Part shown: positions 1 through 64,000 of the stretch, piece by piece
Numbering within the stretch: the stretch's first letter is position 1
Layout of the letters: each line of letters begins with the position of its first letter
Assembly (NCBI RefSeq): GCF_020745735.1
Contig: NC_083407.1
Coordinates: forward strand, 89,023,857-89,087,856
DNA length: 64,000 bases
Direction: 5' to 3'
Source of the DNA: Hemiscyllium ocellatum
Lineage: Eukaryota
Notes under the pieces: generated by a model
Seen by the model: the letters and a program-made list of their open reading frames with translations, nothing else
Databases searched by the model: none
Told to the model about the DNA's origin: nothing
Made by a program: the position numbers and the translations under genes

Positions 1-422
1 CTGCTCATGGTCCATGTTCCTTTCCTATTTATCCAAATATCTGTTAAATGTTGTAACAGTACCCACATCCACCATTTCCTCAGGAAGCTCATCCACATGT
101 GAACTGCCCTTTGGGTAAAATAATTGCCCCTCATGTCTTTTTAAACCTCTCTCCTCTCACCTTAAAAATGTGATCCCAGTCTTGAAATCCATCTTCTTTA
201 TCAACAGTTTTTGTTTTGTGGTTAATCTTGAAGGCCCAAAGCCTAACTTCTCTTAGTTTCTATTGTTTAGAATTAGTGCCGGTCACCATTGATCACTTAG
301 CTGTGTCAGGGACTCACCATTTTCACACGACTGTTGCTCACCAGGTTGTATGGGGTCTCTTATCAAGTCTGTTGGATTTTCATGTGGGTGCAGGTAACCA
401 CCTGTCGGTCTAACTATAAGAG

Positions 423-1289
423 TCTGGAGTAGAGTGGTGCTGGAAAAGCGCAGCAGGTCAGGCAGCATCCGAGGGCAACCAACGTTTCAGGCAAAAGCCG
501 TTCATCAGGACTGAAGGCAGGGACCCTCCAAGGTGGAGAAATAAATGGGAGGGGGGGGGTGGAGCTGGGGAAAAGGTAGCAAAGAGTACAATAGTTGATG
601 GGGGTGGGGATGAAGGTGATAGGTCAGAGAGGAGGGTGGAGCGGATAGGTGGGAAGGAAGATAGGCAGGTAGGACAGGTCATGAGGATGGTACTGAGCTG
701 GAATGTTGGAGCTGGGGTAAGGTGGGGGGAGGAGAAATGAGGAAACTGGAGAAGTCCACATTGATTCCCTGGAATTGAAGTGTTCCGAGGCGGAAGATGA
801 GGCGTTCTTCCTCTAGGCGTCGGGTGGTGAGGGAGCAACAGTGAAGGAGGCCCAGGACCTCCATGTCTTCGGCAGAGTGAGAGGGAGAGTTGAAATGTTG
901 GGCCACGGGATGGTGGTGTTGATTGGTGTGGGCATCCCGGAGATATTCCCTAAAGTGCTCTGAGAGAAGGCATCCTGTCTTCCCAATGTAGAGGAGACTG
1001 CATCGGGAGCAACGGATACAATAAATGACATTTGTGGATATGTAGGTGAAACTTTGATGGAGGTGGAAGGTTCTTTTGGGGCCTTGGATGGCGGTGAGGG
1101 GAGAGATGTGCGTGCAGATTTTGCAATTCCTGCGGTGGCAGGGAAAGGTGCCAGAAGGGGAGAGTGGGTTATTGGGGGGCGTGGACCTGACCAGGTAGTC
1201 ACAGACAGGACGGTCTTTGTGGAAAGCGGAAATTGGTGGGGATGGAAATATATCCCTGGTGGTGGGGTCCTTTTGGAGGTAGCGGAAAT
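423..1289 (-). mobile_element. PLE 3' fragment (GIY-YIG end, pLTR, HHR at about 479-510)
   Basis: Homologous to 47240-48090; 15-bp TSD GTCTAACTATAAGAG at 408-422 and 1290-1304; HHR CTGATGA..GAAACGTT. Confidence 0.9.
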
Positions 1290-1411
1290 GTCTAACTATA
1301 AGAGCTTTGTTATATAAACAACAGGAAGGTTATTGCAATCCTGAAACAATTAATAGATTATATGGATGTGCAGATTATTACTGAGAACTGTGAGGAATAC
1401 ACTACCCTCAG

Positions 1412-2152
1412 ATAAGAGAAAGTGAGGAACTGCAGATGCTGGAGATCAGAGTGGAGAGTGTGGTGCTGGAAAAGCACAATCAGTCAGGCAGCATCCAAGG
1501 AGCAGAAGAAACAATGTTTCAGGCATAAGCCCTTCATCAGGAATGAAACTTGTGGGTTGGGGCTGAGAGATAAATTTGAGAGGGGTGGGGTTGGGGGAGG
1601 TAGCTGGGAAAATGATAGGTGGATGAAGGTGAGGGAGAAGGTAATAGGTCAGAGGGGAAATGATGGACCGGTTGGAGGCTTGGGACTGGGATAATGTGGG
1701 AGGAAGGGAAATGAGAAAGCTGTTGCAATCCACACTTATTCCTTGTGGTTGCAGAGTCCTAAGGCAGAATATGAGGTGTTCCTCCTCCAGGCATCTGGTG
1801 GTAACAGTTTGGCAGTGGATGCAGCCCAGGACCTGCTGGACTGCCTGCCCCGCCAAACCGTTACCACCCTACGCCTGGAGGAGGAACACTTTATATTCTG
1901 TCTTGGGACCCTGCAATCACACAGGAGTTGAAGTGTTCAGTCACGGGGCAATGGGGATGGTGGCTGGGGGTGTCCCAGAGATGTTCTCTGAAATCATCCA
2001 CAAGAAGGCGTCCTGTCTCCCCAATGTAGAGGAGACCACACTGGGTGCAATTGATGCAGTGGATGACTTTGGTAGAGGTACAGGTAAATTTCTGATGGAT
2101 GTGGAACTATCTCTTTGGTCCTTGGTCAGAGGTGAGGGGAATGGTGTGGGTG
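1412..2152 (-). mobile_element. PLE 3' fragment with internal inverted duplication; decayed HHR at about 1512-1545
   Basis: 10-bp TSD CTACCCTCAG at 1402-1411 and 2153-2162; LEEEHLIFCL translation appears on both strands. Confidence 0.88.
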
Positions 2153-2739
2153 CTACCCTCAGGTGTGCAATCATTGCCCACAGCACTCTCTCCCAACCCT
2201 CATAGCATCAACACAGTGAGTGGCACTACTTACCAAAATTAATCAAGGAAGGAACCTTTCAGATTCATTTGCAACAGTCATGACTCTTCAGTCAGTTTAA
2301 GGTCAGGCAATACAGGTTGCCATATTGGTGCATGTGTGTTCCTTCAAGCCTGATGTGTAATAGTGTGGACGGGGGATAACACCTTTCTGATCTAAGTAGA
2401 AGAGGTTTTGAAAAGTTCCAGACATCTTTAAATACTTATTCTTACCCAACATGGACTGTTTACACCTATTTCCTGACGTCAAGCTCGGTTCCTAACTTCT
2501 GCTGTTCACGTTTGAGCAATCTGTTGTTTTTCAATGGCTCTGTCAATCAGCTGTTGGTTTGAGGAGAAAATTGTCTGTCACCGTAAAGTTGCCATTTCTT
2601 AAACTTTTCTCTGTGTCTTCACCTTTGATTGTCTAGTTTTGAACCAGGTCACCTATGAAATTAAAACAGGAAGCTGATGCTTAAAATGTTAACATGACCT
2701 GAATTCTGGCTTCTTAGTGTCGGTGCAAGTCGAAGAAAT

Positions 2740-2789
2740 TGTGTGTGTGCGTGTGTGCGTGTGTGTGCGTGTGTGTGTGTGTGTGTGTG
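2740..2789. repeat. (TG)n/(TGCG) microsatellite
   Basis: Direct reading. Confidence 0.95.
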
Positions 2790-3306
2790 ATTTTTAAAAG
2801 CAGCTAAATTGTGGCACAAGTCATTCATCTTTCCAATGATCATTTACAGATTCATGATTTAATCTGCATAAATGAAGTAAAGGCAGAGATTTTAGGCTTC
2901 TGAATTTTTAACTTACTGGTTTTCTTTCCTCAGTAAGCCTTCACATTAAGGGACAAAGATTTTCTTTTAATGCCTGAAAAGAAGCAAAGCGATTGCAAAA
3001 AAATATCCATGGTGAGGGTTGCTGATTAATTTATAATCAAATTTTATATTTATTCACAATCTTGAGAATTGGATGCATCTGTTCTTTATTATAAATATTT
3101 AGGTTACAGAGCTTTCCTTCAGGCGTAATTGAGAAAGAGCAAATTAAATTGCATTGGTTGGGTTATGTTTCTGGTTTCGGCAAGGATTAATTTTCAAAAT
3201 TACAAAGATGTGCTCTTATATGATGCAACGTAATTGGGGAGCATTATTGAATGCAATGTTAATTTTTCATTTGCAAAATAACCCTAGCTGTTTCATCACA
3301 ATTCAA

Positions 3307-3337
3307 CACATACATATACATACACACACACACACAC
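3307..3337. repeat. (CA)n microsatellite
   Basis: Direct reading. Confidence 0.9.
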
Positions 3338-3727
3338 CCAACCAACCATACCTTCCTGGACCTCTTCAAACACCCATCCTGGACTGATACCCACCTTCCA
3401 TGAAGGGGACAACACTCTTAACCACTGGATGCAATAACCCCCTCACCCTAACCCTAACCCCAACCCTTGGACCTGATAATGCCTTCTCCACCTGGGTCCC
3501 AGCAGTGTCTCTCCCTGCCCCATGGACCCATACACCTCCGTGCCCAGCTGGCAGAATCAACACCCTTCGAGTCTAACATTTTCCTCCCACCCCACCCAAT
3601 AATATTGGTAAATAATATAGAAGTGGATTAATGATAGTTTCATGAAGCATCAGTTGCAAGCTTGCACGCAATCTTGCATTCAAGATACCACAGAAATCGA
3701 GATGAAAACTGACAACTGCAAATACAA

Positions 3728-3897
3728 TCCAACAGGTTATTAGGAAGCACTAGTTTTCAGAGCACTGCTCCTTCATCAGGTGGTTGTGCAGTGCTCTGAA
3801 AGCTAGTGCTCCCAAATAAACTTGTTGGACTATAACCTGGTGTTGTGTGATTTTAACTTTGTCCACCCCAGTCCAATACCACTGTCTCCAAATGATG
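3728..3897. mobile_element. palindromic HHR mini-element, PLE family with GGAGC-AGT-GCTC stem II
   Basis: Minus arm with CAC-CTGATGA-AGGAGCAGTGCTCT-GAAA joined to a plus arm GCTCTGAAAGCTAGTG plus tail; 9-bp TSD ACTGCAAAT at 3715-3723 and 3898-3906. Confidence 0.75.
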
Positions 3898-4601
3898 ACT
3901 GCAAATGCATTTAGCTTGTGTTTGTGTATACCTCATGATACAGTAGTTCTGTCATAATGTATCTATGAGAGGAACATCCAAATTATTCATAATAAGGCAA
4001 TGCCTATATTAGATCTAAAAGAATTATTGGTTAGATTTTTGTATGGGTCTGAATGATGTGTGCTATGGTAGGATTTAGGGCAGAATTGCCTGAGAAGTCC
4101 AACAAGGCCTACATTGCATCTCTTAAGCACCTATTGAGTGAAGTGAGTTTCTTATTAGGCAGAGAGGAGTTGTCAATTCTGGGGGATTACTGCTTGTTCA
4201 AAACCTTATTATTGACACAGCTCGCCTCATTAATATTCAGTTTCCTATCTTCCCAAATACACTGAACAAGCTAGACATCAAAGGATATTCCATTTCCACT
4301 AGTCAGTGTGTTAGTAACTAGGAATCGCAATTTCAAGATTACCAGTGAGAGAGATATGAGTGAGATGGGGAGAAACATTTTTACTCAGAGAGTCATTAGG
4401 ATTTGGAGTGTGTTGAGTGTGAGAGTGGAGGAGGGAGATTCCATGTGAGGTTTTAAAAGAGAGCTGGATATGCATTTAAAAGTGATGAAAGTGAGGAAAG
4501 TGATGAATGGAGATAGGGCTGGAGAGTGGGACTAGCTGAAAGGCACTTTTGGGAGCTAGTACAGAGACAATGTGTCAAGTAGCGTCCTTCTGTACTGTAA
4601 A

Positions 4602-4786
4602 NNNNNNNNNNNNNNNNNNNNNNNNNNNNNNNNNNNNNNNNNNNNNNNNNNNNNNNNNNNNNNNNNNNNNNNNNNNNNNNNNNNNNNNNNNNNNNNNNNN
4701 NNNNNNNNNNNNNNNNNNNNNNNNNNNNNNNNNNNNNNNNNNNNNNNNNNNNNNNNNNNNNNNNNNNNNNNNNNNNNNNNNNNNNN
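4602..4786. other. assembly gap (185 N)
   Basis: Run of N. Confidence 1.
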
Positions 4787-4939
4787 TGCAGATACTGGAG
4801 ATCAGAGCTGAAAATGTGTTGCTGGTTAAAGCACAGCAGGTTTCCTGATGAAGGGCTGTGGCCCGAAACATCGAATTTCCTGTTCCTTGGATGCTGCCTA
4901 ACCTGCTGTGCTTTAACCAGCAACACATTTTCAGCTCTG
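4787..4939. mobile_element. palindromic HHR mini-element
   Basis: About 40-bp perfect inverted arms (4803-4842 and 4900-4939) around the HHR TTCCTGATGAAGGGCTGTGGCCCGAAACATCGAA; abuts the assembly gap. Confidence 0.85.
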
Positions 4940-5384
4940 TATGTATGTATGTCCTGGCTAACTACCCAGTTAATTGCAATGTAGTCCTCTGGAGGCCTTA
5001 GTTCACAATAGGAAATCTTTCCACAGGGCTCTGTACACAGGCTAATGGCCCATTCAAAATTTTAAACTTCTCAAATTTTACTAACCAGAGTCCAGAAGAT
5101 CTGCCCATGCTTTCTGAACTAATAAGGAGCTCTGTACCATCGCAACTGAATGCACTTTGACAAATTCCAGGACAAGTTCTATTTGATACTGCCTCTAAAT
5201 GCAGGAGCACTGAAAGAAAAATGCTGAGATATACAGAATAGTTTATGGATAAATCAAAGATTCAACAATGCATATCGCCAGGATTAATTTTCTGAACAAA
5301 GGTTGAATAATAAGGAGGAAATTTTCACAGTGATTGTAGTGACAAGGATAACTTTGCTGCCAGAATGGGGCCTGAGGTTTTATA

Positions 5385-5605
5385 GTAAAAAGTGAGGTCT
5401 GCAGATGCTGGAGATCAGAGCTGAAAATGTGTTGCTGGTTAAAGCGCAGCAGGTCAGGCAGCATCCAAGGAACAGGAGATTCGACGTTTCGGGCTAAAGC
5501 CCTTCATCAGGAATATGATGAAGGGCTTTAGCCCGAAAAGTCAAATCTCCTGCTCCTTGGATGCTGCCTGACCTGCTGAGCTTTAACCAGCAAAACCTTT
5601 TCAGC
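5385..5605. mobile_element. head-to-head palindromic HHR mini-element
   Basis: Minus arm with an intact HHR; plus arm starts at TGATGA (5516); 14-bp TSD CCTGAGGTTTTATA at 5371-5384 and 5606-5619. Confidence 0.9.
5479..5514 (-). ncRNA. minimal type-I hammerhead ribozyme (intact)
   Basis: Minus strand ATTC-CTGATGA-A-GGGC-TTTA-GCCC-GAAAC-GTC-GAAT. Confidence 0.88.
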
Positions 5606-5717
5606 CCTGAGGTTTTATAATTGATCATATTCATTTCAGTGGTGAGATGAAATAATATATAAAAATTTTACATTGTCAGGCTATGACCTCAGGATTTTAT
5701 CTCCTCTTCTCTCCAAC

Positions 5718-5952
5718 TGTAATGATTGTAATATGGTCAGAAAAGTGGAACTCACAGAGTATGAGGTCTCTGATTGGAGTTGTTAATCTGCTCCAATCAG
5801 CGAGCCCAGGCTGACAGATGTAAACAGGAGTGTCAACCATCCTGTTCGCTCTGACAGCTGGCACTGAAGGAGCTGGGTCAGTCTCAAGGACTTTCCATGT
5901 AGAAATAAAGGGTGACTTGGTGACAGGATACTGGCCTCTATGGAGTTATTTG
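5718..5952 (+). mobile_element. probable solo LTR
   Basis: TGTAATG start, CCAAT/ATTGG boxes, TATA-like site, AATAAA near the 3' end; no TSD resolved. Confidence 0.4.
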
Positions 5953-7249
5953 TCGACAAATTTGTAATAATATTATGGTGAATCTTGACAAAAAGAAAAT
6001 TAATCCTCACAAGTTATTTTACTACATGATTTCAAACATCAAATTTATATTTAAAGCATCTGCACATTTCAATTTCTGGAATATGTTGAGAACACAGATG
6101 TGAACTTCTTTGTGGATGTCTAGATGTCAGATAATTATCACTAACTTCTCTATCTAATTACTGTACACTTGTGAATTATTGGAATTTGCTTTTCTATGAT
6201 GCAACTTTATTGCTTTTTATTCATGCATTACGAGAGTAATTGTCCCTGGCTACGGGTAATCAAAATTCAAGAGCGCAATCTTGATCTCATGTGGTGACTG
6301 CAAAAGTGCCAATATGTATATGTTGACGCTTAGAAAGAACTCATGTCTATCAGACACCAATGGACACCAATGGACCTTCCTCTCAAATGAGGATCTCAGG
6401 ATACAATGTCTCAGCCACCTGAAGCTGCCACCCAAACAGAAGATGGACATTCCAACACTTGGTGATGTCCTGGAGGAGGCTGTGGCAGCTATTGGTACAG
6501 CACTCATGGGCACCCAGGATGGAGCAGTAACCAGGAAAAAAAGTATATGTTGCTGGGGAGTGGGGTTTCTTGTGGAGTGAAGCTAAAAAGGCATAGAAGA
6601 TTCAGAATCAAGGGCATGAATGTGCCTGCCAGTTGGGCCAGAATAGGACTTTAACTGGTCCTTAATTAACCACTTAAGGGTTTCAAGTGGAATTGGGATG
6701 AGAAGGTCACCCATGACTCTTCCAGCCTGGTACTTACTTGGGTGGCAATATGTGGTTGTTGCTATTGGTCCTGTCGACAACTCATCTCATTTTCTAAGCC
6801 TCCACCTACATATGGACTGGAGGATTTCTCTTACTACTTTGTACCTCAGCTTTTTTTCTGTACCTAAGTACCTTGATACCTAAGATGGCTATCCATGGCA
6901 ACATTATACTCATTTCACTGTACTCCTGCACTTCTGTCCTTGAGTGCACGTGACAATAAAGTCGAAAATCTAATTCTAAATCTACAAAATATGTGCACAG
7001 CATTTTGGAGAGTTAGATCTTTTTTGAAAATTCATTGGAGACAGATGTTGATATTCTGGTTGTTCTTTACATAAATGAAATATGATTTTTATCAGAAACT
7101 TTGAATCTTGTTATGAAAATTCAGATGTGTTATTTCAAGAACAATTTTCTTTTTTTTATTGTTGCCTGAGTGTTAGCTATATCCCAGTAGTAATATACTT
7201 GCCTCGATTCAGCTCAATTACCTCAGGAATGCAATATTTGTGTTGATAA

Positions 7250-7542
7250 TTGACTGAGGTGCTGCTTGCTGCTCAAGGTAATGTCTTCTGGACTGATCAC
7301 TAACCTGAAGTCCCACCAGTCCATGTGGAGGATTTAAAAGGGTTTTGAGAAGAAAGCTGAGGAAGTTTGTTCTTGTGATGATCAGTATTTACCTCTCAGT
7401 AGAAATGGTCATCCGCTCATAATAGCATTGTTATTTGTCGAACCTTATTTTGAATAAAAAAAGCTTCATCATTTCCTACCTTTCAACAAAATGCATTTCA
7501 TTCATATTTCATTGGCTGTGGAAAACTTTGGAACTTCCTGAG
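7250..7542 (+). mobile_element. ancient Deu-domain SINE (SacSINE1/AmnSINE1-like) relic interrupted by a PLE
   Basis: TTTCCTAC..ACAA...TTCATTGGCTGT...TTTGG..CCTGAG tail, resuming as GCTATATGAAT at 9061 (recognised from memory). Confidence 0.5.
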
Positions 7543-9059
7543 ACCACTTCCTCCAGACCAAAGGGGTAGTAATGGGCACACGTACGGGCCCCAGCTATGC
7601 CTGTCTCTTTGTTGGCTACGTAGAACAGTCGATCTTCCGTAATTACACCGGCACCACTCCCCACCTCTTCCTCCGCTACATTGATGACTGCATTGGCGCC
7701 ACCTCGTGCTCCCGTGAGGAGGTTGAGCAATTCATCAACTTCACCAACACATTCCACCCTGACCTTAAATTTACTTGGACCATCTCTGACACCTCCCTCC
7801 CCTTCCTGGACCTCTCCATCTCCATTAATGACGACCGACTTGACACTGACATTTTTTACAAACCCACCGACTCTCGCAGCCACCTGGATTACACCTCTTC
7901 CCACCCTATCTCTTGCAAAAATGCCATCCCGTATTCCCAATTCCTCCGCCTCTGCCGTATCTGCTCCCAGGAGGACCAGTTCCACCATAGAACACACCAG
8001 ATGGCCTCCTTCTTTAGAGACCGCAATTTCCCTTTCCACGTGGTTAAAGATGCCCTCCAACGCATCTCGTCTACATCCCACACCTCCGCCCTCAGACCCT
8101 ACCCCTCCAACCATAACAAGGACAGAATGCCCCTGGTGCTCACCTTCCACCCTACCAACCTTCGCATAAACCAAATCATCCACCGACATTTCCACCACCT
8201 CCAAACAGACCCCACCACCAGGGATATATTTCCCTCCCCACCCCTTTCCACCTTCCGCAAAGACCGTTCCCTCCGTGACTACCTGGTCAGGTCCACGTCC
8301 CCCTACAACCCACCCTCCCATCCTGGCACTTTCTCCTGCCACCTCAGGAACTGTAAAACCTGTGCCCACACCTCCTCCCTCACCTCTATCCAAGGTCTTA
8401 AAGGAGTCTTCCACATCCATCAAAGTTTTACCTGCACATCCACTAATATTATTTATTGTATCCATTGCTCCCGATGCGGTCTCTACTACATTGAGGAGAC
8501 TGGGCGTCTCCTAGCAGAGCGCTTTAGGGAACATCTCCGAGACACCCGCACCAATCAACCACCACCCCGTGGCCCAACATTTCAATTCCCTCTCCCACTC
8601 TGCCGAGGACATGGAGTTCCTGGGCCTCCTTCACCGCTGCTCCCTCACCACCAGAGGAAGAACGCCTCATCTTCCGCCTCGGAACACTTCAACCCCAGGG
8701 CATAGAGTACAATGGGTGAGTGGGGGAGGGGATGAAGGTGATAGGTCAGGGAGGAGTTCCAAACTTCCAGCTCAGCACTGTCCCCATGACATGTCCGGAC
8801 TTGTCCGACCTGCCTAGCTCCTTTTCCACCTATCCACTCCACCCTCTCCTCCCTGACCTATCACCTTCATCCCCTCCCCCACTCACCCATTGTACTCTAT
8901 GCTACTTTCTCCCCACCCCCACCCTCCCCTAGCTTATCTCTCCACACTTCTGGCTCACTGCCTTTATTCCTGATGAGGGGCTTTTGCCCGAAATGTCGAT
9001 TTCGCTGCTCATTGGATGCTGCCTGAACTGCTGTGCTCTTCCAGCACCACTGATCCAGA
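7543..9059 (+). mobile_element. PLE fragment (RT C-terminal half, GIY-YIG, pLTR with HHR at 8966-9001), frameshifted near 8560
   Basis: 377-aa ORF 7572-8705 with RYIDD, FLD and YYIEETGR; highly similar to the 46017-47864 protein; inverted insert at 8703-8755. Confidence 0.92.
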
Positions 9060-10191
9060 AGCTATATGAATCCAGTTTGCTTTTTGCTTTAAACCATTTG
9101 TACTTGGTGATACAGAGACTATTAAAGCTGAGATACCTCTAATGAAATTTATCAGTAAATAACTGAAAGGCTAAAATATCTTTAGTATTAAGACAAGGCT
9201 AAGCCCAAAATGAAAGCCATTAACAAGGGTAGAAATGTAAGACTGATGAAGATGCGAGAATAAGCAGGGTGAAGCCCTAATGTTGCATATTAAAAGCTTT
9301 TAGTTTACAACAAGAAGAAAATAGAATAAACTCAACTAGGTGCCAACTTACAGCAGGAAAGGAACAAAAAAAAAGCAAGGAAGAAATCATTTTCAGAGAG
9401 CAAATTACATTGAAATGGCAGGAAGAGGAAATAAACAGCCAAAACCTGAACTCCAATTCATATCAGATGGATTGTGAGAATCAAATGTGACAGGATGAAT
9501 AAAAAGAATCTCATTTTGAAAAGCATTCCTTTATACAGTTTAAAGTGAAGCACAATGCCTCAGTGAATCAATAATGCCAGCTCCCGCAAGAAGTGATTCT
9601 AGGCAGTTTATCCAGAAAAAGGGCAAATGCTAGCTTTCAAAAGACTAAAAGCATTCAGGCTACTTTTGCCAGTGAATGCAAAAGATGGCTCAGTCCTTGA
9701 CTTGAGAAGCCATGCTTGACAGTGGGATTAGAGAATTGCAATGGGAATATGCTTGAGTAGGCGATGAACTGTTTTTAGGAATTTATAGACTTCATAGAAT
9801 TAATGTTAAAGTATATTAACATCAGATGTGCAATCATACTTGGATATGCTTATTAAAATTATGCAATGTGTTTGAAGTTAATTCTTAATGATTTAAAACA
9901 AATAAGGTTTCACGTTAGCTTCTAGTTTTGCATGTGTTAGTCTTTTTAAAAATTTCTCAACATATGAAAAAAGTTTAGCTTAGATCAAATTTGATTCAAT
10001 TTCTTCATCAGTTAATAATTTGCCTAATTTATATTTGGTTCAAATCTTTTGGTGTTGCTTCTGTGTTTGTTTCACATATATATGCTGGAAAAGACCAGTC
10101 AGATTGTGTTTTAAGCTTCCAAATCCATTATTAAGCTTGTACGGTACACTCAGATATAAAACATATAAATCAGATATGCTGCATCTCAGAC

Positions 10192-10197
10192 TTTATT
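10192..10197 (-). terminator. polyadenylation signal, gene 1
   Basis: AATAAA about 50 nt after the stop codon. Confidence 0.75.
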
Positions 10198-10249
10198 GGA
10201 TATTTAAAATACCATCTAGGGGGAAAGAAAGGCCACAAGGTGGAATCTT

Positions 10250-10525
10250 CTAGAACTCCATAATGCGACGGCAGGATCCCACAGTGGGGAAGTTTGCACC
10301 CCAATCACTGTAGTGCTTGTATTCTCCTTTTTCAAGCAGATACTGTCTGCCCCTGTAATTAGGATGCTCATAAAAGGCCCAAGCTCCTTCTATCACTTGG
10401 CAGGATTGCAGTTCACGGTAAGGGAAACGATCATGGATAGATGGGCAATCTTCTGTCAGTTCTACCATTTGTCCACCAAACTCTGCCCTTTCATAGATTC
10501 GAATTTTATACAAACCACCAGTGGC
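10250..10525 (-). CDS. gamma-crystallin gene 1, exon 3 (C-terminal domain)
   Basis: TGCAG acceptor; 276 nt [29 protein letters not shown]...[18 protein letters not shown]...RRIMEF then TAG; phase 0 matches exon 2. Confidence 0.96.
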
Positions 10526-10636
10526 CTGCAGTATTAAAACAGAATAAATGATGGTTAATAATTTGCTAATTTAATTTGCTAATATATCTTGAGACAATAA
10601 CAACTGAAACATGATAGACACTTGTGAGACTTGAGG

Positions 10637-10726
10637 GCTGAAGAAGGGTTACACCCGAAAAGTCGACTTCTCCGCATCCTGATGCTGCCTGACTTGTTGT
10701 GTTCTTCCAGCCTCCTGCTTGTCTAA
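10637..10726 (+). mobile_element. PLE pLTR relic with degenerate HHR (CTGAAGA family), intron 2 of gene 1, antisense
   Basis: CTGAAGA-AGGGT-TAC-ACCC-GAAAAGTC-GAC plus tail; imperfect TSD about 10622-10636 and 10727-10741. Confidence 0.7.
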
Positions 10727-13700
10727 TTGTTAGACTCGAGGCAATTGTAAAGGGTAGATTTGTTGTAGTACAAGGCTGTAATTGTGGGAATATGAGTCAA
10801 CAGTACAGTTCACATCTGTCCCATGTGTTTATCGTTGGAATAATAATGGAAATGGAAATTTGGAGAGATTCAACGCAGTTTGTCAATATCATTCAATCTA
10901 AACCTGTGTGTTTCATGAGACATTCCATTGTGTGTCCTTGTTACAGACAACTACACTGGTTTTTAACGTTAATTTTTCCACGTAATCCTCAACAAATGGT
11001 CATAGAGATACAAAAGGCAATTGCATAAGATCTGCCACATGGCTGAAATATTAGTCAGCCTTCGTTTTAAGAAGATACTCAAAAGGTATAAAATTAGTGT
11101 CAGTTTGGCTTTGTGCAATATTGTAAAATATATCATAATGAATAATTTACGTCACTGCTTTTTATTGACTTCGATGCAAGTATAATTTGGAAGAAGTATT
11201 AAACAGATTTGTTATCAGTTCTATTATATTATTGCACAAAGAAAGATTCATCTTCACTGTCATTTGTTGAGTCAAAAAAGTTAGTGCAAATTGAATGATT
11301 TTCTAAGATGATTTATTTGGTATAACTCACTTCGAAAAAATAAACTGTTAATTTGAAATCTATCAAATGACTTGGAAATATAGTCGCTGTTTGTTTGGTG
11401 TTGCTCGGTCAAAATGTTAGAATTCCCTCCCTAACTGCACTATGGGTCGACCTACAGCTCATGGACTGCAATGCTTCAAGAAGACAGCTCACAAGGCCCA
11501 CATCCCAAGAATGAAAATGGAAACAGGACAAGAAAAAATATAGTGGAGAAGTTCACAAGTACATGATAGTTTTCCAATTTTCACCGTTGGTGAGTCGCTA
11601 AACTAGAAGATTAGTAGTTAGTAAGGAATTGCATTGAAATATGAACTAATGTCGAGTGGACAAATTGGACTGAAGAGTCTATATCTGCACTGTATAGCTC
11701 TATAACTCCACAAATGTCCTTCATCTAGAAAACCGGGCAAAGTTAGAGCATATATCTTTGACCGCACATTGTGCAACTTTTCCCTTTTTATCCAGTGACA
11801 AGAAGGGAAACTAATGGATGAGTAACCATTAGAGTTTCACCCTCTTCTAATCAGTTCACTGATTATGGGCTGAGCGAAAATATTCTCATCCCACCACCAG
11901 CTAAGGCTCTTATGCAGCCCATGAATGCTCACTTAAGAGTCCACTTTGCTACTTCTCTGATCACCCTGCCTCCTCAGCAGTTTCCCAACTGGGAAAGCAG
12001 GAAACTGCGAAGGTTGGTGCGAGTGCTCAAATTTCTCCAATCGTGGAGCAATCGGACTGGTAGATATGGAGGGCAAAGGATTGACCGCTAAAAGCCGCAT
12101 GTCTGCCTTTACCTCCAAAACCCTGACACCACCCCTTCCACTGCACACACCCTGAAAGAGGAGTATATAAATTCCATACCTCCGCACTGTTGGCTCCCCC
12201 AGGGAGGAGGCCTGAAGTGACGGACTTTAGAACCCCCAGTAGCTGCCAAATTCTGATTTGCTGACAGTGTTTGGCAGTGCCAAGTCCTGTGATTCTCTGA
12301 GAAGCTTGCCTAAACTCTTAATGAGCTGATTGAAGGTATTTTCTTGATGGTGGGTGTGACATATTGGTCACCACCTAACATCCTCACCCCATACTTCACA
12401 ACTGGGGAAATATTTGCCCACAGTTTTTAGAGCTTTGAATCCTTAACAACTGACTGACCCAATGGCAATGATAACATGATTGAACTGAACTAGAAGAAGA
12501 GTTTGAAAAGAAAGACTGATATGGATTGGGGAGTGGACAGGTGAATAGAAATAGATTTGATTGTATTCTTGTAAGAGCAGCAGCCAGCATCAAAAACAAA
12601 ATAGTTTATTTCTAGACAGTAACATTTATAATTCTATATACCAATCTCCAATCCACTAAGAATGTATAACTATTCAATTGCACATTCATCATTATGCTAT
12701 AAATGGCTTATGGCTAGATAAACCAGTAACACAGTGCAATGGGGATGCCTACACTGTCAGGTTACTGGGCACTGGAAAGTTAGAGACATCTAGATTAGCG
12801 ATAATGCTTAGCTGATGTAATAAACGAAATAAGGAATTGAGAATTTATCACTGCTTTTATAAGCTAATATTGAACAACATAGTTATATTTTCCAACATCA
12901 TTTGAAATCCCAAAAAAATCAAATACATCTAAGTTTATGTTGGCATTTTAGTTCCAATTTTGGCCAACTTTCTATATTATCAGCAGTTCACAATGTGTGT
13001 TTCAGAGTTCTGTTCCCTGTTCTCAAACACTGTTAACGCCCAGATACAAAGATTCAAGGTTTTCAAATTGACTGCAGTATTAGTGTTTTATTCAGATCTA
13101 CTGTAAATTACTGGTTAATGCATGCTTTTATTGTTCATAGTGAATATAATCAGCACTGGGAAATTAAAATGTTCCTGCTTTTTTCACATGAGGTCAGCAA
13201 CAAGCAATCCAAATTCAGAATATAGCATGTTAGATTTAGAGTAAAGCTCCCAGTGCAATATCCCTTCATGGTACCCTGGACCTAATGTTAGACAGACACC
13301 CTATCTTACATCAAGCATCAGTTTTTACATAGTTCACTTGGACTTGGTAAAAGTGACAGCCATTTAATAACCAAGTCCAAAATAGTGGGTTAGAGAAAAT
13401 AAACTATATTCTGGCTTTAAAACCAAATGGTACCCAGTCTGAGAGTGCTGATACTGACACTGTATGCCCAAAGTGAAAGGCTCATTCTGATATTTATTGC
13501 CTCATTGCAAAATTTGATGAAACTCTATCCTTTTAAAAATAATTTGCAGCAAAGGATCAAGCCATTCGGCCTAGCTGACCTATGCTGGTGTTTGCACCAT
13601 GAATGTTACCTCTTCTCACTATTTATCATTTTCCCTCCATCGTGAACCTATCTAGCATTTCCTGAAATCTACCTGTGCAATACTCTTCAATTATTCCCAG

Positions 13701-14005
13701 CAATAGTGAGGTTCAAATTCCAACCACTTGCCAGGGAATTTACATATCAAACATTACTGGATATAAACCTTATCAGCCTCGCAGTTTTTAAATCCATTAT
13801 AATTTTCTGAATACAGATAGTATTACATTTATGTTATACAGAGTGTAGATTTAATAAAGCAAAGTGATTGTACGCCAACACTGAACGTAAATTATTACTG
13901 TGCTTTCTTAAATCCACAGATGTCTGAGTTTACATCGAGTAACTAAAATGTCAGTGAATAATCTCCTGAAAACTCCGTCCTTTTCTCATTTAAACCCGTA
14001 CTTAC

Positions 14006-14248
14006 ATGACGAATGAGCCGGCATGATTTAATACTGTCACTGTATCCATTCCAGTGCTGATAGTCTGGATATTCTCCCCTGGTCAGAATATATTGATATC
14101 CAGTGAAATTTGCTTTCTCATAAAGCACCCAACAGCCTCGCTCCACTCGGATGGAGTTACATCGAGTAAAGAATGAGTGCAGATCTGAGCAGTCAGTGCT
14201 ACACTCATAGCACTGGCCCTGGAAGTTTTTGTCCTCATAAAAAATTAT
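14006..14248 (-). CDS. gamma-crystallin gene 1, exon 2 (N-terminal domain, Greek keys 1-2)
   Basis: CAG acceptor; 243 nt encoding [81 protein letters not shown]; GTAAG donor. Confidence 0.96.
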
Positions 14249-14341
14249 CTGTAGTGAGGAGAGGAAAGTTAGTTCAAAAAAACCTACAAGATGACAAAAG
14301 TAATCAATAGCTGCTCATTTCACAATTACTACCAGCCTTAC

Positions 14342-14350
14342 CTTTCCCAT
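14342..14350 (-). CDS. gamma-crystallin gene 1 (gammaS-like), coding exon 1 (MGK)
   Basis: Minus strand ATG GGA AAG followed by a GTAAGG donor; this is the 9-nt first coding exon typical of gamma-crystallins; TATATAAA about 65 nt upstream. Confidence 0.93.
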
Positions 14351-14404
14351 TTTGAATTTTCACCCAAAGGGCAGTTTTGATGGACAATGGCGCTGGGATG
14401 TGAA

Positions 14405-14530
14405 ATGTGAGGTTTATATATCTAACCAGATCATGCACTGTAATCTAATGCTTTGTTATTTTAATAACCTATATTTGCATATCAGCAAAATCTGGATGCG
14501 ATATCCTTTGTGAACAAAATGATTGTTCAG
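14405..14530 (-). promoter_or_regulatory. gene 1 proximal promoter: TATA, Sox-like and Maf half-site motifs
   Basis: TATATAAA 14413-14420; AATAACAAAG about 14451-14460; TTTTGCTGATATGC about 14477-14490; same order and spacing as genes 2-4. Confidence 0.7.
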
Positions 14531-15322
14531 TATTAAAGAAGTGCTGTCGTGTGTTGATTTGATTTCTGCACTCATGGTTGTGTAGCTTAACATAGGAATA
14601 AATGTTTAACACATAGATCTTTTACACTTAATGAATAGTTTATTCATGCATTTGTTTGTAAAGAACATTATTAATCAATAATGCGATTGATTCCATGAAA
14701 AATTTGTTACAACAGAATAAGTTCTGACCCTTCCTATGCCACCCATACATGTCATCTCGAATGTCTTTAATAATAAGAATTCATTCAGAAATCCATCAGA
14801 AAAGCTGAACTCTGAATGTTCCAGGCAAAAGCTTCCATCTATTAAGAAGCAGAGCTTCTGGCAACTCATCCACATTCTGCCACACTGATATGAGTTGGAT
14901 TGCGTCTTCTGAATGTACATAAACATATTTATAACTTTGATTTTAAGATGGATAGGGTTGAGCAGGGAATGTTCATACAGATTACTTTAACTTCTGAAGC
15001 ACCTAGGTACTGCTTAGCTAAACAGGCTGAACCACTGGAAGAATCAAACTGTTGTATTTGAACAAGTTGTACAGTGAATAGTACTGTCTCCAGCTGGTTT
15101 TGTTTCTCTCCCCACATTTACCAAATTGAGCTTCAAAGTTATTGTTTTTTCACTTACTTCTTTCTTCTCAAGAAGTTGCATTCCTAACAAGGACATTGAA
15201 AATTCATCACTTATGCTCATACTTTAGAACATATCTACCCAGTTTTATGAGAACAACTCTTGGACTGGCAATGCAATATGGTAGTTCAAGCAGCAACGCA
15301 CCCCACTTTTATCTAGTTCTTC

Positions 15323-15624
15323 TGGTTAGCACTGCTGCCAGGGACCTGGCTTCTGTTCTACACTCAGGCAATTCTGTGTGAAGTTTGCACATTCTCCCCA
15401 TGTCTGCGTGGGTTTCCTTCAGGTGCTTCGGTTTCCTCCCACTGTTCAAAAATGTGCAGGATAGGTGGACTGGTTGTGCTAAAGTGTCCAGGGATGTGAA
15501 GGCTAGATGGATTAGCCATGGAAAATGCAGGGTTACAGGAATAAGGCAGGGGGGTAGGTCTGGATTGATGCACTTCAGAGGGTTGGTATGGACTTGATGG
15601 GACAATTGGCTTACTTCCACACTA
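15323..15624 (+). mobile_element. HE1-type tRNA-derived V-SINE (decayed)
   Basis: GGTTAGCACTGCTGCC...TGTGTGAAGTTTGCACATTCTCCCC V-domain. Confidence 0.8.
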
Positions 15625-16459
15625 TAATTCAATGAATTTAATCCTGCTGACACTGAAACTTTATCGTGTCTACTTTCAGTTACCTTCCATTATCTTTGTC
15701 AAGTAGTTTTAGACATTTGCATTGTTTCCTTAGCACAGGATGATTTTCAGAGTACAGAAGACCATGACTGCAGAAGTGCTGTCTAAATAACATCTTACTA
15801 CCCTTATTAGATGTCAGGAGGCAAGCCAGTGGAAAATGCTCAGCTCTGAAAGCATGGAAATGGCCTCTGCATATCTGGATTCCTTTAAAAGTTTGGCTCA
15901 ATTTTATGGAGGATGCTCAACACTCAATGAAGACAGCATGTAGACAAAATTAAAGGGCCTAAAATTCTGGTTTGGATAAAAGTGTATCCACTGAAGATCT
16001 CACTGTGGGAAATTTGATGATATCATTCCTAAATTGCATTCCTCCTTTTGTTTTGAAACTCTAGCCATTTTCTTTTGAGAGTTGGAGATTCGTGTCTGAT
16101 TTTCTGCACTGTTATATGTCACAAATATGTATGCTAAGAGAAAATCCATTTCCAAAATCTTTTGTGCCTTTTCCTTAATTATTTGTACAATGTTGCAGGT
16201 AATAGGATTGCCTGAAGGTGTGAAACCTATTTCACATTCACATTTATGTTTCACTGACTGAAGGTAATAGCGAAATAGATATTGTACAAAGATCAATTAT
16301 TCGTGTATATTTTCCTCCCTTAAAACTTATCTTATTATATCAGAAATTTGTTGATACAGTTTAAATGAAGACAATGTCAAACTTTCCTTTATTTGCATTT
16401 TCATATTTAGTGCCATGAATGAACATCTTCAACAAGAAAGAGTCTAACTACTTCTTCTT

Positions 16460-17450
16460 GCCATTCAATGCTATTACCACTGCTGAAGACATCACTATCA
16501 AAATCTTGGGATTACCATTAATCAGAGACTGAACTGGATCAGCCATACTGTGGTTACCCGCTCAGTTAAGAGGCTCAGAATTCTGTGGTGAGTAACTCAA
16601 GTGTTGTCTGCCCAAAGCCAGTCCACCAGGCACAAGTCAGGAGCAAAATGGAATACACCCCACTTGCTTGGAAGGGTGCAGCCCGAATAACATTTAGGAA
16701 GCTCATCACATTCCAGGACAAAGCAGCCTGCTTGATTGACACTCCATTATCACTATCAGCATTCACTCCCTCACCACTAACGCACAGTTGGAGCAGTGTG
16801 CCATCTATAGGATGCACTGAAGTAACTCAAACAGTCGGCTCAAGTAGCATTTTCCAAATCTTTGACATCCATAATCTAGAAAGACAAGGGCAGCAGATGC
16901 ATGGAGGGAGCAACACTTGCAAATTACCCTCTGCACAGTGGCTCAGTGGTTAGCACTGCTACCTCATAGCACCAGGGTCCCAGGTTCAATATCAGTCTTG
17001 GGTGACTGTCTGTGTGGAGTTTGCACATTCTCCCCGTGTTTGCGTGGGTTTCCTCCAGGTGCTCCAGTTTCCTCCCACAATCCAAAGATGTGCAGGTCAG
17101 GTGAATTGGCCATGCTGAATTGCCCATAGTGTTAGGTGTTTTAGTCAGAGGGAAAATTGATCTGGGTGGGTTTCTCTTCGGAGGGTCGGTGTGGACTTGT
17201 TGGGCCGAAGGGCTTGTTTCAACACAGTAGGTAATCTAATCTAATCTAATCAAAGCCACACACCATCCAGTTATGGGACAATGTCATTGTTCTTTCACTG
17301 TTGTTGGATCATAATTCTGGAATCAACTTTGTAACAGCACTTTGGGTGTACGTATCCTCACTGACTTCAACATGTGCCTTTACCAGGACAATTGGGCATA
17401 GGAAATGAATACTGGTGTAGCCAGTGCCATCCACATTCCATGAACAAATG
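16460..17450 (+). mobile_element. LINE (CR1/L2 group) 3' fragment
   Basis: AQVRSKMEYTPLAW RT C-terminal motif and family tail. Confidence 0.7.
16933..17250 (+). mobile_element. HE1-type V-SINE inserted into a LINE tail
   Basis: A/B boxes, V-domain, (CTAAT)n tail. Confidence 0.88.
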
Positions 17451-20400
17451 AAAGAAATGCTCAAATATAATCACATTACTAATTGAAGTGGATACTCTGG
17501 ATGAATGTGTGAGAAAAGTCTAAAGTAGCAAATCTTGCTCAGGGATCCCTTCTTTAAGAATAAATGCCAACAAATAAAAAAGTTAATGTGAAAAAAAAGT
17601 AAAATGTTGTTTAGTTTACATTTTAGCTTCTCGTATTGATTTCTTTTAAAATTGCAGTGGCCACTTTGGATCTCATTTCAAAACTGAGATCAATTGAGTG
17701 TTAAATAAATACAAAATACCTTGCACATCTGGCAAGTTTACAGACTCATTCTTAACAAGGTACACCCATCAGTTTTGAAAAGGTCAACTTGCCATCTCTA
17801 TGCATAACCATCTCGTGTTTTAGTTGATTACAAGTTCAATCAGAAATGCTTTTCTCGCATCTAGATAATTTATTCAGTCTGTGAACTGAACCCTGTTTGC
17901 CAGCAGTCCACGATTGTGCTTCTGTGCTGATGTACAAAGCTTACACTTAATGCATGAAAAATTTTGGCAAACATTCCAGCTGTGACCAGCAACATTTCAT
18001 TCTGCTTCATTCCACTTTTTTGTAGTCAGTATAAAGACTGATGGTGAACAATGTTATGGCTATAATCTAATATATGACAAAACCAAAAACAGAACACTCG
18101 AACTTTCATTTATCTTTGTGATATTGTTATTAATGATATCATACAAACTAAAATGCAGAGCATTGAGATGAGCGTGCATGCTTTAATAATGGAACTATGT
18201 ACATTTTGGATTCTTGTGCACACGAGCAATATATAAAAGCAAAATACCACAGACACTGAGTGTCTGAAATAGAAACAGAACAAACACAAGCTTGGGGAGA
18301 TGGAGGACGGGGTGGGGATGGTGTGGGTAACATGGAGCTCGCACTCCTGGTGGGAAGCACCAGTTGGCTGGGCATGATCCATTCTGGGCACAATGGCAGA
18401 ACAGAAGTGCCAAATTGGAATGCAGTGGGCCAAAGGTGAGTTCAGGGAGGACTGAAACCTCCTGTGGTGAAAACGATGACTCATACATCTCCTCCATCCC
18501 ATCCCACACACTGCATAGAACCAACTGAACCTTATAGCGACACTAGAATGTGTAAAAATGATTTTTAAACTGTCATTTTCTCATTACTTTCTGCTATGTT
18601 AAAAAAAGTCTTTTTTGTGCAGGGCCAATACAAGTGTCAATCATCCACATCCTTTAAAATATCAAAAAAATAGAAACTACAGAGTCCTGAAACTGCAGAA
18701 TCTTGCTTACACAAGAATGTGCCATTGACAGCAGAGACCGGAACACTAAAGTAGTCAATCAACCAATGAGAATCAGTTGTTTCGACAGTCTAGTGGTTAC
18801 CTGGATTTTTAGTTCAGCCTCATTATGCACTTTGTTGAGACATCTGAACCCCATTGTAATACTTCGAGAGACACTTTAAAATAAAGTTCCTATACTCAAT
18901 TTTCTGAGCCTAATTGAATGAATTTCCCTAATAAGGCACTTCCCCAGTTAAGCCTTGGTCTTTAACATCCACATGTCTTCTTTCTTTGAATGGGAATCCC
19001 ATCCTCACCACCATTGTGCTAGATATTTTCTTCTGCCTGCCCTAGCAGCATTTTTTGGAGGTCTTTTTCCCCAGTCTCTTAGCCTGACTGACTGAGAATC
19101 TGTAAGTCTCTACCCAGCAAAAGTCAGCTGCCTCCTCCTGCGTTCTAAGGTGTTAAAATTTGCACCTAACATTCAATAAGACTTGATTTGAATTTCTGTC
19201 CTCGTAACTAACAGGTTACACGGGTTTGTCTCTGCACTGATTTAGTATGACCTCACGTGCTTGCCTTCAGGTAGATTTCACTGGAAGTCACATATTACAC
19301 TCCAAACTGCTCCATTTCAACTTGAATGAAAGGAGACAGTTTGAAGCATAACCATTTTGTAAAGTCCAGCATTTAGAACAGATAATACTCTAAAAAAATG
19401 TTAAAATATCCTTCCCTTAAACAGCATTTCTCAACTCAGAGTGATGCCCATGTGATTCCATTACCAGGGAAGAGGAACTCACATACAAACTCATTGACGC
19501 ATGATGACCTTTGACCCAGACAGCTGGAAATGTTCATACCTCAATATGTTTGGCAAATTTGTTTTTGTAATTGTTTTCGTAAGTGTCTGAAGAGTTTGAA
19601 CCAATTCTAAAGATATAAATGATAAGTTCCAAGTAATAGGAACACATAGACCCAAATCTTCTGAAGAGACTCCCCTTACATTGCTGAAGTCCCCAGAACT
19701 CCGAGGATACCCTGACATCCATCATTCCTCTGCACTTTGATACGATGTTTGACCTTATTTGATTGCTGATTTAACCTTGCCTGGCCAGCTCTGTGATTCC
19801 TATAGCAGTAACCTTGAATGGACAGGACCAAGCTCAACTTGGGCTGTTTGCATTGTACCGCATTTGTTTTTTATAAGGAATTAATTCACGATTTTCAGAG
19901 CACATATAAGGCCAGTGAAATTCAAAGCAAATTAACAACAAAGTTTCAAAAGACTCCAGTACCCACTGGAGTGTATAGGGCCAATGCAGGTAATGTTCAC
20001 CCGACTCCTGCATCAAATAGAGCTCACCCCAGACCCCGCACCATCAACAGTGCTCACTCCACACCTGCACGCACTTGCCCACATACTTTCTGGAAACCCT
20101 GTCCAGCTGTTGGTAAGATCCAGCATTGTGAGGAAGTCAAGGGGGGAAAGGAATTGAGCATTTTTGTCTTTTTGTGGGATGGGGATGAGTAGGATTAGGC
20201 AAGGGACATGAACTGCGTCAAGGGTCAGGGGTTGAAGGGAGAGGAGCATTTGCAGATTGTTAAGGGATGAAGACAATGGGGATTCTTAAGGCATGTTGGG
20301 ATGAACATTGTTGAGGTGAGGGAGCAGAAGGTCTCGGGGTTGAAGGAGGGGATGAACACTCCTGTGGGGTAAGAGGTGCGAAAATTCTCAGGGATGGTGC

Positions 20401-21144
20401 AATTGATCATTTGGGTGATAACAGCAAGGATTGGTCACTGTCAGCAGTAGAAGGAGGGGGTGAAGTCTCATGAAGAATGAAAGGGGATGAGCATTGTCAG
20501 GGTGAGGGAGTTGGTCAATTGTTGTGTCTGCAGTAGGGTAAACACTCTCTGGAAAGTGAGATTGGGAGAATGAACATTTTCATGGAAGTGAAGGTGTGTT
20601 ACTTCTGCCAGCAGGGGTGAAGGGAGCTAAACACTGTTGTGGACTGTAGGAGGAGTGTCAATGCTACTGAGGGGTGGAGGTGTGGAGGTCTGGAGGGGTG
20701 GTGAGTTGAGCACTCTTGGGGCTAACTGACGAGGAGACGCAGAGTCAGGAGTAGGGAGAATACTGTTAGATGTGTAAGAGCTAAGCAGTGTTATCGAGGT
20801 AGTGTGCATTTTTGGAGGTGGTCACCTTGCCTTCCAACTCTGTTCATTCCCCCATGCCTGTTGTAGTTGGCTTTGGAAGTTTCAATGTGAAGTGGTAATT
20901 GGGCAGATTAAATTGGATACACTTTCTCTGACATTGGACTGTCTTTATTCATAGAATCATATACACCCTGTAGGAAGCAGGCCATTCATCCTATCAAGTC
21001 TGCACTACCCTTCTTGGGAGCATCCCACCTGTACCCACTCTATCCCCAAAGTTCAGGACAAGTTTTACTTGATACTGCCTCTAAATGGGGACTAAATGCA
21101 GGAGAACAGAGAAAAGAAATTGTGATATACAAAATAGTTTGGAA

Positions 21145-21452
21145 TCATAGAATCCCTACAAAATAAAAGCAAGCCCTCCAAAGAGCATCCCACACAGATC
21201 CACCCCTCTACCTTATCACCCTGTATTTTCCATGACGAATCCACCTAGCCTGTACTTCCCTGGACACTATAGACAGTTTAGCACAGCCAATCCCCTAACC
21301 TGCGTATCTTTGGACTGTGGGAGGAAACCAGAGCAAATCCATGTAAACACAGGAAGATCATACAAAGTCTACACCAACAGTTGCTCAAGGGTGGAATTGA
21401 GCCTGGATCCCTGGTTCTGTGAGACAGCAGAGCTAACCACTGGGCCCCTGTG
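21145..21452 (-). mobile_element. HE1-type V-SINE (decayed)
   Basis: TTTGGACTGTGGGAGGAAACC...GCTAACCACTG. Confidence 0.75.
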
Positions 21453-24287
21453 TTGAACATTCATGATAATGTTCTTTATTATCTATGTACACTGAATAAC
21501 TTACAAATGATTGGGCGTGCATTCTTTTCTGATAAGGGGAATTTGAGGCAAAATACCTATGAACATGGTGGTTTGCCATCCAGATATGACCTCTGATGCC
21601 ATATTATGGAAATAAAGTTTTATGCAATAGCTATTTTCACGCAGTGTTAAAAAGTAAGGACCTCACCTAATTTTAATTTTATTTAGTTCAGGCTATCTTT
21701 GCCAAATTCTGCCAGACACTCTACCCTCAGGGATGAAGAGCACATAAAAATAACAAGGTGTGATATGACCCTCCAGTTCCTGACCTGTTTCTGGCTCCAA
21801 TGTAATGATCTCAGTTGATAGTAATGTGAACAAGACAGATTCCAGAGTGATAGGGTTTGATCTCAGGGTTTGATAGATCTTAAGTTCTTTTTGCAGCTGG
21901 TAACTGTGGTTGTTATTTACTGAACATGTGCACAAGTCTTCTCTAATGAAAGAACACAAAATTATCACACAAAAGGAGAAACAAAGCAAACCTTGCCAGA
22001 TAATTATATGACAATTTGGAAAGATCTGAGCATAAGTAGCAAAGTTTCAGCCTAATTCCAAACACTCCCTTTATAGATATTTAATCCTAGGGAAATAACT
22101 CTTTAATTGCTGAGTTAACTGACTCTTCCCAATTATCCTCCTTGAGTTGCTGATACAGTTTTATGACTTCTTTCCAAGCCTGCTGCCTGAACCTTTTTCA
22201 ATTCTACCCAGTCGAAAACTTTATTACGAATGCATGAAGTTTGCCAACTTCATAAACTGACATCCTTCTACTGAGGTGATTGATGCTCCTGAACTGAAAA
22301 TTTGATTCTGTGGCTATGAGAAACCTGTTCTTCTTTTTGAGCTAGACTCCCGATTCTTTAGCGTGATGGTTAAACTAATGGCCTCCGATCTGTTTCCTCT
22401 GCCTACCATAGAGACAGCAGTAAAACATCCCATCCACTAACATCATTGGTGTCCCGCTAAATATTTAACTGCTGTTTTGGTATTTATGGGTCAAAGTTAC
22501 TGTTCCAAGTTATTTACTGGCCTTTTTTGAAGAAAAAAGCAGTGATCATTACAAATCTGAAACTACTATTTCAAAATCAAAAATTCAAAATTCAAAAATG
22601 ATAAAATTTTGCACGTTTGTCGCATCATTAATACCCTGTTTTGGAACGCGAATTGGATATAAAAATCACCTTCATAATATCCTAATAACTCTGTATGAAG
22701 CAGAAACTCTTTTTGGTAATACCCTTAAAACTTTGCCCTTAATTTAGCTATTTGCTGGTCACAAGTTTCACAGCTTTACCTCATCAAACTTTTCATTTTT
22801 TTGAAGATTTTTATTGAAGTAGAATAAACTAAGCACTAGTGACACCTTGTGGATGAATGAAGACAAACTGGAACAGGGAAGAGATGTCCAGAACCTCCAA
22901 AATACCGGACAGTGACCTGATTTCTTTTCAAGTGTTGCAAACACCAGCTGGGAGCTTGGGGTAATTGAATCCCTTCTAGTTCTGGTATAAGGAAGAGTAT
23001 ACAGCATCTAGCATGTGCGATAAAAAAAACAATGTGAATGCAATCAATAAATAAAGCAGCCTGCAGTCATTACCAAGCCACCTGCTTCCTTTTCTGCAGC
23101 ATGAGGTTTGTGATAGATGAGACTTACTTAGCTCTCTTTGAATCAAAAGTCTCAGTGCAATAGTGGGTGGCAAGCTATAAGAAGGTACAAATATCTCCAG
23201 CTACAGCCTGCGAAACATAAGTATATATAGTCACCGACACCTTCATAGGCAATGTTATCCTTTCCCAAGTGTGGGCTTGCGGTTATAGATGCAGCAGTTG
23301 GCAGATTTCAAGCAGAAGTCCTGAGTGAAGCATCGACATCTAACAAATTGTCCTTTGCTAGGTTTTGGGTCGGAGAATTGTCCTTTGAATACTCTGGGTT
23401 CGTATAGACCCTTGTTGAGAATCTTGCTGTCACTCCTCCTCCTCCCTCTTCTAGCCTTTTGTTCTGCTCCATGGGCTCTCTACTTATTCTGCCAAGGAGA
23501 ATGCCAAAGAGTTGAACCCAAGTTTGGGAATAAGTGAAAGCAAAAAAAAAGTGGATGCAGGAAATGGTTTGTGCAGCAGTCCTTAGGTCGGTAGAAAATC
23601 TGACAACACTTGCAGCATAACTCATTGTAGGTGTTGAATCTGGAAATAACTAGGACATCACCAAATATTTTTTTAGAATTGCAGCCAGAAAATAATAACC
23701 AATGGTGAATGATACCTTTCTGTTATTTAATCTCGTGTTCTACTGAGAATAAGAGAAGATGTTGATAGAACTTTGAGCTCTGAAATGACACTACTAGCAT
23801 CAAATTTGGGTCACATTTTAATAAAACATTAGGATCGGCCTGCATTGCATATAGATTTTTAAAAGAGTTTAGCTGCACACATGCAATGCTTTCAGCAAGG
23901 TGTTTTCAAGTGTAGTCCATTGCAAAAGAGTATAAGTGGCATCAAGAAAGTATAAGATTCTGTTATAATGACTATTTAATATCTGACTAATAATATCTTA
24001 ATTTATGATCTGACAATGTATTTATGGGGTCCTTTCATGATAAGCTCATGGTACTTTAACTAAACATGATCAATAAACCATCTATCTGAATAGCTGGTTG
24101 AATGAATAGTTGCTGGCTTGAAAAAAAAGATATGGTGCACAATCTTATGTTGCTATGTATTTTCTCATTTTCAATGTGATAGGGAATTTATTTCTCAAAA
24201 ATTATCCTAGTTTCATGATCATAGCATGTCTAGAATAGCAGAGGCATACAAATGCAATCCAAGAAAATCAGTTCTGATGCTAGCACT

Positions 24288-24293
24288 TTTATT
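24288..24293 (-). terminator. polyadenylation signal, gene 2
   Basis: AATAAA about 50 nt after the stop; context conserved in genes 3 and 4. Confidence 0.8.
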
Positions 24294-24341
24294 ATGTTTC
24301 AGAATATATCACCATGACAAAATGTAGCTCTCAACAAGGAA

Positions 24342-24617
24342 TTAGAAATCCCTCATGCGCCTGAAAGATCCAATAGTTGAGCTGTAGCCTCCCCAGTCAC
24401 TGTATCTCCTGTATTCACCAGGTCTCATGAAGTACTGTCGCCCTCTGTAGTTGGGATGTTCATAGAAGATCCAGTAACCGTCCATCACCTGGCAGGAGTG
24501 GATGTCACGGTAACGGAAACGATCGTAGACAGATGGACAGTCATCCATGAATTCCATCATCTGTCCTCCAAAGTCAGGCCTCTCATAAACCCTTATTCTG
24601 TAGGAGCCTCCCCTGTA
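24342..24617 (-). CDS. gamma-crystallin gene 2, exon 3
   Basis: TTGCAG acceptor; 276 nt [23 protein letters not shown]...RRMRDF then TAA. Confidence 0.96.
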
Positions 24618-25158
24618 CTGCAATGTAAAATATAGAAGTTATATGAAATTACAATAAATATATCTGGGTATATATTGAGTAAGATTCCAAGATGGAGTAC
24701 TTTACCTGGCATGTACCAATGATTTTGACTTTGACGTACAGGGCGCAAATTCAAAATTGGCAGATTATTCAAAACATGGAAGAATAATGAACTGGGAGGA
24801 GGTCAGCATAGACTTTAAAAGGATATAGACAGTCTAGTGTAATGTGTGGACATGTGTCATGCAACACTTAAAACAACCAGTTGATATACTTTGGTAGGGA
24901 GAATGAAGGAAACCAATAAACATTAAAAGATGTAATTTTAGAGCTGAGTGCAGAAACTGGGAATCTTAGGAGCATACATGCAGAAATTGTGGGAGCAGCG
25001 AAGTTTGAAAAATGCATGTAGAACTCTGGACTTTATAAATGGAATATAAAGGCAAGGAAGTTGAGATGAAGTTTTATCAAACATTGGCTTGTCCTCAACT
25101 ACTCAGCCGGAGCTTTGGGCAGAATTTTTCAATCACATGTATGGCTCAACATCACCTG

Positions 25159-25263
25159 AGGAATGGAACGGGGTCCTGAAGAAGGGTTACACCCCAAACG
25201 TCGACTTCTGCACCTCCTGATTCTGCCTTGCTTGCTGTGTTCTTCCAGCCTCCTGCCAGTCTA
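25159..25263 (+). mobile_element. PLE pLTR relic with degenerate HHR (CTGAAGA family), intron 2 of gene 2, antisense
   Basis: GTC-CTGAAGA-AGGGT-TAC-ACCC-CAAAC-GTC-GAC at 25173-25205; TSD CTCAACATCA at 25145-25154 and 25264-25273. Confidence 0.75.
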
Positions 25264-26470
25264 CTCAACATCAGCTGGATCATGTGTTGTTGGCATACAC
25301 AGGTGACTAGTAGGACTTCCCTCTTAATTACAGATGTGGTAGCTTAATAAGTGGTTACTGCCAGGATTACTTTCCTGTTCAGATCGCACTCTGCCCTTGA
25401 CAGTTGCCTGACAAATCCTTCCTTAAAAAAAAATTCCCGAGGGCTGCTCTCAGATACTGTTTCCATTTAGCTCGGTGCTCCTTACATAGCAGAGCTGTTG
25501 GAAAAAGTCTAATGATTGATAAAATGATCCTTAATGATATCTTTGCCTGTGCAAATCCAATATTTGAATTCACTAAATTTCTATTATGGTGGGAAATGGA
25601 CAGTAAGTAAATCTGACTTGGCCTCCTGTATTTTTAACCAGTTGATCTACTCCCTTCCTGCTTCTTAGGTGCCTGTACAATTTTCCCCATGTGTCCAATT
25701 CTGAGTATCACTGTTTGGGAAGGATGTGAAAGCTTTACAGGAGCTGTAATTCTTGTTTTATAGCATCTGTTCCAGAGATGAGGAGCTTCAGTTAAGTTGA
25801 TAGATTCGAGACACTGAGATTCACTTAGAGAAGAGAACTTTGAAAGAGATTTCGTAGAGCTGTTCTTACTCAGCAAGTACTATGGCAAATGTCATTAGTA
25901 GGTCAAGATCCCAGCAGGGTAAAGTGAGATTCAGATCTAATTACAATGGTAGCATGACTCAACAGCTCTTCAACTCTCCCTGTCTCAATAAAAAATTCAA
26001 CAACAATCCTTTCAGCAAAAGATTGTAGGGCTGTCCATGTATAAGGGACAGTTCCCCAGCTGTACTGTCTATACAATGTTTGTAAAATCTTTACTTGCAC
26101 CCTGGTCAAATCCATCAAAGGTTACAGAGGTGTACCAGGAGCACAATTAGTAGTTCTGTAGTATTCATGCATTAGAATTATTGTGTACTTATTGCAAGTT
26201 GGTGACTAATTAGAAACATGTCAAGACAGTACAGACAAAGTTCTTTGTACCATCCTCCATGATCTTGCTATTTTTAACATTTTTCAAATATATGAAATAA
26301 CGTAAAACAGAATAACTCAGTTCTGGATTTGTTCCTCATGATTGTAAAAGGCAGTGAGAATAATTAGTATAAGGTTACATGATTAATCAAGAGAATCAAA
26401 ATAGATTGCATAACAAGGCAATAAATTACTGATGAGCAATAGCAAACGTAAATGACATCAGAAAATAATT

Positions 26471-26786
26471 TTAGGTTAGATTACTTACAGTGTGGAAATA
26501 GGCTCTTTGGCTCAACAAGTCCACACCGACCCTCTGAATAGCAACCCACCCAGACCCATTTCCCTACATTTACCCCTTCACCTAATACTACGGGCAATTT
26601 AGTATGGCCAATTCACCTAACCTGCACATCTTTGGACTGTGGGAGGAAACTGGAGTACCCGTAGGAAACCCACGCTGACACAGGGAGAATGTGCAAACTC
26701 CACACAGACAGTTGCCCAAGGCAGGAATTGAATCCGGGTCGCTGGTGCTGTGAGGCAGCAGTGCTAACCACTGTGCCACCATGCCG
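26471..26786 (-). mobile_element. HE1-type V-SINE in intron 2 of gene 2
   Basis: Full-length copy starting about 36 nt from the exon 2 donor. Confidence 0.9.
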
Positions 26787-26822
26787 TCAAAACTTGACAC
26801 TTAACAAGTAATAGTTTCTTAC

Positions 26823-27065
26823 TTGTGGGTAACTGCGACATGACCTGACACAGTCATTGAATCCCATCCAGCGCTGGTAGTCAGGATACTCTCCCCTGGT
26901 CAGAACATACTGGTATCCCATGTAATTGGGTTTCTCATACAGCACCCACCAGTCACTCTCAACACGGATGGAGTTACAGCGGCTGAAGTAAGGGGACAGG
27001 TCGGCACAGTCACTGCTGCACTCATAGTGCCGTCCCTGGAAGTTCCTGTCCTCGTAAAAGATGAT
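26823..27065 (-). CDS. gamma-crystallin gene 2, exon 2
   Basis: TAG acceptor; 243 nt [81 protein letters not shown]; GTAAG donor; resembles the shark gammaS1-type lens crystallin. Confidence 0.96.
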
Positions 27066-27170
27066 CTATGTGAATAAAATAACATAGTTGAATTGGTAAT
27101 TTCCCAACTTTGATATATTTTATAATATAACATTATTTACAAATGTGAAAAGTTTAAAAATTGATCTTAC

Positions 27171-27179
27171 CTTGCCCAT
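27171..27179 (-). CDS. gamma-crystallin gene 2, coding exon 1 (MGK)
   Basis: ATG GGC AAG followed by a GTAAG donor; TATAAA at 27239-27244. Confidence 0.94.
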
Positions 27180-27199
27180 TTTGAGCGTCACAGCTAGTT

Positions 27200-27430
27200 A
27201 AACCACCTGGATGTAGCACTGTTCTGTACAACTCGATATTTATACACTGGACTAAAATGCCATTGCAGGGAATACTTTTGTTATTCTAATGGTCTCAACA
27301 GCGTATATCAGCAAAATGGCAAATTAGAAAAAAAGAACTCTATAGTCATTCCAGCCAAAATCCCCTTATTCAGGTTTATAGATGGGGCACTGATTCTTCT
27401 CATTCTGCTTTGATGCTGTTTTAATTGTTC
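27200..27430 (-). promoter_or_regulatory. gene 2 promoter (conserved block)
   Basis: TATAAA 27239-27244; AACAAAAG 27275-27282; TTTTGCTGA with TGCTGA at 27308-27313; AACAAT 27424-27429; block aligns to genes 3 and 4. Confidence 0.8.
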
Positions 27431-27476
27431 ATGAAAAAAATGCAAAAGCCTGGAATGCAAAATGCATTAATGTTGA

Positions 27477-27712
27477 AAGTGAGGACTGCAGATGTTGGAG
27501 ATCAGAGCTGAAAAATGTGTTGCTGGAAAAGCGCAGCAGGTCAGGCAGCATCCAAGGAGCAGGAGAATCGACATTTCGGGCATAAGCCAGCAACATGTTT
27601 TTCTGCATTAATGTTGAGGTAATGATGAAGGGCTTATGCCCGAAACGTCGAATTTCCTGTTCCTTGGATGCTGCCTAACCTGCTGTGCTTTAACCAGCAA
27701 CACATTTTCAGC
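27477..27712. mobile_element. compound HHR mini-element(s) upstream of the gene 2 promoter
   Basis: Minus pLTR tail 27477-27603 and plus HHR plus tail 27623-27712, separated and flanked by three copies of TGCATTAATGTTGA. Confidence 0.88.
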
Positions 27713-27764
27713 TGCATTAATGTTGAGTCTAGTGAAGATATTACAGTTCAAATTGGGCACCACA

Positions 27765-27985
27765 GGGCATTGGTTAACTCAATTGGCTGGGCAGCTGGTT
27801 GTTATGCAGAATGATGCCAACAGAGGGGTTTCAATTCCTTTACCAGCTGAGATCCCCATGAAGATTCTGCCTTCTGAATCTTGTCCCTTATTTGAGGTAG
27901 GGTGACTGTCATGTTAAGCCCATCACCAAGTGTCTCTCCAGCGAGACAACAGCCCTATCATCCTCTGGTGCTGTAATGGCTTGAC
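27765..27985 (+). mobile_element. tRNA-derived SINE of a second family
   Basis: A-box-like TAACTCAATTGG, B-box-like GGTTTCAATTCC, non-V body. Confidence 0.6.
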
Positions 27986-28734
27986 GTAATTTATTAGTTG
28001 CAACACCAAAGTCTCTTCTAGCACAATGCACTAATCCCTGTTGGCTGAGGTGCAATAGTATTGACTTCCCTTATGTATGCAACATATAGACAGCTCATGA
28101 TATCAGTCATTGATTTGGTGCTGGCATGACTTACAATCTGTCATTTTTGAGTTTGAAAATTTCTTAAGGCCCTCTCTCAAACACAGATAGCTTCAGAATG
28201 CTTTCAGTGGCACAATTGAGTCTTCAGCCTTGCTATTTGAGGCCTCACCAACCCAGCGCCGGGTGAGATGTTTTTGATTTTCTATTGGTTGCAGCTGCCC
28301 AAGGTAGCATTGCATTCCTGAAGGATCAACGGTGGTTCTTTTCATAAGAAGCGAGTGCTGCTGGGACATTGGAGGGGCGGCATTGCTTGGAGAGGCTGCT
28401 GAGTTTGTCACATGCAGCAGCCATCATGTAACATCAGAGAAATTCCCTTTCTTTTACAGCACTAAAGGCAGACAGGGCGGTGTGTTGCCTGGTCACTTCC
28501 CTCAACAACAGTCATAGGCTAGGCCCAAGGAGTACAAGAGTCAAGTCTGTATCAACTAAGCACTGCCTTTACTAATTTAGTTCAAACTGACATACAAATT
28601 ACACCATTTGGCTAGAAAAAGGTTAACAGCAGGCATAGAATTCATAAAATTCAGTGCAAACCCACAATGCTTGACGTTCCCGTTATAGTCAACAAAAATA
28701 AAAGCTAACAAAAGCTGAAATAAAATCCGAACGA

Positions 28735-29860
28735 ATGTGAGGTGATGCATTTGGAAGGTTAAGTACAGGTGAAATCATACAATGAATAGCCAAACAGTTA
28801 AGAGTATTGACATGCAGAGAGATCTGGGTGTGCATCTGCACAGATCACCGAAGGCGGCAGCGCAGGCAGGTGAAGTAGTAAAAAAGGCTCATGCCTTCAT
28901 TCGAAGGGCATTGAGTATAAGCATAAGCAAGTTATGCTGCAGCTTTATAGAACTTTAGTTAGGCCACAGTTGGAATATTGCGTACAGTTCTGGTCACCAC
29001 ACTACCAGAAGGATGTGGATGCTTTGGAGAGGGTACAGAAAAGGTTTTCCAGGATGTTGTTTGGTATGGGGGAATTTAGCTATGATGAAAGGGTGATCGA
29101 GTGGACTTGTTTTCAATGGAACATAGAAGGTTGAGGGGCGACCTGATAGAAGTTTATAAGATTGTGAATGACGTGGATGGAATGGAAAGTATGAAGCTTT
29201 TTCTTAGGGTGGAGGGGTCAGTTAAGAAGGGACACAGGTTCAAGGTGCAAATGGGGGGCAGCTTAAAAGTGGGTGGCACGGTGGCACAGTGGGTGACACG
29301 GTGGCACAGTGGTTAGCGCTGCTGCCTCACAGCACCAGAGACCCAGGGTTCAATACCCACCTCAGGCGACTGACTGTGTGGAGTTTGCACATTCTCCCTG
29401 TGTCTGCGTGGGTTTCCTCCGGGTGCTCCGGTTTTCTCCCACAGTCCAAAGATGTGCGGGTCAGGTGAATTGGCCATGCTAAATTGCCCGTAGTGTTAGG
29501 TGAAGGGGTAAATGTAGGAGAATCTGGGTGGATTGCGCTTCGGCGGGTCGGTGTGGACTTGTTGGGCCGAAGGGCTAGTTTCCACACTGTAAGTAATCTA
29601 ATCTAATCTAAATTCAGACGCGCAAGTCATGTTTTTCAGACATGGTGGTGAGTGGCTGGAACATGCTGCCAGAGGAGGTGGTGGAAACAGACACAAAGGC
29701 AGCATTCAAAAAGCACCTGGACAAATACATGAATAAGAAGAGAATAGAGGGATATGAATCCTGTAAATGAACACAGTTTTAGTACGGAAGGGCAAAATGT
29801 GTTGGTGCAGGCTTAGAGGGCTGAAGGGCCTGTTCCTCGGCTATAGTGTTCTTTGTTCTA
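28735..29860 (+). mobile_element. CR1 LINE 3' fragment
   Basis: LYRTLVRPQLEYCVQFWSP, RRLRGDLIEVYKI. Confidence 0.88.
29270..29610 (+). mobile_element. HE1-type V-SINE nested in a CR1 fragment
   Basis: Duplicated 5' GTGGCACGGTGGCACAGTGG, V-domain, (CTAAT)n tail. Confidence 0.9.
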
Positions 29861-31744
29861 AATGAAGCTCATGCTGGCAAGACATTTTTCTCCCAGGTCT
29901 TGGGGTTCTCTCCACACCTCTAAGTGTACAGTACACACTTTGCAAAGGTTGCTGTCTGGAGTTTTCACTGAAGGCACACTGAAACCTTCATTATCATCCT
30001 TTTCCCTTATCTTCCCGAACTGTGGTGTTTTGCGGTTGTTGGTTTTTAACTCATCTGAGAGCAGTGTCTTTCCACTATAGGCTCACTCTAAGGACACATT
30101 TAGGATTACCTCTTTACTCTTCCTCCAAATAAGGATTTCTCCCTAGTGTCATTCCTCAGAGCTCAGCCAGCTCAAACTGGCTCGAGCCAGCAGCTCGGAC
30201 TCAGGTAATTTCAGTTCACAGCTACTGTCTTTATGGCCAACAAGAGGCTGCAGAAAAAAAGGGAAGCTGATCATAGAACAGGTTTAGAAACAGAGAATAC
30301 TGAAATTTCAGCTGTAACTCCCAAACCGAGAAGTGATCCTTAAAAAAGGTGGTTTAAATCCCATATCCAACATGAAAAAAGGCTTGGAAGATGGGACAAC
30401 CATTACATAACTTCTGTTTCCAAAAGTATTCAATGATACAAGAGGACATTGGATGACTATTTGAAAAACAGTAATATTTAAGGGTAAGGGGTTAAAGCAG
30501 GTGATTGGCATGGGTAATGATACTCATCTAACAAACCAATGCAGTCATGATGGCCTCCCTCTATGATACTGTATCTTGTATGTCCCAGGCAAGTACAGAC
30601 TATGAGCATGATAATGAGTTGTTGCTGGATGTATTGTGGGTTGTACAGTTGCTACATAGATACCAAAGTGTTATCCCAAGTGAACCTGCACACTCCTGCC
30701 ACACAATGTACTGGATGTCATCAAAGGTGCTTGTGTGTGGACAACGTCCTATGTCTGCCAGGAGTATGCAGTGCCCCCAGTCATAATGTTAATCAGTGGA
30801 TGATGCCATTTTAAACCGAATATTCCAGGTGGCCTCTTCTCCAACCCTCCCACAAATAAAAAGGAGCTAATTTCACCTTCAATAAGCTGAGATGCTTAGC
30901 TGTTCACCTTATTGCAGGCAGCGTTAGCAAGTAACTTGCAAGAGTATGGGCAACAATTTAGCAGCCCCTGAATGAAGTGGACCCAAGAGCGAAGGGTGTA
31001 AAACTTTGTAAGCTGGCCAACAAGGAGCTTCTCAAAATCAAGACCAAAAAATATAATTTTCTAATGAAGTGTTGAATATGATCATGAGATTCTCACTTGT
31101 GAGTGACGAGAAATCCATTTGCCATCATTAGCATGCACCAACATCTTTTATTAGTTAACAGCTGTTTCATTTATTTGCACTTGCCCATTGTCTCAGCCTT
31201 TGGGTGAAGGTAGATGGTGATAATTGACAACATGAAAGTCAGAGTGGGTTATTTAGCAACTCCAACTCTCAGCCTGTTCCTCCATACCTCCATCGTGGAC
31301 AACGCTCAACACCATGTGAGGACACAGAGCCTATGATGATGACCTGGTTCATGCCAAAGTCAGGATTCACAAGTCATTGGGTATGAAGAGCTAAATATCA
31401 GGCTCCCCACCATCCATCTTAGCTTTTTCTCCTGATTTGAGACAAAGGGAGGGTTTGAGTGAACTGAGAATGGGTGGTACAGCTGTTGGTACTGGTGAAG
31501 GTATGGAAAAGATGATGAGGTGCCTCGAGTGACTGAGAGGTCAGCCCACAGGATACAGGGTTTGTAGTGCGGCAAGGGGGAGTATATTAGGTGAGAGCAA
31601 GTGAGAAGATGTCGCATGCAATATTGAGTGGAGGACCATGAGCAAGCACTAGGAGGTGGGAGGTAGGAGATGGGTGCAGTATCAAGAATAGAGTGAGGTA
31701 ACAGAGAAAAGGTGGTGGCAATTACTTTGGTAGAACAGAGAATG

Positions 31745-31905
31745 TCACTGACCTGCTTCTTGCATTGCTGGGTACTTATCCATTCTGTGGAGACTGCACT
31801 GACCTCGGACCAGATGGGAAGGTTGGGTAAAGGGATGAGGCCTCTTTTGCAGCATCACGTTCACCAGGATTGCCAGGTCCCCATCCACAAAACCATGGCA
31901 CCAAT
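31745..31905 (-). pseudogene. Harbinger-associated Myb/SANT-like ORF relic
   Basis: APWFVDGDLAILVNVMLQKR ... IWSEVSA ... QQCKKQVSD across frameshifts. Confidence 0.5.
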
Positions 31906-32103
31906 GCTTGCTTTTTGACTGGGTGTATAAAGGCATTTTAAATGGAGTGCCCATGCTGGGAATTACATGATGTGCCAGTAGTGGCAATTATTTTGGTGTG
32001 CAGTGCATGGAAGAATAAGTAGAGCAGGTCACTGTTAAGGCATTGTCTGTCGTCAATGAGGATGATAGTGCAAGAAAACTTGCTAGGCCTTGTGGAAAGC
32101 GAG

Positions 32104-32755
32104 AGTTAAAAAGGGTGATGCTGGAAAAGCACAGCTGGTCAGGCAGCATCTGAGAGCAGGAGAGTCGACACTTCAGGCAAAAGCCCTTCATCAGGAATGG
32201 GGGGCGGGGGGTGAGGGGGTGTGGGGAAAGAGGGCTGGAGACAATAGGGGTTGGGGGAGAGGCTCGGGGAAAGATAGGTGGGAAGTTGAGAATTGGATGC
32301 CGGTGAAGATTAATTGTGATAGGTTGGTGGGGAGGATGGAGCGGATAAGTGGGAAGGAAGATGAACAGGTAGGACAGGTCAAGAGGATGATGTTGATATC
32401 TCCTGCCCCACGTCATTCCAGATCCAACCCTCCAACTCAGCACGGCCCTGTTGAACTGTTATACCTGTCCATCTTCCTCCCCACCTGTCTGCTCCACCCT
32501 CCCCACCGCCCTATCACAATTACCCCCCCCACCTTCATCTACATATCACATTGCCAGCTACCTTCTGCTCAGCCCCAACCCCACCCTCCTTTTTATCTCT
32601 CAGCCCCCTTCCCCCACCTGCCACATCCTGATGAAGGACTTATGCCCAAAACATCAACTCTTCTGCTCCTCAGACGCTGCCTGACCTGCTGTGCTTTTCC
32701 AGCGCCACACTTTTCAACTCTGACTCTCCAGCACCTGCAGTCCTCACTTCCTCCT
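32104..32755. mobile_element. head-to-head inverted PLE pLTR pair with two decayed HHRs
   Basis: Minus arm about 32104-32390, plus arm about 32400-32755; 17-bp imperfect TSD GCCYTGTGGAAAGYGAG at 32087-32103 and 32756-32772. Confidence 0.85.
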
Positions 32756-34229
32756 GCCCTGTGGAAAGTGAGCCTCAATGAAGTACGCATTGGCTCTGGG
32801 ACTCAGGACACTGCTGCTAAATTCAAGGCACATTTGCAACCCCATACAGATGATGAATCCTTGTTCTCAGCCATTAATGATTATGTCAGACTGCGAAGAC
32901 AGGCACAGGAACATCAGGAACAACAGAGGCATTTACACGAAATACAGAGGGGTTTACCAAATATTATCAGTAGAGTGTTGACTTCAGCTGGCATGGATCT
33001 GGCAGTCTGCATGGACAGGTTGGCAATCACCTGGGAAAGCCAAGTCGAGCGCACTCAGTGTTTGTCGAATATGTTACGTAGAGGACATTGTCAAAGAGCT
33101 GCTCTCCATTAGTCAGGCCATAGTCACTCAACATCACTGCTAAGTTGGGAGTGGGACTGTGAACTTCAGTCTCACTCCAGATGCCCCTTTTTTCTCATGG
33201 TAGTGCTGACAGAGTGGGGGAGGAGTGATACACAGGTTCCCCCAGTGCTTCTTTTCAGGACACTCTGCCAAGTGCTACCTTTAGTGCCACCTCAACCCTC
33301 CCTGTGGTCTCAAAGCCTGCAGCACTTCAAACAAAGGAGAGTGAGCCTGCATCTAGGTAGGTGACTCTCAGCAGAATCGGGCTGTCTAGGCCCAGAGGCA
33401 CCGGGAGCCACGACTGCCCAAATCTACCAATCCAACAGGGTCAACCACAGTGCATGTTCCCTCCACCCTAGTGCAGATGTCAGAGCTGCACTTAGACATA
33501 GTAAGAGGGCGAAGATGGAAAAAGGACACTGAGGGCACGAAGGTGGCATGTCAAAATATCAAAATATCAGGATTCTTGCACATGAAGGACTGCTGCCAAG
33601 TCATTGTAATTTAATAAATATATCACTTAAATTATGTGCTATAGGCAGAAATGGACCAGATTCACACATTATTCCACATCTTATGAGTGAGAGTACTGAG
33701 GATTCGACATATCTTTGTTTATTCTGTTTATCATTCAGTAAAATTCAGTGCTCCCTCATAATATATTGTCTGCCAACACAAAGTGTTGCCTCTCACAGGT
33801 TCATAGTTGCTGCAAAAGCATTCTACGTGCACTCTAAAGCAATGAAGTACCCTTGATTATGGTCAAAAGGAGATAGATAAGGATTTCCCTCAACCTGCTG
33901 GCTAACCTGAGAGAGTTCACTTAAAGCCATGTGATTGCACTGTCTGCCTTTCCCCTAATGGTCATTGAGATATGATGTCTGCGCATATATTAAATTAGGA
34001 TCATCCAAAGAAGTCAAGCATTCAATGACATGAATAAAAAGACATTTACTCAATAACACAAAAGGTCAAGGACTGCAAAAACGGGAAGGTCCATATGACC
34101 TTTAAGTCTGTTTTCCAAATTAAGAGAATGTTAAACAATTAAACAAAGTCCAAGCCCAGTCTTTCATCTTCACTAATGTTCTTTCTGCCTGTTGAATTTG
34201 ATAATGCATGTCTCTTATTGTCCTCCTTG

Positions 34230-35060
34230 GAAAGCCCTCCTTGTCAATGTCGTGATCCTTGGCCTCATCTTTATCCTCAAAAGACTGCCCCCATCTTTGA
34301 TTTCTGTTGCATCTTCTTTTTGCTGGCTCCAGTTTATGAAGGGTACAGCATGACTCAAAGAAACAGGATACACTCAGCTATATCACTAGGTCAGCTGGTG
34401 TACTCCAGGCATCAATACCTCAGCATAAGGGTCTGTTCCACTATAGTGTTATTGGGAGAGGTGTATTGTAAAAGAGTGAAGAGCTATGTTTGGAAGGGGA
34501 AGGCACAGTTCCCCAACAGCCATTCCTGTATGGCCTGGGCACCTAGAAAGGGGGCAGGAAACTAGTGAGCTCTCTAATATGCAAGGGTCAGGGCAACCCC
34601 CAGGATATCTGAAAAAGACCCACAGAATGTGGCATATTTATGACATATCAAGGGTCGCGTATAATTTGATCATTCACAGAGTGTAAGCTTTCGTGGTTGA
34701 CATCATCTAAAAGTTGGTGCTCGGCACTCCCAAAGGAACATGGGTGCAGTTGATTGCAACAATGGGGTGCACTCACAAAGTGGAGAATTTCAAAACCCTG
34801 AGCTGCTTGACTCTCACTATCACAGGGGATCACCATGAAGGGCTGTGCTCTGGAAAAAGTAGCACCTATTCCAGCCCGGATGCATTTATTGGTCAGGAAT
34901 GTATTGCTGCAGCTCTGGTCCCCAGTTACATGCTGAAGTAAGCTCCTGACAGAAAAATTAAGGGGATCCAAGACTGTGAGCTGCACAGCGGCCAGGACGA
35001 GAACATGGGTCAGACCTTCTGAGCACAAGTCATTATCCTTCAGATTAAGTTGTTCGGGCA
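34230..35060 (-). pseudogene. PIF/Harbinger (HARBI1-like) transposase relic
   Basis: Ordered decayed motifs LNF..., AINCTHV (IDCTHV), VNHESLHSVNDQIIRD (VNRKGFHS.NVQ..CD), SCCTLHKL (CC.LHN). Confidence 0.7.
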
Positions 35061-35795
35061 TGATGGGGTTGGACAGTCTTAATTGGTACCCAGCAGGCCA
35101 CTGCATTGTACCTATCATTACAAAGTCTCATCAAAGAAATGACATTGGCTGGATTGCACAGCATCGACCTAGATACCAGAAAAGACAATGGCAGAAATAG
35201 CCCTGTCATCCTTGCGAAGTCCTCCTTACAAACATCTAGATGCTAGTGCCAAAATTGAGAGAGCTCCCTCACAGACTAGTCATACTCATGGTGTCATACC
35301 TGACTGACAACGTCCTAGAACTACCATCTCCAGCCCTGAATTTGTCTGGTCCCATTGGCTGGTCAGACCCAGCAGAGATGGCAGCACAGTGGCATACAGT
35401 CAGAAGGGAGTTGCCGTTGGAATCCTCAACAGTGATTCTGGAGCCTATGAAGTCTCATGGATTCAGGTGAAAGATGGGCAAGGAAAGCTCTTGCTGAGTA
35501 CTACATACCGACTTCCCTCGGCTTATGAATTAGAACTCCTCTATGTTCAACAACACTTCGATGAAGTACTGAGGGAGGCAAGGACTTAAACTACTCTGGG
35601 TGGGGCAGACCAGCAGTATTACTGATTGAGCTGGTTAGGTCCTAAAGGACATAACTGCTAGACTGGATCTGTGGCAGGTGGAAGGGATCAACAAGAGAGA
35701 AAAAACATACCTGGTCCCATCTTTACCAATCTGCCAGCTGCAGGTGTATCTGTCAATGACAGTTTTGGTAAGAGTGACCACAACACAGTCTTTGT

Positions 35796-36366
35796 TGTTA
35801 TGGACCAGGCCAGACCCCCTCAAAATATTTTAAGAAGGAAGCCTAACTTTTTCTTATTTTAAAGGCAATGGTTATTCCAGGTTTGATGCAGCTGGTCAAA
35901 CCATTCAGCTTTGAGCAAAACAGACTTTATTGAAACACTACAGTTGAAACATGAACAAAAGGAAATGGAATTTAGAATATCATAACTATTGGAATCTTAA
36001 CTGATCTGACACAGCAACTGTTCCAATCCAGTAATATCCCAAACACACCCCTTGGCAAAAGATGCATTCTAACACAGGTTCTTACGGGGAGGAAAGATTT
36101 CAGAGAGAGAAGTCAGTCAGGGATTATCTGCTGAAGCACGGAAACCTTTTGCACTGCACAGTTTCTGCTACAGCTAAACCAGCAGCTTCTCACTGTTACA
36201 ACTCAACCAATCTAGACAAAACCTGAACTGGGAGAACTGGCCACTCCCATGCCATTGTTAAACTAGGCCCTTGCCCAGATATTTCAGCATCGCTGCCTTC
36301 ACAGATTGTCTTGAAAAAAAAAACCCAAGGGCAAAATAACCTTTTTAAAGTGACAGCATCGTTGCA
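35796..36366. mobile_element. probable solo LTR
   Basis: TG...CA ends interrupting contiguous LINE sequence; 4-bp TSD TTGT/CTGT (one mismatch). Confidence 0.55.
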
Positions 36367-37033
36367 CTGTGGAGTCAAAGTCTTGTCTTCACATTGGGAA
36401 TTACCTCAATTGTGTAGAGTGGCACTATCACCATGCTGAATGGGACAGACTTTGAACAGGTCTAACAACTCAAGACTGAGCGTCTATGAGACACTATGGG
36501 CCATCAACAGCAGCAAAATTGCACTCCAGCAGAATTTGTAACCTCATGGCCTGGCATAAACCCCACTCAACCACTACCATCAAGCCAGGGGATCAACCCT
36601 AGTTCAATGAGAGTGCAGGAGCAGCACCAGGCATACCTAAGATTTAGATGTCAATCTGGTGAAGCTACCAAACATGATCACTTGCATGCCAAACCACATT
36701 AGCAGCAGATGGACAGAGCTAAGTGATCCTCCAACTGAGAGATCAGATGTAAGCTCTGCAGTCCTGGTGTATCCAATCTTGAATGGTGGTGGATAATTAA
36801 ACAACTCACTGAAGTAGGAAGGCTCCATAAATAACTCCATCCTTGATGATGGAAGAGCCTGACACATCAGTGCAAAAGCTATGGCTGAAGTATTCACAGC
36901 AATTTTCAGCCAGAAGTGCTGAGTGGATGATCTACCTCAGCCTCCTCCAGTGATTCCCCAGCATTACAGATGTCAGTCTTCAGCCAACTTGTTTCACTCC
37001 ATGTGTTATCAAGAAATAGTTGGAGGAACCGGA

Positions 37034-37347
37034 TTTAGATTAGATTACTTACAGTGTGGAAACAGGCTTTCAGGCAAACAAGTGCACACCAACCCTCCGA
37101 AGAGCAACCCAGACCTATTCCCCTACATTTACCCCTTCACCTAACACTATGGGCAACTTAGCATGGCCAATTCACCTAACCTGCACATTTTAAGACTGTG
37201 GGAGGAAACCGGAGCACCCAGAGGAAATCACACAGACACGGGGAGAATATACAAACTCCACACAGACAGTTACCAGAGGCAAGGATTGAACCCGGGTCTC
37301 TGGCGCTGTGAGGTATCAGTGCTAACCACTGTGCCACCGTGCCGCCA
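37034..37347 (-). mobile_element. HE1-type V-SINE nested in a LINE
   Basis: Full-length, (TTAGA)n end. Confidence 0.88.
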
Positions 37348-38187
37348 ACTGCAAAGGCTGTGGGTCCTGACAACATTCTGGCAATTGTACCAAAAGCTTG
37401 TGATCCAGAACATGCTGATCCCCTAGCCAATCTCTTCCAGTACAGTTACAGTATTGGCATCTACAGAGCAATGTGGAAAATTGCCCAGGTACACACTATG
37501 TACAAAAGGCAGGACAAATCTAACCAGGCCAATTACCGCCTTACCAGTCTACTCTCGCTCATCAGTAAAGTAATGGAAGGTGTCACTGCTAGCAGACATT
37601 AATAGACAGTATGCCACAGGCCTTTAGAGGATCTTGTCAAGTCTTTTGCCTCATTGAAAACTCATGGTTAATTTCAATCGAATATATATCAGAAGTAAGT
37701 ATTCTTAGGTATGAAAGGAGATACTTAAAAACTGAACTGTTTGACTTGCTGCAAGACATGACACTGGAGGCATGTTGCAAGAGAATGTTGAGATGAGTAA
37801 TGTAAGTGTGCTTTGAAACATGCTTCAACAAAAACAATACCCTTCTCTGTCATTCTTGGCCAAAAAAAATTCTTTCTCTTTTTGTAAGCCCAGGTATATA
37901 GGCAAAACAACCGCCAATTTGTTAAAATTTATAAAGAGTAAAAACAGAGTCTGACTTACTAATATACACTTGGACCAGCTACTTAACGCAAAAACAGCAG
38001 CAACAAAATAAGGTAGCAATCAGATTGGTTCCGTTCATCAACATCAAATAAATATGAGTTGATAGTTATACGTTTGTATTCCAACCAATAAGTAAATATC
38101 TTTCTTGAGAATTTATCTGTTTTAAATACTAAACACCTTTTTAAAATAAAGACAATGCATCAAATCCAAGATTTTATGATTTGAAAG

Positions 38188-38357
38188 AGCCAGTGTTGGA
38201 CTGGGATGTACAAAGTTAAAAATATCACAACACCAAGTTATAATCCAACAGGTTTATTTGGGGGTACTAGCTTTTGGTGCACTGCTCCTTCGTTCTGTCT
38301 GACCACTCGGCAAAGGAGGAGTGCTCCAAATGTTAGTGCTTCCAAATAAACCTGTTA
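38188..38357. mobile_element. decayed palindromic HHR mini-element (same family as 3728-3897)
   Basis: Minus tail ...AACAGGTTTATTTGG..CTAGCTTT..GCTCCTT followed by an inverted AAGGAG..GTGCTCC..TAGTGCTTCCAAATAAACCTGTT. Confidence 0.7.
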
Positions 38358-38641
38358 AAGTATTTTTAGCATTCTATGTGCAGTCCTGTTTTAATATCCC
38401 AGTTGAGTCTCGCTGTTTTTTTGTTGAATGTCACTGATCTATCTGAATAGCTGTCTAAATGAACAGTCACTGGTTTAAATAAAAGTTCTGGTGAAGAATC
38501 TTGCATTGCTATGTATTTCGCATTTTCAATGTCATGGGGAATATTTTGCATAGTTTATCATAGTTTCAAGACTATTGGATGTCTGAGGTGGCAGTGCACA
38601 AATATAAAATCCAAAGAAAAATCAGTTCTATTGCTAGCACT

Positions 38642-38647
38642 TTTATT
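38642..38647 (-). terminator. polyadenylation signal, gene 3
   Basis: AATAAA about 50 nt after the stop. Confidence 0.8.
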
Positions 38648-38695
38648 ATGTTTCAGAGTATTTCAGCATAACAGAATATAGTTTTCAACATGGAA

Positions 38696-38971
38696 TTAGA
38701 AATCCCTCATGCGCCTGAAAGATCCTACAGTTGAGCTGTAGCCTCCCCAGTCACTGTATCTCCTGTATTCACCGGGCCTCATGAAGTACTGTCGCCCTCT
38801 GTAGTTGGGATGTTCATAGAAGATCCAGTAACCGTCCATCACCTGGCAGGAGTGGATGTCACGGTAACGGAAACGATCGTAGACAGATGGACAGTCATCC
38901 ATGAATTCCATCATCTGCCCTCCAAAGTCAGGCCTCTCATAAATCCTCATTCTGTAGGAGCCTCCTCGGTA
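38696..38971 (-). CDS. gamma-crystallin gene 3, exon 3
   Basis: TTGCAG acceptor; 276 nt [16 protein letters not shown]...[12 protein letters not shown] then TAA. Confidence 0.96.
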
Positions 38972-39731
38972 CTGCAACATAAAATGTAAAACATTCACAA
39001 AGCAGCTATAAACATACACGTGAAGTATATTGAAAACAGTTTCAAGATTATAACACTCCAGAACAAGTATATTTATCAATGACTTGGACTTGGGTCTATG
39101 AGACACAAGTTCAAAGTGTGTAGCTGACACAAGCCTGTGAAGCATAGGGGGCCATGAGAAGAATTGTGATAGACCTCAAAGGAATATAAGTTGATGTAAT
39201 AGTGGTCATGTGGCATATGAAATTGAACAAAGCAACATATGAAGTCATGCACTGTGGAAGGAAGAATGAGAAATGGCAATCTAAAATTAAGGTATAACTC
39301 TCAAGGAGGTGAAAAACAATGATAGCACAATTTGTGGAAGGTGGCTGAAAAGGTTGATGGTGTGGTTAAAAAGACGAACAGGCTGCATGACATTATAAAT
39401 CACAGAACATAAAAGCAAAAAAGTTGTGATAATTAAAACATTAATCTGGCTTCAGTTGAATTACATGTCTAATACTTGACACCAGGCTATAGGAAAAGCG
39501 TGAACATGCAGACAAGTTTTATGAGAATTGTTCCGGGATGAAAGACTTATTAACTGTGGACTGATTAGCCATGGATAGTCCAACATTGTTCTGTTGAGAG
39601 AAGTGAATGATGAGAGATATTTGATAGAGGTATTCAAAACCAAGAGATGTCTAGACAGCGTTTCTGATTAGAAACTGTTCCCATTACTGAAAAGTGGTTC
39701 TATGGTTCTGTAATTCTCAACAAGTATGCTT

Positions 39732-39829
39732 AGAGTCAAAGAGTGTGGTGCTGCAAAAGCACAGCTGGTCAGGCAACATCTGAGGAGCAGGACAATCGAC
39801 GTTTCAAGCATAAGCCCTTCCTGATGAAG
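39732..39829 (-). mobile_element. PLE pLTR tail in intron 2 of gene 3; HHR core flipped
   Basis: ...ATCGACGTTTCAAGCATAAGCCCTTC followed by plus-orientation CTGATGAAG. Confidence 0.75.
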
Positions 39830-40094
39830 TGTAGTTCAAATATAGATTTGTCACTCATGACAGTCAATGGAAATGACAATAATTGTACCTCAATTGATAT
39901 AGAAACATAGATTACATCAACAGGAGTAACCCATTTGGTCCTTTAAGCCTGGTCCACTATTCAATATAAACATGAAAACATAATTTATGAAGGAGCTCCA
40001 AATGTATTTTATTAAAAACAGTAATTATTCACACACCATAAATCATATCAGTAGATGTTCTGAGACTGATAATTAGCATGTATTTCTAACTTAC

Positions 40095-40337
40095 ATGTGG
40101 GTAACTGCGACATGACCTGACACAGTCATTGAATCCCATCCAGCGCTGGTAGTCAGGATACTCTCCCCTGGTCAGAACATACTGGTATCCCATGTAATTG
40201 GGTTTCTCATACAGCACCCACCAGTCACTCTCAACACGGATGGAGTTACAGCGGCTGAAGTAAGGGGACAGGTCGGCACAGTCACTGCTGCACTCATAGT
40301 GCCGTCCCTGGAAGTTCCTGTCCTCGTAAAAGATGAT
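40095..40337 (-). CDS. gamma-crystallin gene 3, exon 2
   Basis: CAG acceptor; 243 nt, identical to gene 2 exon 2 except the last codon (CAT vs CAA); GTAAG donor. Confidence 0.96.
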
Positions 40338-40439
40338 CTGTGGAAATAAAATTACACAAGAAATTTCATACTTTCATAAATTTGAGGATTCTTAGAAAAC
40401 GTTATGATCCAAGTTTAAAGTTATACAAGTTGACCGTAC

Positions 40440-40448
40440 CTTGCCCAT
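40440..40448 (-). CDS. gamma-crystallin gene 3, coding exon 1 (MGK)
   Basis: ATG GGC AAG followed by a GTACGG donor; TATAAA at 40512-40517. Confidence 0.93.
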
Positions 40449-40469
40449 TTTGAGCTTTAAAGCTAATTA

Positions 40470-40700
40470 AACAAGCACCTGGGATGTAGCACTGTTCTAT
40501 CCAGCTCGATATTTATACACTGGACTAAAATGCCACTGTAGGGAATACTTTTGTTAGTCTAATAGCTTTCAACAGCGCATATCAGCAAAATGACAAATTA
40601 TAAAAAAAACCTGTCATTGCAGATAAAATCCCCTTATTCAGGTTTATTGATAGGACAATGATTCTTTTCATTCTGCTTTGATGCTGCTTTCATTGTTAAT
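40470..40700 (-). promoter_or_regulatory. gene 3 promoter (conserved block)
   Basis: TATAAA 40512-40517; AACAAAAG 40548-40555; TGCTGA 40582-40587; AACAAT 40692-40697. Confidence 0.8.
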
Positions 40701-41096
40701 GAAGTATTTCAAAGGCAAACTGGCAATTCATTTATGATGCGTCAAGTAAAGGCATTATTGACATGCAATTGGTCTCCCTTGCATCACTGTGATGCTCCAT
40801 TACAGAACATGGATGGTGGACAATGGTGAGGATGTTTCTGGCTCAGTGTGTCAACTGCTGTTTTTGAAGTGGGCTGTCCATGATTATGCATTATGTTTAC
40901 CCGAAATATGCAGAGTAAGCAGAACAAGAGCTAATCACTCATTTGACAGAATGCTGGTGTGAATTTCCACCAATACGGTATTTTAGTTTATGCGGTAATG
41001 TCTACATTATCACCTGTTGTATTAAAAAAACTCAAACATAATAATATTGAAGAAACCAAAATACATTTAGAACAACTAACGTGTATGTACAAAAGT

Positions 41097-42350
41097 ACAT
41101 TTTTTTAAATTTCAAAAATATACTTTATTCATAAAATTATTTGATATCTATACAATTGGTGATGCCATACATACGTACACATTCCATTTCTTTACATACC
41201 GAGATCAGAATTAATCATTCATATGTACAAATCTGTGCATTGACTATCCAGCTATTCTACTGAGGCATCAACAGAGCGCTATTGCTGGGTGGGCTGCCCA
41301 TTCTTCTTAGGCAGGCAGACCTTACATGGTGGTCTTTCCCCATTGCACCTTGGCGGCAGCTATCCCAAGCTTCAGCGTGTCCCTCAACACGTAGTCCTGG
41401 ACCTTGGAATGTGCCAGTCTGCAACACTCAGTCGGAGTCAACTCCTTCAGCTGGAAGATCAACAGGGTTTCGGACAGACCAAAGAGCATCTTTCACCGAG
41501 TTGATGATCCTCCAGGCACAGTTGATGTTCCTCTCGGTGTGCGTCCCAGGGAACAGACCATAGAGCACGGAGACCCGCGTCACGGAGCTGCTCAAGACGA
41601 ACCTCGACAAACACTACTGCATTCCTCTCCAGACTTCTTTTGCACAGGCACTTCCAGAAGGAGGTGTGTGACAGTCTCGTCCCCCCCGCAGCCACTTCGA
41701 GGGCAGCGTGCGGTGTGGGAGAGAGTCCGGGCGTGCATAAAGGATCTCACAGGCAGAGCCCTCTCACCACCAGCCAAGCCATGTCTTGGTGCTTGTTGGA
41801 AAGTTCTGGTGGTGAGGCATTCTGCCAAATGGCTTTGACAATCTGCCCAGGGAACCGCTCGATAGGATCTGCTCTCTCCTTTTCCCGAAGGGTCTCAAGG
41901 ACACTACGTGCTAACCACTTCCTGATGGACTTGTGGTCAAGCGTGTTTTTCTTCATAAATTTCTCCACGAAGGATAGCTGATTTGGAATGGTCCAACTAC
42001 TCGGAGCGTTCCACGGCAGCGAGGCGAAGCCCATCCTTCACAACACCGGGGACAGGTAGAACCTCAATACATAGTGACACTTGGCGCTTATGTACCGGGG
42101 ATCCACACACAACTTGATGCACCACACACAAAGGTGGCCATTATGGCAAGGGTAGCGTTGAGCGTATTTTTTCCTCCATTGCCCAGATCTTTATACATGA
42201 TGTCTCTTCAGACCTGGTCCATCTTTGATCTCCACATGAAGTGGAAGATGGCCTGGGTGACTGCGGCGGCATAGGTTCTGGGAATATGCCAGACCTGTGC
42301 CACATATAACAACACTGACAGTACCTCACACCTGATGACCAGGTTTTCAC
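41097..42350 (-). mobile_element. Tx1/L1-group LINE 3' fragment
   Basis: WQNASPPELSNKHQDMAWL, C-terminal CPRSGCGGDETVTHLLLE Zn-knuckle, AATAAA and A-rich end; 10-bp TSD GTACAAAAGT at 41087-41096 and 42351-42360. Confidence 0.85.
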
Positions 42351-43399
42351 GTACAAAAGTTACACTCCTCAGGCACAGAATGTCTGGGCTAATATCAAAC
42401 TGACTGACCAGAACACTTCAAATGCTCTAAGTTAAGATGATTGTTATGTCTTTGGGTTACAATACTGTGGTGATATAAGCATGTCCCTTAAAGTTATACT
42501 GACATGCTAATCATAAGACAAAGCACAACATCCCATTTTTCCAAAGATAAAAATCTATCCTGAACAAATACAGGTTGTTTTGCTATAATGTGCGCTCTAT
42601 TAATGCAAATTTGCAGTAGCACAATTGACAAATGGGGACTAAATATGAGTTTTTAAAGTGTGGATTGGTTATAACATGATTCCAGCCCCATTAGTTTCAA
42701 TGGTGAGGCTATTATGACGTTTTCTTATAACACAGGATTGCACGAGATCAGAACTGCTGCATTATAGCAGAACCGACTGTATATATGTGTTTATACATAG
42801 GCACATTGGTGTCAATTAAAAACTGATTCAAATAGGTAAAACAGAGTTTAAAAAGAAAACTAAACTTCTGTGTTTCAGTATAATGTTTTTGCGGTTGCCC
42901 AACTTGTCCTGAAGTGGTGATTGTGCACCTGTCTATAGAAATTTGCATTGTTGCACATGTTTTGACAATTTGGTTGTCACTTTGCTGGTAGCTATCACTG
43001 CACCCAATGATACTCGGAGCACATTTTTTAGAAGGTGTTTGGGCAACTCGATAAAGTGGTTAAAAAGACAGCCAGGCTCCATGGCATTATAAATCAAGTA
43101 TCAAAATAAAACAACTTGTGATGAAACTTCATGGAATATTAATCTACTTTCAACTGAAGTGCGTGTTTCAATCTTGGCATAATATTTTGGGAAAAGTGTG
43201 AAGGTGCCAAGGATATTTATGAGAAATTTTCCAGGACTGGAGGACTTATTAGCCATGAATAGACAGAGGTTGTTCTACCTGAGAGAAGTGCATAATGAGA
43301 GATATTTAATAGTGGTATTCAAAGACATGAGATGTTTAAACGCTAACTTTGGAGTAGTTTTTCTCACCCTCTTTTTGCATAATTAGTGTGCTGTATGTT

Positions 43400-45230
43400 G
43401 GACTGAGTTGGTTTCTATTCCTTCACAATGTAGTGTCATGATCACTTATGGTCCGGGGCTGGTTGCATTTTCATAGACTTTTGCTGGTATCGGTGTAATT
43501 GTATTTATAAATCATACTCTCTGCCCAGTGCTCTGTTTTGGTAGGTTTCTAACTGCTCATTCATGTCGATCCCTTTTGTTCTTGTCTGTCTAAAAAGAAG
43601 AATGTCCTGTATCTTGGAATAGTTAGACAATTTGTTGCTGGGAAAAGTAATTTGCACTTGTCATATGAACATAAATTGTCCTGAAATCGAAATTTCTTAT
43701 TTTGGTATTGCACAAAATGAAGCAAGGCAGTACAAAGAGCTTGTTGCTCCACACTTAATATTTGTTGATTTCATTGTTCACACCATCAAACATTCTGCTA
43801 AACAGTTTGAGTCTGGTTAGTGAAGTGACAGTCTGCTATGGGTCAATCCCCACAGTACAAATGTCCTGAGATGGTTTGCCAGTGAAGTATGGTTTGTTTT
43901 TATTCACTATCTGATCTAGGACATCGAATAAACTGAAAATAAAACTTATCATGTCAGTGATGGTCCCGCTCAGTGTGATGCTAAGTCTCTGAACAGCAGG
44001 GAGTTTAGAAATGTAATCTATCACAAGGATGCAATCTTCTCAGTGTACTGTGAAAAGGTCTGTTGCTGCCTTCATCCAAGGAGTGAATGGAACATTGTGT
44101 GAATGTAGAGGCTCCCTCTAGTGGGATTGATACATCTGGCATGCCTCAACTGCATTCATGAGGCATTAATATTCGGATATATCCCAAGGCAGAATCACAT
44201 GCCAGCTGCCTTGTGAGTTTCAATGCTAATATGCCTCTGGTCTCACATCAAAATGATATCATGGTGTTATGTTTATGGTATTTGGACTTGCTTTTCCCAA
44301 AATGTGCCTTGTCCTGATTTACCAAGTTGATCTCTGGCCAAGATGAGCAAAACGTCTCAGATTCTTCTTGAATAGTGTCAGCCCATTCCTGGACATTATT
44401 TTTCTTGCAACTCTTGTAGTTGCTTATCTTCAGCAGTAGCCAATAGCATTTGCTCTGGCCAAAGTGTAATGGAGCAATTTTGAGAAAATCCTTAACTTGT
44501 ATAATCTTGAACCGCATTGTGTAAGTCAAGAGGTATATCCTGGTCTGTGTGTGGGTTGGGTAATCTGATCATCTTGGTGCTTCTGAAGTAATCATCCTTG
44601 TGCCTGACTTAAATCTCACTTGAAAGTTATATTTTTTGAGACCATTGATGGATTTAGTTGTGCCACATGTAGTCTGTTCTGCCACAAAGGGCACAGTTAA
44701 ATCTCATGAATCGTAACTATACCGAGACTTGTGCATACTAGTAATCCCATCACTGCTTGTGTATTAACATCACCAGGTAGAAGATTCTGGGAAGCCATAA
44801 TTTTGCTAATGCACAGAAATGGTGATTCATTGTACACTCTGAGACAGTGTCTCCCAAGTGTACCACTTGGTGAGATACATACATTTTCTGAGTGCACAGT
44901 AGTAATAAATTGGCAGTAACTCCAATGTTGGTTTTGGCTTTTATTGTATGTTGTTGTGCCTTTCTCAGCAAATGATCATAACGTATATAAAAGCTCCTGA
45001 TTGCCTAATGCTGTTGACATGGTTATAAGGTGAATAACATAAAAAGCTTGGGCATTGTTTGAAATTTGATTTTCACTTGCTTTTGATTCTGAACTTCATT
45101 GATGTATTTGTGTGCATTTGTATACCATCTTTACACTTGCCTTGCAGCCAGTGTTGTACCAACTTATCAACTGTGTATTGTTCTGGAATCTGGCCTAGCC
45201 TTTGGAATTAGATTTTCTGCACATGTATGC
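43400..45230 (-). mobile_element. degenerate LTR-retrotransposon (Gypsy-like) pol/integrase relic
   Basis: Translations FSLFDVLDQIVNKNKPYF (cf. FG.P..IVSDNGPQF) and WPEI resemble integrase; heavily decayed. Confidence 0.4.
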
Positions 45231-45896
45231 CTTATCTCCCTCAGTGCCATACATTTTACGGATATCAAGAAAAGTTGAATAATCATTTATACATAAGATA
45301 TAATGGATCTCTTACATATTATATAGGTTTTATGACCATATCAGTCGTGTTAATTATATCCAAAACATCTAATTGTTGTGAATTTGATGCTATGGCTTCC
45401 TATTTTTATCAATCCTTAATTAATTCATCACACTGAGAAGATAATGCAAATAGATTTAGCTGGTGTAAATTTGATGACTTAACATAATGAGCTTCTCCAG
45501 GAGTGTCACTTCTGGAAAGTAACACTCATGCTCTTTACTGTGGACAGTCCGCATCCATGAACACCAACTAGCCATGAAACGACATGACCAGCTATTCTTA
45601 GTAGCCACACACACAGATGACAAGCAACATGAGTTCGACTGGGACAACACTACTATTACAGGACAAGTCAAACAGAGAACAGCCAGGGAATTCCTAGAGG
45701 CATGGCACTCATCCACAAATTCAATCAATAAGCACATCGACCTGGACCCAATATACCCGCCACTGCAGCAGACAGCTGGAACTGACAACCGGAAGCAGCA
45801 GAGACATACCATTTTAAATGCTGGAGGAAACATCACAGAAGCGCTTCACAGGAGGGTCCCAAGCACTGAGGATGTCACCTAGACAGGGGATGAAAC

Positions 45897-47864
45897 CGAC
45901 TCAACCTGTCCACCCCTCTCACCCACTCCAACCTCTCACCCTCAGAACGTGCAGCCCTCCACTCCCTCCGCTCCAATCCCAACCTCACCATCAAACCCGC
46001 AGACAAGGGAGGCGCGGTGGTAGTTTGGCGCACTGACCTGTACACCGCTGAAGCCAAACGCCAGCTCGCGGACGCCTCCTCTTATCGCCCCCTTGACCAC
46101 GACCCCACCTCCCACCACCAAACCATCATCTCCCAGACCATCCAGGACCTCATCACCTCAGGGGATCTCCCATCCACCGCCTCCAACCTCATAGTCCCAC
46201 AACCCCGCACCGCCCGTTTCTACCTCCTGCCCAAAATCCACAAACCTGCCTGCCCCGGCCGACCCATTGTCTCAGCCTGCTCCTGCCCCACCGAACTCAT
46301 CTCCCAATACCTCGACACGGTCCTGTCCCCTTTAGTCCAAGAACTCCCCACCTACGTTCGGGACACCACCCACGCCCTCCACCTCCTCCAGGATTTTCGC
46401 TTCCCCGGTCCCCAACGCCTTATTTTCACTATGGACATCCAGTCCCTGTACACCTCCATCCCCCATCACGAAGGACTCAAAGCCCTCCGCTTCTTCCTTT
46501 CCCGCCGCACTAACCAGTACCCTTCCACTGACACCCTCCTTCGACTGACTGAACTGGTCCTCACCCTGAATAACTTCTCTTTTCAATCCTCCCACTTCCT
46601 CCAAACTAAAGGAGTTGCCATGGGCACCCGCATGGGCCCCAGCTATGCCTGCCTCTTCGTAGGATATGTGGAACAGTCCATCTTCCGCAACTACACTGGC
46701 ACCACCCCCCACCTTTTCCTCCGCTACATCGATGACTGTATCGGCGCTGCCTCGTGCTCCCACGAGGAGGTTGAACAGTTCATCAACTTTACTAACACCT
46801 TCCATCCCGACCTGAAATTCACCTGGACTGTCTCAGACTCCTCCCTCCCCTTCCTAGACCTTTCCATTTCTATCTCGGGCGACCGACTCAACACAGACAT
46901 CTATTATAAACCGACTGACTCCCACAGCTACCTGGACTACACCTCCTCCCACCCTGCCCCCTGTAAAAACGCCATCCCATATTCCCAATTCCTTCGTCTC
47001 CGCCGCATCTGCTCCCAGGAGGACCAATTCCAACACCGCACAACCCAGATGGCCTCCTTCTTCAAGGACCGCAGATTCCCCCCAGACGTGATCGACGATG
47101 CCCTCCACCGCATCTCCTCCACTTCCCGCTCCTCCGCCCTTGAGCCCCGCTCCTCCAACCGCCACCAAGACAGAACCCCACTGGTTCTCACCTACCACCC
47201 CACCAACCTGCGCATACAACGTATTATCCGCCGCCATTTCCGCCACCTCCAAACGGACCCCACCACCAAGGATATATTTCCCTCCCCTCCCCTATCAGCG
47301 TTCCGCAAGGACCACTCCCTTCGTGACTCCCTTGTCAGATCCACACCCCCCACCAACCCAACCTCCACCCCCGGCACCTTCCCCTGCAACCGCAGGAAAT
47401 GTAAAACTTGCGCCCACACCTCCACACTCACTTCCCTCCAAGGCCCCAAGGGATCCTTCCATATCCGCCACAAGTTCACCTGTACCTCCACACACATCAT
47501 CTATTGCATCCGCTGCACCCGATGTGGCCTCCTCTATATTGGTGAGACAGGCCGCTTACTTGCGGAACGCTTCAGAGAACACCTCTGGGCCGCCCGAACC
47601 AACCAACCCAATCACCCCGTGGCTCAACACTTTAACTCCCCCTCCCACTCCACCGAGGACATGCAGGTCCTTGGACTCCTCCACCGGCAGAACACAACTA
47701 CACGACGGCTGGAGGAGGAGCGCCTCATCTTCCGCCTGGGAACCCTCCAACCACAAGGTATGAATTCAGATTTCTCCAGCTTCCTCATTTCCCCTCCCCC
47801 CACCTTGTCTCAGTCGGTTCCCTCAACTCAGCACCGCCCTCCTAACCTGCAATCCTCTTCCTGA
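45897..47864 (+). CDS. PLE reverse transcriptase + GIY-YIG endonuclease (5'-truncated open frame, no native ATG)
   Basis: Frame open from 45897 (RLNLSTP...IKPADKGGAVVV); motifs KIHK..PGRPI, GVAMG, RYIDD, FLD, Cys linker CNRRKCKTC, IYCIRC..CGLLYIGETGR..RFREH. Confidence 0.92.
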   Translation, partial: RLNLSTPLTHSNLSPSERAALHSLRSNPNLTIKPADKGGAVVVWRTDLYTAEAKRQLADASSYRPLDHDPTSHHQTIISQTIQDLITSGDLPSTASNLIVPQPRTARFYLLPKIHKPACPGRPIVSACSCPTELISQYLDTVLSPLVQELPTYVRDTTHALHLLQDFRFPGPQRLIFTMDIQSLYTSIPHHEGLKALRFFLSRRTNQYPSTDTLLRLTELVLTLNNFSFQSSHFLQTKGVAMGTRMGPSYACLFVGYVEQSIFRNYTGTTPHLFLRYIDDCIGAASCSHEEVEQFINFTNTFHPDLKFTWTVSDSSLPFLDLSISISGDRLNTDIYYKPTDSHSYLDYTSSHPAPCKNAIPYSQFLRLRRICSQEDQFQHRTTQMASFFKDRRFPPDVIDDALHRISSTSRSSALEPRSSNRHQDRTPLVLTYHPTNLRIQRIIRRHFRHLQTDPTTKDIFPSPPLSAFRKDHSLRDSLVRSTPPTNPTSTPGTFPCNRRKCKTCAHTSTLTSLQGPKGSFHIRHKFTCTSTHIIYCIRCTRCGLLYIGETGRLLAERFREHLWAARTNQPNHPVAQHFNSPSHSTEDMQVLGLLHRQNTTTRRLEEERLIFRLGTLQPQGMNSDFSSFLISPPPTLSQSVPSTQHRPPNLQSSS

Positions 47865-47997
47865 CCTCTCCGCCCCCACCCCACTCCGGCCTATCACCCT
47901 CACCTTGACCTCCTTCCACCTATCCCACCTCCATCGCCCCTCCCCCTAGTCCCTCCTCCCTACCTTTTATCTCAGCCTGCTTGGCTCTCTCTCTCTT

Positions 47998-48033
47998 ATT
48001 CCTGATGAAGGGCTTATGCTCGAAACGTCGAAT
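47998..48033 (+). ncRNA. minimal type-I hammerhead ribozyme (intact)
   Basis: ATTC-CTGATGA-A-GGGC-TTAT-GCTC-GAAAC-GTC-GAAT: stem I ATTC/GAAT, core CUGAUGA/GAAA, palindromic ACGT stem III, GUC cleavage triplet ending at 48029. Confidence 0.9.
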
Positions 48034-48963
48034 TCTCTATTCCTGAGATGCTGCCTAACCTGCTGTGCTTTGACCAGCAACACATTTGCAGCTGTGATCT
48101 CCAGCATCTGCAGACCTCATTTTTTACTCGGGGATGAAACGTCTGCAACACAAATTCCCAGCTTGGCGAACACAACCACAACATCTTTACTGTGGAATTC
48201 TGGTAAACTGGTCAGTAAACTCTTGGAGGTTGCTGTCTGTACAATGTGAGTTGGAGTCTGTTATGTATGAAGCTAATTTTTACAGATCTTTCCTGGATTT
48301 TTCTAATTGTCCATGAAAAGACCAAATGTGTTACTCCTATGAAAATCCTCCTTTCCAATGGAAAATAAGATTATTAAAGGTCTTTTCTCAAGATTATCTA
48401 TGGTTTGGTCTGTAAGGTATAATTGCAAATGTTGCTTGGCCACAGAATTCGATGAGGGTGTCATCAGATGCTGAATCTATAATGAGGTTTCAGCTTTCCA
48501 TGATTCCAATTAAAAGTGTTGCGTGTACCACCTTAACGTGCATGCCCCTAATTATGTATTAATTTAAGTTAGAAGGTGCCCCTTCCTTAATAATAAAGAC
48601 CTTGCAGGTTTGAAAAAAAATTAATTGCATCTTAATCAAAAGTAAATTACTTCTGTTTGTTTTGGTGGTAAATGGACTACCTAAGATCTGTCCCGGCTGA
48701 CTGTATTGACAGAAACTGATGCCTCCTATGGCTAAGGAATTTACCCTTCATCCAAATTATGTGTTGTCCAGTTGGTTTACAATTAATTTTCCTAATATCT
48801 TCTACTATCATTAACATTAGTGTGTTTGCCTCCAATAGGATATTTTAATTTATGCCGCAATGTTAATATTATTTCTTAAAGCATAAGAAAGTGCGTATGG
48901 ATATTATGGCATTGATTATTCCAGGAGATAATTACTACAGCTAGCTATTATGTGCAAAGATTG

Positions 48964-49814
48964 TACAGGTTAGGTGAGTGGTCAGATGCATGGCAGATGC
49001 AGTTTAACGTGGATAAATGTATGGTTATCCACTTTGGTGGCAAGAACAGGAAGGCAGATTACTACCTAAGTGGAATCAATTTAGGTAAAGGGGCAGTACA
49101 AAGAGATCTGGGTGTTCTTGTACACCAGTCAATGAAGGTAAGCATGCAGGTACAGCAGGTAGTGAAGAAGGCTAATAGCATGTTGGCCTTCATAACAAGA
49201 GGAATTGAGGAGAGAAGCAAAGAGGTTCTTCTGCAGCTGTACAAGGGCCTGGTGAGACCACACCTGGAGCATTGTGTGTAGTTCTGGTCTCCAAATTTGA
49301 GGAAAGATATTTTGGCTATTGAGGGAGTGCAGCGTAGGTTCACGAGGTCAATTCCTGGAATGGTGGGACTACCTTACGCTGAAAGACTAGAGCGACTGGG
49401 CTTGTACACCCTTGAGTTTAGAAGACTGAGAGGGGATCTGATTGGGACATATAAGATTATTAAATGATTGGACACTCTGGAGGCAGGAAACATGTTTCCG
49501 CTGATGGGTGAGTGCCGAACCAGAGGACACAGCTTAAAAATACGGGGTAGACCATTTAGGACAGAGATGAGGAGAAACTTCTTCACACAGAGAGTGGTGG
49601 CTGTGTGGAATGCTCTGTCCCAGATGGCAGTGGAGGCCTGGTTTCTGGATTCATTTAAGAAAGAGTTGGATAGAGCTCTCAAGGATAGTGGAATCAAGGG
49701 TTATGGAGATAAGGCAGGAACAGGATACTGATTAAGGATGATCAGCCATGATCATATTGAATGGTGGTGCAGGCTCAAAGGGCAGAATGGCCCATTCCTG
49801 CACCTATTGTCTAT
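48964..49814 (+). mobile_element. CR1 LINE 3' fragment (young)
   Basis: WQMQFNVDKC, LVRPHLEHCV, TRGHSLK, RNFFTQRVV and 3' tail. Confidence 0.92.
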
Positions 49815-50124
49815 AAATGCAGGAAGTGCTTGCCGAATGTCTGACATTTTAAATTAACCTGTTCAGGTATGTTACGACATCCTTCGAAGCAGGTGGGACT
49901 TGAACTCAAGCATTGGGCAAAGAGATACATGAGAGGCAAACATTTTACACGGAGGGTGGTTCATGTGTGGAATGAACTTCCTGAGGAAGTCGTAGATGTG
50001 GGTACAATTACAATGGTTAAAAGACATTTGGATAGACACATGAATGGGAAGGGTTTGGAGGGATATGGGCAAGGAGCAGGCAGGTGGGACTAGTTTAGTT
50101 TGGGATTATTTTAGGCATGGACTA

Positions 50125-51365
50125 GAGTCATAGAGATGTACAGAATGGAAACAGATCCTTCGGTCCAACCCGTCCATGCTGACCAGATATCCCAACCCAA
50201 TCTAGTCCCACCTGCCAGCACCCGGCCCATATCCCTCCAAACCCTTCCTATTCATATACCCATCCAAATGTCTCTTAAATGTTGCAATTGTACCAGCCTC
50301 CATCACTTCCTCTGGCAGCTCATTCCATACACGTACCATCCTCTGCATGAAAACATTGCCCCTTAGGTCTCTTTTATATCTTTCCCCTCTCATTCTAAAC
50401 CTATGCCCTCTAGTTCTGGACTCCCCGACCCCAGGGGGAAAAAACTTTGTCTATTTATCCTATCCATGCCCCTCATAATTTTGTAAACCTCTATAAGGTC
50501 ACCCCTCAGCCTCCGATGCTCCATGGAAAACAGCCCCAGCCTGTTCAGCTTCTCTCTGTAGCTCAGATCCTCCAACCCTGGCAATATCCTTGTAAATCTT
50601 TTCTGAACCCTTTCAAGTTTCACAACATCTTTCCGATAGGAAGGAGACCAGAATTGCACGCAATATTCCAACAGTGGCCTAACCAATATCCTGTACAGCC
50701 GCAACATGACCTCCCAACTCCTGTAGTCAATACTCTTATCAATAAAGGAAAGCATACCAAATGCCTTCTTCACTATCCTATCTACCTGCGACTCCACGTT
50801 CAAGGAGCTACGAACCTGTACTCCAAGGTCTCTTTGTTTAGCAATACTCCCTAGGACCTTACCATTAAGTGTATAAGTCCTGCTAAGATTTGCTTACCCA
50901 AAATGCAGCACTCGCATTTATCTGAATTAAACTCCATCTGCCACTTCTCAGCCCATTGGCCCATCTGGTCCAGATTCTGTTGTAATCTGAGGTAACCCTC
51001 TTTGCTGTCCACTACACCTCCAATTTTGGTGTCATCTGCAAACTTCCTAACTGTATCTCTTATGCTCACATCCAAATCATTTATGTAAATGACAAAAAGT
51101 AGAGGGCCCAGCACTGATCCTTGTGGCACTCCACTAGTCACAGGCCTCCAGTCTGAAAAACAACCCTCCACCAACACCATTACTCTCTGTCTTCTACCTT
51201 TGAGCCAGTTCTGTATCCAAATAGCTAGTTCTCCCTGTATTCCATGAGATCTAACCTTGCTAATCAGTCTCCCATGGGGAACCTTGTCGAACTCCTTACT
51301 GAAGTCCACATAGATCACATCTACTGCTCTGCCATCATCAATCTTCTCTGTTACTTCTTCAAAAT
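50125..51365 (-). mobile_element. CR1 (HER1-like) LINE fragment nested in another CR1 tail
   Basis: YVDFSK.FDKVPH, SGVPQGSVLGP, FADD; 7-bp TSD TGGACTA at 50118-50124 and 51366-51372. Confidence 0.92.
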
Positions 51366-52447
51366 TGGACTAATTGGACCAAAGGGTCTGTTTCCGTGCT
51401 GTAAGACTCTATAATGTTATGATGCTACCACTGTACCACAAGAGTCCTCTTCTCTAATGTTAATCTATTGGATCGTACAAGTGGCGCATGCTTTCAATTA
51501 AGTGGTCTGAGATAGAATGGATTGTGAGACCTTTAAACCCTCATGTCATGTGTTATGACACATTTATGATACCATGAGCATGTTGCTTCAGGGTTTACTA
51601 ACCTACTGATTGTGAGACATAAAATGTCTGCTGTTTATAACCAACTGGTTATGTTACTTCTCCCTCTTCAACACACACAACTGCATTCAACCAAACAAGG
51701 ATCTCTCACTATTGCTACTTAAAGTCACCACCTTTTGGGTGAAGTGATTCTGGTTGCTGATAGAGTGCCAATAGAAGCATTGCATTGTGCTAGGACTTAA
51801 TGTAGATTCATCCAATCAGAAGGAGTGGCATTGATTAATAAAGCCACTAGGTTTGCCAAATCCTATCATCTTTGAAGTTTTAGTTGAAAGCCTCTTGGGT
51901 AGCAGTATTGTACAGACCTGTACACAAAGGAAGGACAGCAACTTTCAACATGAATCTGTACCTTTGTAAAATGCATGTCCTATTAGACACTCACACCACA
52001 TGAATTTATAAAAGGATTGTTAATCCTGCATAATTTTAAGTTGAGCCTTGTGTGTGTACATACGAAGAATTAATATTAGAGAATAATATTCAAATTTGTT
52101 TTAGGTACAGCAGATACAAAAATAATATTTTCTCCCGATCCTGAATCAATATCATTCATGATGCAGTTTGATAGGTACACGACGATGAAAAATTATGGTT
52201 TACAAAGCAATCTAGGATTGTTTGATGAATGCCACTGCTCTTCCAATGAGCCACCATCGGCACAAGATACTGACTGATTTCATTCTGTCCTGTGTTTTGA
52301 AGACACTATGATTCTAACTGTTCTTCACTATGGCATTAAATGACCAACTTGAAAATAGCAAGAATATAACAATGTTGGAATTCTGAGCATTGAGAAACAA
52401 GGCATTCTTGATGTACATGTCCGCAGATCCCTGAAGGTGGGTTGCTT

Positions 52448-54450
52448 TGATTTATTATTGTCACACATCCCCAAGTACAGTGAAAAGTTTTGTTTTGTGT
52501 GCAGTAAAAGCAGATAATCACGTATGAGGACATACAGATCATAGGGTAATTGAACAGAATTCATACAAAGCATACAAAGTTACAGCTGTGCAGAAGAAGT
52601 ACTAAAGCAAGATCAACATTAGATTTGACATTTGAGAGGTCCACTCAGCAGTCCAATGACAGCAGGGAACATACGTCCTTGAACCTGTTTGCACGTATGT
52701 TTAAGCTTCTGTATCTTCTGCCTGATAGAAGAGGTTGGAAGAGAGTATTATCAGGTGGGAGGGGTCTTTGATAATATTGGCTGCCTTTCCTTGGCAATGA
52801 TGGGAAGTTGATTCTGTGTGTTCTGCACTATGTTCACAACTATCTTAGTTTCTTACGGTCCTGGGCAGAGCAGTTGCCATACCAAGTCATGTGATGCACC
52901 GGGCTAGAATGCTTTCTGTGGTGCATCTATAAAGGTTGCTGAGGCTCTTTAGGGATGTGCCGATTATCCATAGCCTCCTGAGGAAGAAGAGGTTTTGTTG
53001 AGCCTTCTTGACCATCACATCTACATGGGAGGTCCAGGATAGGTTGTTGGTTATTGCCACTCCTAGAAACTTAACGCTCTTGACCATCTCCTCCTCAGCT
53101 CTGCTGATGTAGATTGAGGGCATGTCCTCCTCCTTGATTCCTGAAGTTAATGATCAGCTCTTCAGTTTTGCTGAGATTGAGGGAGAGATTATTCTCTTTG
53201 CATCATGTCACCAAGCATTTTATTTCCTTCCTGTATTCTGTCTCATCATTGTTTGATATCCAGCCTACAATGGTGGTGTTGTTAGCAAACTTGTAGTTGG
53301 AGTTCGGATAAAATTTGGTCACACAGTCATGAGTGGACAGGAAGTACTGTAGGATGCTGAGTACACATTCTCACAGGGTGCCAGTGTTGAGGATTAGCGT
53401 GGAGGGGGTGCTGTTGTCAATCCTCACTGAATACGGTCTGTGGGTCAGGAAGTCAAGGATCTAGTTGCTGATGATGGAGCATCAACCTAGCTCTTGGAGT
53501 TTGGAGATTAGTTTGGTGAGGATTATAGTGTTGAAGGCAGAGCTGTAGTTGACAAGTAGAAGCCTGATGTAGGTATCCTTATTATAAAGATGTTCCAGGT
53601 ATGAGTGCAAGATTGGGGAAATGATATCTGTTGTGGACCTGTTGCTCCGGTAAGTGAATGACAAGGGCTTGAGGCAGGCTGGGAGGCTCGAGTTGATGTG
53701 AGCCATGACTATCCTCTCGAAGCATTTCATAATTATAGAGGTCAGAGCCATTGGGTGGTAGCCATTGAGGCACATTACATGTGCTTTCTTTGGTGCCAGG
53801 ATAATAGTGGTGTTCTTGAAGCAGGTGGGGACTTCAGGTTGTAGCAAGGAAAGATTAAAGGTGTCAGCAAATACTCCCACCAGCTGGTTCACACAGGATC
53901 TAAGTGCACAGCCAGGGATTCCATCCAGGCCAGTCGCTTTCTATGAGTTCACTCTCAAGAAGGTCAATCAGACGTCTACAGCGGTGATTGAGGGAATAAT
54001 TCCCTCTGGGACTGCTGGGGCAGATGTCACCATTTCACTTGCATTCTGCTCGAACTGAGCCTAAAAAGCATTGTGCGCATCAGGGAGGGATATGTTTTTT
54101 GTCTGCTATTCTGCTCTACCTCATTTTGTATCCCGTGATGTAGTGTAGGCCTTGCTACAGACAGCAGGAGTCCAAGTCGTAGGTTTGGTTCTCTAACTTA
54201 GTGCGGTATTGCCTTTTGGTGTCTCTAATGGCCTTGCGGAGGTGATATCTAGATTTCCTGTAAAAGTCTGGGTTGTCTAACTTGAACACCCGAAGCCTGG
54301 TTTTCAGTAAGCAATAGATTTCCTGGTTAATCCAAGATTTCCGGTTGGGGAACATACAGATTGACTTCTTTGGCACACAGTCTTCTGTGCCCTTGCTAAT
54401 GAAGTCTGTGACAGTAGTGGCGTACTTGTCTGGATTGGTCACTGAATTCT
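52448..54450 (-). mobile_element. Rex1/Babar LINE fragment
   Basis: FNLSLLQ.EVPTCFK.TTII..PKK, ALTSIIMKCFER, SSAFNTI, KFLGV.I.NNLSW. Confidence 0.85.
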
Positions 54451-54544
54451 TGAAAGGGTGTTGAAGAAAACAAACAGGACACTTGCCTTCATTAACCAAG
54501 GTGTAAAATACAAGAGTAAGAAAGTCTTGTTTCAATCACAGATG

Positions 54545-55358
54545 GATTACTCCCCACCCATATCAGCGTTCTGCAGAGACTAATCCCTCCGCGACTCCTT
54601 TGTCAGATCCACACCTCCCACCAGCCCACCCCACATTCCTAGCACTTCCCCTGCCACCACAGGAAGTGCATAACCTGCACCCATACCTCCCCCCCTCACC
54701 TCTGTCCAAGGCTTCAAAGGATCCTTCCACATCTAACAGAAATTTACCTGTACCTCCACAAATATAATCTACTGTATCCGTTGCACCCGATGTGGTCTCC
54801 TCTACATTGGGGAAACAGGACGTCAACTTGCGGATCATTTCAGAGAATATCTCTGGGACACCCATATCAACCAACCCCACCGCCCTGTGGCTGAACACTT
54901 CAACTTCCCCTTCCACTCTGCCAGGGTCATGCATGTCCTGGGCCTCCTCCATCACCACTCCCTTACCACTCGACGCCCAGAGGAAAACACCTTATCTTCT
55001 GCCTTGGAACCCCACAACCACATGGGATCAATGTGGATTTCACTGATTTCCTCATTTCCGTTCCCCTCACACTATTCCAGTCCCAAGATCCAATTCAACA
55101 CTGCCCTCTTGACCTGCCTATCATCTTTCCCATCTATCCGCTCCACCCTCCTCTCCATCCTGACACCATCTCCCCCACCTTCATTTATTGCAATCTCAGC
55201 AACTTTTCCCCTAGCTCCACCGCCCTTCCAATTATCTCTCAGTCCCCCTTGCCCACAAGCCTCATTTCAAATGAAGGACTTTTGCCTGAAACGTTGATTG
55301 TCCTACTCCTCGGATGCTGCCTGACTTGCTGTGCTTTTCCAGCACCACAATCTTGACT
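54545..55358 (+). mobile_element. decayed PLE 3' fragment
   Basis: GIY-YIG region homologous to 47280-47800; degenerate HHR at about 55265-55300; tail CTGCCTGACTTGCTGTGCTTTTCCAGCACC. Confidence 0.85.
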
Positions 55359-55369
55359 TTTGCCAGTCA

Positions 55370-56950
55370 GCCATTCCTTTATTCATGTCAGTAGATGCCC
55401 CTGACATCATGGGCTCTTGTCTTATTTAGCAGCAGTGTTGCATCTTGTCAAAGAACTCCTGGAAATCCAAATAGATTATGTCCACTAGTTCTCATTTGTC
55501 TAACTTGCTCATTACTTCCGTAAAGAATTCTAACAGATTTATCGGGCATAATCCCCACTTGATGAAGTTGTGCTGACTCAGCCCTATTTTACCATGTACT
55601 TTCAAGTACACCACAATCTCAACCTGACAATAGACTCTAAAATCTTATCAATGACCAAGGTCAGGCTAACTGGCTTATAGTTTCCTGTCTTCTGTCCTCT
55701 TTCCCTTCTTAAACAGGGGTGTTACACATTATGCAGTCCTTTTGGACCCTCCCTGACCCCTGTGATTCCTGAAAGATCATCACCAATGTCTCTACAACCT
55801 CTTTCTGAACTCTAGAGTGTAGTTCATCTGGTTGAGGTGATTTCAGACCTTACAGCTTCCCCAGCACCTCCTTAGTGACAAAAATAGAAATTGCTGGAAA
55901 AGCTCAGCAGGTCTGGCAGCATCTGTGGAGAGAGATCAAAGTTAACGTTTTGGGTTGAGTGACCCTTCTTCAGAACTTCTTCAGAACTTGCCCTCATATT
56001 TCATCTTCTTGCCCCTTATTGCTTGTTAGTTGTCCTCTGCTGGTATTTAAAGGCTTCCCATTAATCATCACTACATATATGCTTTTGTTTTTGCTTTTAC
56101 ACTTCCCAATTTCCCTTCTCAGCTATGGTTGCCTTGTCTTCCCCTTAGTATGTTTCTTCTTCCCTGGAATGAATTTCTGCAGTGTTTCCCGAATTACCCT
56201 CAGAAACTCCTACCATTGCTACTCCACTGTCTTCCCTTTCAATCGACTCTGGCCAGCTCCTCCCTCATGTCTTTGTGGTTGCTGTTACTCAACTGTAATA
56301 CCATGACACTTGATTCCAGATTCTGCCTCTCAAACTGCAGGGTGAATACTATCATGTAATGGTCACCGCCCCCTGGGAGTTCCTTCACCTTCAGCTCCCT
56401 AATCAGGTCTACCTTATCATGGATCACCAAATCCAGATTTGTTCCCTAGTGGACGAACCACATGCTGCTCTAAAAAAAAATCTCCTGGTATTTCATGAAT
56501 TCCTTTTCTCAAGATCCACTACCAATCTGGTTTTCCCAGTCCGCCTACATATTGAAGTCCTCCATGATTATTGTAATAGTACCTTTTTTACGTGTATTTT
56601 GTGTTTCCCAAATTATTTTCTGTTCCACATCCTGACTACTGCTAGGAAACTTGTACATAGCTCTCATTAAAGTCTTTTCGGCCTTTACGGTTCCTCAACT
56701 GACTCTACATCCCCCAATGTTATGTCACTTCTCGCTATTGATTTAAATTCATTTCTTACCAACAAGGCAAGCTTACCCTCTCTGTTTGTCTGCCTGTCCT
56801 TTCAATAAAACATGTATCCTTGGGTATTTAGGTTCCAGCCCTAATCCCTTTGCAGCAATGTCTCTGTGACGCCCGCAACATCGTACCCACCGATTTCAAT
56901 CTGCGCTACAAGCTCATTTACCTTGGTTCATATACTGTGCACGCATTTAA
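55370..56950 (-). mobile_element. CR1 LINE relic (endonuclease/RT parts, deleted)
   Basis: DLIRELKVKELPGGGDHYMIVF; NYKPVSLT; DFQEFFDK. Confidence 0.7.
55877..55989 (-). mobile_element. PLE pLTR relic with HHR (AGTT/AACT stem I family)
   Basis: Minus strand AGTT-CTGAAGA-AGGGTC-ACTC-AACCC-AAAAC-GTT-AACT at 55940-55977. Confidence 0.7.
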
Positions 56951-57684
56951 GTACTGGCTGCTTCTCTTCTCATAGTAGCTCCCTTGTCTGCTGCATCTGA
57001 AATAAGATTCAAGACCTTTTTCATACTGTCTGACCTATTACTTGTTCTGGAAACTTTAATATCCTCTACTGAGTCCTCCCCTCGGCCTTTAACTTTTTCC
57101 TTAATTTTTCATGCAACTGAATCCATGTCTCTGGATTCACATTACTGGTTGCGCAGACACTTGTCTGGAAGCTCATATCATTATCATTCACCCAATCTTC
57201 TTAGGTTTCAGTAGTATGCACAGGGTTACCATCAGTGTATTGAATATATAGCCTTACCACATAAGGGAAAATTAAATACAGTTATTGTCCAATAATCACC
57301 TAAAAATCCACATAAATCCAAATAGAATTTCCTAGATTTTCATTTTGTTGGCCCAGAAATCAAATTTATTGCTATTCATTTTTTTTAAAGGATCAATGTC
57401 CGTTAGCTAGATGACACTTTCTGAATAAATTATGCTACAAGTCATGATACTTTTCCCAAAATATGATGGGGGCATCAGCTACCTGAATGAGTAGTCGCTT
57501 ATTTAATTGGAAGCTACATTGCAGAATTATTATTAATTTGACAGTGAAAATATATTTCTCCATGATTATTATAATTTCATGATAATACACTGTCTCCAAC
57601 AGTGTAAACAAATAAGTGTAAACAGTGTAAACAGATAAACAAAAACATGACTCAGAAACAAAAATCAGTTCTGCTGATAGCACA

Positions 57685-57690
57685 TTTATT
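57685..57690 (-). terminator. polyadenylation signal, gene 4
   Basis: AATAAA about 50 nt after the stop. Confidence 0.8.
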
Positions 57691-57738
57691 ATATTTCAGA
57701 ATAATACAGTATGTCAGAATTCAGGTTTCAACAACAAT

Positions 57739-58014
57739 CTAGAAATCCCTCATGCGCCTGAAAGATCCGATAGTTGAGCTGTAGCCTCCCCAGTCACTGT
57801 ATCTCCTGTATTCACCGGGTCTCATGAAGTACTGTCGCCCTCTGTAGTGGGGATGTTCATAGAAGATCCAGTAACCGTCCATCACATGGCAGGAGTGGAT
57901 GTCACGGTAACGGAAACGATCATAGACAGATGGACAGTCATCCATGAATTCCATCATCTGCCCTCCAAAGTCAGGCCTCTCGTAAATCTTAATTCTGTAG
58001 GTGCCTCCTCGGTA
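57739..58014 (-). CDS. gamma-crystallin gene 4, exon 3
   Basis: TTCCAG acceptor; 276 nt [16 protein letters not shown]...HSCHVMDG...EHPHYRG...RRMRDF then TAG. Confidence 0.96.
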
Positions 58015-59179
58015 CTGGAATGGACAATGTAAAACATGTGTTAAAACTATCTGTTAAAACAAGAAAATGTGTGCAGACCGTATATTACCAAAGACAGAAG
58101 TTAAAATTGATTTAGAAATATAGATTACTGGCCATTGATTAAAAGTTTCCACTTGCAGTTAAACCATTAGAAGCAATGCAGATAGCATATGAAACTGAAA
58201 CAAAATACAGTATAATGTATCATAACTTGGTATTCTAACTGCAAGGAGATCATCACTGAAATTATAGATGAATTCTTACTGGTAGTTCATTGTTGCTGGA
58301 GAAGAGTGACTCAAATTCCACCTTGCAAAGAAAGGTGTCTCGATTATGAAGTGAGAGAAACCAAACTGACCATCAATTCATTGGATAAAGCGAGTGACTA
58401 AATAAGGCATGATCCACTTGTTAAAGTGCTAATGGGTAGCTAGCTACCTCCTTTAACCTGTAAATATCTTCATCAGATGGGGATCAAAGGAAACGACTGA
58501 ATCTTCCACTAGGAGATTAGTCAAGTTTGTTCAAGTTCAAAGCTGGGTGAAGTTTCTATCTGTTAGGTGAAGTATTGGCCTAATAATGGCATTCACCATG
58601 CCTGAACAACTTTCCAAAACCCACAGATTCAGCCAACATTTCAATTACAAAAATTGAAGCAAACAAAAATAAATTGCTAATGTTTACCTACAGGTCACCT
58701 CTGCACAATCTATTCAGGAATGCATGTGAAATACTTGTCACCCTGGTCAAACTCACCAGGCGTGTATTTGGAGAAGTACAAAAGGAATATAATGAAGCTT
58801 TTGCACATTGATACATCAATTTTCCTGCTTACTTAGTACAATTTTACAACAAATTAGAATCATGCCAATACAAAACAGACAATTTTTTTCCTTCTACATT
58901 CCCAATTCTGGTTGCTGTTTGTAATACCTCAATCTTTTTTCGAACATATGAAATAAGATGCAGCCAGCAAAATTAAAATATAGATTTGTCACTAATGATA
59001 GAAAAAGAGGAAATAAATTTAATAATTCAATTATTATAAAGGTCAATTTCATTATTGATGAAGGTTTTGGAAATATAAGGTATGGAAAAAATTTGATGTC
59101 TTATAAGAGAAATAAAGCATGTCATCAAATGATTGGAAATGTCTGTTCATCATGCATTTAACAGGTTCATTAAACTTAC

Positions 59180-59422
59180 CTGTGGGTAGGAGCGACATGA
59201 CCTGACACAGTCATTGAATCCCATCCAGCGCTGGTAGTCAGGATACTCTCCCCTGGTCAGAACATACTGGTATCCCATGTAATTGGGTTTCTCATACAGC
59301 ACCCACCAGTCACTCTCAACACGGATGGAGTTACAGCGGCTGAAGTAAGGGGATAGGTCAGCACAGTCACTGCTGCACTCATAGTGCCGTCCCTGGAAGT
59401 TCCTGTCCTCGTAAAAGATGAT
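59180..59422 (-). CDS. gamma-crystallin gene 4, exon 2
   Basis: TAG acceptor; 243 nt encoding the same protein as gene 2 exon 2; GTAAG donor. Confidence 0.96.
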
Positions 59423-59517
59423 CTATGGGAATTATACAACTGTGTCAATAATTGTCTTAATTTAAGATTTTATAAAACATTATTAGCAGATGTGAATAAT
59501 ATCTAGGTTGACCTTAC

Positions 59518-59526
59518 CTTGCCCAT
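59518..59526 (-). CDS. gamma-crystallin gene 4, coding exon 1 (MGK)
   Basis: ATG GGC AAG followed by a GTAAGG donor; TATAAA at 59590-59595. Confidence 0.94.
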
Positions 59527-59549
59527 TTTGAGCTTTCCAGTGAGTGAAC

Positions 59550-59780
59550 CAGCTTCCTGAGATGTAGCACTGTTCTGGCCAGCTTGATATTTATACCCTG
59601 GACCGAAACACTACTGAAGGGAATACTTTTGTTATTCTAATGGTTTCGACAGCGTATATCAGCAAAATGACAAATTAGAAAAATAAAGACCTATAATCAT
59701 TACAAATAAAATCCCCTTACTCAGGGTTATTGATAGGGCTGATTCTTCTCATTCTGCTTTTATGTGGTTTCAATTGTTCC
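59550..59780 (-). promoter_or_regulatory. gene 4 promoter (conserved block)
   Basis: TATAAA 59590-59595; AACAAAAG 59626-59633; TGCTGA 59659-59664; AACAAT 59773-59778. Confidence 0.8.
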
Positions 59781-60479
59781 TGAAAACATTCGAATGGCTC
59801 GAATCCAAGTTCAGTTGTGTTGAGTCCAGTAAAGGTATTGTCACTTTGTTGATCTGCTTTATAACTTTGTTTTCAAGAATGGATTGGTATTCTCTGTTTC
59901 TGAATATTAAGTAGATTTTATTGTAACAACTGCAAACAAATATTCAGCTTCATGCATTATCTGTACATTGCTGTAGTGTGTCATGGAAATTGCAATGTTT
60001 TTCTTCATTCTGGCAATGCAATCAGCATTATTTTGTACCAGGTTTGTTTTTGTATAATGTACTTGGAGGAGCTATGTGGAATGTTACAGCAGCATTGTCT
60101 GTTTGTGTAAAAGTAATGTGAAAGCTCATTAGGGGATTGGAAGGGTTTCTTGTCTGATTAAAGTTGGTAGGGATGAGTTTTAAAGATTAGTGCAGCCTTG
60201 AGGCTGTTATTGTTTTGAGGGAGAGCGTTTATGTGAACTCCTGCCTCTGGCCCAGAGGGATAATTGATGGAACCAGAAAACTAGCACTACATGAGGAAGA
60301 AAAGGAAGGGCCTCTTTCCAAAGGATGACAGGAGGAGGCCACCTTGACATGCTCTCATCGTCTCCCTTTTTGCTTCCATCTATCCTACCTCCTGCTCTTC
60401 TTCAACGTATTGATCTCTTCCTGGCTCTCACCATTGCAATGTGGACGCCTCTTCAGATAGTAACAGGAAGTTATTCCAG

Positions 60480-60700
60480 GACAGATGCAGCAGGAATCTG
60501 ACCCAGGTCCTCTAAGTCTACAAGGTGCTCAACAGTTGTGTTCCTGATGTGTATTGCAACATCAGTCAAGAGGGCATCTGTCACCTGGGTGATACACTGG
60601 TATGCAAGTACCTGTGAGATACCATAAAGTTCTCACTGTTGTGGGCATTATTGACAGTGATCATCTGCCTCAAAAGTCAGAAGACCAGAGAAGAGGAATA
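60480..60700 (-). pseudogene. Harbinger transposase relic
   Basis: GISQVLAYQCITQVTDA resembles the HARBI1 HTH motif GISQ....CI..VTDA. Confidence 0.45.
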
Positions 60701-63447
60701 AAGGTCAGAAAGGAGAAGGAGACATTACCCTGAGCTCAAGATGTACATATTGAGGTAGATGACTGAGGTGACAAATGTCAACCTGGACTCTTTGGGCTGA
60801 ATTTTCGTTCCTCAATGCTGATGAACAGACATTGGGGGGACTACATGAAAGTACATGGAGACACAGTTTCATGCTTATCTCCAATTCCAGCCCCCTGCCA
60901 TTTTCCCAATTTAGAAAATGTAACCGATTGCAATCCGACACACACTCAAAGTGAATGTTTGCTATTTAAGTAGTCATTCCAAATTAAATTTTCACTTAGA
61001 CTGTCATTATGCAGACAAATAGGTTTTTGAAAGCTTGGAGATGATGCCTGGTAAGCCAGTTTGAAAATCTTGGGATAAGTCTGGTGTGGAGTCAAAAGCC
61101 TTCTGGTAGGTAAGTTTAAAAGTTCTTGTCAACTTCAACAGTCATTATTAGATATTTTCTAAAATGTTAAATATATTATTTACGTCATGATTATTCATAA
61201 CACTGTTTCATTTAAAGTTAAAAGACCATTCCATTTACCAGCACTGTGTAAGAGTTTACATCCTTTGGAGTTATTTCTGCAGTGGGTAAAGTTCTCCTTC
61301 TGCATTCTGTAGGGTCAGATATGAATGCAAGTATGGAACCCCGCAGTTCAATTTCACACTGTCCTGATACTTGCTGAATCTTTCATGCATTTTTCCAACA
61401 AAAAAAGACAAATTTGGGAAAAGCTCATGAAATATAGAACAAGACAAACAACATTTAAGTTCTGTTTGATAAATATTGTCACAAAACTCTTGATCAAACA
61501 TAACCCAGTGAAAGTCGGATTGAAAAGAAATCTTTAATCTACTTAACATCTTGCAATCTTGTGCAAATAAATAAGTAGATATTGAGCAACCACACCAAAG
61601 AAAGACAAAGCTTTCCAAGCGCAAAAAGTTATAAAACAAAACCAGCAGTCCATTTCATCTGTGTAAACAATTCCTCTGCAGTGTGGTTTGGAATTCAGCT
61701 GAACTTTCATAATGACACTGCCTGGCAACTGTACCAACAATGGTCAGTTGAACAGATGGATGAAAACCTGTTTTGCCAAAATGTTTTATAATGAATGCTT
61801 TGTTTAGCTCTAAGATACCTTTATTCAATTCATTTTACTGAGAATTGTTTACAGAGCTGCAAAGTAGATGTATACTGGCTAATTAATGAGTGGTCATGGA
61901 AAATGAATGAGGGAAGGGGGACAAAGAATGAACAGAAGATTTGAGAGAATATGTAAACATGTACGGAGCATTGGGTTTAGGTGGTGAGGTGAGGTCATAA
62001 CATCATAAATACAACTTAGCTGATGTCCCAGAGAATAGAAGTGGGCTTCCCCTTCTGTTGCCCTCTCTATTGTGGCTTTGGAGCTGCCTCAGATTGTAGA
62101 AACCCCAATGTCAGCCTACCTCCAACTTCTGAAGGCCAAAATTCCATTGGCAGGTTTGCCTTATTGATGCCAGGAATGCAACATAGGGAAGTCTACCAAC
62201 TTGTATCCTGAAACAAAAATAAAAATAAAGCCCCTAATTGAAAATGGCTACAATTTCCGATAGTGCTGAACCCATTTTAGCTGTAGTCTGCCTCATGATG
62301 GACTGGAGTCTGAACAGCTCTGACACCTCGCTGTTGAGGTAATGCCAAGGGAGTAACAATGTTTAAACTTGCAAAATTCTTAATGATGGCTTCTGTCTTG
62401 GCTGGTCTGCTGCAATTTAAATGTTTGATAATTTTAAAATGTTTAAAAATTTTGGCTAATTTGGTCTAATTCAGACAGGCTGCTAATCTTCAGACTTCAT
62501 AGGAAAAATTGCAATAATTAGGAAACAGGCTTTTTAAGTAGTCCATGGCATTGTTATTTAGCCTCAGAATTAGTGTGGGCAGATTTGGAGGCTCAAATTC
62601 TCCCCTGACCCTATGGGAAGATTGGAGAGGATGGAAGTGGAAGTGGGACTTAAGATCACATGACATTGCAACTATTACTTTTACCAACCCAACTCAGTTC
62701 AACCCAATCAAGGCCAGAAAAGTCTGGGCTAATGAAAAATTGAAGCTATGAAGATGCTGAGAAAACAATCCCTTTTTGTAACTTGGAAAGTGAGCAAACG
62801 TAGGAAATTAAGTGTAGAGGCAATGGAAAAGCATTCTAATTAGCAGGATGTAACTATAGGTGTCCCTCATGCATCTGCATTGTCACCATAACACTTCATA
62901 ATTTACAAAGAATAGAAATTCAAATATCCAAATGAGCCCACGATCCAAAGTTTGAAAACTTATATTTAATGCATACAGAAGCATACATTTACAATGACAG
63001 AAATAAGTCACTGGTTAAAACTATGGAAAATAAGTTTCAATGCAGGCAAATGTGAGGCCCTCTATCTTGGGCCTAAAAGGATTGAACAAGGTCTTTGATA
63101 ATCAATCAAAATCTAGAACAAGGGGGAAGTAAAGTAAAGAGAGCTCAAGAACTCAATAAGAGCCATGAAGCTACATAGATAGTAAAAGGAAAAATGTTAG
63201 GATTTATGTCTACAGGGCAGAATACATGGAGGGCAGAATTTATGCCAGTTGTACAAAGCACAGTTTAGACCACACTAGAACTAATTCTAGGCATTATGCC
63301 ATGCAAAGGTATATTGAATTTGGAGGAAGTGCAGTGTAGATTGAACAAAAAGATTACTCGACTCCAGGCAAATGTGACAAAATCACAGAAGCCCTCAGAA
63401 ATTCAATGTCCACCCCCATAACATCTCATTTCCAAATTTAAACAAGG

Positions 63448-63605
63448 AAAAACAAAGAGTTCCAGATACTGGAAATCTAAAACAAAAACAAAAATTGCTG
63501 GAAAAATTCAGCAGATCTGGCAGGATCAGTGGAGAGAAAGCAGAGTTAATGTTTTGGGTCCAGTGTCTCTTCTGCTGAGCTTTACCAGTAATTTTTAGTT
63601 TTTAA
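63448..63605. mobile_element. palindromic pLTR relic, same family as 55877
   Basis: Minus tail up to HHR stem II (AGTTAATGTTTTGGGTCCAGTG) followed by an inverted tail CTGCTGAGCTTTACCAGTAATTTTT. Confidence 0.65.
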
Positions 63606-64000
63606 CTTCCCAATTGGATGTGGGGGGAATGGAAAGCTGCAATTTTGCTCATGGTCATTTTATTGAAGTAAGTGTCTGAATCTTTAATTGTACGTATCAC
63701 ATCATTGAGAGAAGGTCTAAAACTTGTGGATGTGTTTTTATAGCCAGAGCACTCTTTTGGAGAAATAAGATACCCCTCTGGGTCTAGTTGAAGGGCACTT
63801 TTGCGGGATTTAAAGCACTCCTTGACAGAAGTAAGGCACCTCTTAAGGCACTAAAGCCAGATGCCATTTGGGTTGTCAAAAGTGGATATACTTGTGCAAA
63901 AATGTATCAACTTATTTGGATAGTTTAGCTGTTAAAGGAACTATCAAGACTGGCAAGGCATTTAAAAGTGCAGCCATTTAATCTTTGAAGAAAAATTGGA

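Follow-up and report, generated by a model that had tools for sequence, protein, structure and literature searches.

An insertion of one Penelope-like element (PLE) into the hammerhead (HHR) motif of another raises the question of whether the second element was directed to the ribozyme-coding DNA of the first or struck it by chance. EN+ Penelope-like elements, Neptune/Nematis and Penelope/Poseidon, were reportedly described by Arkhipova in 2006. A preliminary description of the present locus held that members of two distinct PLE families are present, the inner lying within the min-hammerhead (min-HHR) of the outer and each flanked by a separate TSD, and our analyses of the window (the whole 64-kb stretch of DNA that was analysed) and of contigs from four sequencing runs, representing four coded organisms (A–D), bear out this arrangement and its coordinates. 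The locus is very probably the product of two ordinary, successive Penelope-like retrotranspositions, the second of which struck the first by chance. The parts of the outer (host) element are:

45532–45544, no strand: left copy of the 13-bp outer TSD TCTTTACTGTGGA, one of just two occurrences in the window
45545–45896, plus strand: left part of the host PLE, 5'-truncated, identified from phmmer relatives and a frame check
45863–45896, plus strand: 5' three quarters of the putative host min-hammerhead, viz. GCA (45863–45865), CUGAGGA (45866–45872), an extra U and helix II (45873–45891), and GAAAC (45892–45896), from the sequence and the helix II fold
48141–48183, plus strand: right part of the host PLE, viz. 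GUC (48141–48143), the helix I strand UGC (48144–48146), and the 37-nt host end, equal to the family consensus past 45896
48184–48196, no strand: right copy of the outer TSD TCTTTACTGTGGA, followed by ATT; the other window occurrence

The host fragment comprises 395 bp from the 3' part of a Penelope/Poseidon-like element, which is 5'-truncated and split by the inner element. Its open frame (45547–45882), which begins ..RIHEH.., is predicted to code for the C-terminal half of a GIY-YIG endonuclease. A Pfam search with the 102-aa host peptide gave zero matches; a phmmer search with it recovered 320 relatives, and the peptide aligns to the C-terminal 60–100 residues of proteins with an upstream RVT_1 domain (P0220, P0222, and P0170). 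A GIY-YIG Pfam match in P0126 (E = 2.7e-4, 21.6 bits, cut-off 22.6) ends at the start of the host-matched stretch, and P0121, which is 86% identical to the host peptide, has VVY...YIRQTG...R..EH upstream of it (the context GIY..YIG..R..EH). Judged by these full-length relatives, in which the predicted GIY-YIG domain lies C-terminal to the RT, the host fragment is a Penelope-like element.

The insertion of the host element is documented by a precise empty site. One contig of the related organism C (X10 record 9), in which both elements of the composite are absent, links 45531 straight to 48184 and retains the 13-bp TSD once. An organism A contig (X1 record 1) runs from unique DNA across the 5' junction into the host, and host-family copies elsewhere extend upstream of 45544 in contigs of the sequencing runs. 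The insertion site is AT-rich (33–34% GC), with ATT right after the TSD. Beyond the host's own, none of the target sites resolved in the window was made by the host's family.

When 45896 is joined to 48141 the sequence reads GCA-CTGAGGA-(19 nt)-GAAAC-GTC-TGC, and the family contigs agree with it, so that removal of the inner element does restore the ribozyme motif as had been claimed. The reconstructed motif has the min-HHR core (C3 U4 G5 A6 N7 G8 A9, G12 A13 A14, A15.1-U16.1, and H17), a U after CUGAGGA and, as is a trait of min-HHRs, a C-G pair at 15.2-16.2 within ACGU. Its 6-bp helix II, GUC(A)CCU/GGGGAU, inside which a C:G pair has become U:A by two compensatory changes in one paralogous contig, differs from that of the metazoan PLE min-HHRs (Cervera and de la Pena, 2014; PMC4209133) in a bulged A and in a closing G.U where G10.1-C11.1 is highly conserved, and helix I differs in having only 3 bp. 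No match to the Rfam hammerhead models was found in the whole window at gathering thresholds, nor in 45400–48400 at E<=10, which is no argument against the motif because these models miss min-HHRs that lack helix III. Thermodynamic folding of the reconstructed motif, single or as a dimer, did not return the hammerhead fold, as is expected for motifs this minimal. In the published min-HHRs self-cleavage is weak and confined to dimers (PMC4209133), and the self-cleaving activity of the host motif, which is of this dimer-dependent type, is putative.

The inner element and its duplication comprise the following parts:

45886–45896, no strand: left copy of the 11-bp inner duplication GGGGATGAAAC, one of just two occurrences in the window; its last 3 nt, AAC (45894–45896), are also inner-element sequence
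45897–48129, plus strand: inner PLE, probably of Neptune/Nematis type, 2233 bp, 5'-truncated by ~288 codons (from the ORF, Pfam, and the P0009 alignment)
48002–48029, plus strand: the inner element's own predicted min-hammerhead, CUGAUGA-A-GGGC-UUAU-GCUC-GAAAC-GUC with helix I AUUC/GAAU, which fits the published min-HHR traits (PMC4209133)
48093–48129, plus strand: PLE 'tail' of 37 nt; the inner copy ends at the longer of two alternative 3' ends
48130–48140, no strand: right copy of the inner duplication GGGGATGAAAC; the other window occurrence

The inner ORF (45897–47864) is open for 655 codons from the first base of the element, with RT and GIY-YIG in one frame. The RT (~46260–46796, with YIDD at 46725) matches Pfam RVT_1 at E = 1.4e-8 and 35.2 bits, over the curated cut-off of 29.6; the GIY-YIG domain, which runs from 47496 (IIY...YIGETG...R..EH), matches in its N-terminal part only, at E = 2.2e-4 and 21.9 bits, just below the cut-off of 22.6. 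A predicted single ORF of this kind, with the RT ahead of a GIY-YIG at the C-terminal end, marks the inner element as an EN+ Penelope-like element. Its linker CNRRKCKTC (CX4CX2C; residues 497–505, 47385–47411) has the CX2-5CxxC form that is a trait of Neptune/Nematis (PMC8557442) and is missing in the host-family relatives. The earlier call of a Neptune-type element is in keeping with this, and the linker motif and best hits make Neptune/Nematis, the two taken together, a reasonable assignment. The inner protein has 2706 homologues at E<=1e-30, the closest being proteins of orectolobiform sharks (up to 87% identity).

The locus resembles canonical EN+ PLEs (Craig et al., 2021; PMC8557442), which have the same single ORF with RT then GIY-YIG (and, as in the inner element, a CX2-5CxxC linker), and an HHR motif in the 3'/pLTR region, as both elements have here; their variable TSDs, fold-back and inverted arms, and optional tail of 30–40 nt, the last known for PLEs from two sources (PMC8557442, PMC11167929), also occur in the window. 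The difference is that both copies here are truncated and lack a pLTR. Window copies of the inner family have their 3' end at one of two places, matching 48092 or lying ~37 nt further on (~48129), and the inner copy carries the PLE insertion signature of a variable TSD and an optional tail, predicted to arise from two RT initiation sites.

Both the 13-bp and the 11-bp repeat had been placed correctly, but the inner duplication permits more than one reading of the break. An organism D contig (X14 record 18) carries the inner family upstream of 45894 (...GACATC-AAC-CGACTC, with a loose end at 45894), and the alignment with P0009, a full-length inner relative, begins at the same position. Because both reach back to 45894, AAC is common to element and target; owing to this junction microhomology the true inner TSD spans 8–11 bp, and the top-strand break need not fall at GAAAC|GTC. 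Of the claim that the insertion lies exactly between GAAAC and GUC, the placement of the junction inside the motif therefore stands, whereas the exactness does not. Hammerhead self-cleavage comes after GUC. The junction thus lies 3 nt short of the RNA cleavage point and does not coincide with it. The host family is continuous across the inner junction: intact copies in the joined form (joint 45885 to 48130, with 11 shared letters) occur in all four runs (11, 14, 6, and 3 contigs), and the consensus of the loose ends past 45896 is GTCTGCAACAC..., the canonical host-family sequence.

These observations would be accounted for by the following history. After the split from organism C, a Penelope/Poseidon-like element would have entered AT-rich DNA, leaving a copy heavily 5'-truncated to 395 bp within a 13-bp TSD. 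Later, an RNP of the very abundant Neptune/Nematis-type family may have nicked this fragment with a stagger of 8–11 bp, primed from the bottom-strand 3'-OH at the long 'tail' initiation site of the family, and copied 2.2 kb; the cDNA would then have been joined to the top strand via the 3-nt AAC microhomology. That the nicked site was the GAAAC part of the host min-hammerhead would be an accident that brought neither gain nor loss. The strand order of nicking and the randomness of site choice are what we infer, and so is the sequence of the two insertions, since no host-only allele or species (i.e., one without the inner element) was seen in the run contigs; this sequence is consistent with the greater age of the host suggested by its divergence, which is at least 8 of 395 positions from its family majority, as against 4 of ~760 positions between the inner copy and organism D contigs. 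Nested target-primed insertion of retrotransposons, 5'-truncated LINE copies among them, offers a parallel, with the same short TSDs from staggered nicks, 5' truncation, 3-nt 5' microhomology, and an older repeat of a repeat-rich genome as the target; the inner element differs in having GIY-YIG with a telomerase-like RT, and in initiating at an internal PLE 'tail' rather than at poly(A).

The same structure could also have arrived in one event, if the nesting took place earlier, within a host-family source copy whose 3' 2.6 kb was then retrotransposed here whole, the 11-bp duplication being inherited. Transport of foreign sequence and introns is documented for PLEs (PMC8557442), and the sole empty site seen lacks both elements, the host-only state being unobserved. 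However, the same host-to-inner junction was not found among the contig pieces listed for any run, a minority of all pieces, the host portion seems to have drifted further from its family majority than the inner portion has from its own family, and a 5'-truncated host RNA with a 2.2-kb foreign insert would be a rarer template than either plain family. We regard such a history as unlikely, and it would merely transfer the chance hit to a different locus.

Directed insertion, which the preliminary description had raised, would mean that PLE pLTR or hammerhead DNA (e.g., an ACGT palindrome or a GAAAC context) is a favoured target of the Neptune-type RNP or of its GIY-YIG endonuclease, and that one lineage tends to land in the ribozymes of others. 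Fragments of PLEs are recognised by PLE endonucleases, which may also nick the pLTR of their own element; tandem arrays are thought to arise in this way (Frangieh et al., 2024; PMC11167929). In such self-targeting, as here, one PLE enters the 3' untranslated stretch of another; the building of arrays and pLTRs by it is also credited to Pyatkov et al. (2004), as cited in that paper (PMC11167929). At the present locus one nick may bisect the ACGT palindrome in the HHR. In the window A|GTCT is found at the right nick in two of nine sites, and two successive duplications of the 14-bp target TGCATTAATGTTGA hint at some site preference. However, the nick position is ambiguous by the 3 nt of AAC, the 5' junction has the look of a common microhomology join, two families are involved and no tandem or pLTR was formed, and the site is G-rich, whereas AT-rich DNA or ATT is favoured according to published work (PMC11167929). 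Moreover, the tails of the host and inner families, which share 30% RT identity, have no sequence similarity. The proposed RNA-DNA pairing at a shared core fares no better: the two GAAACGTC cores play no part at the inner junctions, which lie in the RT N-terminal region (5') and at the tail end (3'), 100 nt from the inner element's own HHR.

The remaining target sites of the window likewise argue against direction. Eight further Penelope-type sites have unrelated TSDs, viz. GTCTAACTATAAGAG, CTACCCTCAG, CCTGAGGTTTTATA, AGACTTGAGG, CTCAACATCACCTG, TGCATTAATGTTGA, TGTGGAAAG, and the host's own TCTTTACTGTGGA, with no nick context in common, so that the caution already voiced over the lack of a GAAAC preference among them was justified. 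In the small sample of nine reconstructed sites in the window no common motif was found, and the inner element's site alone touches an HHR. Of the 12 remaining tail ends none lies in or near an HHR core, nor do they have a motif in common; this sample (0 of 12 next to a core) bounds a targeting bias only below ~22% and is compatible with a moderate one. The 64-kb window contains 17 HHR-like motifs and 14 PLE insertion events covering 10–13% of its bases; from these densities, the chance for an 11-bp TSD to overlap any HHR motif is P = 1.0%, and for the GAAAC-GUC octamer 0.5%. One of the 14 events is nested, in line with 10% PLE coverage. Both families are hugely abundant (in organisms A–C their contig depths add up to 10^5 to nearly 10^7 per bin), and chance predicts hits of this kind on the order of a hundred in the scanned part of the genome. 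An HHR hit by an insertion is expected by chance in a genome so crowded with PLEs, the tests within the window give no sign of targeting, and we consider directed insertion quite improbable. A weaker version, in which the Neptune-type RNP has a partial preference for pLTR or hammerhead DNA of other PLE families, a cross-family 'homing' akin to the self-targeting that builds tandems, is in our view very improbable.

A wrong join of two high-copy repeats during assembly is extremely improbable, since, although both families are very high-copy and none of the contigs listed spans the internal junctions, a mis-join would neither yield an exact 11-bp duplication around a complete 3' end with a canonical tail nor keep the host perfectly continuous after removal of the insert, and the host junction with unique DNA is confirmed in organism A. 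Template switching between two RNAs in one reverse transcription was rejected, as it would not duplicate 11 bp of the host on both sides.

Two successive insertions, the second by chance, thus remain the preferred reading, and under it the suggestion that one PLE lineage knocked out or hijacked the processing signal of a competitor loses its object. The host fragment, to judge from its sequence, was dead already, a solitary dimer-type HHR left with nothing to process; having no RT, promoter, or partner ribozyme, it would offer no processing function to knock out. The nesting is a routine transposon insertion in a PLE-saturated shark genome and changes nothing. The locus does provide a clean, phylogenetically anchored case of PLE integration, with a precise empty site, TSDs of 13 bp and 8–11 bp, a start at the long 'tail', and 5' microhomology. 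The target choice of PLEs is poorly understood; if a cross-family preference were true, the 3' processing region of a PLE lineage would be subject to systematic disruption or co-option by other lineages, and cross-family targeting of ribozyme-coding DNA, if enriched genome-wide, would represent a new form of transposon competition.

Our analyses confirm a nested insertion of one Penelope-like element (PLE) in another, with ambiguity at the junction. Reading of positions 44800–49000 and exact-word searches of the window bear out all coordinates of the preliminary description, and the locus has the following features.

45532–45544 and 48184–48196: outer target-site duplication (TSD) TCTTTACTGTGGA, its sole occurrences in the window
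45545–45896 and 48141–48183: host element, 395 bp in total
45547 to the stop at 45880–45882: host open frame, beginning ..RIHEH..
45886–45896 and 48130–48140: inner duplication GGGGATGAAAC, its sole occurrences in the window
45897–48129: inner element, 2233 bp, the segment between the inner repeats
46725: YIDD of the inner element
47385–47411: CX4CX2C motif of the inner element, upstream of GIY-YIG
48002–48029: the inner element's own hammerhead ribozyme (HHR) motif (CUGAUGA, an extra A, helix II closed by G-C, GAAAC-GUC; helix I AUUC/GAAU)

The inner element is a single frame open for 655 codons from its first base. It holds a Pfam RVT_1 match that passes the curated cut-off and a GIY-YIG match that is partial and falls slightly short. 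Its top protein matches (87–68% identity) are from the orectolobiform sharks Chiloscyllium punctatum, Rhincodon typus, and Stegostoma tigrinum, which places the window in a carpet-shark-like genome. The alignment with P0009, a full-length relative of 924 aa, starts at window position 45894 and P0009 residue 289, hence about 288 codons and the 5′ UTR are absent from the inner element. Its family has two alternative 3′ ends 37 nt apart, the interval being the published PLE "tail," and the inner copy uses the long one. Over 497 bp (45894–46390) this copy is 99.4% identical to a high-depth contig of organism D, one of four coded organisms (A–D) whose sequencing runs were compared with the locus. 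The unique flanks of organism D were not recovered; either it is a near relative sequenced at low coverage, or the family is shared and was active very recently.

The two elements belong to distinct families, as previously proposed, with only 30% RT identity between the host family and the inner Neptune/Nematis-type element. A Pfam search of the host fragment itself gave no match, and a phmmer search of 1.8 billion representatives recovered 320 relatives of its peptide. In the long relatives P0220, P0222, and P0170, RVT_1 precedes the C-terminal stretch that the host matches, the GIY-YIG match of P0126 (just below the Pfam cut-off) stops where the host-matched stretch starts, and P0121 (86% identical to the host) has the endonuclease motifs VVY...YIRQTG...R..EH, upstream of which the CX2-5CxxC linker is absent. 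By these relatives, the host is the 5′-truncated 3′ end of a Penelope/Poseidon-like PLE.

An Rfam search for hammerheads gave no match anywhere in the window, as expected because metazoan PLE ribozymes are minimal HHRs, which lack helix III and are thought to be active only as dimers (PMC4209133). The inner element's motif agrees in full with this published form and the reconstructed host motif agrees in part; its conserved core, extra nucleotide past position 9, and palindromic C-G at 15.2–16.2 are all present, and it departs in a G.U closing helix II, a bulged A in helix II, and a helix I of only 3 bp. In one paralogous contig, helix II shows a compensatory change from C:G to U:A. The host motif is accepted as HHR-like and of the PLE type, a putative ribozyme.

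The organism D contig extends the inner family upstream of 45894 (...GACATC-AAC-CGACTC, in frame ..HRDINRLNLS..), and this contig and the P0009 alignment indicate that the last 3 letters of the 11-bp duplication are the inner element's own sequence too. The 5′ junction is formed at a 3-nt microhomology and the true duplication is 8–11 bp; the top-strand break, formerly placed exactly between GAAAC and GUC, thus cannot be fixed. Hammerheads cleave after GUC, 3 nt downstream, and the position of the junction therefore bears no particular relationship to where the RNA is cut.

Logan contigs from the four runs were aligned to 45200–48500. In organisms A–C, contigs of the host and inner families add up to a depth between 10^5 and nearly 10^7 per bin, and those of the unique flanks to 5–50. 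Contigs with the joined form 45885 to 48130 (11 shared letters) number 11, 14, 6, and 3 in the respective runs, and the loose-end consensus past 45896 reads GTCTGCAACAC... across the junction; the canonical host family is therefore continuous across GAAAC-GTC, as had been claimed for the host with the inner element removed. The proposed comparison with related species yielded an exact empty site for the whole composite, in which 45531 is joined directly to 48184 with one TSD copy kept (one 2267-nt contig of organism C, its flanks ~5% diverged from the window). Organism B contigs stop within the TSD at either end, a pattern that an empty site could also produce, and the host-only state of the locus did not appear in contigs of the four runs.

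Very small PLE tail insertions of fold-back (inverted-arm) form, each bounded by its own TSD (e.g., CCTGAGGTTTTATA, TGTGGAAAG), were observed at 4787–4939, 5384–5605, 32093–32762, and 63482–63602, one arm running to the short site and the other to the long "tail" site, matching the published inverted + tail architecture. In mini PLE insertions of at least three families, that of the host among them, many 5′ truncation or fold-back points (4842, 5516, 10638, 27623, 39828, and contig loose ends before 48130) coincide with the 5′ border of the CUGANGA box and not with the GUC cleavage site, which suggests that the structured ribozyme region often makes RT stop or turn back. A second tail family with a CUGAAGA-type minimal HHR (10638–10735, 25160–25263, 55850–56010, and 63482–63602) shares with the first, immediately after the ribozyme, the conserved block GATGCTGCCTGAC.TGCTG..CTTT, which may be a protein-binding or RT-initiation module. 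A microsatellite insertion bias has been put forward for Neptune-type PLEs; a (TATG)n microsatellite (4940–4954) adjoins one tail copy, a single case.

The locus is most probably explained by two successive ordinary PLE insertions, of which the first would have left the host fragment, already dead when later struck, and the second would have struck its ribozyme motif by chance. The window contains 14 PLE insertion events (10–13% of bases) and 17 HHR-like motifs of at least three tail families, and nested events (1/14) equal its PLE coverage. At window base rates, the chance that an 11-bp TSD overlaps some HHR motif is 1.0%, that it overlaps the GAAAC-GUC octamer 0.5%, and that the nick falls exactly between GAAAC and GUC 0.05%. 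Extrapolation to 1539 windows of this genome at ~14 events each gives roughly 20,000 insertions, among which on the order of 100 octamer matches and several exact-position matches are expected by chance. Inheritance of the composite from a nested source copy is improbable.

Real cross-family targeting, also raised in the preliminary description, is slightly less probable still. RNA–DNA pairing at the shared GAAACGTC core is disfavored because one junction would then coincide with the HHR of the inner element itself; the junctions lie in the RT N-terminal region and at the tail end, the latter 100 nt downstream of that HHR. The suggested GIY-YIG preference for HHR sites also finds no support, as the PLE endonuclease prefers AT-rich DNA, e.g., ATT, and HHR mutants leave PLE insertion unchanged (PMC11167929). 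The host's own insertion fits this preference (flanks 33–34% GC, ATT immediately past the TSD), whereas the inner element's G-rich site does not. Eight further Penelope-type target sites were resolved in the window, none of host-family origin; their TSDs are unrelated and nothing is common to them at either nick, in agreement with the earlier caution that other TSDs show no GAAAC preference. The TSDs at individual target sites are GTCTAACTATAAGAG, CTACCCTCAG, CCTGAGGTTTTATA, AGACTTGAGG, CTCAACATCACCTG, TGCATTAATGTTGA, TGTGGAAAG, and, for the host's own, TCTTTACTGTGGA. No HHR core adjoins any of the 12 other tail ends in the window, which bounds the targeting frequency only below about 22%. The idea that a competitor's processing signal was knocked out does not hold, since the host is a fragment without RT or promoter and cleavage is not to be expected from its lone motif of the dimer type. 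In favor of targeting, one 14-bp target (27462–27728) was duplicated two times in succession. There TGCATTAATGTTGA is present three times, in the order TSD, inverted long-tail arm with a 16-nt forward stub, TSD, forward arm starting within the CUGAUGA box, TSD, from either two successive insertions at identical nicks or one complex event duplicating the target twice.

An assembly artefact is the least credible explanation, with a negligible probability. Nested PLE insertions are already known, and the present case would gain interest if genome-wide enrichment appeared.
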